A stretch of DNA of 64,000 nucleotides from Nitrospirota bacterium (GTDB lineage: Bacteria; Nitrospirota; UBA9217). Below, in pieces: positions 1-64,000 of this stretch. The notes beneath the pieces are model-generated. The model was not told the DNA's origin and did no database searches. It saw only the letters and a program-made list of their open reading frames with translations. Numbering within the stretch: the stretch's first letter is position 1; the number at the start of each line of letters is the position of its first letter. The position numbers and the translations under genes are program-made. The stretch lies in the NCBI GenBank assembly GCA_963741205.1, contig CAVUHW010000020.1, positions 64,001 through 128,000 on the forward strand, written 5' to 3'.

Positions 1-271
1 CAAGTGAGGGCTCGTGACCGGACAACATCCACTCAAGGCTGAGATGGTGCTTCAAGCAAATATTATAAAGCAACTCGGCAGTCGGCCGGACTTCACCTCG
101 CTCGATCTTGCTGACCTCAGCCCGCGTTATGCCGAATTGTTTCGCGAAGTCTGCCTGAGTAGCAGTACCCCGAACGTGCTTAATTTTGGACCCAAGCGCC
201 TTATAGTCGATCGCAATATATTCTCCAGTCAAAGCGTTCGGCCCAATAGCTCCTTTATCGTCTGTTGACAT
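1..271 (-). CDS. XRE/Cro-CI family HTH transcriptional regulator (partial, runs off the left edge; absent from the ORF track)
   Basis: Manual translation from ATG at 271 after an AGGAGG RBS: MSTDDKG...LGSKIKHVRGTATQADFAKQFGITRAEVSKIERGEVRPTAELLYNICLKHHLSLEWMLSG, a classic HTH_3 pattern. Confidence 0.85.
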   Translation of the reverse strand, partial: MSTDDKGAIGPNALTGEYIAIDYKALGSKIKHVRGTATQADFAKQFGITRAEVSKIERGEVRPTAELLYNICLKHHLSLEWMLSGHEPSL

Positions 272-302
272 AGCATACCTCCTGTTAATTATAATACCGG
301 AA

Positions 303-324
303 TGCGAATTCTGATATTTTCGCA
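303..324. promoter_or_regulatory. Palindrome TGCGAA-N10-TTCGCA, candidate operator of the XRE regulator
   Basis: Perfect 6-bp inverted repeat about 30 bp upstream of the XRE start codon. Confidence 0.4.
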
Positions 325-646
325 ATACATTATTGATCCACCGTATAAAGTATCTTGAATGAATATATGCTTGATACCCCGAGTTGTCAACGATTCCGAT
401 TGTATATGCCCGATTGGGTAGGTCGTGTGTTAAAAGATGGGTAGCTATGCTGCAGAATACTGTATGTACATTGCAGTGTTACGAAAAAAGTAACTACGTG
501 AGCTTCAGGGTGATCCTGTTGGCAGACGATCTGCCCTACCTTGAAGCTTTCCGTAATGGTTTCTAATGCTTAGTGCTATTAATTGTCACAATGTGTTGGA
601 ATGATAAACCGTGCGAATGTGTCGTCTAAGGTTCACAAACTGAAAG

Positions 647-729
647 GATTCGTCGGAATACGTGGCAGATTTGCCGGATTGAGTGGTGGTTTTCGTCGGG
701 ATAGGTGGAAAGATTCACCGGAATCAGAA
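647..729. repeat. Four tandem imperfect 18-23 bp repeats resembling an IS21-family terminal repeat array
   Basis: Units: GATTCGTCGGAATACGTGGCA / GATTTGCCGGATTGAGTGGTG / GTTTTCGTCGGGATAGGTGGAAA / GATTCACCGGAATCAGAA. Confidence 0.55.
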
Positions 730-787
730 CCGATACTGCCATATATCGAGTTCAACATAACGAATGTTCGGTATGACGGACTTTCCT

Positions 788-803
788 TGTGATCTATATC
801 ATA
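788..803 (+). promoter_or_regulatory. CRP/FNR-family binding site
   Basis: TGTGA-TCTATA-TCATA, centred about 42 bp upstream of the start site implied by the -10 TATCAT at 826-831. Confidence 0.55.
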
Positions 804-855
804 CCCTGCCCCCGGTATTGTGGAGTATCATTCCGAAAAGAAGGAGAAGAAAACG

Positions 856-1011
856 ATGCTTGCCTGCCCTTTTTGCGATGAACAACTGCAGACAAAGAGT
901 TCTGAAGGATGGGCCTGCCGGTGCGGGGAGACAATCCCGTTCGGCATGGAGAAAGACGACGAGGAGAATTGCGCCCGCTGTCCGGTCATGAACTGCCCGA
1001 GAAGGAAATAG
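856..1011 (+). CDS. Small Cys-rich protein (51 aa)
   Basis: AAGGAG RBS then MLACPFC...CRC...CARCPVMNC; 7 Cys. Confidence 0.6.
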   Translation: MLACPFCDEQLQTKSSEGWACRCGETIPFGMEKDDEENCARCPVMNCPRRK

Positions 1012-1047
1012 CCGTAATCGCCTCTTTCGAACGCATGCCCGCGAAAT

Positions 1048-1614
1048 TTAGTCTCTTTTCCCGATCGAAAATGCCTTTCCGATATAATCTCCGATGCCGT
1101 AATAGGCTCGTTGCCCCGCGTCAAAGACAAACGGCTTTACTTTCAGAATGTCCGCCATCCCCTGCTCTCCCAGCACCGATTCTTCGGCCTTGATGTCCAT
1201 GATCTCGCCGACAAATTGAGTATGGAGCCCGATCTCCACGGTGTGAAGCAGCTTGCACTCGATCACTACAGGGAATTCGTTTACATAAGGGGCATCGACT
1301 AGCCCGCTTCGAACAGGAGTGAGCCCGGTCATCGCAAACTTATCGACGCTTTTCCCCGAGACGGTGCCGACGTAATCCGCCTCTTTTATCAACGCTACTG
1401 AAGGGATATTAATGGTGAACGCCTTGTGACCGACGATATTCCCGTGCGTGTAGGTCACCTTGCGGATGGCAACGGCAATGCACGGAGGCTGCGAACAGCA
1501 GATCCCACCCCATGCGATCGTCATCATGTTCGGTTTGCCCTGCGCATCATAACTTCCGACTACCCAGACTGGCGCAGGCTGAGCGAGAGTCCTGGCCCCG
1601 AGCGATTTCTTCAT
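1048..1614 (-). CDS. Flavin reductase family protein (flavoredoxin-like)
   Basis: PAPVWVVGSYD...PNMMTIAWGG...FTINIP...ECKL...GLHTQFVGEI motifs. Confidence 0.9.
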   Translation of the reverse strand: MKKSLGARTLAQPAPVWVVGSYDAQGKPNMMTIAWGGICCSQPPCIAVAIRKVTYTHGNIVGHKAFTINIPSVALIKEADYVGTVSGKSVDKFAMTGLTPVRSGLVDAPYVNEFPVVIECKLLHTVEIGLHTQFVGEIMDIKAEESVLGEQGMADILKVKPFVFDAGQRAYYGIGDYIGKAFSIGKRD

Positions 1615-1691
1615 AATGACCTCCCTAATGTTTTGCAAGTAACTATATCATGAATTCCATCAATTGTATAAAAAAGAAACGGCGCTCAAAT

Positions 1692-2198
1692 TCATTCCCT
1701 TTCCGGCACCAGTTGATGAAACAGGTTCGATTCCCGCTTGTAAAACCCTTCGGTGTGGAACGAATCAGGCAGACGATACAAATGATAATCCAGATGATGA
1801 CAGAGCTCGTGAAGAAGCGTACGCAGAAATGCGCGGAACGCAACGACACGCTTGTGTTTGGCCGTTCGCATCCAGAGCGAAATGACCGCCGAAGCCCTGC
1901 CTTCGGCCAGTTCGTACAAGCCGTGGAGTTCTCCCCACGTGGCGGACGGCCGGACCGCAAGCACTCTAACGCGAAGCGGAGGGACTCCCAGCCGGATTAA
2001 CATCCCCAAAGCCAAAGCCCGGCATATCTCCTCGATCTGCTCCCGATCTTCCTGCTCCAACGCCGAAGCCAGGCGCACTATGAGCGGCTGCAGCGCTTCC
2101 GGTTCTGGTAGAAGGATGGAATGAATCTCATCACTCTTCCGGTAGATGCGTTTCTGGGTGGCCGATAGTCTGTTGTAGTAGGAAAAGACCATGTTCAA
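1692..2198 (-). CDS. Hypothetical zincin-like metalloprotease (SprT/WLM/YgjP-like)
   Basis: TLLHELCHH (HExxH) followed by SFHTEGFY. Confidence 0.7.
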   Translation of the reverse strand: MNMVFSYYNRLSATQKRIYRKSDEIHSILLPEPEALQPLIVRLASALEQEDREQIEEICRALALGMLIRLGVPPLRVRVLAVRPSATWGELHGLYELAEGRASAVISLWMRTAKHKRVVAFRAFLRTLLHELCHHLDYHLYRLPDSFHTEGFYKRESNLFHQLVPERE

Positions 2199-2588
2199 TT
2201 CCGGGCCCGCTGCCCGTCTCTATTTCCGCGCATACCAGATGCGGGAGTGTAAACGTCATCTCATCGACTTGTCCTTGCATAGTTCCATGATTTATCTCCG
2301 TCACCGCTTTAAATTGTTTCCTGCGGCATAATTAATTACCGGACCAATGATTTGAGGATATCAAAATGGAGGGGGGGCGTCAAATATCTGGTGACCCTCG
2401 TTCTTCATTTCAAGATCCGACCCGGATGATTCACAGAAAGAGTCAAGCTTTTATGCCCGGGACAGTGTATAATGAATCATCCAAGAGAAGAGTATATTCA
2501 GGCGCATCGGAATTATCCCTCTCTTCGAGCGGTTTCACGGGACAAACGTCCGTCACGAACAATGCGAAATATTCACGAGGAGGTTTTT

Positions 2589-2996
2589 ATGCAGGAAAAC
2601 AATTCGGCAGGGAAAAGTGTTGAGTCCTATTGCGGCAAGTGCAGGCTGAATCGCGACCATACGATCATGTCAATGGATGCAGAGGCGATCGCCAGGGTGA
2701 GATGTAAAACCTGCGGCAGCATGCACAAATACCGGGGTGTGGTTGATGCCCAAAAAGTCCGTAAGCCGAGGGCAAAAATAGTTGTGGGAGATTCAGCGAC
2801 AGCGGAGTTCCTGTGGGAGGCCGGTCTCGCGGAGGCAAAAGGGAAAGAGTGTGATTATGACATGGCCGCGAAATACCGCGTAGGCGATGTGGTCAACCAT
2901 AATACCTTCGGCAAAGGAATCGTGATGAAGCTCTATGCCAATAAATGCGAAATGCTTTTCAGGGACAGGGAGCGGCTGATGGCCTCTACCAATTAA
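2589..2996 (+). CDS. Zn-ribbon plus Tudor-like domain protein
   Basis: GAGGAGG RBS; CGKC and CKTC pairs; C-terminal YRVGDVVNHNTFGKGIV. Confidence 0.75.
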   Translation: MQENNSAGKSVESYCGKCRLNRDHTIMSMDAEAIARVRCKTCGSMHKYRGVVDAQKVRKPRAKIVVGDSATAEFLWEAGLAEAKGKECDYDMAAKYRVGDVVNHNTFGKGIVMKLYANKCEMLFRDRERLMASTN

Positions 2997-3049
2997 CAAC
3001 GACCAAAAGCATACCCGCAAACATCAACCGGCATTCGTCGTAAAAGTAA

Positions 3050-3364
3050 TTAATCCACTTCCCGGAGCACTTTAAGGGAGACACTCTCGATTATGTGGTA
3101 AACCTTTTCCCGGTAATCCCGCATGTGAGGCGATCCGAGATGAGCATGAAGCGCCTCGATGCTCTCCCACTTCTCAAGAATAGTGACGACATTTTCATCG
3201 AAGACCTGCGGCGGTAGTTTTGCGTCGATATCGACCGTGGGCAAATATTCTATACACCCCTTTTCTCTTCTCACCACCGGTATATTGGCTTTCAGAATCG
3301 CAAGATAATCGGAGAGCCTTCCTGTCTTCACACAAATCGAGGCAATTACATTGATCATGGCCAT
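3050..3364 (-). CDS. Antibiotic biosynthesis monooxygenase (ABM)/putative quinol monooxygenase
   Basis: EKGCIEY...ILEKWESIEALHAHLGSPHM. Confidence 0.88.
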   Translation of the reverse strand: MAMINVIASICVKTGRLSDYLAILKANIPVVRREKGCIEYLPTVDIDAKLPPQVFDENVVTILEKWESIEALHAHLGSPHMRDYREKVYHIIESVSLKVLREVD

Positions 3365-3420
3365 CTCCTTTTTTATTCATAAAACGAGCTAGGAGGACGT
3401 CAAACCGCAAGGCCCGGCCC

Positions 3421-5207
3421 CTAAGATTCTCTCAAGGCGCCTGCTGCTCCAGCGCCCGGCATCAGGCTGCACTCGTTGAATACGCGGAGGCTGCACACCC
3501 GGCACCGTTCCGGATCGAGCCGCGGAACGAGCTGCGGATAGCGGCCTTCTTGGAGCCCAGGATATTCTCCTCGCCGATACGGTCGATATACCCGCCCCGG
3601 TGCAGCGTCTCGACCACCTCGCCCTTCAGGGAGCAGAGATAGAGCTTTCTGCCCTCCATATGCAGACGGTGCGCTTCGTTCGCCAGGGTTTCACACCCTG
3701 CCACATCGATGAAGTTGATGCCGCTGCCCACGATCAGGATATGGGCCTGTTCGGGGCTTTCCTGCGTCACAGCGTGCAACTGCTCGGCAAAATAATTCAC
3801 GGCGCCGAAGAAGAGCGACCCGTCCACGCGCAGGATCTTGAGCTGGGGACATTCGGGCAGGTGCGTCCGTTCGATATTGATGAGGCGCTGATGATCGTCT
3901 CTGATGCTCGGGAGCGAGCGTCACGAACCCGGGATGGGATGTCCGGTTCAGGTAGAGCAGGAGCGAGAGCATGACGCCGACATAGATCGCAAACTCCAGT
4001 TCCACGAAAAGCGTGGCAAGGAAGGTGACCGCAAGCACCACGGCCTCCTGAGCGGCTCGTTCTGATGATCATGGCGATATGGTGAAAGTCGATGAGGTTC
4101 CAGGCCACCAGCAGCAGGACCCCAGCCATGGCCGGGATCGGCAGATACGCCGTGAGCGGCGCGATCAGGAGCAGGATGAGCAGGAGCGCTGCTGCCGCGA
4201 ATACGGCGGCCAGGGGCGTCCGCGCGCCTGCGTCGAAATTCACGCCCGTGCGGGTAAAGGAGCCTGATGACGCGTAGCTCGAGAAGAAGCTGCCGACTAT
4301 GTTCGCCAGGCCCTGGCCGATGAACTCCTGGTTGCTGTCGATGCGCTGATGGGACCGCGTGGCAACCGCGCGGGCGATGGAGACCGCCTCGGCCAGGCCG
4401 AGCATGGCCACTGCCAGCGCTGCCGGGGCAAGACTTCGGATGTTCTGCGTCGAGAGGTCGGGCATCGAAAACGGCGGCAGGTGCGCGGGCAGCGAACCCA
4501 GGAGGCGCACGCCGTGCTCCTTCCCGTTCAGGACGAGGGACAGAAGACTGCCGATGACCATGGCGAAGAGCATGCCCGGCAGCTTCGGCAGAAAGCGCTT
4601 GAACAGGAGCGCGAATGCGAGCGTAGCAGCGGCGATCGCGATAACGACGGGATTGATGACGGACAGATGCTGCGCGAGGTCCGCCCAGACATGGATGAAA
4701 GCGTGGCGCTTGGACCCGGGAACGCCGAGGAAATTGCTGAGCTGGCTCGTGCCGATCAGGAGCGCTGCGCCCGCCGTGAACCCCACCACCACGGAATGGG
4801 ACACGAAGTTCACGAGCGCCCCGAGCCGCGCAACGCCGAGGGAGAGCTGGAACAGGCCCGCCAGGAACGTGATGGTCAGTACCATCTCGATGTACGTCGG
4901 CGCTGCCCGCCTGCGCCAGGGGGCTGACACTCGTGAAGAGCACGATGGAGATGGCCGTGGTCGGGCCGGAGACCAGGTGATAGGACGAGCCAAAAAGCGC
5001 GGCAACGACGGCAGGGACAATGGCGGTATAGAGACCGAACTCCGGCGGCAAACCCGCGATCATGGCAAAGGCCACGCCTTGCGGCAGGACAATGATCGCG
5101 CCGGTCAGGCCTGCCATGAGATCGTGCCGCAGCGTCCGTCTGCTTACCTGCGGCCACCAGTCCGCCGCGGGGAACAGACGTTTGACCAGTGTATTCCAGT
5201 CCCTCAT
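3421..5207 (-). CDS. SulP/SLC26 anion permease with STAS domain (split by indels)
   Basis: DLMAGLTGAIIVLPQGVAFA, NQEFIGQGLANI, SGSFTRT and STAS DGSLFFGA...INFIDVAG across several frames. Confidence 0.9.
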
Positions 5208-5255
5208 GCCCTCTCCCTCTTCGTTTCTTACTACTAACTTCCCACCTCTAACTTC

Positions 5256-6170
5256 TCACTTCTTACTTGTTTTAATGAACGTGCCATTTTTATACTCTTC
5301 AAACGCGGTATACAGTTCCTCCTCGGTATTCATGACAATCGGGCCGTACCATGCGACTGGTTCGTTGATCGGCTTCCCGGAAATAAGCAGGAAACGCATG
5401 GGCTCCTTCTCCGTTGTTGCCATGACCTGATCGCCGTTCTTGAACAGAACGAGTGAACCGTTGCCGATTGCAGGGTCCGTCTGCATATCGAAATAATTGT
5501 CGCCTTCGACCGCATGGGAAAACGGTTTCCGCTCGCGGCAGAAGAAACCTTTTCCTTCTATGACATAAGCGAAGACCGTATGACCTTGCTTGGTCGGATG
5601 CGTATAGGCGGAACCCGCCGGCATGCTCACGTCAAGATATTCCGGGTCGATGACGATGTCCTTCACCGGGCCTTGCTTTCCGTCGATTGCCCCGCAGATG
5701 ATCCTGATCCTGACGCCGTTCTTCAGCGCCACTTCCGGCACCTGCGAGCGCTTCACGTCCCGGTAGCGGGGGTCCATCATTTTATGGGACCGGGGCAGAT
5801 TGGCCCAGAGCTGAAACCCTTCCATCTTTCCCTCGCTGTCGCCTTTCGGCATTTCCTGATGGATAATGCCGCTCCCCGCGGTCATCCACTGCGTGTCGCC
5901 GGTCGATATCACCCCCTTGTTCCCCATGCTGTCCCCGTGCTCCACATCACCTCGCAGCACGTACGTAATCGTCTCGATGCCACGGTGCGGGTGCCACGGG
6001 AATCCCTTGATATAGTGTTCGGGATCGTCGGAGCGGAAATCGTCAAGCAAAAGAAACGGATCGAACAGAGGCACTTCGCGAAAGCCGAACACCCGGTGCA
6101 AATGGACCCCTGCGCCTTCGATCGTGGGTTTGGCTTTTAATATTGTCCGGATCTCTCGTGTCGTGGTCAT
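5256..6170 (-). CDS. Pirin family protein
   Basis: DPFLLLDDF, GFPWHPHRGIETITY, WMTAGSGIIHQE, YGPIVMNT. Confidence 0.95.
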   Translation of the reverse strand: MTTTREIRTILKAKPTIEGAGVHLHRVFGFREVPLFDPFLLLDDFRSDDPEHYIKGFPWHPHRGIETITYVLRGDVEHGDSMGNKGVISTGDTQWMTAGSGIIHQEMPKGDSEGKMEGFQLWANLPRSHKMMDPRYRDVKRSQVPEVALKNGVRIRIICGAIDGKQGPVKDIVIDPEYLDVSMPAGSAYTHPTKQGHTVFAYVIEGKGFFCRERKPFSHAVEGDNYFDMQTDPAIGNGSLVLFKNGDQVMATTEKEPMRFLLISGKPINEPVAWYGPIVMNTEEELYTAFEEYKNGTFIKTSKK

Positions 6171-6237
6171 GTGATACCTCCGTCGGGAAGTTGCGATGTT
6201 TCAAGTATACCAGTTACCAATCCTTCTCGGGTCAGGT

Positions 6238-6813
<576 letters not shown>

Positions 6814-7010
6814 GCGGGCTCTCCCGGGGGCTGAGTCTGCTGCGACCCGGCTGACAAATCCGGATTGCCATATTGAAGTAATTATAGCAATCCGGGAGTA
6901 AGATATGTTCCAGGAGAGTCAGGGCGGGGTTGATTGAGAAGCGGTAGCAGTGATTTCAAGAAGAATAAGTAAAGACACGAATGATCTCCAATATCATCAA
7001 TAAAAGTCAT

Positions 7011-7288
7011 TCATGCCGCCTCCTGCGCGACCCGCATGAGGGATTCTATATGCTCCCATATTTTTTCCGGGGGGCATACCAGGCGGCGTCAGTTATGGTA
7101 ATGGAGAGTTTCGATGCTTCCTCGTTCCACTCCCCAAGTAATCGTACGCCGTGAGTCCGCGTGTCAACATCCCACGGGTTGGTTCCGGTCACGAGAGAAC
7201 CATGATCGGCCAAAACCTTGAATATGGAGTCGATCTGGGATTTATTGATGTTCTCGAAGGTACGCGTACCGTAGTTTCGCACAACCAC
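7011..7288 (-). CDS. Hypothetical protein (probable indel near the 3' end)
   Basis: 80-aa ORF; adding one base to a poly-A run extends it to a stop at 7011. Confidence 0.5.
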
Positions 7289-7547
7289 CCTTCCTGGGGA
7301 CCTCGACTGGGGCGCGTATGCGACATGATTTCCCCTAATCCATACTTCACGACAGAGCTACGCTCGACGACGGTGCAATATTTCGGCGTAACCCCAGGTT
7401 CACTTCTTGTATTTAGGGTGGTATAAACAAATGGAACCCTGAGCGAAGCACTTCACGCCCAGGGTTCATAGGCTTGGTGGGCCTATCTTTACTCTTAGTA
7501 TAGCACAGATCCTGCGCCGAATACAATTTGGGCATTAGCCCGCCTAG

Positions 7548-7583
7548 CTCCCCTTCCAGCCACGAGCCGGTCCGTTCTCCCTT
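7548..7583. repeat. Copy 1 of a 36-37 bp direct repeat
   Basis: CTCCCCTTCCAGCCACGAGCCGGTCCGTTCTCCCTT, near-identical to 9313-9349. Confidence 0.85.
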
Positions 7584-7606
7584 TTTCTCCTCGCCCCAGC
7601 ATTTTT

Positions 7607-8944
7607 TCATTGAAGAAGCAACTCTTTTTTTGCAGAAGAAACCTCAAACAGCCGGGGCTTGGGAAGGCCGAATCGGGTCGACAATGAACTGGGATAGGGG
7701 AGATAATTCAGGTTGGCCTGCAACAGTACTTTGCCCTGAAAATCCTTAGGGATTTTGAAATAAAACGTTTCTTTCCGGATTTCCGATGCGTTCAGCCGGT
7801 TATCAAATATTATCTTGACGGCATCGTAAAACGCCAGGGTTTGATTTCCTGCTTCGTCGACAAAGACCACGCGATAGATCCGGCTCCCAGGAAGTATATC
7901 AGCACCTAAAAGTTCCTTGTCAGACGGACCTTCCCCCGTGCGATCATATCTGCCGGCTCCCGCAGGGACCGGGATGAAGACTTTCTTGTTCCCGTTATAA
8001 GCTGCAAGCTCCAGCCACATGTGCCGGAGTTCCTTGCTCCCGGATGGCATCTTGTGCCCTGTCTTTGAATTATCGACAACGACATGGATTTTTATTTCAT
8101 CGCCGGGAGACGCAACCGTTTTTTCTGTTTCTATAATCAGGGTGATCGTCTCCGCCTCTGCTATCTGGGTCTGGGAATGAGCTCCCGGGAACCGGTGGGT
8201 ATACAGGGTTGACCGGTATCGCCCGCCGATACCGAACGTACTGGAAGGGTTAGAAGCCCTCCCCGATTCATAGACCGGTTTTCCCTCTTGGAGGAAGCCT
8301 TTGAGATTCATATGGCAGTCCTGGCATTGAATGCCCTCGGCTGCATAGCGGCTGTTCTTCCATTCCGTGAACGTGGACTTTACTTCGAGTCCATGGTGGT
8401 TTGTCGCGTTATGGCAGATCCCGCACATTTCGCTCTTCGTCTGGAGTTCGGAATAGACATGATGCCAATTGTCCCCCCCGCTAAAAGGTCCCAACTTGCG
8501 ATCCGGACTCGGCTCGGGTATGAAATTTCCATTTCCAGGCGCCGTTCCCTCGAATCCCTTTATGGCATGACAAAAATCACAGACAATACCCGACATCTCA
8601 GGATCTACTTGGTCTTTTGATGTGATGAGATCCCTGCGTCTGAAGGCATCGATGGGAGAATGACATGCGATGCAGGCCCTTGCTTCTTGAACAAAAACAG
8701 CATTTTTTTTAGCCCGGGGAAGGACCTCTTTAAAGTATTGCGCTTCAAACAGGGGGTCTGAAAAGGCTTTCGCATTTGAGATTCCGAATGTTGATTAAGG
8801 ATAGCGGCGTGGCAGGTTTCGCATGTTGCAGAGGGTTGATAACCTTTATACGTTATTTGGTGCGGCGTCCAGACATTCGAAGGTTGACAGTATAATACAG
8901 CATACAATGAATGCCGGATTCAGAAGAACAATCAAGGTCTTCAT
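7607..8944 (-). CDS. Pentaheme c-type cytochrome, cytochrome c554-like N-terminus (split by indels)
   Basis: CETCH, CIACH, CDFCH, CGICH, CQDCH; HRFPGAH; GHKMPSG. Confidence 0.85.
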
Positions 8945-9312
8945 TATTGCGGGCGCTCCCTTTGTCAGCACACGAGTGTTTGCCGTGCTTGAAGAGTGAA
9001 AGTATCGGAACAGAGTATGATCACACCATAGCAAACATTCTCTCTTTCGTCAAATCGTAAATAATCCTGTATCAGGTGATGATATCTTTCGCAACAATGG
9101 CGCTCCCGTGCAGACAAAATATCCCGTCCACCGTTTCAGTCATTGAACCATGATCAAGACGATCGTATCATCGGTAGCAATGATTTTAAACGGTCCTTTC
9201 GGTTTTTTGGGTCGTTTTCGCCGGCCCATACTCTCACAACACGGCCGTTTTTATAATGCACTTCAAATTCATAATCAGTGCCCTCGAACTGAATATGGGT
9301 CGTTGTTCCATC

Positions 9313-9349
9313 CTCCCCTTCCAGCCACGAGGCTGGTCTGTTCTCCCTT
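9313..9349. repeat. Copy 2 of the 36-37 bp direct repeat
   Basis: CTCCCCTTCCAGCCACGAGGCTGGTCTGTTCTCCCTT, with a perfect CCAGCC/GGCTGG stem. Confidence 0.85.
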
Positions 9350-9351
9350 AT

Positions 9352-9844
9352 TTAACTTAAACTCATACACATGTTCCGCGGTTTAAGGATTATTACTTCC
9401 GGCAACACTTTTTCCACCTCTGCCTCGCCGAGGTATTGCCGGGCCCATCTCTTGTGCTCGTCGGCCGCCTCTTCTTTGCCTGTTATCTTTGCCGATTTCC
9501 TGGCCTCATCCAGATGTAAGAGACCAAAGTGCCCGTTGCTTCTCCCGGCACAATTTGTCGACGAGGAGAAGGTATTCCCACACGCACTTTTTGTGTTCGT
9601 AAACCAATTTTTCTTCGTCCGGGCTCTTCGCAATTTTCTTGTCTTCCTTCCCGCTGAAGGAACGGAGTGCTTGTCTGTTCTGGTGGCACTGTTCATTGAT
9701 GCGGAACTCGTCTTCCGTACTCTGCAGATAGTGCTTCCAGTGATTCTCGACATCTTCTAGAGGCCTGCATTTCATCTCCTCGGCCACGGTGACCGAGGCG
9801 AACATAGTCACGAACAAGACTGCTAACGTTATGTTCTTAACCAT
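9352..9844 (-). CDS. Hypothetical secreted protein (probably one gene split by an indel)
   Basis: Signal peptide MVKNITLAVLFVTMFASVTVA; continues in the overlapping frame (HFGLLHLDEARK...). Confidence 0.55.
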
Positions 9845-10382
9845 AGCGGGTCCCCGCTTATTTAAAGCATGTCGCGGCGGTCAGCAAAGACTTAAAGAAC
9901 CACAGTGGCGCGTTTTGTCCGAGAATCTAAGTTTTTTGAATTGATTCTTGATAAATTAAATCGATTCCATACCCTCGGCCAACACCCATGCGGTGACTCC
10001 ATGCTCACGGTCTATGAAGTACGTGATAGGAATTGGATTTTAATGATGGCTGCCGCTCATAAATCTTGAATGCCCTCTAGTGCAAGTATATCAGTGGAAT
10101 GGATACACCGCAAGCGCTTGATTGATATTCTTGTTGTTAACGCGGCCTGAGCGATTAAAGAATTATAAGCGCAGTTGGTCTTTTACAAGGATCAAAAGAA
10201 TACGTTGAGGGCTAGGAGGGCTAAAGTCTCAGTTCACAGTTCAGAGTTATCCCAGTGCGGAGCGCATCGATTTCGGATTGTGGATTGCGGAATGGGACAA
10301 AATAAAGTCGTAATTTCCATAGCATTGACGAGAATGACAAGGATTAAGAAATGACTTCCTAATTCCTCCTGTCGCAAAAACC

Positions 10383-10931
10383 TCATATCCAGTATTCCGG
10401 ATACCTTCTGTTCTTCGAAAGATTATTGACCAGCAGGGCGACGATCAGGAGGATGACCGCACCTGCTCCCGCGGGAACGAACGCGTACAGGAAGCCGAGG
10501 TTGTGCACCTTGGCTCCGCCGATCACGGCGATAAGTGCTGTGGCCCCTCCCGGGGGATGGAGTGTTTTTGTCGCGAGCATGGCGATGATGGCCAGCGAAA
10601 CGGCCATGGCGGCCGCAAGCCAGGTGATGTCACCGAAGAGCCGGTAGCAGGCCACGCCGACAAGGGCTGAGAAGACATGGCCGCCGATAAGGTTCCGGGG
10701 CTGCGCCAGGGGGCTCTTGATCGCGGCGTAGACAAGGACAGCCGAGGCGCCGAAGGAACCAATGAGTAGTGACAGGTCCCGGGGTTCGAAATATCGCGAC
10801 GAGAGATATGCGCAAAGCCCGATGCCGATTACTGCTCCGATCCACGACCAGAGGAGTTCATGCATCGGCACTGCCGGCGGGCTCTTCGCTCCGCCTTTCA
10901 TCTTGGAAAGATATACTGTGATAGTCATCAA
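10383..10931 (-). CDS. HPP family membrane protein
   Basis: GSFGASAVLVY, SPLAQPRNLIGGH, TLHPPGGATAL. Confidence 0.95.
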   Translation of the reverse strand: MMTITVYLSKMKGGAKSPPAVPMHELLWSWIGAVIGIGLCAYLSSRYFEPRDLSLLIGSFGASAVLVYAAIKSPLAQPRNLIGGHVFSALVGVACYRLFGDITWLAAAMAVSLAIIAMLATKTLHPPGGATALIAVIGGAKVHNLGFLYAFVPAGAGAVILLIVALLVNNLSKNRRYPEYWI

Positions 10932-11051
10932 TCACTCACTAAAGTCCCCCCACCCCCGCTTCAGCGATGCAGGGGGTAGCTCTTAATCCCCTTCCCCGGA
11001 TGGCGAGGAAGCTGTTAGGAAGACATCCGCATTCCGCAAATTTAAAAATCG

Positions 11052-11639
11052 TCATTTCCTCCCGATCGACCTCACGATATCGTGGCGGGACACGATGCCG
11101 ATGAGTTTCCCCTCGTTATCGACAACGGGCAGCCGTTTTATTCTTCGTTCGTCTAAAATCTTCGCCACGTCGCCGATTTCATCATCGGCCTTGCTGGTGA
11201 TGGGAGGAAAACTCATGACGTCCCCAACTTTGCTCCCGGATTTCCTGGCCGGCACGGGCTCCCCCAAAAGATTGCGCAAAATGTCTTTAAATGTATGTTC
11301 CCTGGCCATGCCGGCAAGGACCAGGACGTCTGCCTCGCTGATGACGCCGATGACATGGTTAGAATCGTCAACGACGGGCATGCCGCTGATCCTGTTGTCC
11401 GACAGAATCCGCGCCGCTTCGTGAAGGTCGGCGGAGCGTTTGATCGAGATGACATTCCGGGTCATCACCTCCGCTACGGGCGTGCGCGTGGTGACCCGTT
11501 CCCGCGCATGACGGAGCGCGAGTTCGTAAATTTTTTGCAGGTCTTCCTCGGTCACATCGACATAGGCGCCCATGTCCCTGAGGGCCGACCGCAGGTCTTC
11601 GGGTGACGGTGGGTTGCAGTATTCCGGCTGGTTATCCAT
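11052..11639 (-). CDS. CBS domain pair protein (HPP-associated)
   Basis: YVDVTEEDLQKIY leader; ISGMPVVD and IKRLPVVD...GIVSRHD. Confidence 0.92.
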   Translation of the reverse strand: MDNQPEYCNPPSPEDLRSALRDMGAYVDVTEEDLQKIYELALRHARERVTTRTPVAEVMTRNVISIKRSADLHEAARILSDNRISGMPVVDDSNHVIGVISEADVLVLAGMAREHTFKDILRNLLGEPVPARKSGSKVGDVMSFPPITSKADDEIGDVAKILDERRIKRLPVVDNEGKLIGIVSRHDIVRSIGRK

Positions 11640-11660
11640 AGGACCTCGCTTGGTATGCGA

Positions 11661-11703
11661 ACATTAGCAGAATCCGATATTTTTCGGTATGACGAAGATC
11701 ATA
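11661..11703 (-). promoter_or_regulatory. Class II CRP/FNR-type promoter of the CBS-HPP genes
   Basis: Palindrome TATGA-N6-TCATA (11688-11703) centred at -41.5 relative to the extended -10 TGcTAATGT (11669-11661). Confidence 0.6.
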
Positions 11704-11753
11704 AGAAGGGGCATATTCCGCGCCTCAGCCCTGGTCACGCGATTCAGTAGGCT

Positions 11754-14159
11754 TCATTCCCAGCCGTCCTGGACGATCTTCTGCGCCTTCTTGTAAGGAT
11801 ATTTTTCCACGAGCTTATTGACCGGCATCTTCTGATCGCCGTCCCGCATAGAGTGAAGGAGAACGACCGACGCCCAGTAATCGTGGTAGTATTCCGTGCC
11901 CTGGAGCTGCACGGGGACCCCTTTTTCGTTCACCCGGTGGCAGGCGCCGCAGGTCACCGGCCCCGCATAGCTCCCGTCAGGGCTGAACTGGAGGGCCTGC
12001 TCGTGGGTCGTCAGATCGACGCTCTTTTCCGGACCTTCGTACCGGACGGGATAGAGGCCATGGATGGACTCATGGCACGACTGGCAGGCAATGACGCCGT
12101 GCGCCTTGGAATAGCGGTAGAGCGAATACTTGTTCGGCTGGTCGATGGGGAAATACCCCCCTCCGGCGCTTTCGACAAAAGGCGCAAGATGGCAGTCCGC
12201 GCAGTGCGGTTCCGCCCCGGACAACCACCAGTCCTTGCCGTTCGTGGCGGCGTCATAGGGAACAGGGTCTCCTTCTTTCGCGTTCCAGGCCAGGAGCTTG
12301 AGCTTGCCCGCGCTATTTTTTGACGCCCTGACAAGCGTGGCCCCCGCGTGTTTTTCATGGAAGGAGAGCAGCGGATCTCCTTCGGCACCGACGATCGGAT
12401 CGGCAAAGTAGTTCTTGAACCTGATCGCGTCGCTTTTTGAGACCTCGGTCATGATGTCCTTGACAGGCTTGTTCCGCAGCGTCCGACCTCCCTGTTCAAC
12501 GACGTCCGTGAGGTCATCATACCGGTACAGCTCCTGGCTCAAAGCAGTGTGGCAATTGGTGCAGTAGAGGCCCCTCAGCTCCGGCACGGTCTTTCCGTTC
12601 TCGTCCTTCCTGCTCACCTCTTTTAAATACCACTTCCCGATCCCGTTCAGGAAAAAAGGCGGCTTGACCGAGGGGTTCGCATGCGCATCCCTTCGCAGAT
12701 AGCATCCTCCGCCCGCGGTTCTCACATCGGCGTTTGAAAATCGCGGGTTTCCCTCGTCGTCCACGATCTGGAACGGATTGGTCCCGCTGTTCATCGCTTC
12801 CTGCTGCCAGTGCCCCGGATGGCAGGCCTGACAGTTCTGCGTCCTCCCCGCCTTGTCCGGCATGGGGATGTACGCGGCGTGGGCCATGTGGATCGCCTCG
12901 GCGAGCGCCCTCGCCTTCACGGCACTGTATCCGGAGGCACCCGGCCTCGGAGACTGAAGGTTCCCGGAAATATTGTCCCCGTGGCAGTCCGCGCAGTACA
13001 CCGGACCGACCGAGCCGAGCCGGTTCGATGATGCATCGGGATTGTATCCCGCAAGCAGGCTCGTGCCGTGGTGCAGGTCGTGAAGTTCGAGAATGTTGAT
13101 GGCCGCCTCCGACTGCCGCGCCATGAATTCGGAGATGTCAGGATAGGTCTTTTTCCAGTAAGCGTATTCCTTGTCGAAACGGGAAAGGCCCTCGTCCCGG
13201 GACTGTCTGGCCGCTTTTCCGTTTCGGGAATGGCAGAGGTAGCAGTTCGGAAAGTCAATGGGATTGGTGCCGAAAAATTCCACGGGTTTTCCGTCCGCCG
13301 TTACTGGCCTGCCGTCTTTATCTTGAAGCCGGACCACGGAATACTGATAAGGCTGGAAGTCCTTGTTCGATATCGTGCGAAGCGTCCCCTTCCTCCTGCT
13401 GTCGTTGAAGGCCGTGAGCGGCAGCCCGAGCGCGTCCCAGAGATAGGACGCCGTAAGGGTGAGTTGGACGTTCTTGACCTCCGGGATCATTGAATCGGTG
13501 AAAACCTTGTTTCCCCCCGTCGGACCGGCATAGGAGAGCGTGCCGCCGGCAATGCTCTTTCCCGTGGGGCCCGCGTCGATGGGGACCTGTATTTCCTTTC
13601 CCACACGCAGGCGGGAGGCGGTTGACCAGTCGGCGGGGAGCGCGCCTTCGAGGTCTTTATAAATGAAAAGGTGCGTCCAGACATAATTCGCCATACTGTC
13701 TCCGGGGTCGTCCATCCTGCCGTTCCCGCGGACGTCTTTCGGCACCTGCCAGTACTTCATCTTGTTGCCTTCACTGTACGTGTTGTCCCGCACCGAGTAA
13801 GAAAGCGAGACCCCGTCCGCGGGGCTGAGCAGGCGGGGTGTTTCCCCGCCGCCCCCGGTCTTTACTGCCTGGGCCTGGATGCTGTTGTAGGGGGGGATAA
13901 CGCAGCAATAGGAGATATCGAACCCCACGCAGTGCATGCCCAGCTCATAGTTGATGAAGATCGCATAGGGGTCCTTCGGGTCGTAAAGGGTCGTGGCCTT
14001 TCCCGTTCCGTCTGTGATGGTGACCGGTTTAGACAAGCCCTGTTTGAATCTGGGCTCAGCGTCGAGGTAAGACCGTGACGCCGCGAAAACCGCGGCGCCG
14101 CACCCTGCGAGGGACGCCGTCAGAATAAAACCGACGAGGGCGTGGTGGAGACGCTTCAT
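11754..14159 (-). CDS. Large multiheme c-type cytochrome (7 CxxCH), exported, possibly a lipoprotein
   Basis: CYLCH, CADCH, CQACH, CTNCH, CADCH, CQSCH, CGACH; N-terminal signal with LAGC; ELGMHC...CCVIPPYN block. Confidence 0.9.
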   Translation of the reverse strand: MKRLHHALVGFILTASLAGCGAAVFAASRSYLDAEPRFKQGLSKPVTITDGTGKATTLYDPKDPYAIFINYELGMHCVGFDISYCCVIPPYNSIQAQAVKTGGGGETPRLLSPADGVSLSYSVRDNTYSEGNKMKYWQVPKDVRGNGRMDDPGDSMANYVWTHLFIYKDLEGALPADWSTASRLRVGKEIQVPIDAGPTGKSIAGGTLSYAGPTGGNKVFTDSMIPEVKNVQLTLTASYLWDALGLPLTAFNDSRRKGTLRTISNKDFQPYQYSVVRLQDKDGRPVTADGKPVEFFGTNPIDFPNCYLCHSRNGKAARQSRDEGLSRFDKEYAYWKKTYPDISEFMARQSEAAINILELHDLHHGTSLLAGYNPDASSNRLGSVGPVYCADCHGDNISGNLQSPRPGASGYSAVKARALAEAIHMAHAAYIPMPDKAGRTQNCQACHPGHWQQEAMNSGTNPFQIVDDEGNPRFSNADVRTAGGGCYLRRDAHANPSVKPPFFLNGIGKWYLKEVSRKDENGKTVPELRGLYCTNCHTALSQELYRYDDLTDVVEQGGRTLRNKPVKDIMTEVSKSDAIRFKNYFADPIVGAEGDPLLSFHEKHAGATLVRASKNSAGKLKLLAWNAKEGDPVPYDAATNGKDWWLSGAEPHCADCHLAPFVESAGGGYFPIDQPNKYSLYRYSKAHGVIACQSCHESIHGLYPVRYEGPEKSVDLTTHEQALQFSPDGSYAGPVTCGACHRVNEKGVPVQLQGTEYYHDYWASVVLLHSMRDGDQKMPVNKLVEKYPYKKAQKIVQDGWE

Positions 14160-14197
14160 GTTGCTGCCTCCTTGTTCCGGCAAAAAGGATATTCTCT

Positions 14198-14386
14198 TCA
14201 GGACTCGCTCCAGCTTATCGCCTGCACGGGGCAGGTGTCGATAGCCTCCTGGCAATTGCAGGAATCGCATTGATCGGGGCCGGTGACATTCGATTTTTCG
14301 TCGATGAGCGTGAACACCCGGGGGCAGACTTCAGAACAATGACCGCAGCCGATGCAGAGGTCTTCGTCTACGACGGGTTTTCGCAT
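14198..14386 (-). CDS. Monocluster ferredoxin
   Basis: CIGCGHCSEVCP...AIDTCPVQAI. Confidence 0.92.
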   Translation of the reverse strand: MRKPVVDEDLCIGCGHCSEVCPRVFTLIDEKSNVTGPDQCDSCNCQEAIDTCPVQAISWSES

Positions 14387-14418
14387 TATCACCTCAATTG
14401 ATATGCTGAAGTTCGTGT

Positions 14419-14577
14419 TTATACTTTTTCGAACACGTCCTTCGTCATCCCGCAGACCGGACAGGCCCAGGTGTCCGGTATTTTTTCGAACGGCGTACCC
14501 GCTGCAATGCCGCCGTCGGGGTCGCCTATTGCGGGATCATACACCCAGCCGCACACCGTGCATTTCCACTTGTCCAT
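14419..14577 (-). CDS. Rubredoxin (52 aa; absent from the ORF track)
   Basis: Manual translation [52 protein letters not shown]; AGGAGG RBS. Confidence 0.96.
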
Positions 14578-14666
14578 TCACACCCTCCTGAAGAGCAGAT
14601 TTACCATAGAAATATAGCATAGCACAGATTTCAGCGACAATGAATAAAGAGGTCACCCGGAACGGG

Positions 14667-15789
14667 TTATCCCAGCCGCTTTCTGAACCTGAGCGCGCTT
14701 AAGCTGATCACCACAATGCCGATTGCCAGAAGCGGGGCCATCTGCGGCCACAAAACCTCGAACCCGTTCCCCTTCAGGAACACCCCCTGATAACGATGAG
14801 AAAGTACCGAAGCGGGATTCCGATAGGTCACATACTGGAAAAAGACGGGCATATTCTCTATCGGGAAACATGAAGCCCGACAGCAGGATGGCAGGCATGT
14901 TGAAGAACATCGCGGCCATCAGCGCCTGCTGCTGTGTCTTTGCGATCGTAGAGATAAAAGGCCCGTTCCCAGAACGGACAAGAGGTAGATGGCCGTGCTC
15001 GCGAGAAGAAGCGACGAGCGAGCCGTGTATCGGGATATTGAACCAGAAGACGCCGAAAGCCGTAATGAGCAGCATGTCGAAGAAGCTGATCACGGCAAAA
15101 GGAATGGTCTTGCCGAGCATGAGTTCGATCGGTTTGATCGGCGTGACCATGAGCTGCTCCATGGTGCCCGCCTCCCGCTCGCGCACCACCGCCATGGATG
15201 TAAGCATGAGCGATATGAGCATGATCATCGTGGCGATAACCCCCGGCACAAGTAGATTCTTGCTCTTCAGCTCCGGATTGTACCATGCGCGCTTCCGGAC
15301 ATCGACCCCCGCCCGGGCGGTTTTAATCAGAGGGCCGGCCAGGTCCTGCGCAGTACTTCGCGACGACCCGGTTCGTATAATTGAGCGCAATGAGTCGCCG
15401 TATTGGAGTAGGTGCCGTCAACGATCACCTGGACCTCGGCAGGGCCCCCCTTTTTCAGGTCCTTCTGGAAACCCCGGTTGACCTGTATCGCGCACAGGAC
15501 CTCTCCCGGTCCATGAGTTCCCGGATTCCTCCCGCCGAAGCCGGCCTCTGCGTGATCGTAAAATATCCCGATGCCTCCAGCCTCCGCGCCAGTTCCCTGC
15601 TCTCCAAAGATTTGTCATAGTCAAGATAGGCGGTGTGGATGTTATTGACGTCAAGTGAAACAACATAGCCAAACATGAGGAGCTGAACGAGCGGAGGGAC
15701 AAGAGAAAGAATCTCATTCTCTTGTCCCTGGAGACCTGGATGAATTCCTTGATGACGATCTGCTTTATTCGTTCAAGGCTTCTTTTCAT
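14667..15789 (-). CDS. ABC-2 exporter permease, YbhR-like (split by indels)
   Basis: AWYNPELKS...VVREREAGTMEQLMVTPIKPIELMLGK. Confidence 0.88.
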
Positions 15790-15829
15790 ACGATTCTACT
15801 CCGTACTCACGTTGCGCTCCGCACTGCCT

Positions 15830-16939
15830 TCATACCACCTTCTTTTTGAACTTCTTATTTGCAATCGCGAAAACGACAGCCCGTAGACTGTCAGGAGCGC
15901 CGCATCTCGGCAAGGAGCCTCAGAGGATTGCCTTTCAGGAATATATCATTCAATATGGTGACGAAATACCGTGCAGGGACCAGCGTAGGTGACGACTTGA
16001 AGAGGCCTTGGGCATGTTCGCGATGAGGAACATGAACCCGGAGAGCAGGAATGCGGGAAGAAAGGTGCTCACGATCGCCATCTGGCTGGCCAGGAGCTGG
16101 GTCCGCGCACAATGGATATGAGGATGCCCCAACTGAGCCCCCCGAACAGAAAAACACCGGACAGGGTCAGAAGCAGAACACACTTCCGCGGAGCGGGACG
16201 CCGAAGACGAAGGTGCCCATCAGAATAGACACTATGGTATCGATAAAGCCGATTGCAAAATAGGGTATCATCTTGCCGATGATCAATTCGGGCGTCTTGA
16301 TCGGAGTGGAGATCAGCTGTTCCATCGTGCCCCGGTCCCACTCCTTCGCGATCGTAAGTGAGGTAAGAAGCGCGACAATGACGGACAGGATCAGCGCAAT
16401 GAGTCCGGGGACGATGAAGTTCCTCGATTTGAGTTCCGGGTTGAACCAGACCCTGGGTCGGGCTCGATCAGCGGCCGAGATGCGGGACCCGGTCATCCTT
16501 TGGGAAAACTGTTCGGATATCCGCGCCGATGTATCCCTGGGCGATGGTCGCCGTGTTCGAATCGCTGCCGTCGACGACTACGCCGATGCTCGCGGTCCTT
16601 GCGCTCCGCATTTTTTTTGAAAAATCGGACGGGATCATCACTGCGATCCGCGCCTTGCCCGAATCAAGATAACCATCGATGTCCCCATACCGGTCCGTAT
16701 AGGCAATAATGGAAAAATAGCCGGACGACGTGAGTTCCGCCGTGAATTCCCTGCTGAAGCTGCTCTTGTCCATATCGACTACGACGGTGGCGATGTCATC
16801 GATATCGAAGGTAATGGCATACCCGAAGATGACGAGCAGAATCACCGGCATGAGAAATGCCATGGCAAGGCTCAGGGGGTCCCGTCAGGATCTGAAGGCT
16901 TCTTTTTTAGCGATGGCTTTGATGCGGAGTAAGTTTCAT
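15830..16939 (-). CDS. ABC-2 exporter permease, YbhS-like (split by indels)
   Basis: IFGYAITFDI, VDGSDSNTA, VWFNPELKSRNFIVPG, EWDRGTMEQL. Confidence 0.88.
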
Positions 16940-16988
16940 AAAGACCGGTCGTCAGTCAGGATTCAGCCGTACAGTCGATAGTCATAAG

Positions 16989-17981
16989 TCAGATGATTTG
17001 ACCGCCGACTGATCTGACTGCCGTACTCTTGACCTTCATGACTGCTTCTATCAGCGTCACGAAAACATCTTCCAGCGACGGCACGATTTTGTCGATCCTG
17101 CTCAGCAGTGATGTTCGCACTCGCCGAGTATCCTCTTGATGAGCGGTATGGCCGTTTCGCCATCCTCCACCGTCGCATGGAGCAGGCTGCCGAAGACGGC
17201 GGTCTCGATCCCCTGCTTGGCCAGCGCCTCCATGGCGCTGACCAGCGGCTCGGCCTCTATTTCAAGAACATCGCGGGTCATGAAGTCCCTTCCGCAGCTC
17301 GTTCGGCGTACCTTCGGCGATGATCTTTCCCCGGTAGATGAGCGCCAGCCGGTCGCAGTAGTCCGCCTCATCCATGTAGTGGGTCGTAACAAAAACCGTC
17401 GGTCCCTGTCTTTGCCATTTCATAAATCAAGTGTCCAGAAGTTCCGGCGCGAGACAGGGTCAACCCCCGATGTGGGTTCGTCGAAAAACAGGATCGGCGG
17501 TTCATGCAAGATGGCACAGCCAAGGGCCAGCCGCTGCTTATAACCGCCTGGGAGGGTCTTGGTGAGCGCGCCCCTCTTGTCCTTAAGTCCCGCCATCTCC
17601 AGCGCCCAATCCTTGCGTGCATTTCTTCTTTGATCCCGTAACGCCGTAGATGCCGCTGAAAAAATTGATGTTCTCCTCGACAGTGAGGTCGTCATAGAGC
17701 GAAAATTTCTGCGACATGTAGCCGATGTTCTGTTTTATCTCTTCGGACTGGGTGATGATATCGTAGCCGCCGACGGTCCCGCTCCCGCCCGAAGGCAGGA
17801 GCAGGCCGCAGAGCATGCGGATCGTCGTGGATTTGCCGGCACCGTTCGGGCCGAGAAAACCAAAGATGGTCGCCTTGTGCGACTTCGAGATTGATATGGT
17901 CGACGGCAGTGAAGTCCCCGAAGATGCGGGTCAGACCCGTCTACTTTCGACTGCAATGTTTTTATTCGTTATGGATTCCAT
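16989..17981 (-). CDS. ABC transporter ATP-binding protein (split by indels)
   Basis: [43 protein letters not shown]. Confidence 0.88.
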
Positions 17982-17991
17982 CGGTTTTTGA

Positions 17992-18047
17992 GTAGCCGCA
18001 AGCTTTAGCTTGCGTTTTAATGAACGCACCCTGAAGGGCGCGGCTAC
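17992..18047. repeat. GTAG-type REP-like palindromic element
   Basis: GTAGCCGCAAGCTTTAGCTTGCG...CGCACCCTGAAGGGCGCGGCTAC, a paired inverted structure. Confidence 0.7.
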
Positions 18048-18085
18048 CAGGCAAACATCTTATTCCTAGTCGGTGGCTATAAGCA

Positions 18086-19007
18086 TCACTTCTCCACCAT
18101 CGAAATGAACACATCCTCCAGCGATGGAAGAATTTCCCGAGAATCCTTTACCCCGACACCTTTTTGCTTGAGCCGGTCGATGATCTCCGGCGCCGTCCGT
18201 TTTTTCTCAAGGGTAATATGCAGTCGGTCCCCGTAAAGACTCACACTGCGGACGCCGTCCATCCTTCTCACGGGCTCAATTGCCGCGCGCGCGTTATCGG
18301 ACCACACCTCGAACATCGGCAGTTCGAGAGAATTCCTGACGTTCTTCGGTTCGTCCTCGATCAGGATCCTGCCCTTGTGCATCAGCCCGATCCGCGTGCA
18401 CCGCTCGGCCTCGTCGAGATAAGCCGTGGAAACAAAGATCGTCACGCCTTCCTTCAGCAGATCGTAAAGGATCTTCCAGAAGTCCCTGCGCGAAACCGGG
18501 TCTACGCCGTTCGTGGGCTCGTCGAGGAAGAGGACCTCCGGCGTGTGAACCAGTGCGCAGGCAAGCCCGAGCTTCTGTTTCATGCCGCCGGAGAGGTTTC
18601 CGGCAAGCCGGTCCTTGAAGGGCGTGAGATTGCTGAAACCCGAGCAGGCGCTCGATCCTCGCGGGCCGCTCCCTCTCCGGAACTTCGTAGAGGTCGGCGT
18701 AAAACAGGATGTTCTCCATCACCGTCAGGTCCTCGTAGAGGCCGAACCGCTGTGACATGTAGCCGATCTTTTCCTTGACCCGCTCTCCTTCGGTCAGGAC
18801 GGAATGGCCCGCGACCCAGCGCATCTCCCGAGGTAGGGTCCATGATCGCGGTAAGGAGCCGCATGGTGGTGGTCTTGCCCGCACCATCCGGTCCGACGAG
18901 GCCGTATAACTCGCCTTTGCGGATATCGAGGTTGAGCGCATTAACGGCGATATTGTCGCCGAAGGACTTGGTGAGGTTGGTGGTTTTGATTGCTCGTATG
19001 CTGTCAT
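18086..19007 (-). CDS. ABC transporter ATP-binding protein (split by indels)
   Basis: GPDGAGKTTT, IGYMSQRFGLY, LSGGMKQKLGL, DEPTNGVDP. Confidence 0.88.
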
Positions 19008-19026
19008 CGATTTCTGACTCCTGAAC

Positions 19027-19854
19027 TCATTTAAGAGTATCTTCACATCCGCCGGCATGCCTGGTTTAAGTTCGTCCTTTTCATTCTTCACGCTGACCTT
19101 GATCCCGAATACGAGTTTCACGCGCTCTTCCCTGGTCTGTACGTTTTTGGGGGTGAATTCCGCCTCCGATGAGATGAACGTGATCGTGCCCTCGTATTTT
19201 TTGTCAGGAAATGTATCAACGCTCACTTCCGCCTTCTGGCCCAGCTTTACGAGGCCCAGCTTATCTTCCTTGACGTACACTTTGATCCACGGATTGTCCA
19301 GGTCGCCGATAGTAAACACAGGCTCGCCCGCCGCCACAGTCTCGCCCTCTTCCGCGTTTTTCCTGAGCACGACGCCGGAAAGAGGGGAGAAGAGCACCGC
19401 GTCCCCCAGTCTCACGTCCGCAGTCCTGAGCGCGGCATGGGAGAGTTCGAGTTGAGATGTCGCCGCGTCGTAGGCCGTCTTTGCGGCGTCCATTTGCATG
19501 GGGGATACGACGCCGTCGTGAAACAGCTTCGCAAAACGCTCGTAGTCTTTTTTCGCCTTATCGAACTGGGCTTCGGCATTCCGGACGGCCGCCCTGCCCT
19601 GGTTGACCAGGCTTTCCAACTCCGCGCTGTCGAGCGAAGCGAGCTTTTCCCCTTCCCTCACGGTCCTTCCTTCATCCGTATAAAGCGATGACACCCTACC
19701 CGGCGCCTTGAACCCGACGTTCACCTCCGTCACTTCCACGTTGCCCGATACGACCAGTCCGCCCTCGTCCCGCGAATTGCCGTAACTGGTAAAATACCAT
19801 GACCGCAGCAGCGAGGGCCAGAATAACGGCTCCTATGGCCAGTCTCTTTTTCAT
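19027..19854 (-). CDS. HlyD/YbhG-like efflux membrane fusion protein
   Basis: SGNVEVTEVNVGFK, ISSEAEFTPKNVQTREER, LKPGMPADV. Confidence 0.9.
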
Positions 19855-19943
19855 TCACCATCTCCCTGTATTTCAATGCTCGCTTACATTATAGTTGAAT
19901 TCGATTGACACGTCAAAAAGTATGAGACTATAATGGCCTTGCC

Positions 19944-20474
19944 ATGCGACTCCGGAAGGCCTTCACGGCAATCGTTCTCGTTATCACCCTCTCACTGTCC
20001 TTTAGCCTTGATCCTTCAAACGCCGCGGAGAAGCTGTCCCAGGCCCGCGTAATCGCGGTCAATGATGGTGATACCGTAACGATCCTCATGAACGGCAAGA
20101 AATATCGGACGCGCCTCATCGGCATGGACGCGCCGGAGATGGGACAGGAGCCGTGGGGCAAACGGGCGCAGGAACACTTAAGGAAATTGTTGAAAGAGGT
20201 GAAATGGCGGGTGTCCGTGGAGACGGACGTAGGACAATACGACAAATATAACCGGCTCCTTGTCTACCTCTGGACGCCGGAGGGTGAAATGCTGAACGAG
20301 CGGATGATCAAGGACGGATACGCCGTGCTCTTCACCATTCAGCCGAACAGTAAATATGTAGATCGATTCAGGAAGGCACAGCGCGCGGCCCGGGACGAAA
20401 AGCGAGGAATTTGGGGACCAGATGGCTTGAAAGAAAGGCCTCTTGATTACAAGAAAAAGCATCCGCGGCAGTAG
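19944..20474 (+). CDS. Thermonuclease (SNase) family protein, secreted
   Basis: Signal peptide; VNDGDT, RLIGMDAPE, YDKYNRLLVY, RGIW. Confidence 0.93.
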   Translation: MRLRKAFTAIVLVITLSLSFSLDPSNAAEKLSQARVIAVNDGDTVTILMNGKKYRTRLIGMDAPEMGQEPWGKRAQEHLRKLLKEVKWRVSVETDVGQYDKYNRLLVYLWTPEGEMLNERMIKDGYAVLFTIQPNSKYVDRFRKAQRAARDEKRGIWGPDGLKERPLDYKKKHPRQ

Positions 20475-20529
20475 CGCTGCATAGATTTATTTATCATTCC
20501 CCCCGGGTTTAATCATTCCGGTGCAGGCT

Positions 20530-21547
20530 TTAGGGGGAATCCCAGACGCCGTCAATCACCGCTCCACACTTGCGGCATTTCCCGTTTTTGACGGCATTCA
20601 TCTTGATGCTGAACCCTATCCGCTCGACCAGGACCTCCTTGCAGCTCCAGCACACCGTGTCTTCCCCCGTTCCCGGGACATTGCCTTCATACACATACCG
20701 GAGCCCCGCATCGAGGCCGATTTTGCCGCGCCCGCGCGAGCGTCTCCACCGGCGTGCGCGGCTGGTCCGTCAACTGATATGTGGGGTGGAACCTTGACAC
20801 GTGCCAGGGGATATCCTCGCCTACGGATTTGATGAAGCGGGCGATACCGTCAAGCTCCTCGTCGGAGTCGTTGTGTCCGGGGATGATGAGCGTTGTGATC
20901 TCGATCCAGATGCCGAGTTTTTTGTAGAGACTGATCGCGTCGAGTACGGGCTGGAGCCTCGCTCCGCAGACCTCCCGGTAAAAATCGTCTCGAAACCCCT
21001 TTAAGTCGATGTTCGCGGCGTGGAGGTAAGGCCGAATAACCTCCAGCGCCTCGGGCGTTATGTAACCGTTCGTCACAAAGACGTTCTTGAGTCCCGCTGC
21101 CGTCGCCAGGCGCGCCGTATCGTAGGCGAGTTCGAAATATATGGTCGGTTCGGTGTAGGTGTAGGATATGCTGGAGCAGCCCAGCCTCCGCGCGGCTTCA
21201 ACGAGAACGACGGGAGAAACGTCTTCTCCCAGGATCATGCCTCCCCGGTCGTGGGGAAGCTGTGAGATGTCGGAGTTCTGGCAGTGCTTGCAGCGGAAGT
21301 TGCAGCCAGGCGTTGCGATGGAAAAGGAACGGCTGCCCGGATGAAAATGAAAGAGAGGTTTTTTCTCGATGGGGTCTATATTACGCGCAATAACCTTATC
21401 GAACACGAGGCTATAGAGGACGCCGTCACGGTTCTCGCGGACCGCGCAGATGCCGCGCTTGCCAGGCAGGATGAGACAACGGTGGCAGCAGAGACTGCAC
21501 TGGACCTTCTTCCCTTCTCTCGCTTCCTGAAACATCGCGGTTTTCAC
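20530..21547 (-). CDS. amrS: AmmeMemoRadiSam system radical SAM enzyme
   Basis: CSLCCHRC, DPIEKKPLFHF, GCNFRCKHCQN, YTYTEPT; C-terminal Cys motifs after an indel. Confidence 0.9.
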
Positions 21548-21836
21548 GGCAGGTACCTCAGGTGAAATATTTTTTTCTGCAGCGCAGTTTTTAAATTCTC
21601 AATATACAATTTTCAATCTGCGATTTCCAATTCCGGCTTATTCGGATTTCTCCGCTACGGATCAAATTCGTCTCAAAATAAAAGGGTAATTTCGGGAAAA
21701 GTCGCTAAGCTCGCGACGAAAAGCCAAACCATTTGGGTTTAATACCAAGACTTAAAGATTTCCTTTGCGCCCTTTGCAACTTTGCGTGAGACGCCTTTTG
21801 GTCCCGGCTTATCCGGGCTACGGGGCATCCGGGCGG

Positions 21837-22598
21837 TTACGACTTTTCACTTTTCAGTTTGTGTTCCAGAGCCTCGGCCTGGATCCTGGTTTTGCAATTC
21901 TGGCATATGATATCAGGCGAAGAGGTCCCGCAGACGAGGCACTTTTTTTCCGGACCCGGCCTCAGCCCTTCGGACTCAAAGATCATTTCGAGAAATTCGC
22001 TTTCCCTTACATGGCCGTCCAGGTGCAGATTATCCCCGAATATCGTTTTGGGCAGTGTCGTTATGCCGTAGCGCTTAATGAGTTCAGGGAACGAGCTCGC
22101 AACGACGATGCTCGTGTTGACGAGCGCATTTTCGAGCGCAAGTCCAACGGCGGTTTCGATCACCGGCCTGCACTGGGGGCAATCGCTTTCAACAAAGACC
22201 CGAATCGACACGTCGTTTGCGAGATGCCCCAGGGTCCGTCTGATGTTGTCCGGGAACCATACTTTAGCGTCCGAGACGGCCTGTATCGTGGACAAGAGGA
22301 CATCCAGCAGCATATCCTCTATCAGGCCGTAGAACGCAACGGTCTGTCCGCCACCGCCCTCGACCACCAAGGTCGGCGCGTGCCTGACGCCGTACTGCTC
22401 CGACTTATCCCGGTCCATGACGAGATCATAAGATTCAAGGGCTATTTTTTTAGCGCGTTTTTTTATCGCGTGAGCCAGTTCCCGCATTTCGGGGCATGCC
22501 TCGCATGCAGTATCCGTTGTGAACAAAATGAGCCTGACCGGCCTTGCCAGCTCGGCCGGCATCTTCCCGACTGAAGATAAGGTCGCCTCTGAAAGCAT
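21837..22598 (-). CDS. Double thioredoxin-fold protein disulfide oxidoreductase (AhpF-NTD/PDO-like) with C-terminal Cys motif
   Basis: CEAC and CPQC in two Trx-like units; terminal CLVC...CQNC. Confidence 0.8.
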   Translation of the reverse strand: MLSEATLSSVGKMPAELARPVRLILFTTDTACEACPEMRELAHAIKKRAKKIALESYDLVMDRDKSEQYGVRHAPTLVVEGGGGQTVAFYGLIEDMLLDVLLSTIQAVSDAKVWFPDNIRRTLGHLANDVSIRVFVESDCPQCRPVIETAVGLALENALVNTSIVVASSFPELIKRYGITTLPKTIFGDNLHLDGHVRESEFLEMIFESEGLRPGPEKKCLVCGTSSPDIICQNCKTRIQAEALEHKLKSEKS

Positions 22599-22800
22599 GC
22601 ATTCACCCCTTGTGTATTTATTCTGCAAACAACAACAATTATATCAGATTCGGTCTCCCGGCAAGCGGGAGTATTACGGAGCGTAAAAGGAGAGCTATAA
22701 AATAGGACTTGAACTATATTGCATAACCTGTTATAATTATTGAATATTGTTGCAAAGGCCTGCAACTCGACAGAAGCACACTACTGCAGGAGGGGGAAAA

Positions 22801-23121
22801 GTGAAAACAGTAATGGTCCTCTCGATCATATTGGCATGCCTGGTGATTCCCCTCAGCGCCCATGCTGAGAAGGTGGGCGGCGGAGATTTGACGTTTACTC
22901 CGAAGAATGCCCTGCCGGTCGTGTTCAGCCATGAGAAACACGTGCAGGAAAAAGGCCTCAAATGCACCGGATGCCACTACCATATTTTCCAGATGGAACA
23001 GGGTTCCTACAAGATGGACATGAGCAAGATCACAAAAGGTGAATTCTGCGGGAAATGCCACAACGGTCAGAAGAGCTTCGACGTAAAGGACCCCAAAAAC
23101 TGCGCCCGCTGCCATAAGTGA
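22801..23121 (+). CDS. Triheme cytochrome c7-type protein
   Basis: Signal peptide; VFSHEKH, CTGCH, CGKCH, CARCH. Confidence 0.92.
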   Translation: MKTVMVLSIILACLVIPLSAHAEKVGGGDLTFTPKNALPVVFSHEKHVQEKGLKCTGCHYHIFQMEQGSYKMDMSKITKGEFCGKCHNGQKSFDVKDPKNCARCHK

Positions 23122-23194
23122 GCGGGGCCGTCCCGCGGGCAGCCCTCTCTCCCGTTCCGCCGCATCCGATGCGCAACGCGGCGGCCCTGTCTCC

Positions 23195-24567
23195 CTAGTC
23201 TTTCCTGATCCGGTGCTTACCGAACTTATATCTGAAAACACGCTCGCTGATTCCAAGAATCTCCGCGGCCCGCGTCTGTACTCCGCCGGACTCCTTGAGC
23301 GCATCGAGAATCAGACCGCGTTCCACGGTATCCAGCGTCTCCTTCAGACGAACCTTTCAACTTCGGTGATGGCAGTTTATCTTCGTTCATCACCGTCCGC
23401 AGGTGCAGAGGAAGGTCCGCGGCGGTGATGACGCCGCGTTTCGAGAGCACGACGGCGCGTTCTATGATATTTTCGAGCTCACGCACGTTGCCGGGATAGC
23501 TATACCGCATCAGCAGGTCCCGCGCCTCCGCAGAAAGCCCGGTGATGTTCTTGTTGTTTTCCTCGCGGTATTTCTTGATAAAAAAGTCCAGGAGACCGGG
23601 GATGTCTTCCTTGCGGTCGCGCAGAGGGGGAATCACGACGGAAACCACGTTCAAGCGGTAATACAGGTCTTCCCTGAACATTCCGTCCTTGAGCGCCTTT
23701 TCAATGTCCCGGTTCGTCGCCGCGATAATGCGCACATCGGTCTTGATGGTCTGGTTGCCGCCCACGCGTTCGAACTCCCGTTCCTGAAGCACGCGCAGGA
23801 GCTTTACCTGCATGCCCGGCGTCAGCTCTCCGATCTCGTCGAGGAACATCGTTCCTTTGTCCGCCGCCTCGAACCTCCCGATCCGTCGCGCCGTCGCCCC
23901 GGTAAAGGCCCCTTTTTCATGGCCGAACAGTTCGCTCTCCAGGAGCGTTTCGGGCAAGGGCCGCGCAGTTCACCTTGACGAGAGGAAAGTCGGCCCGCGG
24001 GCTGTGATAATGGATGGCCTTCGCAACCAGTTCCTTGCCGGTTCCGCTCTCGCCGCGGAGAAGCACCGTGGCGTTGCTCGATGCGACCCGCCCCGCCAGG
24101 TTCAGGACCTCTTCCATGGCATGGCTGGTGCTCACGATCTCGTCGAACTTGTACTTGTCCCGCAGACGCTCCTTGAGCTCCGTATTCTCGCGGATCAGGT
24201 CGCGGCGTTCGGAGACCCGTTCGATGAGCACGACGAGCTGTTCGGGATCGACTGGCTTGGCGAGGTAATCGTAGGCCCCTGCCTTGATGGCCCTCACCGC
24301 CGTTTCGATGGTCCCGAAGGCAGTCATGATGATCACTGCCATGTCGGGGTTGAGCTTGCGGGCCTCGTCCGACGTCCTGAGAGCGTCCACGCCCGGGATA
24401 TTGCAATCCGTGAGGAAGACATCGTACCGTTCCCGCTTTATGGCCTGGACGGCATCCTGCACGGTCCCTACCGCCAGCACATCGTACCCTTTCAGGCTGA
24501 GGTACTGTTCCAGGCGCTGGCGCTCCGGCGCCTCGTCGTCCATGATGAGAATCCTGGCTTCCTGCAT
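23195..24567 (-). CDS. Sigma-54-dependent response regulator (NtrC/AtoC family; split by indels)
   Basis: Receiver domain; [43 protein letters not shown]; Fis-type HTH. Confidence 0.93.
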
Positions 24568-24643
24568 GTATTCCTCTTTATGTGGACCAAGGCAACCGCG
24601 TTGCCGTGATTCACGCCATCACGGATGGCTCGGTCCATATGGC

Positions 24644-25591
24644 TTACTTGCTCAATCTTTCATACAGGTCCAGCACGATCCCTTCCCGCAGCCCCCAATC
24701 GCTCACGAGCATCGAGGTGCGACGGAATCGCGCCATGATCTCCTGGGCAATCACGGCGCCGGCAATGATGATGTCTTCCCGTCCCGGATCAAGCCCCCGC
24801 ACTGTTTTCCGTTCTTCCCGCGTAAGCCTGCTTAGTTTGCGGACCATGTCGTCGACATCTTCGCGCGTCAGCGTGCAGCCGTTGATCCTGACGGGATCGT
24901 ACGTCTCAAGCCCTAGTTTGATCGAGGCAAGCGTCGTAATGGTACCGGCGGCGCCGATGAAAAGACCCGACAGCGAGCTCCGTAGTTCACGGAAGCGCAT
25001 GTCCAGCTCCCCCCTGATGAGTGCCCTCATACGGACAAGATCGTCTTCGGACGGCGGATCGTGTTTTATGAAACGTTCCGTCAGGTACACTGCCCCCAGC
25101 GGCAGACTGGCGATCCGGGGTCCCCGTCCCTGCTGTCGACGATGACCTCCGTGCTGCCCCCTCCGATATCAATGATCATGGAGGCCTCGGGTGAAAGCCC
25201 ACTGGCGCTGCCGGCGCCCCTCAGGGAGCACATCACGCCCCGCAGAGTGAGGAGCGCCTCCTCTTCGCCGGAGATCACCCGGATATCGAGGCCGGTCTTC
25301 TCACTGACCGTACCGACGAATTCCCGGGTGTTCGACGCATTCCGGAGGGCGCTCGTGCCGACTGCGGCGACACGCCTGAACGCCGTGCCGGCGGATGCTG
25401 CCGGAGAAATCAAGAAGGGCATTCACGGAACGCTGCGCGGCTTCAGAGTCTATCATGCCCGAGCGGGCTAGGCCTTGTCCCAGACGGGTAATTCTCCGGT
25501 CGGAGTAGAGTTCCCGAACAGCGTCCCAACCGGTTTCAGCAATGAGCAGACGAAGCGAATTGGTTCCGATATCGATCCCCGCAAGGATCAC
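24644..25591 (-). CDS. ppx: Ppx/GppA family phosphatase (split by indels)
   Basis: AGIDIGTNSLRL, ISGEEEA, IIDIGGGSTE, GLREG. Confidence 0.88.
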
Positions 25592-26041
25592 GACAGGAGG
25601 AGGTCCTTCAGCTTATCGCTGTAGGCCTTGATGCGCAGAGCCAGAAGTTTCGATATGGTGATGAGAAGACGGGACGCGGTACGGGGATCCAGCTCAAGCA
25701 GGGCGTAAAAATCCTTGCGGGTAAGCAGTAAGAGCTCAACGGCCGTGTCGGCCCTCGCGTTTACCAGCCTGACGTCCTCCTGGACAAGCGCAAGCTCGCC
25801 GAAGAATTCTCCCGGCTTGAGCACCAGTAGTCCTATTTCCTCCCCTTCTCCGGCCATCACGGTGATCTTGACGGCACCGCTTTTCACGATGAAGAGTGCC
25901 TCCGCCGGCATCTTTTCCGTGAAGATGTTGGCATTGGGCTTGATCTCTCGTTCCTGAAACAGTTCCAGAGCGAGTTCAAGCTCATCCTCGGTACACGCCT
26001 TTGAAGAGCAGCGTTTTTTTTAGAAGTTCCAGATTGGTCAT
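25588..26041 (-). CDS. Cyclic nucleotide-binding domain protein
   Basis: LFIVKSGAVKI...PGEFFGELAL...ARADT; N-terminus recovered across an indel. Confidence 0.85.
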
Positions 26042-26161
26042 GAGATGTCCGTCAGCACGGGCTGGAAAAGCCTTCGAGTGCGTTCGTATTCATTATAGGT
26101 TGACCTATTTTATTTGTCAAGAATCAACGAGGGATAGGATTAGGACGGTAAGGGTTCAGGA

Positions 26162-27380
26162 CTACGGGATGGTCTCTTTCACGAGTTCAACAAGGGAATT
26201 GACGATGCTTCTTGCGACTTCGGATTTTGGCATAGTCGGCAGTTCTTGCCTTCTTCCGGAGCGGTCGAAGATCGTCACCGCGTTCGTGTCGGTCCCGAAG
26301 CCCGATCCGTCCCTGAGAAGATCATTCACGACGACCATATCGAGGTTTTTGTCCTTCAACTTTTTCAGCGCGTTCAGTTCTATATCGTCCGTTTCCGCTG
26401 CAAAGCCGACCAGAAGTTGTTTCCCTCCGCGTTCACCCAGCTCCCGCAGAATATCGTGGGTCCGTTCGAGCTGCAGAGCTTCGGCGGCCTCCTCTTTCTT
26501 GATTTTTCTCGCTGACGGCCGGCTCGGTTTGAAATCGGAAACGGCCGCGGCCATGATGACGATATCGCTGTGGCTGTACTGTTTGAGGACCGCTGTGCGC
26601 ATTTCATCGGCGCTGACAACGGAAACGACCGTTACGCCAAACGGCGCGGCGAGCTGGGTCGGCCCCGAAATCAGCACGACGTCGGCCCCCCGTTCCCGCG
26701 CAGCGGCGGCCAGGGCATAGCCCATTTTCCCGGTGGAGGCATTGCTGATGAACCGGACCGCATCGATGGCTTCGCGGGTCGGGCCCGCCGTCACAAGCAC
26801 CGTCCGGCCTGAAAGGTCTCTTGAAAGGAACAACGAGGAGAGTTCCCCGACGATCCGGTCCGTTTCGGCGAGACGCCCCTGCCCCGTCACGCCGCAGGCG
26901 AGGCTCCCGGTCCCGGGTTCGATGAACCGCACCCCCAGCTCCTTCAGGGCGGCGATATTCCTTTGCAGAACGGGGTTGCAGTACATCCGGTCGTTCATGG
27001 CGGGCGCTATGAGGAGAGGACAGCCGAGCGCCATGAGTGCCGAAGTCAATGAATCATCGGCGATTCCCGAGGCGATCTTGCCGATGATATTGGCCGTCGC
27101 AGGCGCGATAAGAGCGGCATCGAGGCCCGTTGGTGGCCTCGATATGCCCGATGGAGGTCCGTTCCGCATTTACAAACTCATCGCACAGCACCGGAAGCCC
27201 GGAAAGCGTTTCGAAGGTCAGACGTGATACGAACCGGGCGGCGTGTTTCGTCATGGCCACGCGGACCTCGGCGCCGCGCTCGCTGAGCCGGCGCAGAATA
27301 TCCGCCGCCTTGTATGCGGCGATGCTGCCCGTCACGCCGAGCAGGATCCGCTTCCCCGATAGCACGTCGCGCTGTTCCAC
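26162..27380 (-). CDS. coaBC: Bifunctional phosphopantothenoylcysteine decarboxylase/synthase (split)
   Basis: ILLGVTGSIAAYKA, APATAN, APAMN, VTAGPTREAIDAVRFISNASTGKMG, GFAAET. Confidence 0.95.
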
Positions 27381-27385
27381 TGCCG

Positions 27386-27806
27386 TTATTCCTCGGTCTC
27401 TTCCGTCTCTTCGGTCTCGGCTTCCTCGCCGGCTTCTTCTGCGCCTGCTTCCTCGCCGGCGGGCTTCTTCTCCGCCCTCTTCCTCCTGCGTCTCGGAAAG
27501 ATAGGCGCTCAGTTCCTTGCGGATCTCTTCTTCCTTGGCAGAAAGCTGCTCTTCGAGTTTCGCCCGCTCTTCCTGCTTGCGGAACTCCTCCTTGGCTTTA
27601 ATCGCCTCTTCGCCGACGACGATCTTGAAGCTTCCCGCGACAGCCTCCTCGAGGGCGATCGTCGTGTCCTTGATGGACCGCGTCATGACCACCGGCGGAG
27701 CCCCGGCGGAGAGCTGCCGCACCCGTTGCGATGCGATATGCACCAGGCGAAACTTCGTATCGGCGATCTTGTCGTTCATTTCGATGGGGAGAGAAATCAG
27801 ATCCAT
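27386..27806 (-). CDS. rpoZ: RNA polymerase omega subunit with long acidic tail
   Basis: KFRLVHIASQRVRQL...TTIALEE; lies between gmk and coaBC. Confidence 0.88.
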
Positions 27807-27856
27807 TGCTGCTTTTAGCATCATACACCTCCTGGTTAATTCGATTGTTATTTCAG

Positions 27857-28469
27857 TTAAATCATTTCCTCAATCCAGCCCGTGTCCGCCAGCCGCGTCC
27901 TGCACCGTTCGGCGATCACGATTGATCTGAGCTCGGACAGCGCACGGTCGAAATCGCGGTTGACGATGAGATAGTCGTACATCCTGAAATCCTTGATCTC
28001 ATCCCGCGCCCGGCGCATCCTTTTTTTTATCTCCTCTTCATGGTCGGACTTGCGGTTCCGCAGCCGTTCTTCCAGGATGTCAAGCGACGGCGGCATGATG
28101 AAGATGAACACGGCTGTGTCTTATATTTCGATTTGATCTGCTTTGCGCCCTGCGTATCGATATCGAGTATGATATCGAGGCCCTTTTCCGATCATATCGT
28201 CGATAACGCGGCGCGACGTCCCATACAGGTTGGAATGGACCTCCGCCCATTCCGCGAAATCACCGGCCTTGACCATCTCCTGGAACCGTTCCGGGCTGAC
28301 GAAGTGGTAGTCCCTCCCGTCGATCTCGCCGGGCCGGGGCTTGCGCGTGGCATAGGAGATGGAATGCGTCAGATTTTCCAGCGAGTCGGTGACCGCCCTG
28401 CACAGGCTCGTCTTGCCGGCGCCCGACGGCGCCGAAACCACGAACAGCAGTCCCTCGTTTTCTTTTCAC
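27857..28469 (-). CDS. gmk: Guanylate kinase (split)
   Basis: VSAPSGAGKTS, TRKPRPGEIDGRDYHFV, FIFIMPPS. Confidence 0.96.
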
Positions 28470-28472
28470 TGT

Positions 28473-28736
28473 TCACCTCGTGCCGGTGAATCTCTGCATC
28501 AGGGTCTCCACCTGCACGGCGGAGAGGATGACATGGTCGCTGTCGGTAATGATGATCGCGCGGGTTTTTCTTCCCTGTGTGGCGTCGATCAGCATCTTCT
28601 GCTCCTTTGCTTCTTCCTTCAGCCGGCGCATGGGCGCCGAGTCGGGCGAAAGGACCGCCACGACCTTGGACGCCATGACCATGTTGCCGTACCCGATATT
28701 GACGGGGGTATGATAGTTACCTTCAAAAATTGACAT
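28473..28736 (-). CDS. remA: DUF370/RemA family protein
   Basis: [42 protein letters not shown]; yicC-remA-gmk synteny. Confidence 0.92.
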
Positions 28737-28833
28737 GTTCGCTAAAGTATTGCTGGTTGCGCATTACGAGTTACGTGTTTTAAACCCGCAACCCGCGTTG
28801 GCTGCGGCCTCTGGCCGCGCCATGCAGCAAACG

Positions 28834-29714
28834 TCACTCGATGTTCTGGACCTGCTCCCGGACCTTCTCCAGTTCGGCCTTGATATGAACAACATCCAGG
28901 GAAATCTCCGCGTCCATGGCCTTGGAAGCGATGGTGTTCGTCTCCCGCCCCATTTCCTGGATCAGAAAGTCGAGTTTCCTGCCGACGCCTTCGCGTGAAG
29001 GTCGGCAAGCAGGGCGCGAAATTGTGATCATGTGGCTGCCCAGCCTGGTCAGTTCCTCGGTCACGTCGGTGCGCTCCGCGAGTATCGCGATCTCCTGGGC
29101 CACCCTGACGGGATCGGGCTGTTCGTTCAGCAGCCTGCCCAGGGTTTCGGTCATTCTCTTCCGGGCGAGCTCGACCGTTGCCGGGGCCTTGATCCGGATC
29201 GTTGCGATCAGCCCCTCGATGGTCTCGAGCCGGGCAAGAATGTCACCGGCCAAGAGCCGCGCCTTCCTCTCCGCGCATCCGGTCAAGTTCGTCAGGGCCT
29301 GCGTGAGGCCGCCGGAGAGGACCTGCCACAACGCTTCCGGATCTTCTTTGGTCTCGGCTACGACGACGATGTCCTGAAATCCCGCGACCATCGAGAGTTC
29401 CACCTCGCCGCCCAGCCCGAACCGTGACTTCAGGTCCCTCAGTGCCTCGATATACTGCCCGGCCAGCGTTTCATTCACGACGAGCCTGCCTGTTCTTTCG
29501 TGGTCCCCGTTCCGGGTGATGAAAACATCGAAACGCCCGCGGGAAAAACGCTCCTGCACGCTTTTCTTTACCGGGTCTCCAGCCCGCAAGCGCCCGCGGG
29601 CGACTTGACCTGAATATCAAGGTACCGGTTGTTGAGCGAGCGGATTTCGACGGTGAAACGGGCATCCGCCTCGCTCACTTCCTTCCGCCCGTATCCCGTC
29701 ATACTGCGTATCAT
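28834..29714 (-). CDS. yicC: YicC/YloC family endoribonuclease (split)
   Basis: MIRSMTGYG, DVTEELTRL, GRKLDFLIQEMGRETNTIASK, EKVREQVQNIE. Confidence 0.94.
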
Positions 29715-29786
29715 CGGTTGCTTCGCCTTTCACCAGCCCACTGATACACTTCGGGCATCTCTGGCATCAAACGGTCGTCGCGTCTG

Positions 29787-30188
29787 TTTAAAACTTTCTT
29801 GAATAGTTCTCTTGGATGACCGGTTCGAAATGAAAACTTCGTCGTGACGGCGGATAGACGTCAAAAAAAAATGTACCGTCGACATCCCACTGGGTGCTGA
29901 TCTTCATCCGTGCTGGTTTTCATCGTCGCGCTGACAATATGAAATCTTCCGGTCCGAGCGGAAGGTCGAGTTCCTTTGCCTTCTTCACAAGGTCCCCAGG
30001 ATATCCTCATCCTTCAGCTTCTGGGCCAGGCCGGCCTTCACCGCCATTTCATCCTTCATCCGTTCCGCATCCATGTACATGGGAACCAATTTGATGGCCG
30101 ACATGCACAACGACGAACAGCAGCAAAAGAACAAAAAGGGCCTTCAAACTGATCAGCCCTTTTCCGTGAAAAGGATTGATGTGCTCAT
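29787..30188 (-). CDS. DUF4845-like membrane protein downstream of lepB (heavily frameshifted)
   Basis: Reconstructed MSTSILFTEKGLISLKALFVLLLLF...IKLVPMYMDAERMKDEM; position matches the lepB-DUF4845 arrangement. Confidence 0.55.
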
Positions 30189-30202
30189 CTTCCTCCCTTC
30201 TC

Positions 30203-30910
30203 TTACCGGATCAGTGTCCCGATCCGCTCCCACCGCACCCAGCGGCCGTCTCCGTCCCAGGACCAGTAGATGATAAGCGCCCTGCCGAGGATCTTGTTAT
30301 AGTTGACGAATCCCCACACCCGGCTGTCCTGGCTGTTGTCGCGATTGTCGCCCATCACAAAGACCGAATCTTTCGGCACGAGTATCGGGCCGAAATTATA
30401 GCCCGACTGGTCGTGAAGATACAGGATCTTGTGCTTGACGGTCCCCGAGCTGTTCTTCAAGGAGCCTCGGTTTCGGATAGTAGGGAGAACCCGCCCCCTG
30501 GTCCTCCCCTCGTAGACTCCCAGGTCGGTCACCGGCACCGGCTGGTCGTTGATGAACAGTTTTCCGTTCTTGATTTCGATTTTGTCCCCCGGCAGGCCTA
30601 CCACGCGCTTGATGAAATTCTTTGTCTCGTTCTCCGGATACTTGAATACGATTATATCGCCGCGTTTCGGCTCTTTCCAGGCAAAGATCCTGGTATCGGT
30701 AAACGGGATCCGCGGGCCGTAGATGAATTTGTTCACGAGCAGGTGGTCGCCGATCGTCAGCGTCGGGATCATGGAGCCCGAGGGGATCTTGAACGCCTCC
30801 ACGACGAACTGCCTGATGAACAGGGCCACCACGGCTGCGATGAGAAATGGCTCTATCCATTCCTTGTAAAATGATTTCTTCTTCTGTGTTTCCTGCTGTG
30901 TTTCAGACAT
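30203..30910 (-). CDS. lepB: Signal peptidase I
   Basis: AFKIPSGSMIPTL, FIKRVVGLPGD, MGDNRDNSQDSRVWG. Confidence 0.97.
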   Translation of the reverse strand: MSETQQETQKKKSFYKEWIEPFLIAAVVALFIRQFVVEAFKIPSGSMIPTLTIGDHLLVNKFIYGPRIPFTDTRIFAWKEPKRGDIIVFKYPENETKNFIKRVVGLPGDKIEIKNGKLFINDQPVPVTDLGVYEGRTRGRVLPTIRNRGSLKNSSGTVKHKILYLHDQSGYNFGPILVPKDSVFVMGDNRDNSQDSRVWGFVNYNKILGRALIIYWSWDGDGRWVRWERIGTLIR

Positions 30911-31032
30911 CCTACCTCCAGCCATTGCGCAGATGCGCAATGGATTGTAAATTTAAAATTGCAAATTGGAATCTTTCTCGTCAATTTCCAATCTTCCATT
31001 TTCAATTTCCAATTTTCAATAATATTTTAAGT

Positions 31033-32845
31033 CTACTCCCCCACCTTGAGCACGGCGAGGAACGCCTCCTGGGGCAGTTCCACGCTCCCGACCTGTTTCA
31101 TCCGTTTCTTGCCTTCCTTCTGTTTTTCGAGAAGCTTCCGTTTTCTGGTGATGTCGCCGCCGTAGCATTTCGCGGTCACGTCCTTGCGGAGCGCCTTGAC
31201 CGTCTCGCGCGCGATGATCTTGGCGCCGATCGCCGCCTGGATGACCACCTCGTAGAGCTGCCGCGGGATCACTTCCTTGAGCTTTTCCGCAAGCTGCCTG
31301 CCGCGGACCGCGGCCTTGTCCCGGTGCGTGATGAGCGAAAGCGCATCGACCGGCTCGCCGTTCAAGAGCATGTCGAGCTTCACGAGGTCGGATTCGACAT
31401 AACCCGACAGCTCATAGTCGAGCGAGGCATATCCTTTGGTCAGGGATTTCAGTTTGTCGTAGAAGTCCATCACGATCTCGTTCAGCGGAAGCTCATAGCT
31501 CAGGAGCACCCGGTCCTTGGTGATATAGGTGATCTCCTTCTGAACGCCCCGCCGTTCCTGGCACAGGGCGATGAGCGATCCCACATACTGCTCCGGCGTG
31601 ATGAGCGAGGCCATGATCATGGGTTCCTCGATACGCTGGATGTCCTGGATATCCGGCAGCTTGGCCGGATTGTCCACCATCACGATCTCGCCGTTGTTCT
31701 TGGTCACCCGGTAGACCACCGTCGGGGCTGTCGGGATGAGATCAAGCTTGAACTCCCGCTCGAGCCGCTCCTTCACGATGTCCATGTGCAGCAGCCCCAG
31801 AAAACCGCAGCGGAACCCGAATCCGAGGGCAAGCGACGTTTCCGGCTCATAGGTGAACGATGAGTCGTTCAACCGCAGTTTTTCGAGGGCGTCGCGCAGG
31901 TCCGCATAGTCCTCGCTGTCCACCGGGTAAATGCCGGCGAAGACCATCGGTTTCACGTCTTTGTAACCGGGGAGCGGGGCCTCGGCCGGGCGGTCGGCGT
32001 CCATGATCGTATCGCCGATCTTGGCGTCCGACACCCGCTTGATGCCGGCGATGATGCACCCCACATCGCCCTGCGACAGTTCCGACGTCGGCTGCATCTT
32101 GGGAGTGAACACGCCCGACGGACTGCACTTCATAGACGGCGGAGTTCGAGTACAGCCTGATCTTCTGCTTCGGCCGCACGGTCCCGTCCACCACCCGTAC
32201 GAGAATGACAACGCCCTGATAGGTGTCGTACCAGGAATCGAACAGGAGCGCCCGAAGCGGCGCATCGGCGTTTCCCGCGGGCGAAGGAATGTGTTTCACC
32301 ACCGCTTCGAGGATCTCTTTCGTGCCGATGCCTTCCTTGGCGGAGGCAGGGATGGCCCCTGAAGCATCCAGCCCGACCACTTCCTCGATCTGCCTCTTCA
32401 CCTCTTCGATGTTCGCGCTCGGCAGGTCGATCTTGTTGATCACCGGGATGATCTCGAGATTATGGTCGATCGCCAGGTAGGCGTTGGCCAGCGTCTGCGC
32501 TTCCACCCCCTGCGAAGCGTCCACCACGAGGAGCGCGCCTTCGCAGGCTGCCATGCTGCGGGAGACCTCATAGGTAAAATCGACATGTCCAGGCGTATCG
32601 ATCAGATTCAGGATATAATCCTGGCCGTCCGACGCCTTGTACCGGAGACGAACGGCGTGGGCCTTGATGGTAATGCCCCGCTCCCGCTCGAGGTCCATGT
32701 CGTCCAGGACCTGGTCGGTGCCTGCTGCGGCCATTTCCCGGTCGGAAAGCGCTCCCGTGTATTCGAGAATCCTGTCGGCGAGTGTCGATTTGCCGTGATC
32801 GATATGGGCAATAATGCAGAAGTTTCTGATATTCGCGCTTGCCAT
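31033..32845 (-). CDS. lepA: Elongation factor 4 (split)
   Basis: [56 protein letters not shown]. Confidence 0.98.
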
Positions 32846-32907
32846 ACTGTCCTGAGATACCACAATTCCAAATCACCAAATCACAGATAAATTCCCAATT
32901 CAAAAAA

Positions 32908-33944
32908 TCAGTGTCCAAAATGTTCTGGAATTTCGAATTCTGATGCCTGGAGCTTATTCGTTATTCTGTTGCTTGAATCTCCGGTGCTGATTTTCACTCC
33001 TCTCATTCCGATATTCTGCAGCGCAGCCGCCGCTGCGCCTACCGTTCCTGCATCGTCTCCAAGACGGGATGGGACGATCTCCGTCCGCGCCGCAGGGACT
33101 TCGAAGGCCCGCTTCCTGATTTCATCGCGTGTGGCGTCAATAAACAGCGGCCAGGCATCCTTTACTCCGCCGCCGATCACGATCATTTCGGGATTAAAAA
33201 TATTGATCAGGTTCGCGATGCCGATGCCGAGCATGCGCCCCATGCCCTGCATGACCTCCACCGCGTCGGCCTCGCCTTTTCGCGCGGCTTCATAGATCTG
33301 CTCTGACGTAATCTCTTTGAGAGAAGTCGAGGCGTGCGCCCTGCGATTCCCGGTAGCTCTGCACGATGCCTCGCGCAGAAGCGTACATTTCCAGGCAGCC
33401 GGTGTTGCCGCACCCGCAACGCCTGCCGTCAGGGATGATCGTCATGTGGCCGATCTCTCCCGCCATCCCGTCAGCGCCCTGCCATATTTGATTATTCAGT
33501 ACAATCCCTCCGCCCACGCCGGTTCCGAGCGTCAATCAGGATCATGCTCCTGATGCCGTGCCCTGCGCCTCGCCACTGCTCTCCCAGCGCCGCGGCATTG
33601 GCGTCGTTTTCAATAGTGACCGGCAGGTTAAGCGCCTTCTCCAGCTCATCCTTGATCGGCAAGTTGTTCCAGTCCGGGAAATTGGGCGACTTCACCACGA
33701 TTCCGCGGTCTCCCTGAATGACGCCGGGGGCGCCGACTCCGACGGCCGTTACGGTCAATCCCTTCCTGCCTGCGAATTCCTGCTGACCTTTGATATTCTC
33801 GATAAGCCGCGCGACCACTTTTTTCCAACCGTCGGCCGCGTGTGTGGGTTCTTTGTGCTTGTTCAGGATGTCGCCATCGGGACTCAAAAGAGCCGTCCTC
33901 AAGTTTGTCCCGCCGAGGTCCACCCCGATAACAACACAACCCAC
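32908..33944 (-). CDS. glk: ROK family glucokinase (split)
   Basis: GVDLGGTN, ENDANAAALGE, TLGTGVGGG, GEIGH, CGCGNTGCLE. Confidence 0.9.
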
Positions 33945-34103
33945 GCCTGGCCTCCTAACTACCGAAAATATATAGATTATACGAAAGATGAATATACTAT
34001 CATACTGATGATGAAATGTAAATATTTTTATTAACAATCAAGGTGTCCATTATTGTCTTGCTAGGCGGGGCGACCCCGTAGTGGCTGGTCAAAAAGCACG
34101 GGA

Positions 34104-34168
34104 ACACCCTGCATTCGCGCAAGCACACCCTGCATTCGCGCAAGCACTCATAACCGCTGGGTGCAGGC
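34104..34168 (+). repeat. Dispersed ~45-bp element, copy A (left 21 bp tandemly duplicated)
   Basis: ACACCCTGCATTCGCGCAAGC x2 followed by ACTCATAACCGCTGGGTGCAGGC. Confidence 0.85.
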
Positions 34169-34288
34169 ATGGTTCTAGTGTGGTTTGTGAGTGGTGGGGG
34201 GGGGGCGGGGGGGGGGGGGGGGAGGTTGGGGGGTGGGGGAGATTCGTTCTCGCTCCAAATTTTGCTTTTTGTCATGCCGGGATGTATA

Positions 34289-36298
34289 ATGGACCCCATG
34301 CAAAAAAAAGGCGTGCCCATCCTGTTCTCCCTTTTCCTTATAGTGACGGCGGTGCTCATCGGCGGGGCAGCGGGGTACCTTATATTTTCAGTCGTGGACC
34401 TGCCGCAGGTGCGCAGCCTTGAAGAATATCAGCCGAGCATCATCTCACGCGTCTATTCCGACAATAACAAGCTCCTTGCAGAGTTTTTTCTCGAGAACCG
34501 GACGCCGGTCTCGCTCGAGGACGTTCCCGAAAACCTCGTCAAGGCGCTCATCGCAACGGAGGATGCGAGATTTTACAGCCACGCGGGGATCGATTACCGC
34601 GGGATGTCGCGGGCGCTGTACCGGAACCTCCGCGCGGGGAAAGTTCTCGAAGGCGGCAGCACGCTGACTCAGCAGCTCGCCAAGGTGCTCTTCCTCACTC
34701 CGGAGCGGAGCTATACGCGGAAGCTGAAGGAAATCGTCGTCGCTCTCAGGATCGAACAGCGCTACACGAAGCGAGAAATTCTTTCATTCTACCTCAATCA
34801 GGTCTATTTCGGCAGCGGCGCCTACGGCGTGGAGGCGGCTTCACGGATCTACTTCGGGAAATCGGCCAAGGACCTGAACGTCGCCGAATGCGCGCTACTC
34901 GCCGGGTTGCCCCGCTCACCCAAATACTACTCCCCTTTCAAGTCTCCCCAAAATGCCCGCAACCGGCGCGCCTATGTGCTGAACCGCATGGTCTCTGCGG
35001 GCATTCTTACCACCCTGCAGGCGGAAGATGCGAAGAAAACCCCGCTGCCGGTCCAGACCGCGATCAAGGCCGTCGGCCAGGCCCCCTATTTCGTCGAATA
35101 TGTCCGGCAACAGGTGGAGGAGCGTTTCGGATCGAGCATCCTCTACTCAGGCGGACTGAACATCTATACGAGCATCAACAACGAACTTCAGGGGTATGCC
35201 GAGGAGGCGGTTTCCGCAGGCCTTGCCAGGACCGAGGCGCGTCTCGGCACGAAAAGAAGGTCCCAGTTGCAGGCGGCCCTCATCGCCATGGAACCGACTA
35301 CCGGACGCATTCGCGCGATGGTGGGCGGCCGGGATTTCGCCAAAAGCCAGTTCAACCGGGCCTGGCAGGCGTTCCGGCAGCCCGGCTCCGCCTTCAAGCC
35401 TATCATCTACGCCGCCGCCATCGAGCACGGCTTCGGCGCATCGGATCTCCTGGATGATTCACCGTTGACGATCAAAATGGACCGGAATAAAAATTGGGAG
35501 CCTGAAAATTTCACGCGCACCTACCAGGGTTCCGTCACCCTTCGGAGGGCGCTTGGCCAGTCTCTTAATGTGCCGACGATCAGACTCCTGGAAAAAGTCG
35601 GAATCGATGAGACCATCCGGTACGCCAGAAAACTCGGCATACGAAGCCCGCTTGCCCCTTATCTTTCCCTGGCGCTCGGCAGCTCCGACGTAACGCTCGC
35701 CGAGCTCACCTCGGCCTATGCCGTTTTCGCCAACCATGGGACTAAAATCGGACCCGTCTCGATCCTCATGATCACCGATCGCAACGGCCGGGTCCTCTAC
35801 ACGAACGATGCCATGCCTGAACAGGCCATGAATCCGGAGACCGCGTATTTGACCACCTACCTCCTCAAGGGCGTAATCGAGAACGGCACAGGATGGAAAG
35901 CGCGAGAACTCGGCAGGCCCGCAGCGGGCAAAACGGGCACCACAAACGATTTCCGAGACGCCTGGTTCATTGGATATACTCCGAGTCTCGTTGCGGGCGT
36001 CTGGGTCGGCCGCGACAACCAGGAGAGCATCGGACCGAAGGAAACAGGCGCGCGGGCGGCGCTCCCAGTCTGGCTCGAGTTCATGAAAAAGGCGCATGCC
36101 GAACTGCCGTCCGAAGACTTCGCGGTTCCCAACGACATCGTCTTTAAACAGATCGATCCCAGGACCGGCCTGCTCAGTACGGACCAGTGCAGATCATCCA
36201 TCCGCGAGGCCTATCTGCCAGGAACGGAACCGCATCGATACTGCGACGAGGCCGCTGCCGGCTCCGAAGAGACTCAGATCCAGGACGAGGCGATATAA
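34289..36298 (+). CDS. mrcA: Class A penicillin-binding protein 1A
   Basis: TEDARFYSHAGID, GGSTLTQQLAK, RQPGSAFKP, SLN, KTGTTND. Confidence 0.95.
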   Translation: MDPMQKKGVPILFSLFLIVTAVLIGGAAGYLIFSVVDLPQVRSLEEYQPSIISRVYSDNNKLLAEFFLENRTPVSLEDVPENLVKALIATEDARFYSHAGIDYRGMSRALYRNLRAGKVLEGGSTLTQQLAKVLFLTPERSYTRKLKEIVVALRIEQRYTKREILSFYLNQVYFGSGAYGVEAASRIYFGKSAKDLNVAECALLAGLPRSPKYYSPFKSPQNARNRRAYVLNRMVSAGILTTLQAEDAKKTPLPVQTAIKAVGQAPYFVEYVRQQVEERFGSSILYSGGLNIYTSINNELQGYAEEAVSAGLARTEARLGTKRRSQLQAALIAMEPTTGRIRAMVGGRDFAKSQFNRAWQAFRQPGSAFKPIIYAAAIEHGFGASDLLDDSPLTIKMDRNKNWEPENFTRTYQGSVTLRRALGQSLNVPTIRLLEKVGIDETIRYARKLGIRSPLAPYLSLALGSSDVTLAELTSAYAVFANHGTKIGPVSILMITDRNGRVLYTNDAMPEQAMNPETAYLTTYLLKGVIENGTGWKARELGRPAAGKTGTTNDFRDAWFIGYTPSLVAGVWVGRDNQESIGPKETGARAALPVWLEFMKKAHAELPSEDFAVPNDIVFKQIDPRTGLLSTDQCRSSIREAYLPGTEPHRYCDEAAAGSEETQIQDEAI

Positions 36299-36346
36299 AC
36301 CCGTAAAATTATTGACAAGGCCACTCATGTTTGTTACTCTTTAGCG

Positions 36347-37751
36347 GTGAGTCTTCGTTTATCAAAAAGATATCATCCATTCACTTCCCGTGTCCTGGAG
36401 TGGCTCGTTCCTGCCTCGCTTTTTGCGCGCATGGATATCGCGAGCAAAATGCTTCTCGGGTACATGACGCTCGTCGCGCTCACCGTCATCGTGGTCGCAT
36501 ATGCCCTCTTCAGCCTGCAGCGCATCAACAGCCTGAACCAGAGCATCGTCAAGGTCGATGTCATCGTTGAAGAAGCTTCGGACAAGATGCTCGATGCCCT
36601 GCTCGCCCAGGACACCTATGAAAAGCGGTTCTTGATCCTCAAGAGCCGCGACATGCAGGACCTCTTTTTGCAGCGGGGGCGGGAATTCCGGACCTGGCTC
36701 GACGAGATCAAGAAACTGCCCGACGGGACAGACCTGCCCGTGGGCTCGATCGAATCGCTGTACGCCAGGTATACGGACCTCTTTTCCCGGGAGATCAAGC
36801 TCGTCCGGTCGAAAGACATGGAAAAGGCATCTGCCGTCTCGAATCATGAGATCAAAACAGTTCTGGACAAACTCCTCGACACGCTCAGGAAGCTGTCTGC
36901 GCGAGCCAGGCAAGAACAGGACTTAAAGATGAGCCGGATCAGCTCCATCGGGGGCACGGCATTCTTACACAACGGCGCTTCTTTGCCTCTTCAGCGTCAT
37001 AGCGGGGGCACTTGCCGTCCTGGTGGTGACGCACCACATTTCTTCGTCTCTCAACAAGCTCAAGGAGGCGACCGAGCATATCGCCAGCGGCAACTTCGAC
37101 TACGATCCGCAGATCAAGACCGAGGACGAGATCGGAAGCCTCTCGGAGTCCTTCCTGGACATGGGGAAACGGCTGCGAAAACTGGAAGAGATGTATCTCG
37201 ACGCCAGTCCCCTGACCCGGTTGCCGGGGGGGATCGCCATCGAAAACGTGCTCAAAAAAAGGCTTGAGTCCGGACAGCCGATCGCCTTTTGCGTCCTCGA
37301 CCTCGATAATTTCAAAGCCTTCAACGACCGGTATGGCTATGCGAACGGCAGCGAGGTGCTCAAGGAATCGGCGCGGATCATCGAGAGCGCCGTCAAGACC
37401 AAGGGCACAGCCGATGACTTTATCGGCCACGTGGGCGGCGACGACTTCGTCGTCATTACCACACCCGACCATATGCGTGAAGTCGCCGCCGAAATCATCA
37501 ATCAGTTCGACGCCCGGATCCCGGCCTTTTATGAACCCGAAGACCAGAAACGAGGATACATCATGGGCAAAACCCGGCAGGGCGTCGAGATGCAGTTTCC
37601 GCTCATGACCATTTCCATAGCAATCGTTACGAACGGCCTCCGCAAACTTACCGACCCTCTGGAAGCGTCGGAAATCGCGGCAGAACTCAAGGAATACGCC
37701 AAAACAATCCCCCGGAGCATCTTTGTCGTGGACAAGAGGAGAAACGCGTGA
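36347..37751 (+). CDS. Membrane sensor: periplasmic helical domain-HAMP-GGDEF (GGDDF) nucleotide cyclase (one indel near 36970)
   Basis: Two TM segments; HAMP (EDEIGSLSESF); DLDNFKAFNDRYGYANGSEVL; GHVGGDDF. Confidence 0.9.
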
Positions 37752-38198
37752 GGAGTTTCCTCGCACTGATCTTGCTGGCAGCGATCACGGCATGCGTGCC
37801 GTCTCCCCCGCCTACCAGCTGTGGCCATCGGGGCCGGAACTGGCCTACCAAAACGCCCGCGCTTCCGCAAAAGAAAAAAAATACGCCAAGGCCATCGCGG
37901 CGTACCGCAAGATCACGGCCGACTCGCCCCAATCGCCCTTAGCCGCGGATTCTCTTTTGAAGTCGCCTATCTCCAGGCCTTTTATGACAACCCTCAAAAA
38001 GACTATGAGCTGGCTTTAGCCGGATTCGATGAATTTCTAAAGCGGTTTCCGCACCACGAAAAAGCGCCGGAAGCGAAAAACTGGCGTGTGATCCTGAAGA
38101 CGATCCTGGATATGAAGAAAGAGAATGAACGATTACACGAGAGCATCGAGGAGTTGAATAAGCTCGACATCAGGCATGAGGAGAGGAGAAGCAAGTAG
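37748..38198 (+). CDS. TPR lipoprotein with C-terminal coiled coil (split)
   Basis: Lipobox ITAC; KYAKAIAAY, YDNPQKDYELALAGFDEFLKRFP, LNKLDIRHEERR; start overlaps the upstream stop (GTGA). Confidence 0.8.
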
Positions 38199-38206
38199 GC
38201 ATGTGA

Positions 38207-39058
38207 TTATTGGAAGATCGTAAGCTCGCTTGTGCTTTTGATCTCTCCCTGCAGATCGAGATAATATGTACCGCCGGCAGGATCATGCGGTAATTCTCTG
38301 ATGATGTCATTCGCAACCAGTTCGTAAAGTGACGAGGGTTTCCTATGGAACTTTTTTTCATACACAGATATCGCTTCATTGAGTAAAACGACATTTTCCA
38401 TAGATTTAATTCTCTGTCTCGTATTGGTTCCTTAAGATTCTCGTCTTTTGTGTCTTTCACTATCTCTTCCAAAAAAAGAATTGCGGTCCCCGTTTTTTTC
38501 TCTTTAAATGCAAATCTCGATGCAAGGCTGCCGATGGTTGGGCTTGCTCCAGGCCTTTGTACAGCATCCATGAGAGATCTTGCCGTCATTGTCATTATCA
38601 TGTAAAAAAAAGAAATAATTGAACCCGATGAAAAAGGGCGGAACCCAATCCCAATTGCGGAAACGCATTCCCTTCTCCAGAAGACTATTGGCCTCACTTG
38701 CCATACCCGCGTACCAAGTAAGGAATGCATTCCCGAAATAATAAGGGTCAAAAAAATAGGGGTCCAGATCAGTAACCGCCTGCAGTAGGGCGGCGAACCC
38801 CTCCCATTCCCATTTCTTAAGCTTGAGATGAGCATCTTTTTCAATATTTTTACCGATAAAGACAAGCGCCCTGAGCAGCATGAAATCCGAAACAACGCCG
38901 GAGTATTCCAGGCACGATATCTTTAAAAAGGGCGAAGGCAGTGATGATAGCACTCTTCTCCCCTTGGAAGGGATCGCTCTCCTGCCGCTTTTCCGAGTGT
39001 CATAATATGAGCAAGGAGCAGCGGTCGACAGAAATATGACGAATAGTATTCGCTGCAT
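38207..39058 (-). CDS. Pilin-locus accessory protein (PilG/Xap-like, TPR-like; split)
   Basis: VTDLDPYFFDPYYFG, FFIGFNYFFFL, ELPHDPAGGTYYLD; translationally coupled to the permease. Confidence 0.7.
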
Positions 39059-39866
39059 CAAGGAAATTCCTTTTCCTGAAGATCAATGCGGCAAGGCTCA
39101 CAGCCAGGCAGATATAGACTACACCGTACGCAACGGTCCAGAAAATGAAGGATGACGAGACAGGAAGTCCATGTGCCGCTTGAATCTTAATATCAAACAG
39201 CGAGAGGTTGGGAAAACAGATAGTACGCCATTTTCACGGCTTTGATGGTAACAGGGGAAACTTTATGCCGACTGCGGTGGGATTTTCAACGAGGGCTTTC
39301 ACTTCAGTGAGAGAATGGCCGATGATGTAGGAAATGACCGTCAGAACGAGCGTAATGAAGGACGTGGAGGCAAATGCGAGAACAGAAAGCTGAGGGAAGC
39401 AAGAAGCAGAAGCGCCAGGAAAATGAGAACCAGCGCCAAAAGCATCAAGGAGAATGAGAATTGAGGGAAATAAGCGGGGTATATGTTCTTGAGCAAAAAA
39501 ACAGAGAGATGGCAGCAAGCTTAAAAAAAGAACAGCCGCAAGAATAAGCAGTGCCATCCCGATAAATTTACCTACGATGTACTGTGACCGGGAGATAGGC
39601 CGTGACAAAACCATGTAGATCGTCCTCTTATCCAAGTCCTTGGCTATCAGGTTGATTCCTACAAAGAGGACGAGAAGGAGGCCGGTAAACGATACCGTCG
39701 AAAGGGCGATGTCTACCGCCACTTTCCCGATATCTCGGGGGATCATGCTGGAAATAAAGAAGTTCACACCCAGAAGCAGAACTGCGAAAATAGATATTCC
39801 GTAGAACGCCCTGTTTCTGATGCCTTCCTTAAAGGTTATTGCTGCGACGGGCCAGAGTACCGTCAT
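39058..39866 (-). CDS. ABC permease, PilI/Xap-like
   Basis: ITFKEGIRNR, KDLDKRTIYMVLSRPISRSQYIVGKF. Confidence 0.85.
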
Positions 39867-40611
39867 GCCCCGATTCCTCCTCCTGCTGATTTTACTTCCC
39901 TCACAAAGAATCCTCCAGTGTTGCTCCTCCGGACATAAGATTACCGAGCGTATCGACAAGCCTGAGTCTGCCGCTTACGATAATACCCGCCCTGTCACAG
40001 AACCGCTCGATGTCCGTAAGGATGTGAGAGGAAAAAAAAACCGTTTTCCCCTGGGATTTTAGATCAAGGATCAAGTCGCCTACCATTTTTCTTCCGATTG
40101 GGTCGAGGCCGCTCATGGGCTCATCCAGGATAACTACATCCGGATCATGAATCAATGCGAGGGCTAAGCCCGCCCGTTGCATCATACCTTTCGAATATGT
40201 CCTCAGTTGTCTTTTTTTTGCGTCTAAGAGGTCCATTTTATCGAGGAGTTCTTCAGACTTTTTTTCGATAACTTTTTTCTCTAAACCTGAGGACCGTCCC
40301 CCGAACCAGAGGAGCTCCTCTACCGTGAGATAGTCATAAAAATATGGATTTTCGGGGAGATATCCTACATACCGTCTCGCTTCGGTTTCCTTGACATCCA
40401 TACCCCGGATAGCAGCGCTCCCTTTTTCCGGATAGATAAGATTCATGAGAATTTTGATGGTCGTAGACTTACCGGCGCCATTCGGACCAAGGAAACCGAA
40501 AATCTCTCCCTTCGGGACCATGAGCGTGAGATTGTCCAATGCTCTTACTCGCTTCGCGCGAATCCCCACTTTAAATTCTTTTGTCAGTCTGTCAAGTGTA
40601 ATCATAGTCAT
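39863..40611 (-). CDS. ABC ATP-binding protein, PilH/Xap-like
   Basis: [43 protein letters not shown]. Confidence 0.9.
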
Positions 40612-40718
40612 TTCTTTAATACATTCCCGACTCTGTTGTCAATAAATTTATTCGATCAAAGCACCGGAATCATGGCCCCCTGCCCATTCCTTATTTTTTT
40701 GTAAAAGCAATAAAATCA

Positions 40719-40752
40719 AAAAAAGGCCGGGTTGCCCCGGCCTTCAAAAAAA
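40719..40752 (-). terminator. Intrinsic terminator after pilA
   Basis: AAGGCCGGGGCAACCCGGCCTT followed by a T-run on the minus strand. Confidence 0.85.
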
Positions 40753-40775
40753 ACTTATTTTAGCCATTACACCTA

Positions 40776-41381
40776 TTACATTGCCGCATAGTTACCGGTA
40801 CAAACTCCACCGCCTGCCTGACCGACTAAATCATCATTAGTTGCCGTGATAGCGGAAACAACAGATGCGACCGTAAGCAAAGTAGCGGCCGAAGACGTTG
40901 CTCTGTACATACCGGTGCTGTTCGAGTCTCTCGCATAGCACGTATCACCGCTCAGGTGCTTTGCAATAATGAGGTAATCAGGGGTTAAACCGCCTGTGGC
41001 ATCGCTTGCCGCTGTAAATATGCTCACGTTATTGCTGACAGACATTCCGACTGTCCCCTTAGCATTTCTTATCTGCGCTCCTGTCACAGATGCTGTGGCT
41101 CCATTAAGTGGTCCTGTTAGCAGCGTACCCGGTGAACAGCAGTTTGCCGCAGCTAATACAGCTGAGGCAGTGCTTCCATAGTTTTGAGTATCCGCATAGA
41201 GGGCCTCTTCCGATGTCGCAGTATTCCTCGAATCTGAGTTTGCTGACGCATTATAAGCCTTAATACGGTACGCGGAGAACTGCGGGATGGCGATGGCCGC
41301 CAGAATGGCGATGATGGCCACGACGATCAGGAGTTCGATAAGGGTAAAACCTTTATTATTCTTTTTCGCTGACTTTTTCAT
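40776..41381 (-). CDS. pilA: Type IVa major pilin
   Basis: KG|FTLIELLIVVAIIAILAAIAIPQFSAYRIKAYN; AGGAGG RBS; own terminator and sigma-54 promoter. Confidence 0.93.
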   Translation of the reverse strand: MKKSAKKNNKGFTLIELLIVVAIIAILAAIAIPQFSAYRIKAYNASANSDSRNTATSEEALYADTQNYGSTASAVLAAANCCSPGTLLTGPLNGATASVTGAQIRNAKGTVGMSVSNNVSIFTAASDATGGLTPDYLIIAKHLSGDTCYARDSNSTGMYRATSSAATLLTVASVVSAITATNDDLVGQAGGGVCTGNYAAM

Positions 41382-41520
41382 GTTTCCTCCTAATAAATGG
41401 AGTAAGTTCAATTTTGTTCTTGTTGTTCGTTTCATCGTTTTGCTCAAAGCCTCTTGCGAATGTCCACCTCCTTTCGCTCAAAGGACCTCAAGCAATTATG
41501 ATCAAATTTCGTCTGTTTAT

Positions 41521-41625
41521 TGCAGATTGCATGCCATATAACATGACTATTTATTCAATATGTTATATTTATATGAGGCATTATAAATAGACTATAAATG
41601 TCATACTCGGTGACAAAATATGTCA
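41521..41625 (-). promoter_or_regulatory. Sigma-54 promoter of pilA with upstream enhancer-like palindromes
   Basis: TGGCATGCAATCTGCA (GG-N10-GC) at 41536-41521; TGT-N11-ACA at 41599-41615 overlapping TGACA-N5-TGTCA. Confidence 0.75.
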
Positions 41626-41680
41626 GATATTGTGGTCTTGACAATAGTGTACTCGGATGGTAGCATCAGGGCGCCCTCTC

Positions 41681-43059
41681 ATGATAATAACCTCAAAAAA
41701 GATGATCTTTGCCAGGCAAGGCGCTGAGGTTATCAATAAAGGCGCTGTGGCGATTAGAAAGGGATCATTCTCTCAATTGGGACCGCGGACAGCATAATCA
41801 ACAAATACCACGGACATCGTGTATACCATTTGGATAATGCGGTCCTCATGCCCGGGCTTGTCAACCTTCATACGCATCTAGAACTCCCTCCCCTCTTCGG
41901 CACTATTAAAGCAAGAACTTTTCCCGATTGGGTGTTGAACCTCATAAGAGCAAAGAAGGACTTGGTCGAGGACGATTATAAGGCTGCCGCAAAAAAGAAT
42001 ATAGAAACCCTGATTCGCACCGGGACAACGACTACCGGAGAAATATGTACCCATGGTGTCAGTCCTGTTTTACTCAAGCAACAAGGCCTCAGGGCCGTCG
42101 TGTACAAAGAAATCATCTCAATGTCAGGTCCGGGGGCAAATCCCGCCTTGCCCCATTTAGTCAGATTCCCCTCGTTCCCCCCATTTTCAAAAGGGGGATT
42201 AGTTCAAACCGGATTTTCTCCTCATACGCCTTATACGGTCTCCGAACCAGCATTGCGGGCAATCAATCAGCTCTCGAAGAACAAGAACATTCGCCTTGCC
42301 ATGCACATTGCGGAGTCGAAAGACGAGTTAAAACTCTTGCAAGGAAAAGAGACCGGCCTTGAGAGGCTTTATCAGTTTGCACAGTGGGACCTTTCGTGGG
42401 CGCCAACGGGGACCTCACCGTTCGAATATTTAAATTGCATCGGTTTTCTCTCCCCTAACCTTTTGGCAGTCCATGCCGTCCAGGTGACTGGAGAAGACAT
42501 CAGACTGATCAAAAAATCAAAAATATCCGTCGCGCATTGTCCGCGAAGCAACAAGGAACTCGGTGTCGGCAGGATGCCGCTAAAAAAATTCCTTGATGCA
42601 GGTATTACCGTCGGACTTGGCACCGACAGTCTGGCAAGTGTGCCAACCCTGAACATGTGGGACGAGATGCGGTACGCTTACCGCATACATCGAAGAGACG
42701 GGATTTCAGCGAAAGATATCTTCGAACTGGCGACCATTGGAGGAGCAAAAGCCCTCGGTCTGGATAAAGAGATCGGCACGCTCGAACCGGGGAAAAAAGC
42801 GGACATCATCGCCGTGCCTCTTCCGAAAAAAAATACCGGCGACCTCTATTCCGACTTGCTCAGGGAAACGAAATCCTGTATTATGAGCATGGTTAACGGG
42901 AAAATATTATTCAAAGAGGGTGCAAGGGCAAGGGTCAAGGCTAAGGATTTCTTATTCCGCAATCCGATTCCGCATTCCTTACTCAAACAGCATGTCCATC
43001 GAAAAAATCAAAGAAAAAGTCATATCCAACAAGCGTCTTACCCGAAAAGACGGGCTTGA
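41681..43059 (+). CDS. Metal-dependent amidohydrolase, probable aminofutalosine or 5'-deoxyadenosine deaminase (both ends affected by indels)
   Basis: PGLVNLHTHLE, SPHTPYTVS, HIAES, HCPRSN, LGTDS; directly upstream of mqnE-mqnC. Confidence 0.8.
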
Positions 43060-44066
43060 GCTTTTCAAGTCCAACGATCTCCTCGCGCTCGGGCGCATGG
43101 CCTCCCATGTCGCGCAGAAAAAGAACGGGAACCGCGTCTATTTCGTCCGGAACATGCACATCAATCCGACGAACATCTGCGTGAACCGATGCAAGTTCTG
43201 CGCGTTCAGCAGGAGCAAGGGCGAGCCCGGCGCGTACGAGATGAGCATCGAGGATATCCTGAACAAGGCGCGCAGCGCCGGAAAAGGCGTGCGGGAACTC
43301 CATATCGTCTCCGGTCTCCATCCCGGACCTGCCCTTTTCATGGTATATCGATATGCTGAGGGCGCTCAAAAAAGAATTCCCGAAGATGCATCTCAAGGCC
43401 TTTACCGCAGTCGAGATCGACTACCTTGCAAAGCTGTCCGGCCTGAACATTACCGATACGCTAATCAAACTCAAAGAAGCCGGGCTCGGTTCTCTCCCGG
43501 GCGGCGGCGCCGAGATCTTCAATACGGCGGTCAGAAACACCCTGTGCGCCGAGAAGATCAGCGGCGACCGCTGGCTCGAGGTGATCGAGGCCGCTCACAA
43601 GGTCGGGCTCAAATCGAACGCGACCATGCTTTACGGGCATATCGAAACCGCCGAGCACCGGGTCGATCATCTCATCAGGCTCCGCGACCTGCAGGATAAG
43701 ACAGGCGGTTTCCAGGCCTTCATTCCGCTCAGTTTCCATTCACAGAACACGGAGATCAAAAAATCCGCGTATACCACGGGGTTCGATGACCTCAAGACCC
43801 TCGCGATTTCCCGGCTCATGCTCGATAACTTCGATCACATCAAGGCCTACTGGGTCATGCTCGGGGAGAAGATCGCACAGGTATCGCTCAGCTTCGGCGT
43901 CGATGATCTGGACGGCACCGTGGTCGAGGAGCGGATTACAAAAGCGGCCGGCGGGACCACCGACGGCAGCATGACAAAAAATGACATCGTGCATCTCATT
44001 AAGCAGGCGGGACGATTCCTGTGGAACGAGATACCGTTATATAACGTTGTGAAGGTGTGGAAATAA
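42992..44066 (+). CDS. mqnE: Aminofutalosine synthase (radical SAM; split)
   Basis: HINPTNICVNRCKFCAF, KAFTAVEI, NATMLYGHIE, NFDHIKAYWVMLG, DDLDGTVVEE. Confidence 0.93.
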
Positions 44067-44074
44067 GCATGGTT

Positions 44075-44137
44075 GTCATTCCCGACGAAAGCGGGATCAG
44101 CGTTCTAAAGACACGGATTCCAGTAACCCGGAATGAC
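44075..44137. repeat. GTCATTCCCG...GGAATGAC palindromic intergenic element
   Basis: Terminal inverted repeats; same family as 46816, 53787 and 60550. Confidence 0.75.
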
Positions 44138-44166
44138 GTCCTATAGGGCTAGCGTTATCGTAAGAC

Positions 44167-45300
44167 ATGAACACAATTAAAAAAAATAATCACCAAGGTA
44201 TCAAAGGCCAAACGCATTGATGCCGACGAAGGCCTTGCCCTTGTTCAGACAGGCCGACCTCCTCACCTTCGGGGAACTCGCGAACAGCGTGCGGAAGAGG
44301 CTCCACCCCGAGCGGCTCGTGACCTTCGTCGTGGACCGCAATATCAATTACACCAATATCTGCGTGAATAAATGCGCCTTCTGCGCCTTCTACCGCGATG
44401 CGGACAGCCCCGAGGCCTATATCCTGACCAAGGAAGAAATATTCAAAAAGATCGAAGAGACGATTGCCCAGGGCGGCACGCAGATACTCATGCAGGGCGG
44501 CGTGCATCCCGATCTCGGGATAGAATATTTCGAAGATCTCTTTTCCTCCATTAAATCCCGATTCACCATCCAGATCCATTCGCTTTCTCCGGCGGAAATC
44601 ACCTTTCTGGCGGAAAAAAGCGAATATCAGCCTCATGGATACGCTCAAACGCCTGAGAGCGTCGGGGCTCGATTCCATTCCCGGCGGCGGCGCGGAGATC
44701 CTCGTCGACCGGGTGAGAAAAAAGGTCAGCCCGAACAAGATACGCTGGCGGCAGTGGGCCGACGTGATGAAGGCGGCGCACCAACTCGGCATGCCGTCTA
44801 CCGCGACCATGATGTTCGGAAGCGTCGAGACGGACAAGGAGATTGTCGAGCATCTCGTCAGGCTCAGGGACATCCAGGATGAGACCGGAGGTTTTACCGC
44901 TTTCATCCCCTGGACCTATCAACCGGGCAATACGAAGCTCGGAGGCAGATCGGCAACTGCCGTCGAATATCTAAAGGTCCTTGCCCTTTCACGCATCATG
45001 CTCGACAATTTTGAAAATATTCAGGCATCATGGGTGACACAGGGAGCGAAAATCGCCCAGGTTGCTCTCGAATTCGGAGCAAACGACTTCGGCAGCACGA
45101 TGATAGAAGAAAATGTCGTCGCCGCAGCGGGAGTGACATTCAGAATGACGAAGCAGGAGATCATTAATTTGATAAAAGATGCAGGTTACTGCCCGGCCCA
45201 GCGGGATACAACGTATCATATTCTGAAGAAAGAAGACCTAAAGTTAGAAAATGCGTTTGGAAAAAATGTGACTATCGGGAAAATGACTAGAGCAGAATGA
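44167..45300 (+). CDS. mqnC: Cyclic dehypoxanthinyl futalosine synthase (radical SAM; split)
   Basis: VDRNINYTNICVNKCAFCAFYR, MQGG, AFIPWTYQ, NIQASWVTQG, NDFGSTMIEENVV. Confidence 0.94.
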
Positions 45301-45354
45301 ACTGGTAGAGATTACAATTGAGAATGATTTTATTTTCGAAAACAATAAAAAAAT

Positions 45355-45491
45355 GGTGAATAACTTTTAATAACTAGGGCTTATCTGAACTTTTCACAAA
45401 AGCTGTGGACAAGATGTTATTAACTCTGTGAATATCTTTTTTTTAATCGCTTCCTTCGCATAAAATGTGTAAATTGCCTAATAAATAGGCA
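45355..45491. promoter_or_regulatory. Cluster of DnaA-box-like 9-mers in an AT-rich convergent spacer
   Basis: Five one-mismatch matches to TTWTNCACA at 45355, 45390, 45404, 45427 and 45466, plus palindrome TGCCTA-ATAAA-TAGGCA. Confidence 0.55.
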
Positions 45492-45516
45492 TTTTTATTC
45501 CAATTAAATCAATTAG

Positions 45517-46785
45517 TTATAATTGCATGGCAAAATTTACGTCTTTTTTCACGTCGGTAATCCTTATTGTAATTTTCTCCCCAATCTGATCCTTTCCACC
45601 ATTGTTTATCTGCACTCTAATGTAATTATCCGTGAGTCCTGAAAGCATGCCCGTTTGTGGATCTACCTTATCTTCGACCACCACTTGAAGATTAACACCT
45701 TGCTGTTTTTTTCTGAATGCATAGTTTTTTTCTTTCCCCAAACTTCGAAGCGCTTCACTCCGTTCTTTTTTAGTTGTTTCGGGAACCTGTTCCTTCATTG
45801 AAGCTGCAGCAGTTCCTGGACGCGGTGAATAGCTGAACACGTGGAGATGAGTCAGCGGGGCTGATTCCACGAGACGCATGGTATTTCTAAATTCAGATTC
45901 ACCTTCTCCGGGGTATCCGACCATCACATCCGCGCCGAGAGCGACTCCGGGAACCTCCTGGGCGATTTGTTCAAGCAGCTTATGATAGAAGGCGGCAGTA
46001 TAATTTCTCTTCATCGACGACAATATTGCATCATCTCCACTCTGGAGCGGTATGTGCAGATGCCTGCAAACGCCGTTGCCGAGCAAACGAATGATCCCTT
46101 CTGTGATTTCGCGCGGCTCAATTGAACTCAGACGGATCCTCGAGCAAACTCTCCTCTCGGATAGCGTCGTGAGCATGTCCGTTAAGCTGATACGCTCGGC
46201 AAGCTCGTCGCCATAGGTCCCAATATGAATACCGGTGAGTACGATCTCGGGGCAACCGTCCTTCACGAGGCTGTCGAATTCCTTTGTCACCGCCGAAGGC
46301 GAGACGCTGCGCGACCCGCCGCGGGCCAGGGGAACGATGCAATAGGAACAGCGGTTATTGCATCCGTCCTGTATCTTAAGAAACGCCCTCGTTCTTCCCC
46401 GCACTGCCCTTGCCGGAACAAAATCCCGATACTGCTCCCGCGCCGCAGTTGCCGGTAGCATGAGGTGATGAACGATATTCGACTTTTCGCGATTTCCGAT
46501 AACGAGGTTCACGCCGGGAATGTTCCGGATGTCATCAGGCCTGGTCTCTGCGTAACAGCCGGTCACCACGACCTTTGCCCCCTGCCCTCTGCGGACCGCG
46601 GACCTGATCGTCTGACGGCATTGCATATCACTTTTTGCGGTAACTGAACAGGTATTGATAATGTAGACATCCGCCTCTTGGTCAAAGGCGACGACGGTGT
46701 TCCCCCGGGCAGTCAGGTCCTGTCTCAGGAGGTCCGTTTCATACTGGTTGATTTTGCATCCGAGGGTCGCAAAGGCTATTCGCAA
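45517..46785 (-). CDS. mtaB: tRNA t6A methylthiotransferase
   Basis: TLGCKINQYE, INTCSVT, RTRAFLKIQDGCNNRCSYC, GLTDNY. Confidence 0.95.
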   Translation of the reverse strand: MRIAFATLGCKINQYETDLLRQDLTARGNTVVAFDQEADVYIINTCSVTAKSDMQCRQTIRSAVRRGQGAKVVVTGCYAETRPDDIRNIPGVNLVIGNREKSNIVHHLMLPATAAREQYRDFVPARAVRGRTRAFLKIQDGCNNRCSYCIVPLARGGSRSVSPSAVTKEFDSLVKDGCPEIVLTGIHIGTYGDELAERISLTDMLTTLSERRVCSRIRLSSIEPREITEGIIRLLGNGVCRHLHIPLQSGDDAILSSMKRNYTAAFYHKLLEQIAQEVPGVALGADVMVGYPGEGESEFRNTMRLVESAPLTHLHVFSYSPRPGTAAASMKEQVPETTKKERSEALRSLGKEKNYAFRKKQQGVNLQVVVEDKVDPQTGMLSGLTDNYIRVQINNGGKDQIGEKITIRITDVKKDVNFAMQL

Positions 46786-46815
46786 GGTCGCTATGCTCCA
46801 GGGGAATTTTTAATT

Positions 46816-46910
46816 GTCCTTCCGGCACGGTTCTAGCCGGAATCCAGCGACTTTGATTATCATGTTATTTGGCGAAACCTGGATTCCCGATAGATGCATT
46901 CGGGAATGAC
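46816..46910. repeat. GTC(A/C)TTCC...GGAATGAC palindromic element
   Basis: GTCCTTCCGGCACGGTTCTAGCCGGAATCCAG...CTGGATTCCCGA...TCGGGAATGAC. Confidence 0.8.
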
Positions 46911-46940
46911 AAAAAAGTGCGCTGTTGCGATACGGACTCG

Positions 46941-48250
46941 TCAAATGATAATTCCCGTGAGAGAGTTCACCCCTGCGGAAGCGATCTTCACGGTGACGGT
47001 CGAGCCGATAAGGGACGGGGAAGCCGTGACGTTCACCGCCTTGTTGCCCCTGGTCCTCCCGGTGATCATTCCGCCTTTCTTGCTGGAACCGTCGAGGAGG
47101 ACCTCCTGGATGGTGCCTATCAAGTCGCGGTTCTTTTGAACGGAAATCTTCTTCTGGAGCGCCAGGACCTGCTCCAGCCTCTTTTCCTTGATATCTTCAG
47201 GCAGATGACCGGAAAGCTTAAGGGCAGCGGTCCCCGGTCTCTTTGAATATTTAAACGCAAAGATACCGTCATAACGCACCTGGTCAAGGAGCTGCACCGT
47301 CAGCTCGAAATCCTTGTCCGATTCTCCGGGAAAGCCGACGATGATGTCGGTGGTGAGCGTAATATCGGGAACGGCCTCTCGAAGCCTCTCCACCTTTTCG
47401 AGATAGTCCTGACGGCTGTATCTCCTGTTCATGGACGCGAGGACCCGGTCGGAACCGCTCTGGACCGGCAGGTGGAGCGACTCGCAGACTTTCGGGAGCT
47501 CGCGGACCGCCGTGATCAGCCTGTCGGAGAGGTCCCGGGGATGGGACGTCACGAACCGGATTCGATCGATTCCTTGGAACATCGTTCACCCTCGCCGAGG
47601 AGCGCGGGAAAATCCACACCGTCCGTTCGTCCTTTACCGTATGAGTTGACGTTCTGTCCCAAAAGGGTCACTTCCTTATACCCAAGTCCTGCCAGATCAC
47701 GGACCTCTTGAACGATGTCCTCCGGCCTGCGTGAACGCTCCCTGCCCCTCAGGTACGGCACGACGCAGTAGGTGCAGAAATTGTCGCAGCCGTACATGAT
47801 GGAGACCCAGGCCTTGAGCTTGTCTGTGCGGGCAGCGGGAAGCTGTTTTTGATGATAGTCGGGATCGCCCGCGGTGTCGACGAGAGGCGCGCGGAGGGAT
47901 TTCTTCTTCTCTATCAGAGCTGGAATACGCCCGAGGTCCGAAGGCCCGAAGATCATATCGACGTAGGGCGCACGGGAGAGGATAGCCGCGCCTTCCTGCT
48001 GGGCAATGCACCCGGCAACGGCTATGATCAGGCCCGGATTCTTCACCTTGAGGTCCTTCAATCTGCCCAGTTCGCTGAAAAACTTCTGTTCGGCCTTTTC
48101 CCGGATGCTGCACGTATTCAGAATGACCATGTCCGCCCCCTCGGCGCCGGCCGAAGGCGCGCAGCCGCCTGCGTCAAGAATGCCTGCCATGCGCTCGGAA
48201 TCGTGCTCGTTCATCTGGCAGCCGAAGGTAATGATATGATACGATTTCAA
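46941..48250 (-). CDS. miaB: tRNA i6A37 methylthiotransferase (split)
   Basis: TFGCQMNEHDSE, NTCSIREKAEQK, GCDNFCTYCVVPYLRGRERSR, TSHPRD; TRAM domain. Confidence 0.96.
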
Positions 48251-48272
48251 CTGAAAACGCCTTTCTCCAAAA

Positions 48273-48314
48273 CTCCTCCCCCTCGATGGGGGAGGAATTC
48301 AAAGGTGGGGGTGA
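48273..48314. repeat. C-rich/G-rich palindromic intergenic element
   Basis: TCCTCCCCCTCGATGGGGGAGGA hairpin followed by GGTGGGGGTGA. Confidence 0.55.
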
Positions 48315-48469
48315 TGGTTGAGAGGCCGACAAACGTCGATGTTCATTTCCCGTGGTAAACGCAGTTCATAGACGATTCACGGAAGGAATATTATAATACG
48401 CAGGGGATTTTGAAACAAGGGATATATTTCGAAAAGAAAAGGGGGCGCAGGTAGCGCTGCGCGGAGGTG

Positions 48470-49273
48470 TTATCGGGCGACACTCAGCCGGACGACTTCT
48501 CCACGTTTCACGGACAGGGCGGTTCGGGCGTTCTGTTTGAACAGGAATATTTCAAGGGCACCGGAGCTGTTGAAAATCGCTCCCGGCTCGCCGGGGGTCG
48601 CCTCGGCATAGTATTTTTTGAAGCCCTTTATCTCCCTCCCGGCGATCGTAACGCTGGCGGAACCCGCATCGGTCCCTCCGGCGAGGAGCGGCTGAACGTC
48701 CTTGTACAGAATATCCGTAATGATATTCCCAAAGCGGTCGATGTGGATGACACGTCCTTCAATGCCGCCCGCCGTCACTTTCAGGACGGGCACATTGAGC
48801 TTCGCGAAGTCCGTAATTTCCTCTCCGAAATGGCCCGAGGGAATGCCCTTGGCAATCCATCCCGCGACGGGAGCGAAGATGTCCCTGCCGTGGAACGTGG
48901 GGCCCGGGTTGGGAAGAAAGTAATGGGTCGAGGTGATATGATGCACCCGCAGGCGCTCGGCATCGTTGTAGACGAGACTGAAGATCCCGTTGTCGGGACC
49001 GACGAAATAATAACTTTCCGTCACGGCAATAATCGGTCTCCTGCCGCTTCCGACGCCGGGATCGACGACGGCGAGGTGAATCGTCCCCTTCGGGAAATGA
49101 CTATAGGCGGACTTTAAAACATATGCGGCTTCCCATACGTCCTGCGGAGTGATTTCATTGGATATGTCGATGATTTGAGCTTGCGGATTGATCTTGAGGA
49201 TTACCCCTTTGACGCTTGCGGTAAATGAATCTTTCGCCCCGTAATCGGTTGTCAGCGTTATAATGACGGGCAT
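48470..49273 (-). CDS. SAM hydrolase (DUF62; SAM-dependent chlorinase/fluorinase family)
   Basis: ITLTTDYG, VVDPGVGSGRR, GPDNG, TFHGRDIFAP, IDRFGN. Confidence 0.93.
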   Translation of the reverse strand: MPVIITLTTDYGAKDSFTASVKGVILKINPQAQIIDISNEITPQDVWEAAYVLKSAYSHFPKGTIHLAVVDPGVGSGRRPIIAVTESYYFVGPDNGIFSLVYNDAERLRVHHITSTHYFLPNPGPTFHGRDIFAPVAGWIAKGIPSGHFGEEITDFAKLNVPVLKVTAGGIEGRVIHIDRFGNIITDILYKDVQPLLAGGTDAGSASVTIAGREIKGFKKYYAEATPGEPGAIFNSSGALEIFLFKQNARTALSVKRGEVVRLSVAR

Positions 49274-49415
49274 CCATCCCCCAGAATGACTTACATGGTA
49301 AAAACTGCAGGAATAATATCAGCCCCTGTCCGCTTTGTCAACTTATTAAGGGTTTCGATGCACAAACGACAGAGCGCCTCGAGCATCGGGATCCATGGCA
49401 GGCATTCATCCCTTC

Positions 49416-50728
49416 TCAATATGAATACGCCGTCGAGATCGTGATCATCCACCCCCGGATATCGGCGGTCTGAATCGAAGTGTTGTCGCGGATGATCTGG
49501 GCTTGGCCCTTCCCATAGGTCAGACCGCCGCCAAGGGTCACGGACGTGTTCCTCGTAAAGTGGCTTAAGCTCGCCGTAAGACCGTAAATGTCAATGTGTT
49601 CAGGCTGATTGACGCCGCCCTCGATGAGTTTCGGCGTGTTGGAAAAATCCGTATAGAAGCCTGCCCTCGTGGCCCAGTATTTGTTTAAATAGTACTCGGC
49701 GCCGAGAGCTATGTTCAGGACGTCTGCGAAGGGTTCAGACTTTTTTTTGAACATTACGATGTCACTGGCGCTGTTTGTCGGTGAAGTACTTGAAGTCGGC
49801 GGACAGCAAGAGACTCGATGACGGGAACCATGCAACCCCCAGGCTGATCTGCTTCGGCATCGTGCGCTTGGCGTTCGAGGTGGACGGTCCGTCAGGCAAG
49901 TCTCGGACCAAGGCGCCTGTGGGGTTATCTTTATCAGCTATGTTTACCCGCGTGTCGCTCGAATGGAAACTGGTATCGGACTGAATAATAAAAACCTTCG
50001 AAAGCGCAAGACCGATCGAAACATTGTCTTCCGGCGACCACATGAACCCCAGAATAGGCCGTACGCCCCATTCCGTGGAGTGGAAATAATCCGTCGTTTG
50101 TTCAGAGCCGCCAGTTGCTCGTCTTGATGATCTGGTTCAGAATGCGCAGGGTCTTCCGCTCGTAATAGTACAGCGTGAGTCCTGCGGAGATCTTGTCAGT
50201 CAGTTCCTTCGCCATTGACGGCCCGATGTTGTAGGTATTGTTCTCGTCGTTAAAATTGATAAGATACGAAGTGATCGTGACGCCGGGGTTGAACGGCTGC
50301 AGGGCGGAGCTCAGTTGCAGATTATGGAATGTCTGTTCCTGGTCCGTCGTGGTTGAATCGGGCAAGGCATAGGAAAATCCGACCTTGTAGTCTCCCAGGG
50401 GCATGATCACACCGAAATAGTTCGGTAGTACGGCTGACGATCTTCGTATCCAACCGTTGCCGCCGATTACGTCCCGGTAAGTTTTTTTTGAGTAATTGTA
50501 CCCGTTGACGCTCGCCGACAGGTTCCTTTCGGCCGTATAGGCGATTCCCGCGGGGTTGTAGGCGAGCCCCGTTGCATCATCGGAAACGGCGGTATAGGCG
50601 CCTCCCATACCCGATGCCCGGTCTCCGACGAGAATATTTGTGTAGTGAAAATCATCGGCCAGGGCGGCTGTAGCGCTGAATGCGCCCATACCCAGAAGCA
50701 GAACCAAACCCCATGCTCTTCGAACCAT
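49416..50728 (-). CDS. FadL/OmpP1-like outer-membrane beta-barrel protein (split)
   Basis: Signal peptide; GDRASGMGGAYTAVSDDATGLAYNPAG; terminal ...STAYSY. Confidence 0.8.
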
Positions 50729-50758
50729 GCTCTCCCCCTGCCGGCATCGCCCACGCGG

Positions 50759-51610
50759 TTATTGTGTCATGGCTTTCATGTTTTCGGTAAACCGGTTCTC
50801 GTACATCCTGTAATCGCCCGAGTCAAGCCCTTCCCGAACAATGGCGGCCTTGAGCCAGTCGATTCTGTCCTCCGCCGCGGGATGCGTTTTGTCGAACGTT
50901 TCAGTCTGTTTGCCCTTGAGTTCGCCGACCCGCTTAACGAACCGCATCAGCCCGTCCGGGTCGTATCCGGCCATAGCGCAGAAAAGGAGCGCGTCCTTGT
51001 CGGCCCGTATCTCGTCCTGCCGTTTGTAGCCGTCCTTGAGGAGAATATTCATCGCCTTGTCCACGGCCTTTCTAAAGGCGACCCGCGCGGGATCAGAACC
51101 ACCGCCGATGACCTCATGCAGACTGGAGGCAGCCGCGCTTTCGATACCGTGGATCTTGAGTTCCGTGACCGCATGTTTCTCGGAGATATGCCCCAATTCA
51201 TGAGCGAGTACTCCGGCAAGTTCGGCCTCATCCCGCATCGCCCGCAGGGCCCCCTGCGTTATAAAAACATAGCCGCCGGGAGCGGCAAAGGCGTTGATCT
51301 CATCGCTTTTTAAAACCGCAAAGTAGAATTCAAGCTCCGGTCGATTGGTGACTTGTGCGAGCGCGTGGCCGACGAGATTAACGTATTCCATGATCTGAAG
51401 GTTGTCGTACAACCCATACCGGCCGATGACCCTTGCCGCAACTTCCCTCCCGAACTGGATCTCTTCGGTAAGGTCCGACATTGCCACGGTATCGTACTCG
51501 GACGATATCCTCTTGTGCCGAGTCTCTTCCGAGTGAAAAGCTGGCACGGTCGCGGGGCAGGCAATGAAGAGCGCGAGCAAGACACCAGTCGTAATGGCCG
51601 TCGATTTCAT
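50759..51610 (-). CDS. M48 family metallopeptidase, exported
   Basis: INAFAAPGG, ELAGVLAHELGH, EIRAD, GYDP, THP. Confidence 0.9.
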   Translation of the reverse strand: MKSTAITTGVLLALFIACPATVPAFHSEETRHKRISSEYDTVAMSDLTEEIQFGREVAARVIGRYGLYDNLQIMEYVNLVGHALAQVTNRPELEFYFAVLKSDEINAFAAPGGYVFITQGALRAMRDEAELAGVLAHELGHISEKHAVTELKIHGIESAAASSLHEVIGGGSDPARVAFRKAVDKAMNILLKDGYKRQDEIRADKDALLFCAMAGYDPDGLMRFVKRVGELKGKQTETFDKTHPAAEDRIDWLKAAIVREGLDSGDYRMYENRFTENMKAMTQ

Positions 51611-51612
51611 GA

Positions 51613-52077
51613 CTACCTTCCCTCCATGAACCGCTTGACCTCACGGGAGCTCATCGTGAACAACTCGATCTTTTCCAGGGATTCATAGTCAGCCTGTTTA
51701 TCGCGGTCCGGCCCTTTCCGGCTATCTGTGGACAGAGCGGATATTTCTGAGGCGCGTCGGCGAAAGCCGGTCCTCATTTCCTGCGCGTCACCCGTGAAGA
51801 CCGTTGCCTCATTGAGCGGCGGATGCGTTAAAAGCACGAGGGAAGGAACATAGCCATCCTGATTGTTATACGTTACTTTCGTCCATTCGCCGTCATTCCC
51901 CGATGAGAGGAATTTATAACCTCTGCCGACCTCTCCTAGAACCGTGGACTTGAACGTGGCCCCGGACATCACCTTTACCGTGGCGCTCTGGACGTAGTAC
52001 GCAGTCTCGGCATACACGGTTTGTGGAGGGGAAATTACAGCCAGGATAAATGCCAGCAACACAATCGTCTTTTGCAT
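51613..52077 (-). CDS. Exported SH3b-like domain protein
   Basis: Signal peptide; YVQS...GEWTKVTYNNQDGYV. Confidence 0.75.
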   Translation of the reverse strand: MQKTIVLLAFILAVISPPQTVYAETAYYVQSATVKVMSGATFKSTVLGEVGRGYKFLSSGNDGEWTKVTYNNQDGYVPSLVLLTHPPLNEATVFTGDAQEMRTGFRRRASEISALSTDSRKGPDRDKQADYESLEKIELFTMSSREVKRFMEGR

Positions 52078-52325
52078 AGAACACCTCCCGATTGAACACG
52101 CCGGGCAAGGATTGAAATAACGATTTCCCTGGTCATGGCGCTATCTTTCGGTACTCACAAATTCTACTCGAAACCGTCATATCTGTAAAGGGGATAGCGC
52201 CGCAGCACCACGACGACGGGCCGTCTCCGTTCGTATTCAAAGCAACCGGCCATCATTTCGGTGTATCGCATCGTCCGCCCGCAGCTGTCATACAGCTTGA
52301 GTTGACATCTTCCCGTCGAATGGGG

Positions 52326-53750
52326 TTATCGTGAGGGATCATCGTCGCCGGGCTCGACAATGACGGTCCGGCGTCGGGTCAGGTGAACGAGTCCCGGTTT
52401 TGCCCCTTTCGGTTTCCTGACGAATCGGGCAAGGGTATAGGTGATCGGCACCTTGCCCGCTGTCTTCCCTTTGCTGTGCAAAGCCGCCAGCGCCGCGGCT
52501 TTCAGGAGTATGTCGGACGGGATGTCCCTCTTCAAAGGGTTCCTGACCAGGACGTGAGAGCCGGGCAGCCCCTCCGCGTGCAGCCAGAGGTCGTCGGGCC
52601 GGGCAAGCTTCGTGGTGAGTTCGTCATTGGCGGCGGCGTTACCGCCTATGAGGATTTCCCATCCGCTAAAAAGTATTTTTCTGATTCTGGAATCTCCGGC
52701 AACAGGTTTCCGGCGCTTTTCTTTTCTACCCTGCTTGTACGGTGTACCGCGGCGGGTCTCCTGCAATAAGCGGCGGAGCGCATCATCATCCTCGATTGCC
52801 TCGAGTTCGGCGAGCCGCGATTGTATAAGAGATATTTCCTCATCCGTTCGGCGCAGTCGCGCTTCGATGAGCGGAAGGCCCGCCTTGGCCTTTTTGTATT
52901 TTCTGAAATACGCTTCTGCATTTTCCTTCGGAGTGCGCCCTGGGTCCAGCGTGAGCGCGACAGGAACGCCGTCATACCCAGGCAGTTCGACGGATTCCAT
53001 GCCCGTCTTTAACTGCCGCAGGTTGGCCAGGATCAAGTCGCCCTTTTGACGGTAGGTCTCCGACAGTTGCGCGGAGCGCATGTCCGTTGCCACGGCCTCG
53101 CGCCTGCGCAAAGTCCTTCTCAATGTTTGATTGAGAGAAGAACGGACCTCTGCTCTTAAAGCCGCGGTATGCTCCCGGTCGGTGAGGCGCTGGTAATAGT
53201 TTTCCGCAGCCTCGTTCGGAGACGAGGAGTGAGCGATGGACGCGGCGGCCGTAAGCGGTGCGGATTGGTTCTTTTTCTGAGGCGGGATGTATTGTACGCC
53301 GGGCATGAGCAATCGCGACGCCTGTGCGGAGGCCGGCGCCGGATGATACGAGGCAAGAATTCGAAGATCGGCATCGGTGAAAAAAAGGTTCGTCGATGAG
53401 CCGGTCAACTCGAAGAAAAGGTGATGTTCGATATCGTCTTTTATAAAACGAAATTCGACGATCCTGTCGTTGTTCAGCAAAACAATATCCGCCAACCGGC
53501 TTCCAGGGAGACGACTTCTCAAATTGAGCACAAGGGGATGAGGATCGGAGGCTGACCGGGGTTTTTTGCTCACAAGGTGCGTGCGCGGCAGGGAACGATC
53601 GGGAGAAACCAGGAGCGTGAAATTCTTCCGGTCTTTTCTGAACAACAGGTACAGCCCGCCGTCTTCTCCTTGCAGCACCCGCTCCACTCGCGCACCGGTG
53701 AGCAGAGATGAAAGCTCTTCAACGACCGGCGTGAGTATGTCAAAGTGCAT
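52326..53750 (-). CDS. rqcH: NFACT/RqcH (FbpA-like) ribosome quality control protein
   Basis: DRIVEF...FELTGSSTNL, ENAEAYFRKYKK, WLHAEGLPGSHV, KPKGAKPG. Confidence 0.88.
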   Translation of the reverse strand: MHFDILTPVVEELSSLLTGARVERVLQGEDGGLYLLFRKDRKNFTLLVSPDRSLPRTHLVSKKPRSASDPHPLVLNLRSRLPGSRLADIVLLNNDRIVEFRFIKDDIEHHLFFELTGSSTNLFFTDADLRILASYHPAPASAQASRLLMPGVQYIPPQKKNQSAPLTAAASIAHSSSPNEAAENYYQRLTDREHTAALRAEVRSSLNQTLRRTLRRREAVATDMRSAQLSETYRQKGDLILANLRQLKTGMESVELPGYDGVPVALTLDPGRTPKENAEAYFRKYKKAKAGLPLIEARLRRTDEEISLIQSRLAELEAIEDDDALRRLLQETRRGTPYKQGRKEKRRKPVAGDSRIRKILFSGWEILIGGNAAANDELTTKLARPDDLWLHAEGLPGSHVLVRNPLKRDIPSDILLKAAALAALHSKGKTAGKVPITYTLARFVRKPKGAKPGLVHLTRRRTVIVEPGDDDPSR

Positions 53751-53786
53751 GAAGAATGCTCCTCTCCGTGCTACGACCCTTTTCCC

Positions 53787-53922
53787 GTCATTTCCCGCAA
53801 CGCGGGACTCTGCCGGCCTGCTCCGATTTTATCGGAGCATGGTTTAAGCCGGAATCCAGTTGTTTTCTTTTGTTTTTTTACCTACAAAACTCAGACTCCC
53901 GAGAGAGGTGTTCGGGAATGAC
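53787..53922. repeat. GTCAT...GGAATGAC element with nested short hairpin inserts
   Basis: Same termini as 46816 and 60550, with CCTGCTCCGATTTTATCGGAG inserted at CCGG|CATGG. Confidence 0.7.
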
Positions 53923-53982
53923 AACAAGGTGTTGCCGTAGTATTCGGGAGTGGGATGTTTTATTCCGCATTTACGCCATTCA

Positions 53983-54741
53983 TCATGGCACATTCAGCAT
54001 CTTATGGGCCTGCGGGATGACCCGCACATCCCGGATGATCCCGAGAGCGGCGTCCTGAAAATCTATCAGTGTCTTTGCGTCAGGCGCCAGCGGACCGCCC
54101 GCAGGCTGGAGAACAAGTGGTATGGATGTGTCACGCTTCGCGATGAGGCGCGCCGAAAAAAGGATGTCGGCCATCTGCGTGTCCCGGGTCACCACAGCTT
54201 TGACAAAAAGCAGGGTATGGGTTGCCGCCGCTAAAAACCGCTCATGTTCTTCCCAATACGGACGAAGACCGGTGGCTGAGGGGAGCTTGAAGTCCATGCT
54301 CACGATATCGACCATGGTTCCGAGGGAGTCCATGGCATCATAATGAATGCCGTTTGTTTCAAGATAGACGCGATAGTCCCGCTTCAGCGCCGGAAGCCAC
54401 TGGGTCAGGAATGCATGCTGCAACAACGGCTCACCTCCAGTCAGGCTGATCGTGGACCGAGACGGGCCGGGGATGGACAGACGCGCGCACAATTCAGTAA
54501 GTTGGGCGGCTGACACAGGGTTCGGGACCCTCTCGTATACAGCCGGCATACGCGGTGCGGTCTGGACCCTGCAGAATTCCCGGACGCCGTCGCCCTCAGG
54601 TTCCGTTATGGCCGCGGGAGTATCACAATAACGGCAACGCATATCGCAGCCCTGGAACCTGACAAAAATGTGACGTTCCCCTATCCAAGGGCCCTCTCCT
54701 TGAATGGAAACAAATACTTCGCTGAGGCGGGCATGGGTCAT
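53983..54741 (-). CDS. queE: 7-carboxy-7-deazaguanine synthase
   Basis: EVFVSIQGEG, FVRFQGCDMRCRYCDT, LTGGEPL, LETNG, PQAHK. Confidence 0.92.
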   Translation of the reverse strand: MTHARLSEVFVSIQGEGPWIGERHIFVRFQGCDMRCRYCDTPAAITEPEGDGVREFCRVQTAPRMPAVYERVPNPVSAAQLTELCARLSIPGPSRSTISLTGGEPLLQHAFLTQWLPALKRDYRVYLETNGIHYDAMDSLGTMVDIVSMDFKLPSATGLRPYWEEHERFLAAATHTLLFVKAVVTRDTQMADILFSARLIAKRDTSIPLVLQPAGGPLAPDAKTLIDFQDAALGIIRDVRVIPQAHKMLNVP

Positions 54742-55025
54742 GGTGCAATAATACAGAACTGCGATCTGAATTACAAGGGTTGACGCGGGCCGGTAGTGGT
54801 CGGTTTGACCTGCCAGCGGATTCAGTGTGAAGAAATATGGTCTTTCTGCCATGCTAAAGAGAAAAACATTCCTGCCGATAAGAAAGGCACTATGGGTATG
54901 GGGATGTTTATATGGGGACGGGCGATCAGCACGTATAAATTGAAACTGACCCACAACCCGCTGGCCATTATTTCTTGACAAACAAGTGTGAAAGATGTAA
55001 CTTTAGAACTAAATGAGGAGACCTG

Positions 55026-56366
55026 ATGAACCCTAAAATTACCTTTATTTTACTGATTATTATCACTGCAATTGCGATCCCCTTCATACCGGCGTATGCC
55101 GATCAGCTCGCGCCACTGAACGAGGACCAGTCCGCTATCGTCCCTCCCCAGTTAAAGCCACCGACTGAAGATGTGGCGCAGCTCGATGAATCCGAAGATC
55201 TCGGGGTTGAAAAGCTCTACGACATACCCATGGTTTTGAATGACAGTGTTGAGACCCATCTGGAATATTTCACCAACCGGGGAAGGGACAAATTCCAACT
55301 GTATCTGGATCGCTCCGCACGTTTTATGCCAATGATGAAAGACATCTTCCGCGAGAAGAACATGCCCGAGGACCTGGTCTATGTGGCCCTGATCGAAAGC
55401 GGGTTCAATCCCTACGCTGTCTCCTGGTGCAAGGCGGTCGGCGCATGGCAGTTCATGCCTGGCACGGCCAAGCTCTACGGCCTCAAGATCGACTGGTGGA
55501 TCGACGAACGTAAAGACCCGATCAAATCGACGAAGGCCGCCGCCGAACTCCTGAAGGATCTGCACGACCAATTCGGTTCCTGGCCGCTCGCGCTCGCCTC
55601 TTATAATGCAGGGGCGGGCAAAGTGCAGCGGGCGGTGCTAAGGACCCGCTCCGAGGACTTCTGGGACCTCAAGGCCTCACGCTTCATCAAGCCGGAAACG
55701 AAGAACTACATTCCCAAGTACATGGCAGCGACCATCATCGCCAAAAACCCTGAAGGATATGGCTTTACCGCAGGCAGCCGCGCACCCTTCAAATACGATG
55801 AAGTGACGCTTGAGGAAAGCGCGGACCTCCGCCTCATTGCACGCTGCGCGGAATGCTCGTATGAGGAAATCAAGGAGTTGAACCCCGAACTCAAGCGCTG
55901 GGTCACCCCCCCTCACTTCGATAAATATGTCCTGCGGATCCCGCCGGGAAAGAAAGACGTATTTGTGGCGAACTTCACCGCCGTTCCACCAGAGCAGAAG
56001 ATCAAATGGGAACGGCATGAAGTGAAGAAGGGTGAGACCCTCGCCAGTCTTGCCAAGAAATACAACACGACCTCAGAAGCCATCCGGGACGTTAACGGGA
56101 TTCGCAAAAACCGGCTCTCGCCCGGCAAGCACATCCTCATCCCTGTCGATATGAACGGGACGGCGGATGTGACATATTTGAACCCCGGTCAGGACGTCAG
56201 GCAGCAAGAAATATTCTACCGCGTTCGGCGCGGCGAGACCCTCGTCAAGATCGCTAAAAAACATAATATCAGCGTGGCGGACATCAGGGAATGGAATAAG
56301 GGGATAGGGAAATCGGTACGGGCAGGACAGCAGATCAAACTGATCGTCGATGTGAATCAGATATAA
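55026..56366 (+). CDS. mltD: MltD-like lytic transglycosylase with LysM repeats
   Basis: ALIESGFNP, GAWQFMPGTA, ASYNAG, ETKNYIPK; two C-terminal LysM domains. Confidence 0.9.
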   Translation: MNPKITFILLIIITAIAIPFIPAYADQLAPLNEDQSAIVPPQLKPPTEDVAQLDESEDLGVEKLYDIPMVLNDSVETHLEYFTNRGRDKFQLYLDRSARFMPMMKDIFREKNMPEDLVYVALIESGFNPYAVSWCKAVGAWQFMPGTAKLYGLKIDWWIDERKDPIKSTKAAAELLKDLHDQFGSWPLALASYNAGAGKVQRAVLRTRSEDFWDLKASRFIKPETKNYIPKYMAATIIAKNPEGYGFTAGSRAPFKYDEVTLEESADLRLIARCAECSYEEIKELNPELKRWVTPPHFDKYVLRIPPGKKDVFVANFTAVPPEQKIKWERHEVKKGETLASLAKKYNTTSEAIRDVNGIRKNRLSPGKHILIPVDMNGTADVTYLNPGQDVRQQEIFYRVRRGETLVKIAKKHNISVADIREWNKGIGKSVRAGQQIKLIVDVNQI

Positions 56367-56380
56367 TCGCGTGTCGAATC

Positions 56381-56417
56381 AAAAAGGGTCAGGGAAATAT
56401 CCCTGACCCTTTTTTTT
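56381..56417. terminator. Bidirectional intrinsic terminator
   Basis: AAAAAGGGTCAGGGA-AATA-TCCCTGACCCTTTTTTTT. Confidence 0.92.
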
Positions 56418-56505
56418 GCTATTGAACGGAAGCATCGTTTTGTTTGAACCCGGCGGCGGCAAATTCGATTCATTTCTGTTCCGGACACCGCCGGCACGGC
56501 AGTTC

Positions 56506-57219
56506 TTAGTTGCTCTGCGTTCCCCCAACGGATTGAGGAAGCGGGGAAATCACTTGCACCTTGCCTTTCGCCTCCATGCCCCAGGTCGTACCGATAAGTT
56601 TGTCGGCAACCTCTTTATACTTCTTATCGGCCGCGGACTTATTTCCCGCAGCTTCATAGAGACGGGCGAGTTCCACTGTAGAAACGCCCGGCCCGAGCAA
56701 GGCCTCCGCTTGTTCGAACGACTTCCGCGCGTCATCCTGCCGTCCCATCCCCTGATATGCATAGGCCATGCGCTGATATACGAGGCCGAGGAGTAATTTG
56801 TCGCCCGAGTATTTGCTTACGAAGGCCTGATATTCCTTGATCGCTTCTTCCGGCCGGCCGAGATTCACGAGGCAGTTTCCGACATAGTACTGAGCTATTG
56901 CGGCGCTCCTGGTGCCGGAATACTTTTTTTGAATATCACGGTACAGATCGAGAGCCTTGCCGTAATCTCCGGGAGCGCCGTTCGACGGGCTGTAGACCTC
57001 GTATGCGGCCGCAACAAGCGGCTCGGCCTTCTGCTCCTGCTGGGCGCGCACGAGCGCATATCCACCCGCAAGCACGACGACGGCGGCAATGGCCGTTCCG
57101 GCGATCGTAAACTGTCTCTTGTATTTCGCGAGAAAGGCTGAAATGATATGCGCAATCGTCACAATCTCCTGCTCAGGCTGTCTGGGTGCTGCATATCCTC
57201 TCTTCTTGATCGTCGGCAT
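56506..57219 (-). CDS. Membrane-anchored TPR protein (YfgM-like)
   Basis: Single TM segment followed by TPR helices. Confidence 0.75.
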   Translation of the reverse strand: MPTIKKRGYAAPRQPEQEIVTIAHIISAFLAKYKRQFTIAGTAIAAVVVLAGGYALVRAQQEQKAEPLVAAAYEVYSPSNGAPGDYGKALDLYRDIQKKYSGTRSAAIAQYYVGNCLVNLGRPEEAIKEYQAFVSKYSGDKLLLGLVYQRMAYAYQGMGRQDDARKSFEQAEALLGPGVSTVELARLYEAAGNKSAADKKYKEVADKLIGTTWGMEAKGKVQVISPLPQSVGGTQSN

Positions 57220-57261
57220 TGGTACAACCTCCCCTTAGGAAAAGAAATGTCGGAATGCGGA

Positions 57262-57307
57262 GCCTGCGCCCAGCGGTTACGAGTGCGGTAGCGCGAGTGC
57301 AGGGTGT
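57262..57307 (-). repeat. Dispersed ~45-bp element, copy B
   Basis: Reverse complement ACACCCTGCACTCGCGCTACCGCACTCGTAACCGCTGGGCGCAGGC. Confidence 0.85.
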
Positions 57308-57340
57308 GCGGATTGGAACGTCCACACTTCGATAATTCAC

Positions 57341-58003
57341 TCACTTGTTCAGCGTTGCTCTCGCCTTGGAAGCCAGCTCCCGGGAGTTTCGGAGAACCTC
57401 ATCGATCTGCCCCCTGTTGAGCCCTGCGCCGAGCAGTACGCCCGTCGCGAATTCATCGGTGATCAGATCGCCGGGTTCGTGGGTGTCGGTATCGATCACA
57501 AGTTTTGCTCCCGTTTCAACGGCGATTCTGGCCACGTGTCCGTTGGAGAGGCTGTGGCCCTTTCGCGAAGAGATCTCCAGATATACACCGTTCCGCGCTG
57601 CGAGATCAGCTTCATCCCTTGAAATAAGCCCCGGGTGGGCCAGGATGTCGACGCGCGCCTCGATGGCTGCGCGGTTCGTCCCCGGATGGACGGGCTCCAC
57701 AAGGGTTTCACCGTGTGCAACGACAATTGCGGCGCCCAGGGAACGCGCCCGGTCGGTAAGCTCGGCGAACGTTTCGGGGGGTATGTGCGTCAGTTCGATG
57801 CCCGGCAGCGCTGTTATTTTCCACCGTCTGTTCAGCTCCCGGCATGCGGCGGAAACACGCGGAATGGCGAAATCGAGGTTCGACGAGTCCGCATGGTCGG
57901 TGATTGCGATTACCTCGTAGCCTTTCATGACTGCGCGGCGTACCAGCTCCGACGGCACGAGCACCCCGTCACTGAACAACGAATGAGTGTGGAGATCGAT
58001 CAT
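57341..58003 (-). CDS. PHP domain phosphoesterase (histidinol-phosphatase-like)
   Basis: DLHTHS..SDG, ITDH, AHGET, AHPG, DTDTH. Confidence 0.9.
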   Translation of the reverse strand: MIDLHTHSLFSDGVLVPSELVRRAVMKGYEVIAITDHADSSNLDFAIPRVSAACRELNRRWKITALPGIELTHIPPETFAELTDRARSLGAAIVVAHGETLVEPVHPGTNRAAIEARVDILAHPGLISRDEADLAARNGVYLEISSRKGHSLSNGHVARIAVETGAKLVIDTDTHEPGDLITDEFATGVLLGAGLNRGQIDEVLRNSRELASKARATLNK

Positions 58004-58046
58004 GAAACCTCCCAATTGACGAACGATGGACGACCGTTTGCTCCGT

Positions 58047-58089
58047 ACCCTGCACTCGCGCTATGCACTCGTAAGCGCTGGGCACAGGC
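58047..58089 (+). repeat. Dispersed ~45-bp element, copy C
   Basis: ACCCTGCACTCGCGCTATGCACTCGTAAGCGCTGGGCACAGGC. Confidence 0.85.
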
Positions 58090-58143
58090 TCACGAGGACT
58101 ACGGACGCAGAGGCTTTTCGACTTTCGTCCCTCGTCCTCCGTT

Positions 58144-59094
58144 CTACGCAAACTTGCATTTCATACCCTGCCGGCTTCCCCGTTTTTCAAGACAGGCATC
58201 GAGATCGATCAGAAACTCGCTGCGCGTTTTGTTCCAGACCGGCGCAATCAATATCTCGTCCGGCGCCGCGGCGAAAAGCCTTTGGAGAACGATCCGTGGA
58301 GACAAACGGTCCAGAAAGTCGGCGAGCATCGTCAGATACTCTTCATAGCCGAATGTCGGAAACGGCTTTGTCAGGTACAGATCGGCCAGGGCCGTGTCTT
58401 TCACGACCTGAAGCTGGTGGATCTTGAGGAACTCGACCGGCATCCGGGAAAGCTCCTCTGCCATGCCGAGCATATCTTCTCGCGTTTCCGTGGGAAAGCC
58501 CAGGATGAGGTGAGCGCCGACCCTGATGCCGCGGCCGGCAGTCAGCGTGACGGCATGTTGAAAACAGGCGTAATCGTGCCCCCGGTTGATGAACTCGAGC
58601 GTCCTGTCGTAGATCGATTGGAGGCCGTATTCTACAAGGACGAAATAGTCCCGGGCAAGGGATTCGAGAAGCTCGATTTTTTCTTCATCGACGCAGTCCG
58701 GCCGCGTGCCAATGGCAAGCCCCACGACGCCCGGATTGTCGAGCGCCTCGCGGTAGAGACGCTCCAGCGTCTCGACAGGGGCATAGGTATTCGTATAGGG
58801 CTGGAAATAAACGATGAACTTATCCGCGCCGTACCGGGACCGCAGGTAAGGGATGCCTTTCGCGATCTGCTCGCGCAAGGATGAAGAGCTCGTGCACGCC
58901 GAAGGTCTGAAGCTGTCGTTATTGCAGTAAATGCATCCCCCGGTCGCAATGCTTCCGTCGCGGTTTGGGCAGGTGAACCCCGCGTCCACATTCACCTTAT
59001 AAACCGGCTGACCGAACAACTCCTTCATATACTGACCGAAAGCGTTGTATCGCCGGGACATCATCTTTTTATGTGAGAGTTCGGCAACTTTCAT
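58144..59094 (-). CDS. TIGR01212/YhcC family radical SAM protein
   Basis: DAGFTCPNRDG...GGCIYC, YFQPYTNTY, IGTRPDC, INRGH. Confidence 0.93.
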   Translation of the reverse strand: MKVAELSHKKMMSRRYNAFGQYMKELFGQPVYKVNVDAGFTCPNRDGSIATGGCIYCNNDSFRPSACTSSSSLREQIAKGIPYLRSRYGADKFIVYFQPYTNTYAPVETLERLYREALDNPGVVGLAIGTRPDCVDEEKIELLESLARDYFVLVEYGLQSIYDRTLEFINRGHDYACFQHAVTLTAGRGIRVGAHLILGFPTETREDMLGMAEELSRMPVEFLKIHQLQVVKDTALADLYLTKPFPTFGYEEYLTMLADFLDRLSPRIVLQRLFAAAPDEILIAPVWNKTRSEFLIDLDACLEKRGSRQGMKCKFA

Positions 59095-59197
59095 GACAAA
59101 AATACGTTTCCGCGGGACAACTGCATGCCGAACGGAAAAGTGATGGTAATATACCAGACGTGGGCAAAAAAATCCAGAGAGGAATTCCTGACTCTCT

Positions 59198-59653
59198 TTA
59201 TCTCGTCCACGACGTGGTCCTGCCAAAGAGGGAAATGCCGATGAACCCCCGCAGTTTCAGTTGGTTGGGAGAGACAAGTGTTATTTTGCCGCGGTATTTA
59301 TTGCCGTTCTTCGGGTCATATACCGTACCGCCGCTCCAGGTGTTATCTCCTGCGAACGCGAAGTCACGCATGATCACGAGCCCGATGATCGGCGTTTTTC
59401 TGAGCGCCGGGTCCGGGTTGTTGTGGTCGAGCCTCGGTGTTCCGGGGGGGCCTTCCTTCGAACCTTCGGGATAATTCGGTTCCTTGGCCCAGACGACCTT
59501 GCCGCAATACCGATCGCCGCACTGGTAGATCTCGATCTTTCCGTCCTTCTCCTCATTGTTCCAGACGCCGAGGATCGCGTCTCCGCCGGAAGCCGATGGC
59601 GGATACGGCTGATGACCAGTAATAAAGCCAGCATCAAGATGATCTTTATTCAT
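59198..59653 (-). CDS. DUF2147 family exported protein
   Basis: ILGVW, CGKVVW, NPDPALR, GTVYDPKNG, LRGFIG..LFGRTTSWTR. Confidence 0.9.
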   Translation of the reverse strand: MNKDHLDAGFITGHQPYPPSASGGDAILGVWNNEEKDGKIEIYQCGDRYCGKVVWAKEPNYPEGSKEGPPGTPRLDHNNPDPALRKTPIIGLVIMRDFAFAGDNTWSGGTVYDPKNGNKYRGKITLVSPNQLKLRGFIGISLFGRTTSWTR

Positions 59654-59661
59654 GATGGCCC

Positions 59662-60501
59662 TCATTTCAATAGTGATTTCACGGTCCGCATGTTCCGCGG
59701 ATCGTCCTCTTCCGTTTCCTTCGGCGTCTCCATGATTTTCGGAATTTCCCTGAACGCGGGGTGATGGAGCAGCACCTTGAAGCCGTCAAGACCTACCTTC
59801 CCTTCCCCGATATGCCAGTGGCGGTCGACACGGGAACCAAAGTCGCGAAGGCAGTCGTTCAGATGCATGCCTTTCAGACGTTCCAGTCCGACGGTTGAAT
59901 CTATCTTCTTTGCGAGGGCTGCCACGTCTTTTTTGGTGCGTATATCGTATCCCGCCGCAAACCCGTGACAGGTATCGTAACAGAGACCAACCGGCGCTGC
60001 ATCATCGAGTAGTGCCATGACCTCCCGGACCTGTTCGAGCGTATACCCGACGTCTCCGGCCTCGCCCGCCGTGTTCTCGAGCAGTATGGTCGCTTTCGGC
60101 TCGTGAACCTTCATCGCCGCATTCAGTGCGTCCGCCACCCGCCCGATCATCCATTCCGCGTCCTTGCCGCTCGCGGAACCGAGATGGGTCACCAGATATT
60201 CGGCGCCGAGGCGCTCCGTTCGTTCAAGATCGATCACGAACTGCTCGATGGAGCGTTCGTAGAGGTCGGGCCGGGGAGAGGCGAGGTTGATGAGATAGTT
60301 CGTATGGACGAACACCGGCCCGATGTCCCACTGTTCGCGCAGTTTTTTAAAGCGCGCGATATCGTCCCGGTCCAGGGGTTTCACCGTCCAGCCGCGCGGG
60401 TTCCTGCTGAAGATCTGCATGCAGGTGCAGCCGAGCTCGAAGGCGCGCTGGACGGCAAGGGAGAAGCCGCCGGATATGGAGACGTGGAAGCCGATTCGCA
60501 T
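59662..60501 (-). CDS. nfo: Endonuclease IV
   Basis: IGFHVSISGG, QIFSRNPRGW, YLINLAS, LENTAG, DTCH, HLND, DRH, METP. Confidence 0.96.
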   Translation of the reverse strand: MRIGFHVSISGGFSLAVQRAFELGCTCMQIFSRNPRGWTVKPLDRDDIARFKKLREQWDIGPVFVHTNYLINLASPRPDLYERSIEQFVIDLERTERLGAEYLVTHLGSASGKDAEWMIGRVADALNAAMKVHEPKATILLENTAGEAGDVGYTLEQVREVMALLDDAAPVGLCYDTCHGFAAGYDIRTKKDVAALAKKIDSTVGLERLKGMHLNDCLRDFGSRVDRHWHIGEGKVGLDGFKVLLHHPAFREIPKIMETPKETEEDDPRNMRTVKSLLK

Positions 60502-60549
60502 AGAATCCTTTTTTGCCACAGAGGACACAGAGATCACAGAGAAAGTATC

Positions 60550-60654
60550 GTCATCTCCGGCATGATTCTAGCCGGGATCAGGGTCTTGAGTTTTCACATA
60601 GTTTAAAAATGTTTAAAGAAACTGGATTCCCGATTAAAGGCGTTCGGGAATGAC
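60550..60654. repeat. GTCAT...GGAATGAC palindromic element
   Basis: GTCATCTCCGGCATGATTCTAGCCGGGATC...CTGGATTCCCGA...TCGGGAATGAC. Confidence 0.8.
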
Positions 60655-60674
60655 AAATAAGGTTCGCCGTCGTC

Positions 60675-63879
<3,205 letters not shown>

Positions 63880-63883
<4 letters not shown>

Positions 63884-64000
63884 TCCTTGACTCCGGTGGC
63901 GGCCTCGACTGCGCGTTTGGCCCGGTTCTTTGCCGAGCGCTTGCCGTATAGTCTTGCACATAGGGAAACGATGACTTCATGAAGATCGCGCACGATATCG
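63880..64000 (-). CDS. tnpA: IS607 family serine recombinase TnpA, C-terminus (partial)
   Basis: Manual translation DIVRDLHEVIVSLCARLYGKRSAKNRAKRAVEAATGVKE*, with ATGA overlap into tnpB. Confidence 0.88.

Follow-up and report, generated by a model that had tools for sequence, protein, structure and literature searches.

A predicted membrane-bound Hypr GGDDF cyclase of the GSU1937 family, encoded beside a lipoprotein gene in a Nitrospirota bacterium

The founding member of the Hypr GGDEF enzymes, GacA (GSU1658 / Gmet_1914; PDB 6D9M), is a soluble Rec-GGDEF protein with a GGDEF motif, in which Ser occupies the position of the specificity Asp of PleD, the third motif residue is Asp and the cross-dimer Arg is lost. 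Such an Arg, which a published count places in 94% of diguanylate cyclases, favours guanine. According to the ‘Goldilocks’ rule, Ser at the specificity position needs Asp as third motif residue (PMC6456294). In 2022 a second cGAMP synthase was described from Geobacter sulfurreducens, namely GSU1937, a transmembrane-HAMP ‘Hypr GGDDF’ protein with Ser, which that report presents as, besides GacA, the sole GGDEF protein of this species to carry this residue (PMC8835794). In the same paper, a cGAMP riboswitch reporter loses about 25% of its signal on fumarate, and 70% on Fe(III) citrate, when GSU1937 is deleted, and wild-type GSU1937 was inactive in E. coli, where one of four fusions worked: this fusion of the GSU1937 GGDDF domain to the Rec domain of GacA, F4, yielded both cGAMP and c-di-GMP, the latter at about the same level as GacA, and its GADDF mutant was dead (PMC8835794). 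Given the c-di-GMP output of F4 and the inactivity of the wild-type protein, the in vivo product is therefore unsettled even for GSU1937. A literature search found no papers on GSU1936 or GSU1938.

Here we describe a locus from a Nitrospirota bacterium, lying within a stretch of 64,000 nucleotides analysed as a whole (the window), which we think somewhat likely to encode a membrane-bound, signal-regulated cyclic-dinucleotide synthase of the GSU1937 family. An earlier note on this DNA had put the gene forward as a candidate cGAMP synthase; its reading of the Hypr features stands, but the enzyme type had by then been published as GSU1937 (PMC8835794). Both the idea of a TM-HAMP Hypr GGDDF enzyme and the odd Ser are thus already in print, and the window contributes a Nitrospirota member of the family.

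The cyclase gene lies on the forward strand and is read in two frames. Its 5' part, taken from the list of open reading frames, occupies frame 2 at 36347..36967, starts at GTG 36347 or ATG 36431, and encodes the N-terminus, a first membrane helix backed by hydropathy (TM1, about residues 35-57 counted from the GTG), a periplasmic sensor, helical and about 150 aa long, and the opening residues of TM2. The sensor matched two Pfam families at scores just under their cut-offs (4HB_MCP_1, 22.6 bits; CHASE3, 21.6 bits). The 3' part, delimited by translation, tblastn, Pfam and NCBIfam, follows in frame 3 at 36969..37751, ends in the TGA stop at 37749-37751, and encodes the remainder of TM2, a HAMP domain (37026..37178; PF00672, 49.5 bits, residues 2-52 of the ORF starting at 37023), a short linker and a GGDEF-type nucleotide cyclase domain of the GH(I/V)GGDDF clade (37197..37748). 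The earlier note had correctly recognised a TM-HAMP GGDDF enzyme, which is seen here to have two TM helices; it overlooked, however, that the gene is not a single open frame, the sensor half (36347-36967) being read in another. A promoter-like TTGACA-17-TACTCT, seen by eye at 36313-36341, failed a consensus scan and was rejected.

The two parts are separated by a single extra base at 36968, on the forward strand, which shifts the frame inside TM2 (GGTAFL / TTALLCLFS) and was located by comparison with P0002, the closest relative of the window protein. When P0002 was used as a tblastn query, it matched 221 aa of the 5' part in frame +2 (57% identity), as far as 36967, and the 3' part at 80% identity over 267 aa; P0002 reads GGTAFLTTALLCLFS unbroken where the window passes from TTA (36965-36967, frame 2) to ACA (36969-36971, frame 3). 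The gene as given is therefore not an intact single reading frame. Because at least ten other genes in the 64-kb window are split as well, including the housekeeping genes for LepA, CoaBC and LigA and the lipoprotein gene downstream of the cyclase, an assembly error is the most likely source of the insertion at 36968. The window LepA, for example, is 95-97% identical to P0393 and yet lies in two frames.

Membership of the cyclase domain in the GGDEF superfamily is clear from scores above the curated cut-offs of both PF00990 (58.2 bits against 23.8, covering only profile positions 5-106 of 161) and TIGR00254 (60.7 bits against 37.4). No NCBIfam equivalog reached its cut-off for the window protein (YfiN, 55 bits against 325), and kinship with the Cas10 / Cmr2 palm was rejected on a PF22335 match of 16.1 bits against a cut-off of 27 (E 0.013, 39 residues around GGDDF). 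The 3' frame, open from 37023 to 37751 on the forward strand, contains FNDRYGYANGSEVLK at 37320-37364, in which GGC (37347-37349) precedes the Ser codon AGC (37350-37352); TADD follows at 37407-37418 and GHVGGDDF at 37425-37448, with GHV at 37425-37433 and the GGDDF catalytic motif at 37434-37448. These motifs are all present as the earlier note had described them.

An explicit alignment to PleD confirmed the proposed register of the Ser. In the ungapped alignment (9g86_A, chain 306-348), FNDRYGYANGSEVL lies over INDTFGHDIGDEVL, placing the window Ser over the Asp of NDxxGHxxGD, at chain index 343 in 9g86_A and 344 in 2wb4_A and 9g85_A, which we take to be D344 of PleD. Likewise, the G-S of the query was found over the G-D of solved diguanylate cyclases in all five printed phmmer alignments. 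The AGC codon thus encodes Ser at the base-specificity position, where canonical diguanylate cyclases have Asp and Hypr GGDEF enzymes have Ser or Thr. This Ser is not a read error, because P0002, 80% identical, has the identical segment FNDRYGYANGSEV; a base error had already been judged unlikely in the earlier note.

The domain also departs from canonical diguanylate cyclases elsewhere. When PLTRLPGGI of the window protein was aligned with VLTGLPGRR of DgcZ, the two Arg positions of the canonical LTGLP(N/G)RR motif were found to be Gly and Ile; either may be the published cross-dimer Arg, which is in both cases replaced, as in Hypr GGDEF enzymes. TADD, without an Arg, stands at the place of the RxxD inhibitory site, presumably so if the PleD layout relative to GGDDF applies here, and the aligned family rows have no conserved Arg there. 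Tyr replaces the His of GH, and GGDDF replaces GG(D/E)EF: its third residue is Asp (GG-D-DF), consistent with the ‘Goldilocks’ rule, while its fourth is Asp instead of Glu, outside the active-motif definition [G/A/S]G[D/E]E[F/Y] quoted in PMC8835794. The domain nevertheless belongs to the GGDEF fold family together with PleD, WspR, DgcZ and YfiN/TpbB and has, as they do, the Asn of NDxxG and the Mg-binding Asp; with YfiN, which takes envelope lipoprotein input, it shares the TM-HAMP-GGDEF layout.

Like GacA, the window protein combines Ser at the PleD-D344 position with Asp as third motif residue and loss of the cross-dimer Arg, and by analogy it would be expected to accept both ATP and GTP. 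Unlike GacA, it has no Rec domain and has a TM-HAMP region, and it falls outside the GacA orthologue group. Indeed, GacA is a distant match (6d9m, 29 bits, rank 27 of 47 GGDEF matches; 24.6 bits and rank 42 of 52 by a family profile), as compared with 160-295 bits for GGDDF relatives. Because many GGDDF relatives closer than GacA keep Asp, the Ser of GacA and that of the window clade probably have separate origins; on both counts, distance from GacA and independent derivation of the Ser, the expectations of the earlier note were borne out.

The closest described counterpart is instead GSU1937. We found a 436-aa protein named ‘diguanylate cyclase [Geobacter sulfurreducens]’, P0141, with HAMP, FNDHYGYIKASEV and GHVGGDDF, which we take to be GSU1937 on the basis of species, motifs and architecture rather than accession. 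The window protein resembles it in having two TM helices, a helical periplasmic sensor, HAMP and GGDDF (the same Pfam set was found in P0141), in its specificity Ser, in GHVGGDDF, in lacking RxxD and any EAL or HD-GYP domain, and in belonging to a common Ser/Asn clade; a downstream lipoprotein gene is a further likeness, shared with five Geobacterales/Desulfuromonadales loci. The two differ in that identity is only 39%, as measured through the 80% identical orthologue P0002 (440 aa, E 1e-102), the window sensor is about 45 aa longer, GYANGS stands where GSU1937 has GYIKAS, and the window gene, frameshifted in the assembly, belongs to a Nitrospirota bacterium and not to a Geobacter.

To place the window protein we turned to its wider family. 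Its listed relatives (477-544 aa) had HAMP plus GGDEF in 120 of 120 cases. Among 121 aligned family rows the specificity site was Ser in 49, Asn in 72 and Asp in none. The four nearest relatives of the window protein are among the rows with Ser. Across 49 aligned sequences the G, H, G, G, D and D of GHxGGDDF were invariant, as were the Mg-binding Asp and the Lys of AK, and the window protein keeps every invariant residue. The Arg four residues past this Lys, which we take to be the equivalent of the phosphate-binding Arg of PleD, is not conserved in the family. Ser codons were AGC or AGT in 23 of 23 instances (80 related loci and the window), and the pattern as a whole suggests recurrent swaps between Ser and Asn through single AGY/AAY transitions, with no return to Asp.

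More broadly, 820 library representatives matched the cyclase domain at E<=1e-30, and GG-DD-F/Y was found in 144 of the best 150 of these 820. In our main tree (IQ-TREE quick, 91 rows, root not inferred), a split with SH-aLRT 98 separated 28 Asp and 1 Asn rows from 38 Ser and 24 Asn rows, with the window protein and P0141 both on the Ser/Asn side; a FastTree of 175 rows recovered the same split with support 94. The clade that includes GSU1937 is therefore separate from Asp-type GGDDF proteins. Within it, the window protein belongs to a sister subclade of P0141, outside the P0141 orthologue group, in which Ser and Asn alternate and Asn variants are common. Domain content follows the split: sampled Ser/Asn-side rows had HAMP in 31 of 33 and Rec in 0 of 33, whereas Asp-side rows had Rec in 20 of 29, MshEN in 5 of 29, EAL in 3 and HD-GYP in 1. 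The Asp-type GH(I/V)GGDDF proteins, mostly Rec-GGDDF and found in Omnitrophota, Planctomycetota, Chloroflexota and Gemmatimonadota, are 40-50% identical to the window protein over the catalytic domain and share LT.LPG(N/G) and GHxGGDDF with it; unlike the window protein, they keep Asp, receive Rec, GAF or EAL inputs and in some cases have MshEN, EAL or HD-GYP partner domains.

Immediately downstream of the cyclase we identified a small lipoprotein gene (37748..38198, forward strand; located by HMM, tblastn and signal peptide), broken by two frameshifts in the window, whose GTG start overlaps the cyclase stop codon. Its product has a signal peptide (lipobox ITAC) and a short TPR-like region, and ends in a coiled coil. 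An HMM built from nine relatives matched the window at 37770-38198 (E 1.8e-7), and the lipoprotein of related locus L001 matched by tblastn in frame 1 at 37870-37953 and in frame 3 at 37956-38180, the signal peptide being in frame 2. Of 23 related loci, 18 have such a lipoprotein gene 3' of the cyclase, as does the window, whereas it was adjacent in 0 of 57 loci of Asp-type GGDDF proteins. Because of conserved adjacency, and on that ground only, the lipoprotein is likely to be a periplasmic co-sensor of the cyclase.

The rest of the neighbourhood is not shared in this way. In a tblastn comparison of ten window neighbours with 80 related loci, no PBP1A or pilin was found in common, ABC ATPase matches were scattered, and the lipoprotein alone matched as a neighbour, in L001; beyond the lipoprotein gene, order was kept within narrow groups of related loci only. 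With no consistent sharing in these 80 loci, a functional link to the pilin-like gene, PBP1A or the ABC transporter was rejected. The earlier note had connected the enzyme to a pilA-like locus and to multiheme cytochromes, and neither connection is supported: the pilin-like gene (40779-41447, reverse strand) lies 3 kb from the cyclase behind other genes and is matched in 0 of 80 related loci, and the window cytochromes are at least 13 kb from the cyclase. GEMM riboswitches, for which the note had advised a scan, were absent from the window in Rfam searches at gathering scores and at E<=1, as was any HD-GYP gene from the window; a search of 14 related loci (144 kb) returned two tRNAs and no riboswitch.

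If the window protein acts as published work on GacA and GSU1937 would predict, it would work as a homodimer in which a periplasmic signal, relayed by HAMP, makes the two catalytic domains meet. Each half-site would bind one purine NTP, with the Ser hydroxyl able to pair with either adenine or guanine along the Watson-Crick edge; of the two Asp in GGDDF, the first would hold Mg2+ and the second would serve as general base across the dimer. By analogy with both enzymes, the window protein is predicted to make 3',3'-cGAMP, perhaps together with c-di-GMP, and it would be free of I-site feedback. Several points weigh against this reading: identity to GSU1937 is only 39%, the window protein sits in a sister subclade with Ser/Asn alternation, the Arg four residues past the AK Lys is not conserved, the Pfam match stops at profile position 106 of 161, and the window has neither a GEMM riboswitch nor an HD-GYP gene.

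Several other accounts of the locus have to be weighed against this synthase. The gene could be a pseudogene, the frameshift at 36968 being real and no functional cyclase made: the insertion is present in the sequence as given, at a place with no homopolymer run. Both halves of the cyclase are otherwise open, though, the 3' half shares 80% identity with an unbroken orthologue and keeps the invariant residues, and the splitting of at least ten other genes in 64 kb, LepA, CoaBC and LigA included, points to indel errors across the assembly, so that we consider a pseudogene improbable. Less probable still is a degenerate, non-catalytic GGDEF domain that serves as a nucleotide-binding or scaffolding module. 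GGDDF does differ from the accepted active motif, and PMC8835794 cites PA3258, a GGDDF/EAL protein inactive as a cyclase, and reports wild-type GSU1937 to be inactive in E. coli; against this, the same paper describes fusion F4 as active and its Gly-to-Ala motif mutant as not (PMC8835794), none of 49 aligned sequences departs from the Mg-binding Asp, G-H-x-G-G-D-D or the AK Lys, and 144 of the 150 nearest representatives retain the motif.

A working enzyme might still make something other than cGAMP. That it is in practice a diguanylate cyclase, making mainly c-di-GMP in its own cell despite the Ser, seems to us unlikely, if the most serious of these objections. Fusions to c-di-GMP parts occur among the Asp-bearing sisters in the clade (MshEN in 5 of 29, EAL in 3, HD-GYP in 1), canonical GSU3350 was still a pure diguanylate cyclase after an Asp-to-Ser change (PMC6456294), and in E. 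coli the c-di-GMP output of the GSU1937 fusion was close to that of GacA (PMC8835794). Yet no reversion to Asp was seen in 62 Ser/Asn-side tree rows or in 121 family rows, both guanine-favouring Arg positions are lost in the window protein, and deletion of GSU1937 lowers a cGAMP-specific reporter (PMC8835794). A different nucleotide product, whether c-di-AMP, a linear dinucleotide or another purine pair, is as improbable in our view as a pseudogene. It would fit with Hypr enzymes accepting other purine NTPs (PMC6456294) and with the distance of the GGDDF clade from every solved GGDEF domain (best match, 45 bits), but the one member assayed yielded cGAMP and c-di-GMP signals, with biosensors that would miss other products (PMC8835794). 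The free alternation of Ser with Asn in the family fits such a product too. On chemical grounds, Asn would be well suited to reading adenine.

Returning to the GSU1937-family synthase, a more tentative and broader proposal is that cyclase and lipoprotein form a conserved two-gene envelope-sensing module and that the Asn forms constitute a second, undescribed specificity class. The two-gene arrangement spans Nitrospirota, Syntrophales and Geobacterales, Asn forms are the majority of the nearest 120 relatives listed for the window protein, and a literature search on Asn at the Hypr GGDEF specificity site returned no paper relevant by its title or abstract. If this proposal is correct, cGAMP-type signalling would extend well past the Deltaproteobacteria named in print, and Asn enzymes might prefer adenine, with c-di-AMP or a purer cGAMP as their product, for example; a census of Hypr enzymes that looks for Ser/Thr and GG(D/E)EF would overlook the Asn forms.

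GSU1937, which according to PMC8835794 supplies most of the cGAMP signal in Geobacter during Fe(III) citrate reduction, is the only studied representative of its enzyme family, to which the window adds a Nitrospirota member. The lipoprotein offers a concrete candidate for the input to the cGAMP pathway. Taken as a whole, some 820 sequence clusters make up a separate GGDDF clade outside the usual active-motif rule, and one sub-lineage of this clade, which nearly always has the lipoprotein gene beside it, has exchanged the guanine-reading Asp for Ser or Asn, providing a natural series in which base choice by GGDEF enzymes may be tested.

The serine at the specificity site of the cyclase is real and correctly placed. 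The earlier note had read this Ser from the DNA, together with the motifs TADD and GHVGGDDF, and the sequence confirmed all three: FNDRYGYANGSEVLK occupies 37320-37364, the Ser being encoded by AGC at 37350-37352, and is followed on the + strand by TADD (37407-37418) and GHVGGDDF (37425-37448). In a search that used the domain's first 62 residues as query, the alignment to PleD (9g86_A) ran without gaps, FNDRYGYANGSEVL over INDTFGHDIGDEVL, which puts the Ser over the specificity Asp of PleD, at chain index 343 in 9g86_A and 344 in 2wb4_A and 9g85_A. We take the Asp at this index to be the residue named D344, which the index fits. Five further printed alignments to solved diguanylate cyclases agree, with G-S over G-D. 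The same search aligned PLTRLPGGI of the cyclase with VLTGLPGRR of DgcZ, so the cyclase lacks both of the canonical motif's Arg residues.

The cyclase is a single gene that runs across two + strand frames (36347-37751). Its 5' part (frame 2, 36347-36967, + strand) encodes the N-terminus with a membrane helix, followed by ~150 residues of helical structure that score slightly under the Pfam cut-offs for 4HB_MCP_1 (22.6 bits) and CHASE3 (21.6 bits), while its 3' part (frame 3, 36969-37751, + strand) encodes the remainder of the second membrane helix, then HAMP (49.5 bits, Pfam) and a GGDEF domain (58.2 bits in Pfam against a cut-off of 23.8, with profile positions 5-106 of 161 matched; 60.7 bits with TIGR00254). 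The nearest database relative, P0002 (488 aa), is matched in frame +2 as far as 36967 (57% over 221 aa) and in frame +3 thereafter (80% over 267 aa). It reads GGTAFLTTALLCLFS at the junction without a break, so that base 36968 is a single surplus base within the second membrane helix. This frameshift was overlooked at the first reading. The annotated N-terminus of P0002 also aligns to 36305-36346, upstream of the likely start and across a TTGACA-17-TACTCT stretch, a pattern that suggests a P0002 start annotated too far upstream and a conserved promoter region; a consensus promoter scan did not accept this site.

An extra base may reflect either the assembly or a real mutation. Frameshifts split at least ten genes in the window, among them several housekeeping genes. 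These include a ROK kinase in three pieces that match consecutive parts of one Pfam profile (32911-34037), LepA in two frames meeting near 32114 (31036-32845; 95-97% identical to its relative P0393), and a MiaB-like enzyme, CoaBC and an ABC-2 permease in two pieces each; the affected stretches include 46944-48250, 26165-27824 and 60718-61911. Part of the profile is missing from LigA, a sigma-54 activator, guanylate kinase, a sulfate permease and a radical-SAM enzyme, and the gene directly downstream of the cyclase itself carries two frameshifts. So many split genes point to frequent indel errors, and single-base features of the window therefore need read support. An indel-prone assembly is thus the likeliest cause of the cyclase frameshift, with a real mutation a possible but less likely one. 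The extra base aside, the cyclase keeps all invariant residues of its family, and the organism probably has the gene whole, though it is broken in the assembly.

The best species-representative genome match to the cyclase (among the best 80 of at least 596 confirmed stretches) is only 59% identical, and the named relatives of the cyclase point to Thermodesulfovibrionales and Nitrospiraceae; for LepA, all 12 relatives with an organism name among the 120 listed are Nitrospirota or Nitrospirae. In the representative library, the catalytic domain alone gave 78,276 matches at E<=1e-3, 3,463 at E<=1e-10 and 820 at E<=1e-30, the motif in 144 of the 150 best being GGDDF (138) or GGDDY (6). A genome scan returned at least 600 stretches (596 confirmed), the best 80 of which were taken as related loci; these 80 and the window have Asp (53), Ser (23) or Asn (5) at the specificity site.

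Searching from a Geobacter MAG homologue led to P0141, a protein of 436 aa listed as "diguanylate cyclase [Geobacter sulfurreducens]", which contains HAMP, FNDHYGYIKASEV and GHVGGDDF. P0141 should be GSU1937, given the statement in the accessible text of PMC8835794 (Int J Mol Sci 2022) that GSU1937 and GacA are the only G. sulfurreducens GGDEF proteins with the Hypr Ser. P0002 and P0141 share 39% identity (E 1e-102) in a 440-residue alignment that begins at the first membrane helix and reaches the C-terminus. Phylogenetic analyses were carried out as unrooted trees on hand-chosen rows. FastTree (175 rows) recovered a 93-row group with 52 Ser, 40 Asn, 1 Lys and no Asp (support 94), and a quick IQ-TREE run (91 rows) contained one split of 28 Asp and 1 Asn from 38 Ser and 24 Asn (SH-aLRT 98); P0141 belongs to a Ser-rich subclade of 14 rows (support 92), the window to a mixed one of 41 rows (support 84). 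HAMP was found in 31 of 33 rows sampled on the Ser/Asn side and Rec in none, whereas the 29 sampled on the Asp side comprised 20 with Rec (5 of these with MshEN), 2 with GAF, 2 with EAL without Rec, 4 with HAMP and 1 with none. Among the Rec-GGDDF-MshEN fusions on that side, P0279, P0324, P0305 and P0335 are Asp-type and P0382 is Asn-type; as MshEN is a known binder of c-di-GMP, these fusions suggest that product sensing is part of the enzyme itself.

GacA (PDB 6d9m), the soluble Rec-GGDEF founder of the Hypr class, scored 29 bits against the window's domain (rank 27 of 47 GGDEF matches) and 24.6 bits against the family profile (rank 42 of 52), compared with 160-295 bits for GGDDF relatives. 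The cyclase Ser therefore has a common origin with that of GSU1937, separate from that of GacA.

As described in the accessible parts of PMC8835794, GSU1937 has transmembrane HAMP domains, a GGDDF motif and "many homologues within Deltaproteobacteria", and in a deletion mutant the signal of a cGAMP riboswitch reporter fell by ~25% with fumarate and by ~70% with Fe(III) citrate. In E. coli, the wild-type protein and three fusions had no activity, while F4, one GacA-receiver fusion, made cGAMP, with c-di-GMP at about the GacA level; a GADDF mutant was dead. The available text of PMC6456294 states that the Ser is functional only if the third motif residue is Asp, that the fourth is the cross-dimer general base, and that Hypr enzymes have another residue in place of a cross-dimer Arg that 94% of diguanylate cyclases carry; its census took only GG(D/E)E(F/Y) as active motifs, so GGDDF proteins would be left out. 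By analogy, the cyclase may be a cGAMP synthase, a reasonable reading that is founded on the published homologue GSU1937 and is not a new idea.

The proposed cGAMP setting fared less well. No Rfam family, riboswitches included, matched the window, whether the limit was the gathering score or E<=1, and 144 kb of related loci gave only two tRNAs; no HD-GYP gene was present among 84 scanned window ORFs. A link to a pilA-like locus was not borne out, as the pilin-like gene (40779-41447, - strand; ~200 aa), 3 kb away, has no match in any related locus. Nor was a cytochrome link upheld: the three CxxCH-rich ORFs, two encoding multihaem cytochromes in a Nitrospirota background, with 4 motifs (7610-8794, - strand) and 7 motifs (11757-14330, - strand; MtrC/MtrF-like and cytochrome c7 matches) and one with 3 motifs (22744-23118), all lie at least 13 kb from the cyclase.

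Across the 120 nearest full-length relatives and the window, Asn is the majority residue at the specificity site (72 of 121), with Ser in 49 and Asp in none. The trees need 8-11 Ser/Asn changes, at least 3-4 of them forced by well-supported branches alone. In the best 80 loci and the window, Ser is encoded by AGC/AGT in 23 of 23 cases and never by TCN, Asn by AAC/AAT and Asp by GAC/GAT. These codons agree with the earlier point that the Ser codon is two steps from Asp, and allow Asp to reach Ser through Asn with one transition at each step, which accounts for the frequent toggling. We found no literature report of Asn at a GGDEF specificity site. In L010-L013 and L016 (Syntrophales) and L003 and L005 (Nitrospiraceae), the Asn of NDxxG, the second base contact, is also replaced (ADKYGYAWGS, GDKYGYARGS), and both base-reading positions are thus non-canonical in these loci.

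Downstream, the GTG start (37748) of a small lipoprotein gene (37748-38198, + strand) overlaps the cyclase stop TGA (37749-37751). Its product has a signal peptide with a lipobox Cys, and its short TPR-like part is joined by a coiled coil that is conserved at the C-terminus. Nine downstream ORFs from related loci gave an HMM that matched the window (E 1.8e-7). Of 23 HAMP-type loci, 18 have the gene immediately behind the cyclase and on its strand (for example L001 3424-3855, L008 7780-8310, L015 6930-7532 and L010 7063-7590), and nine of these 18 had served as HMM seeds; the HMM found none in L003, L005, L007, L009 and L049, or beside the cyclase in the 57 other GGDDF loci. Profile comparisons join the Geobacteraceae and Syntrophales groups (98.2% probability, E 3.6e-14), and the profile of L001 and the window with each (96.3% and 96.2%, respectively). 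NCBIfam offered only sub-threshold BamD/YfiO and YbgF matches, with no curated family above cut-off, and Atlas clusters were unnamed or TPR. No lipoprotein is mentioned in the accessible text of PMC8835794, and the searchable literature yielded no paper on GSU1936 or GSU1938. Its adjacency to the cyclase gene suggests that the lipoprotein may feed a signal to the cyclase's periplasmic sensor. The cyclase is a non-Geobacter addition to an already known kind of enzyme, and the leads worth pursuing are the alternation of Ser with Asn and the lipoprotein gene linked to the cyclase.
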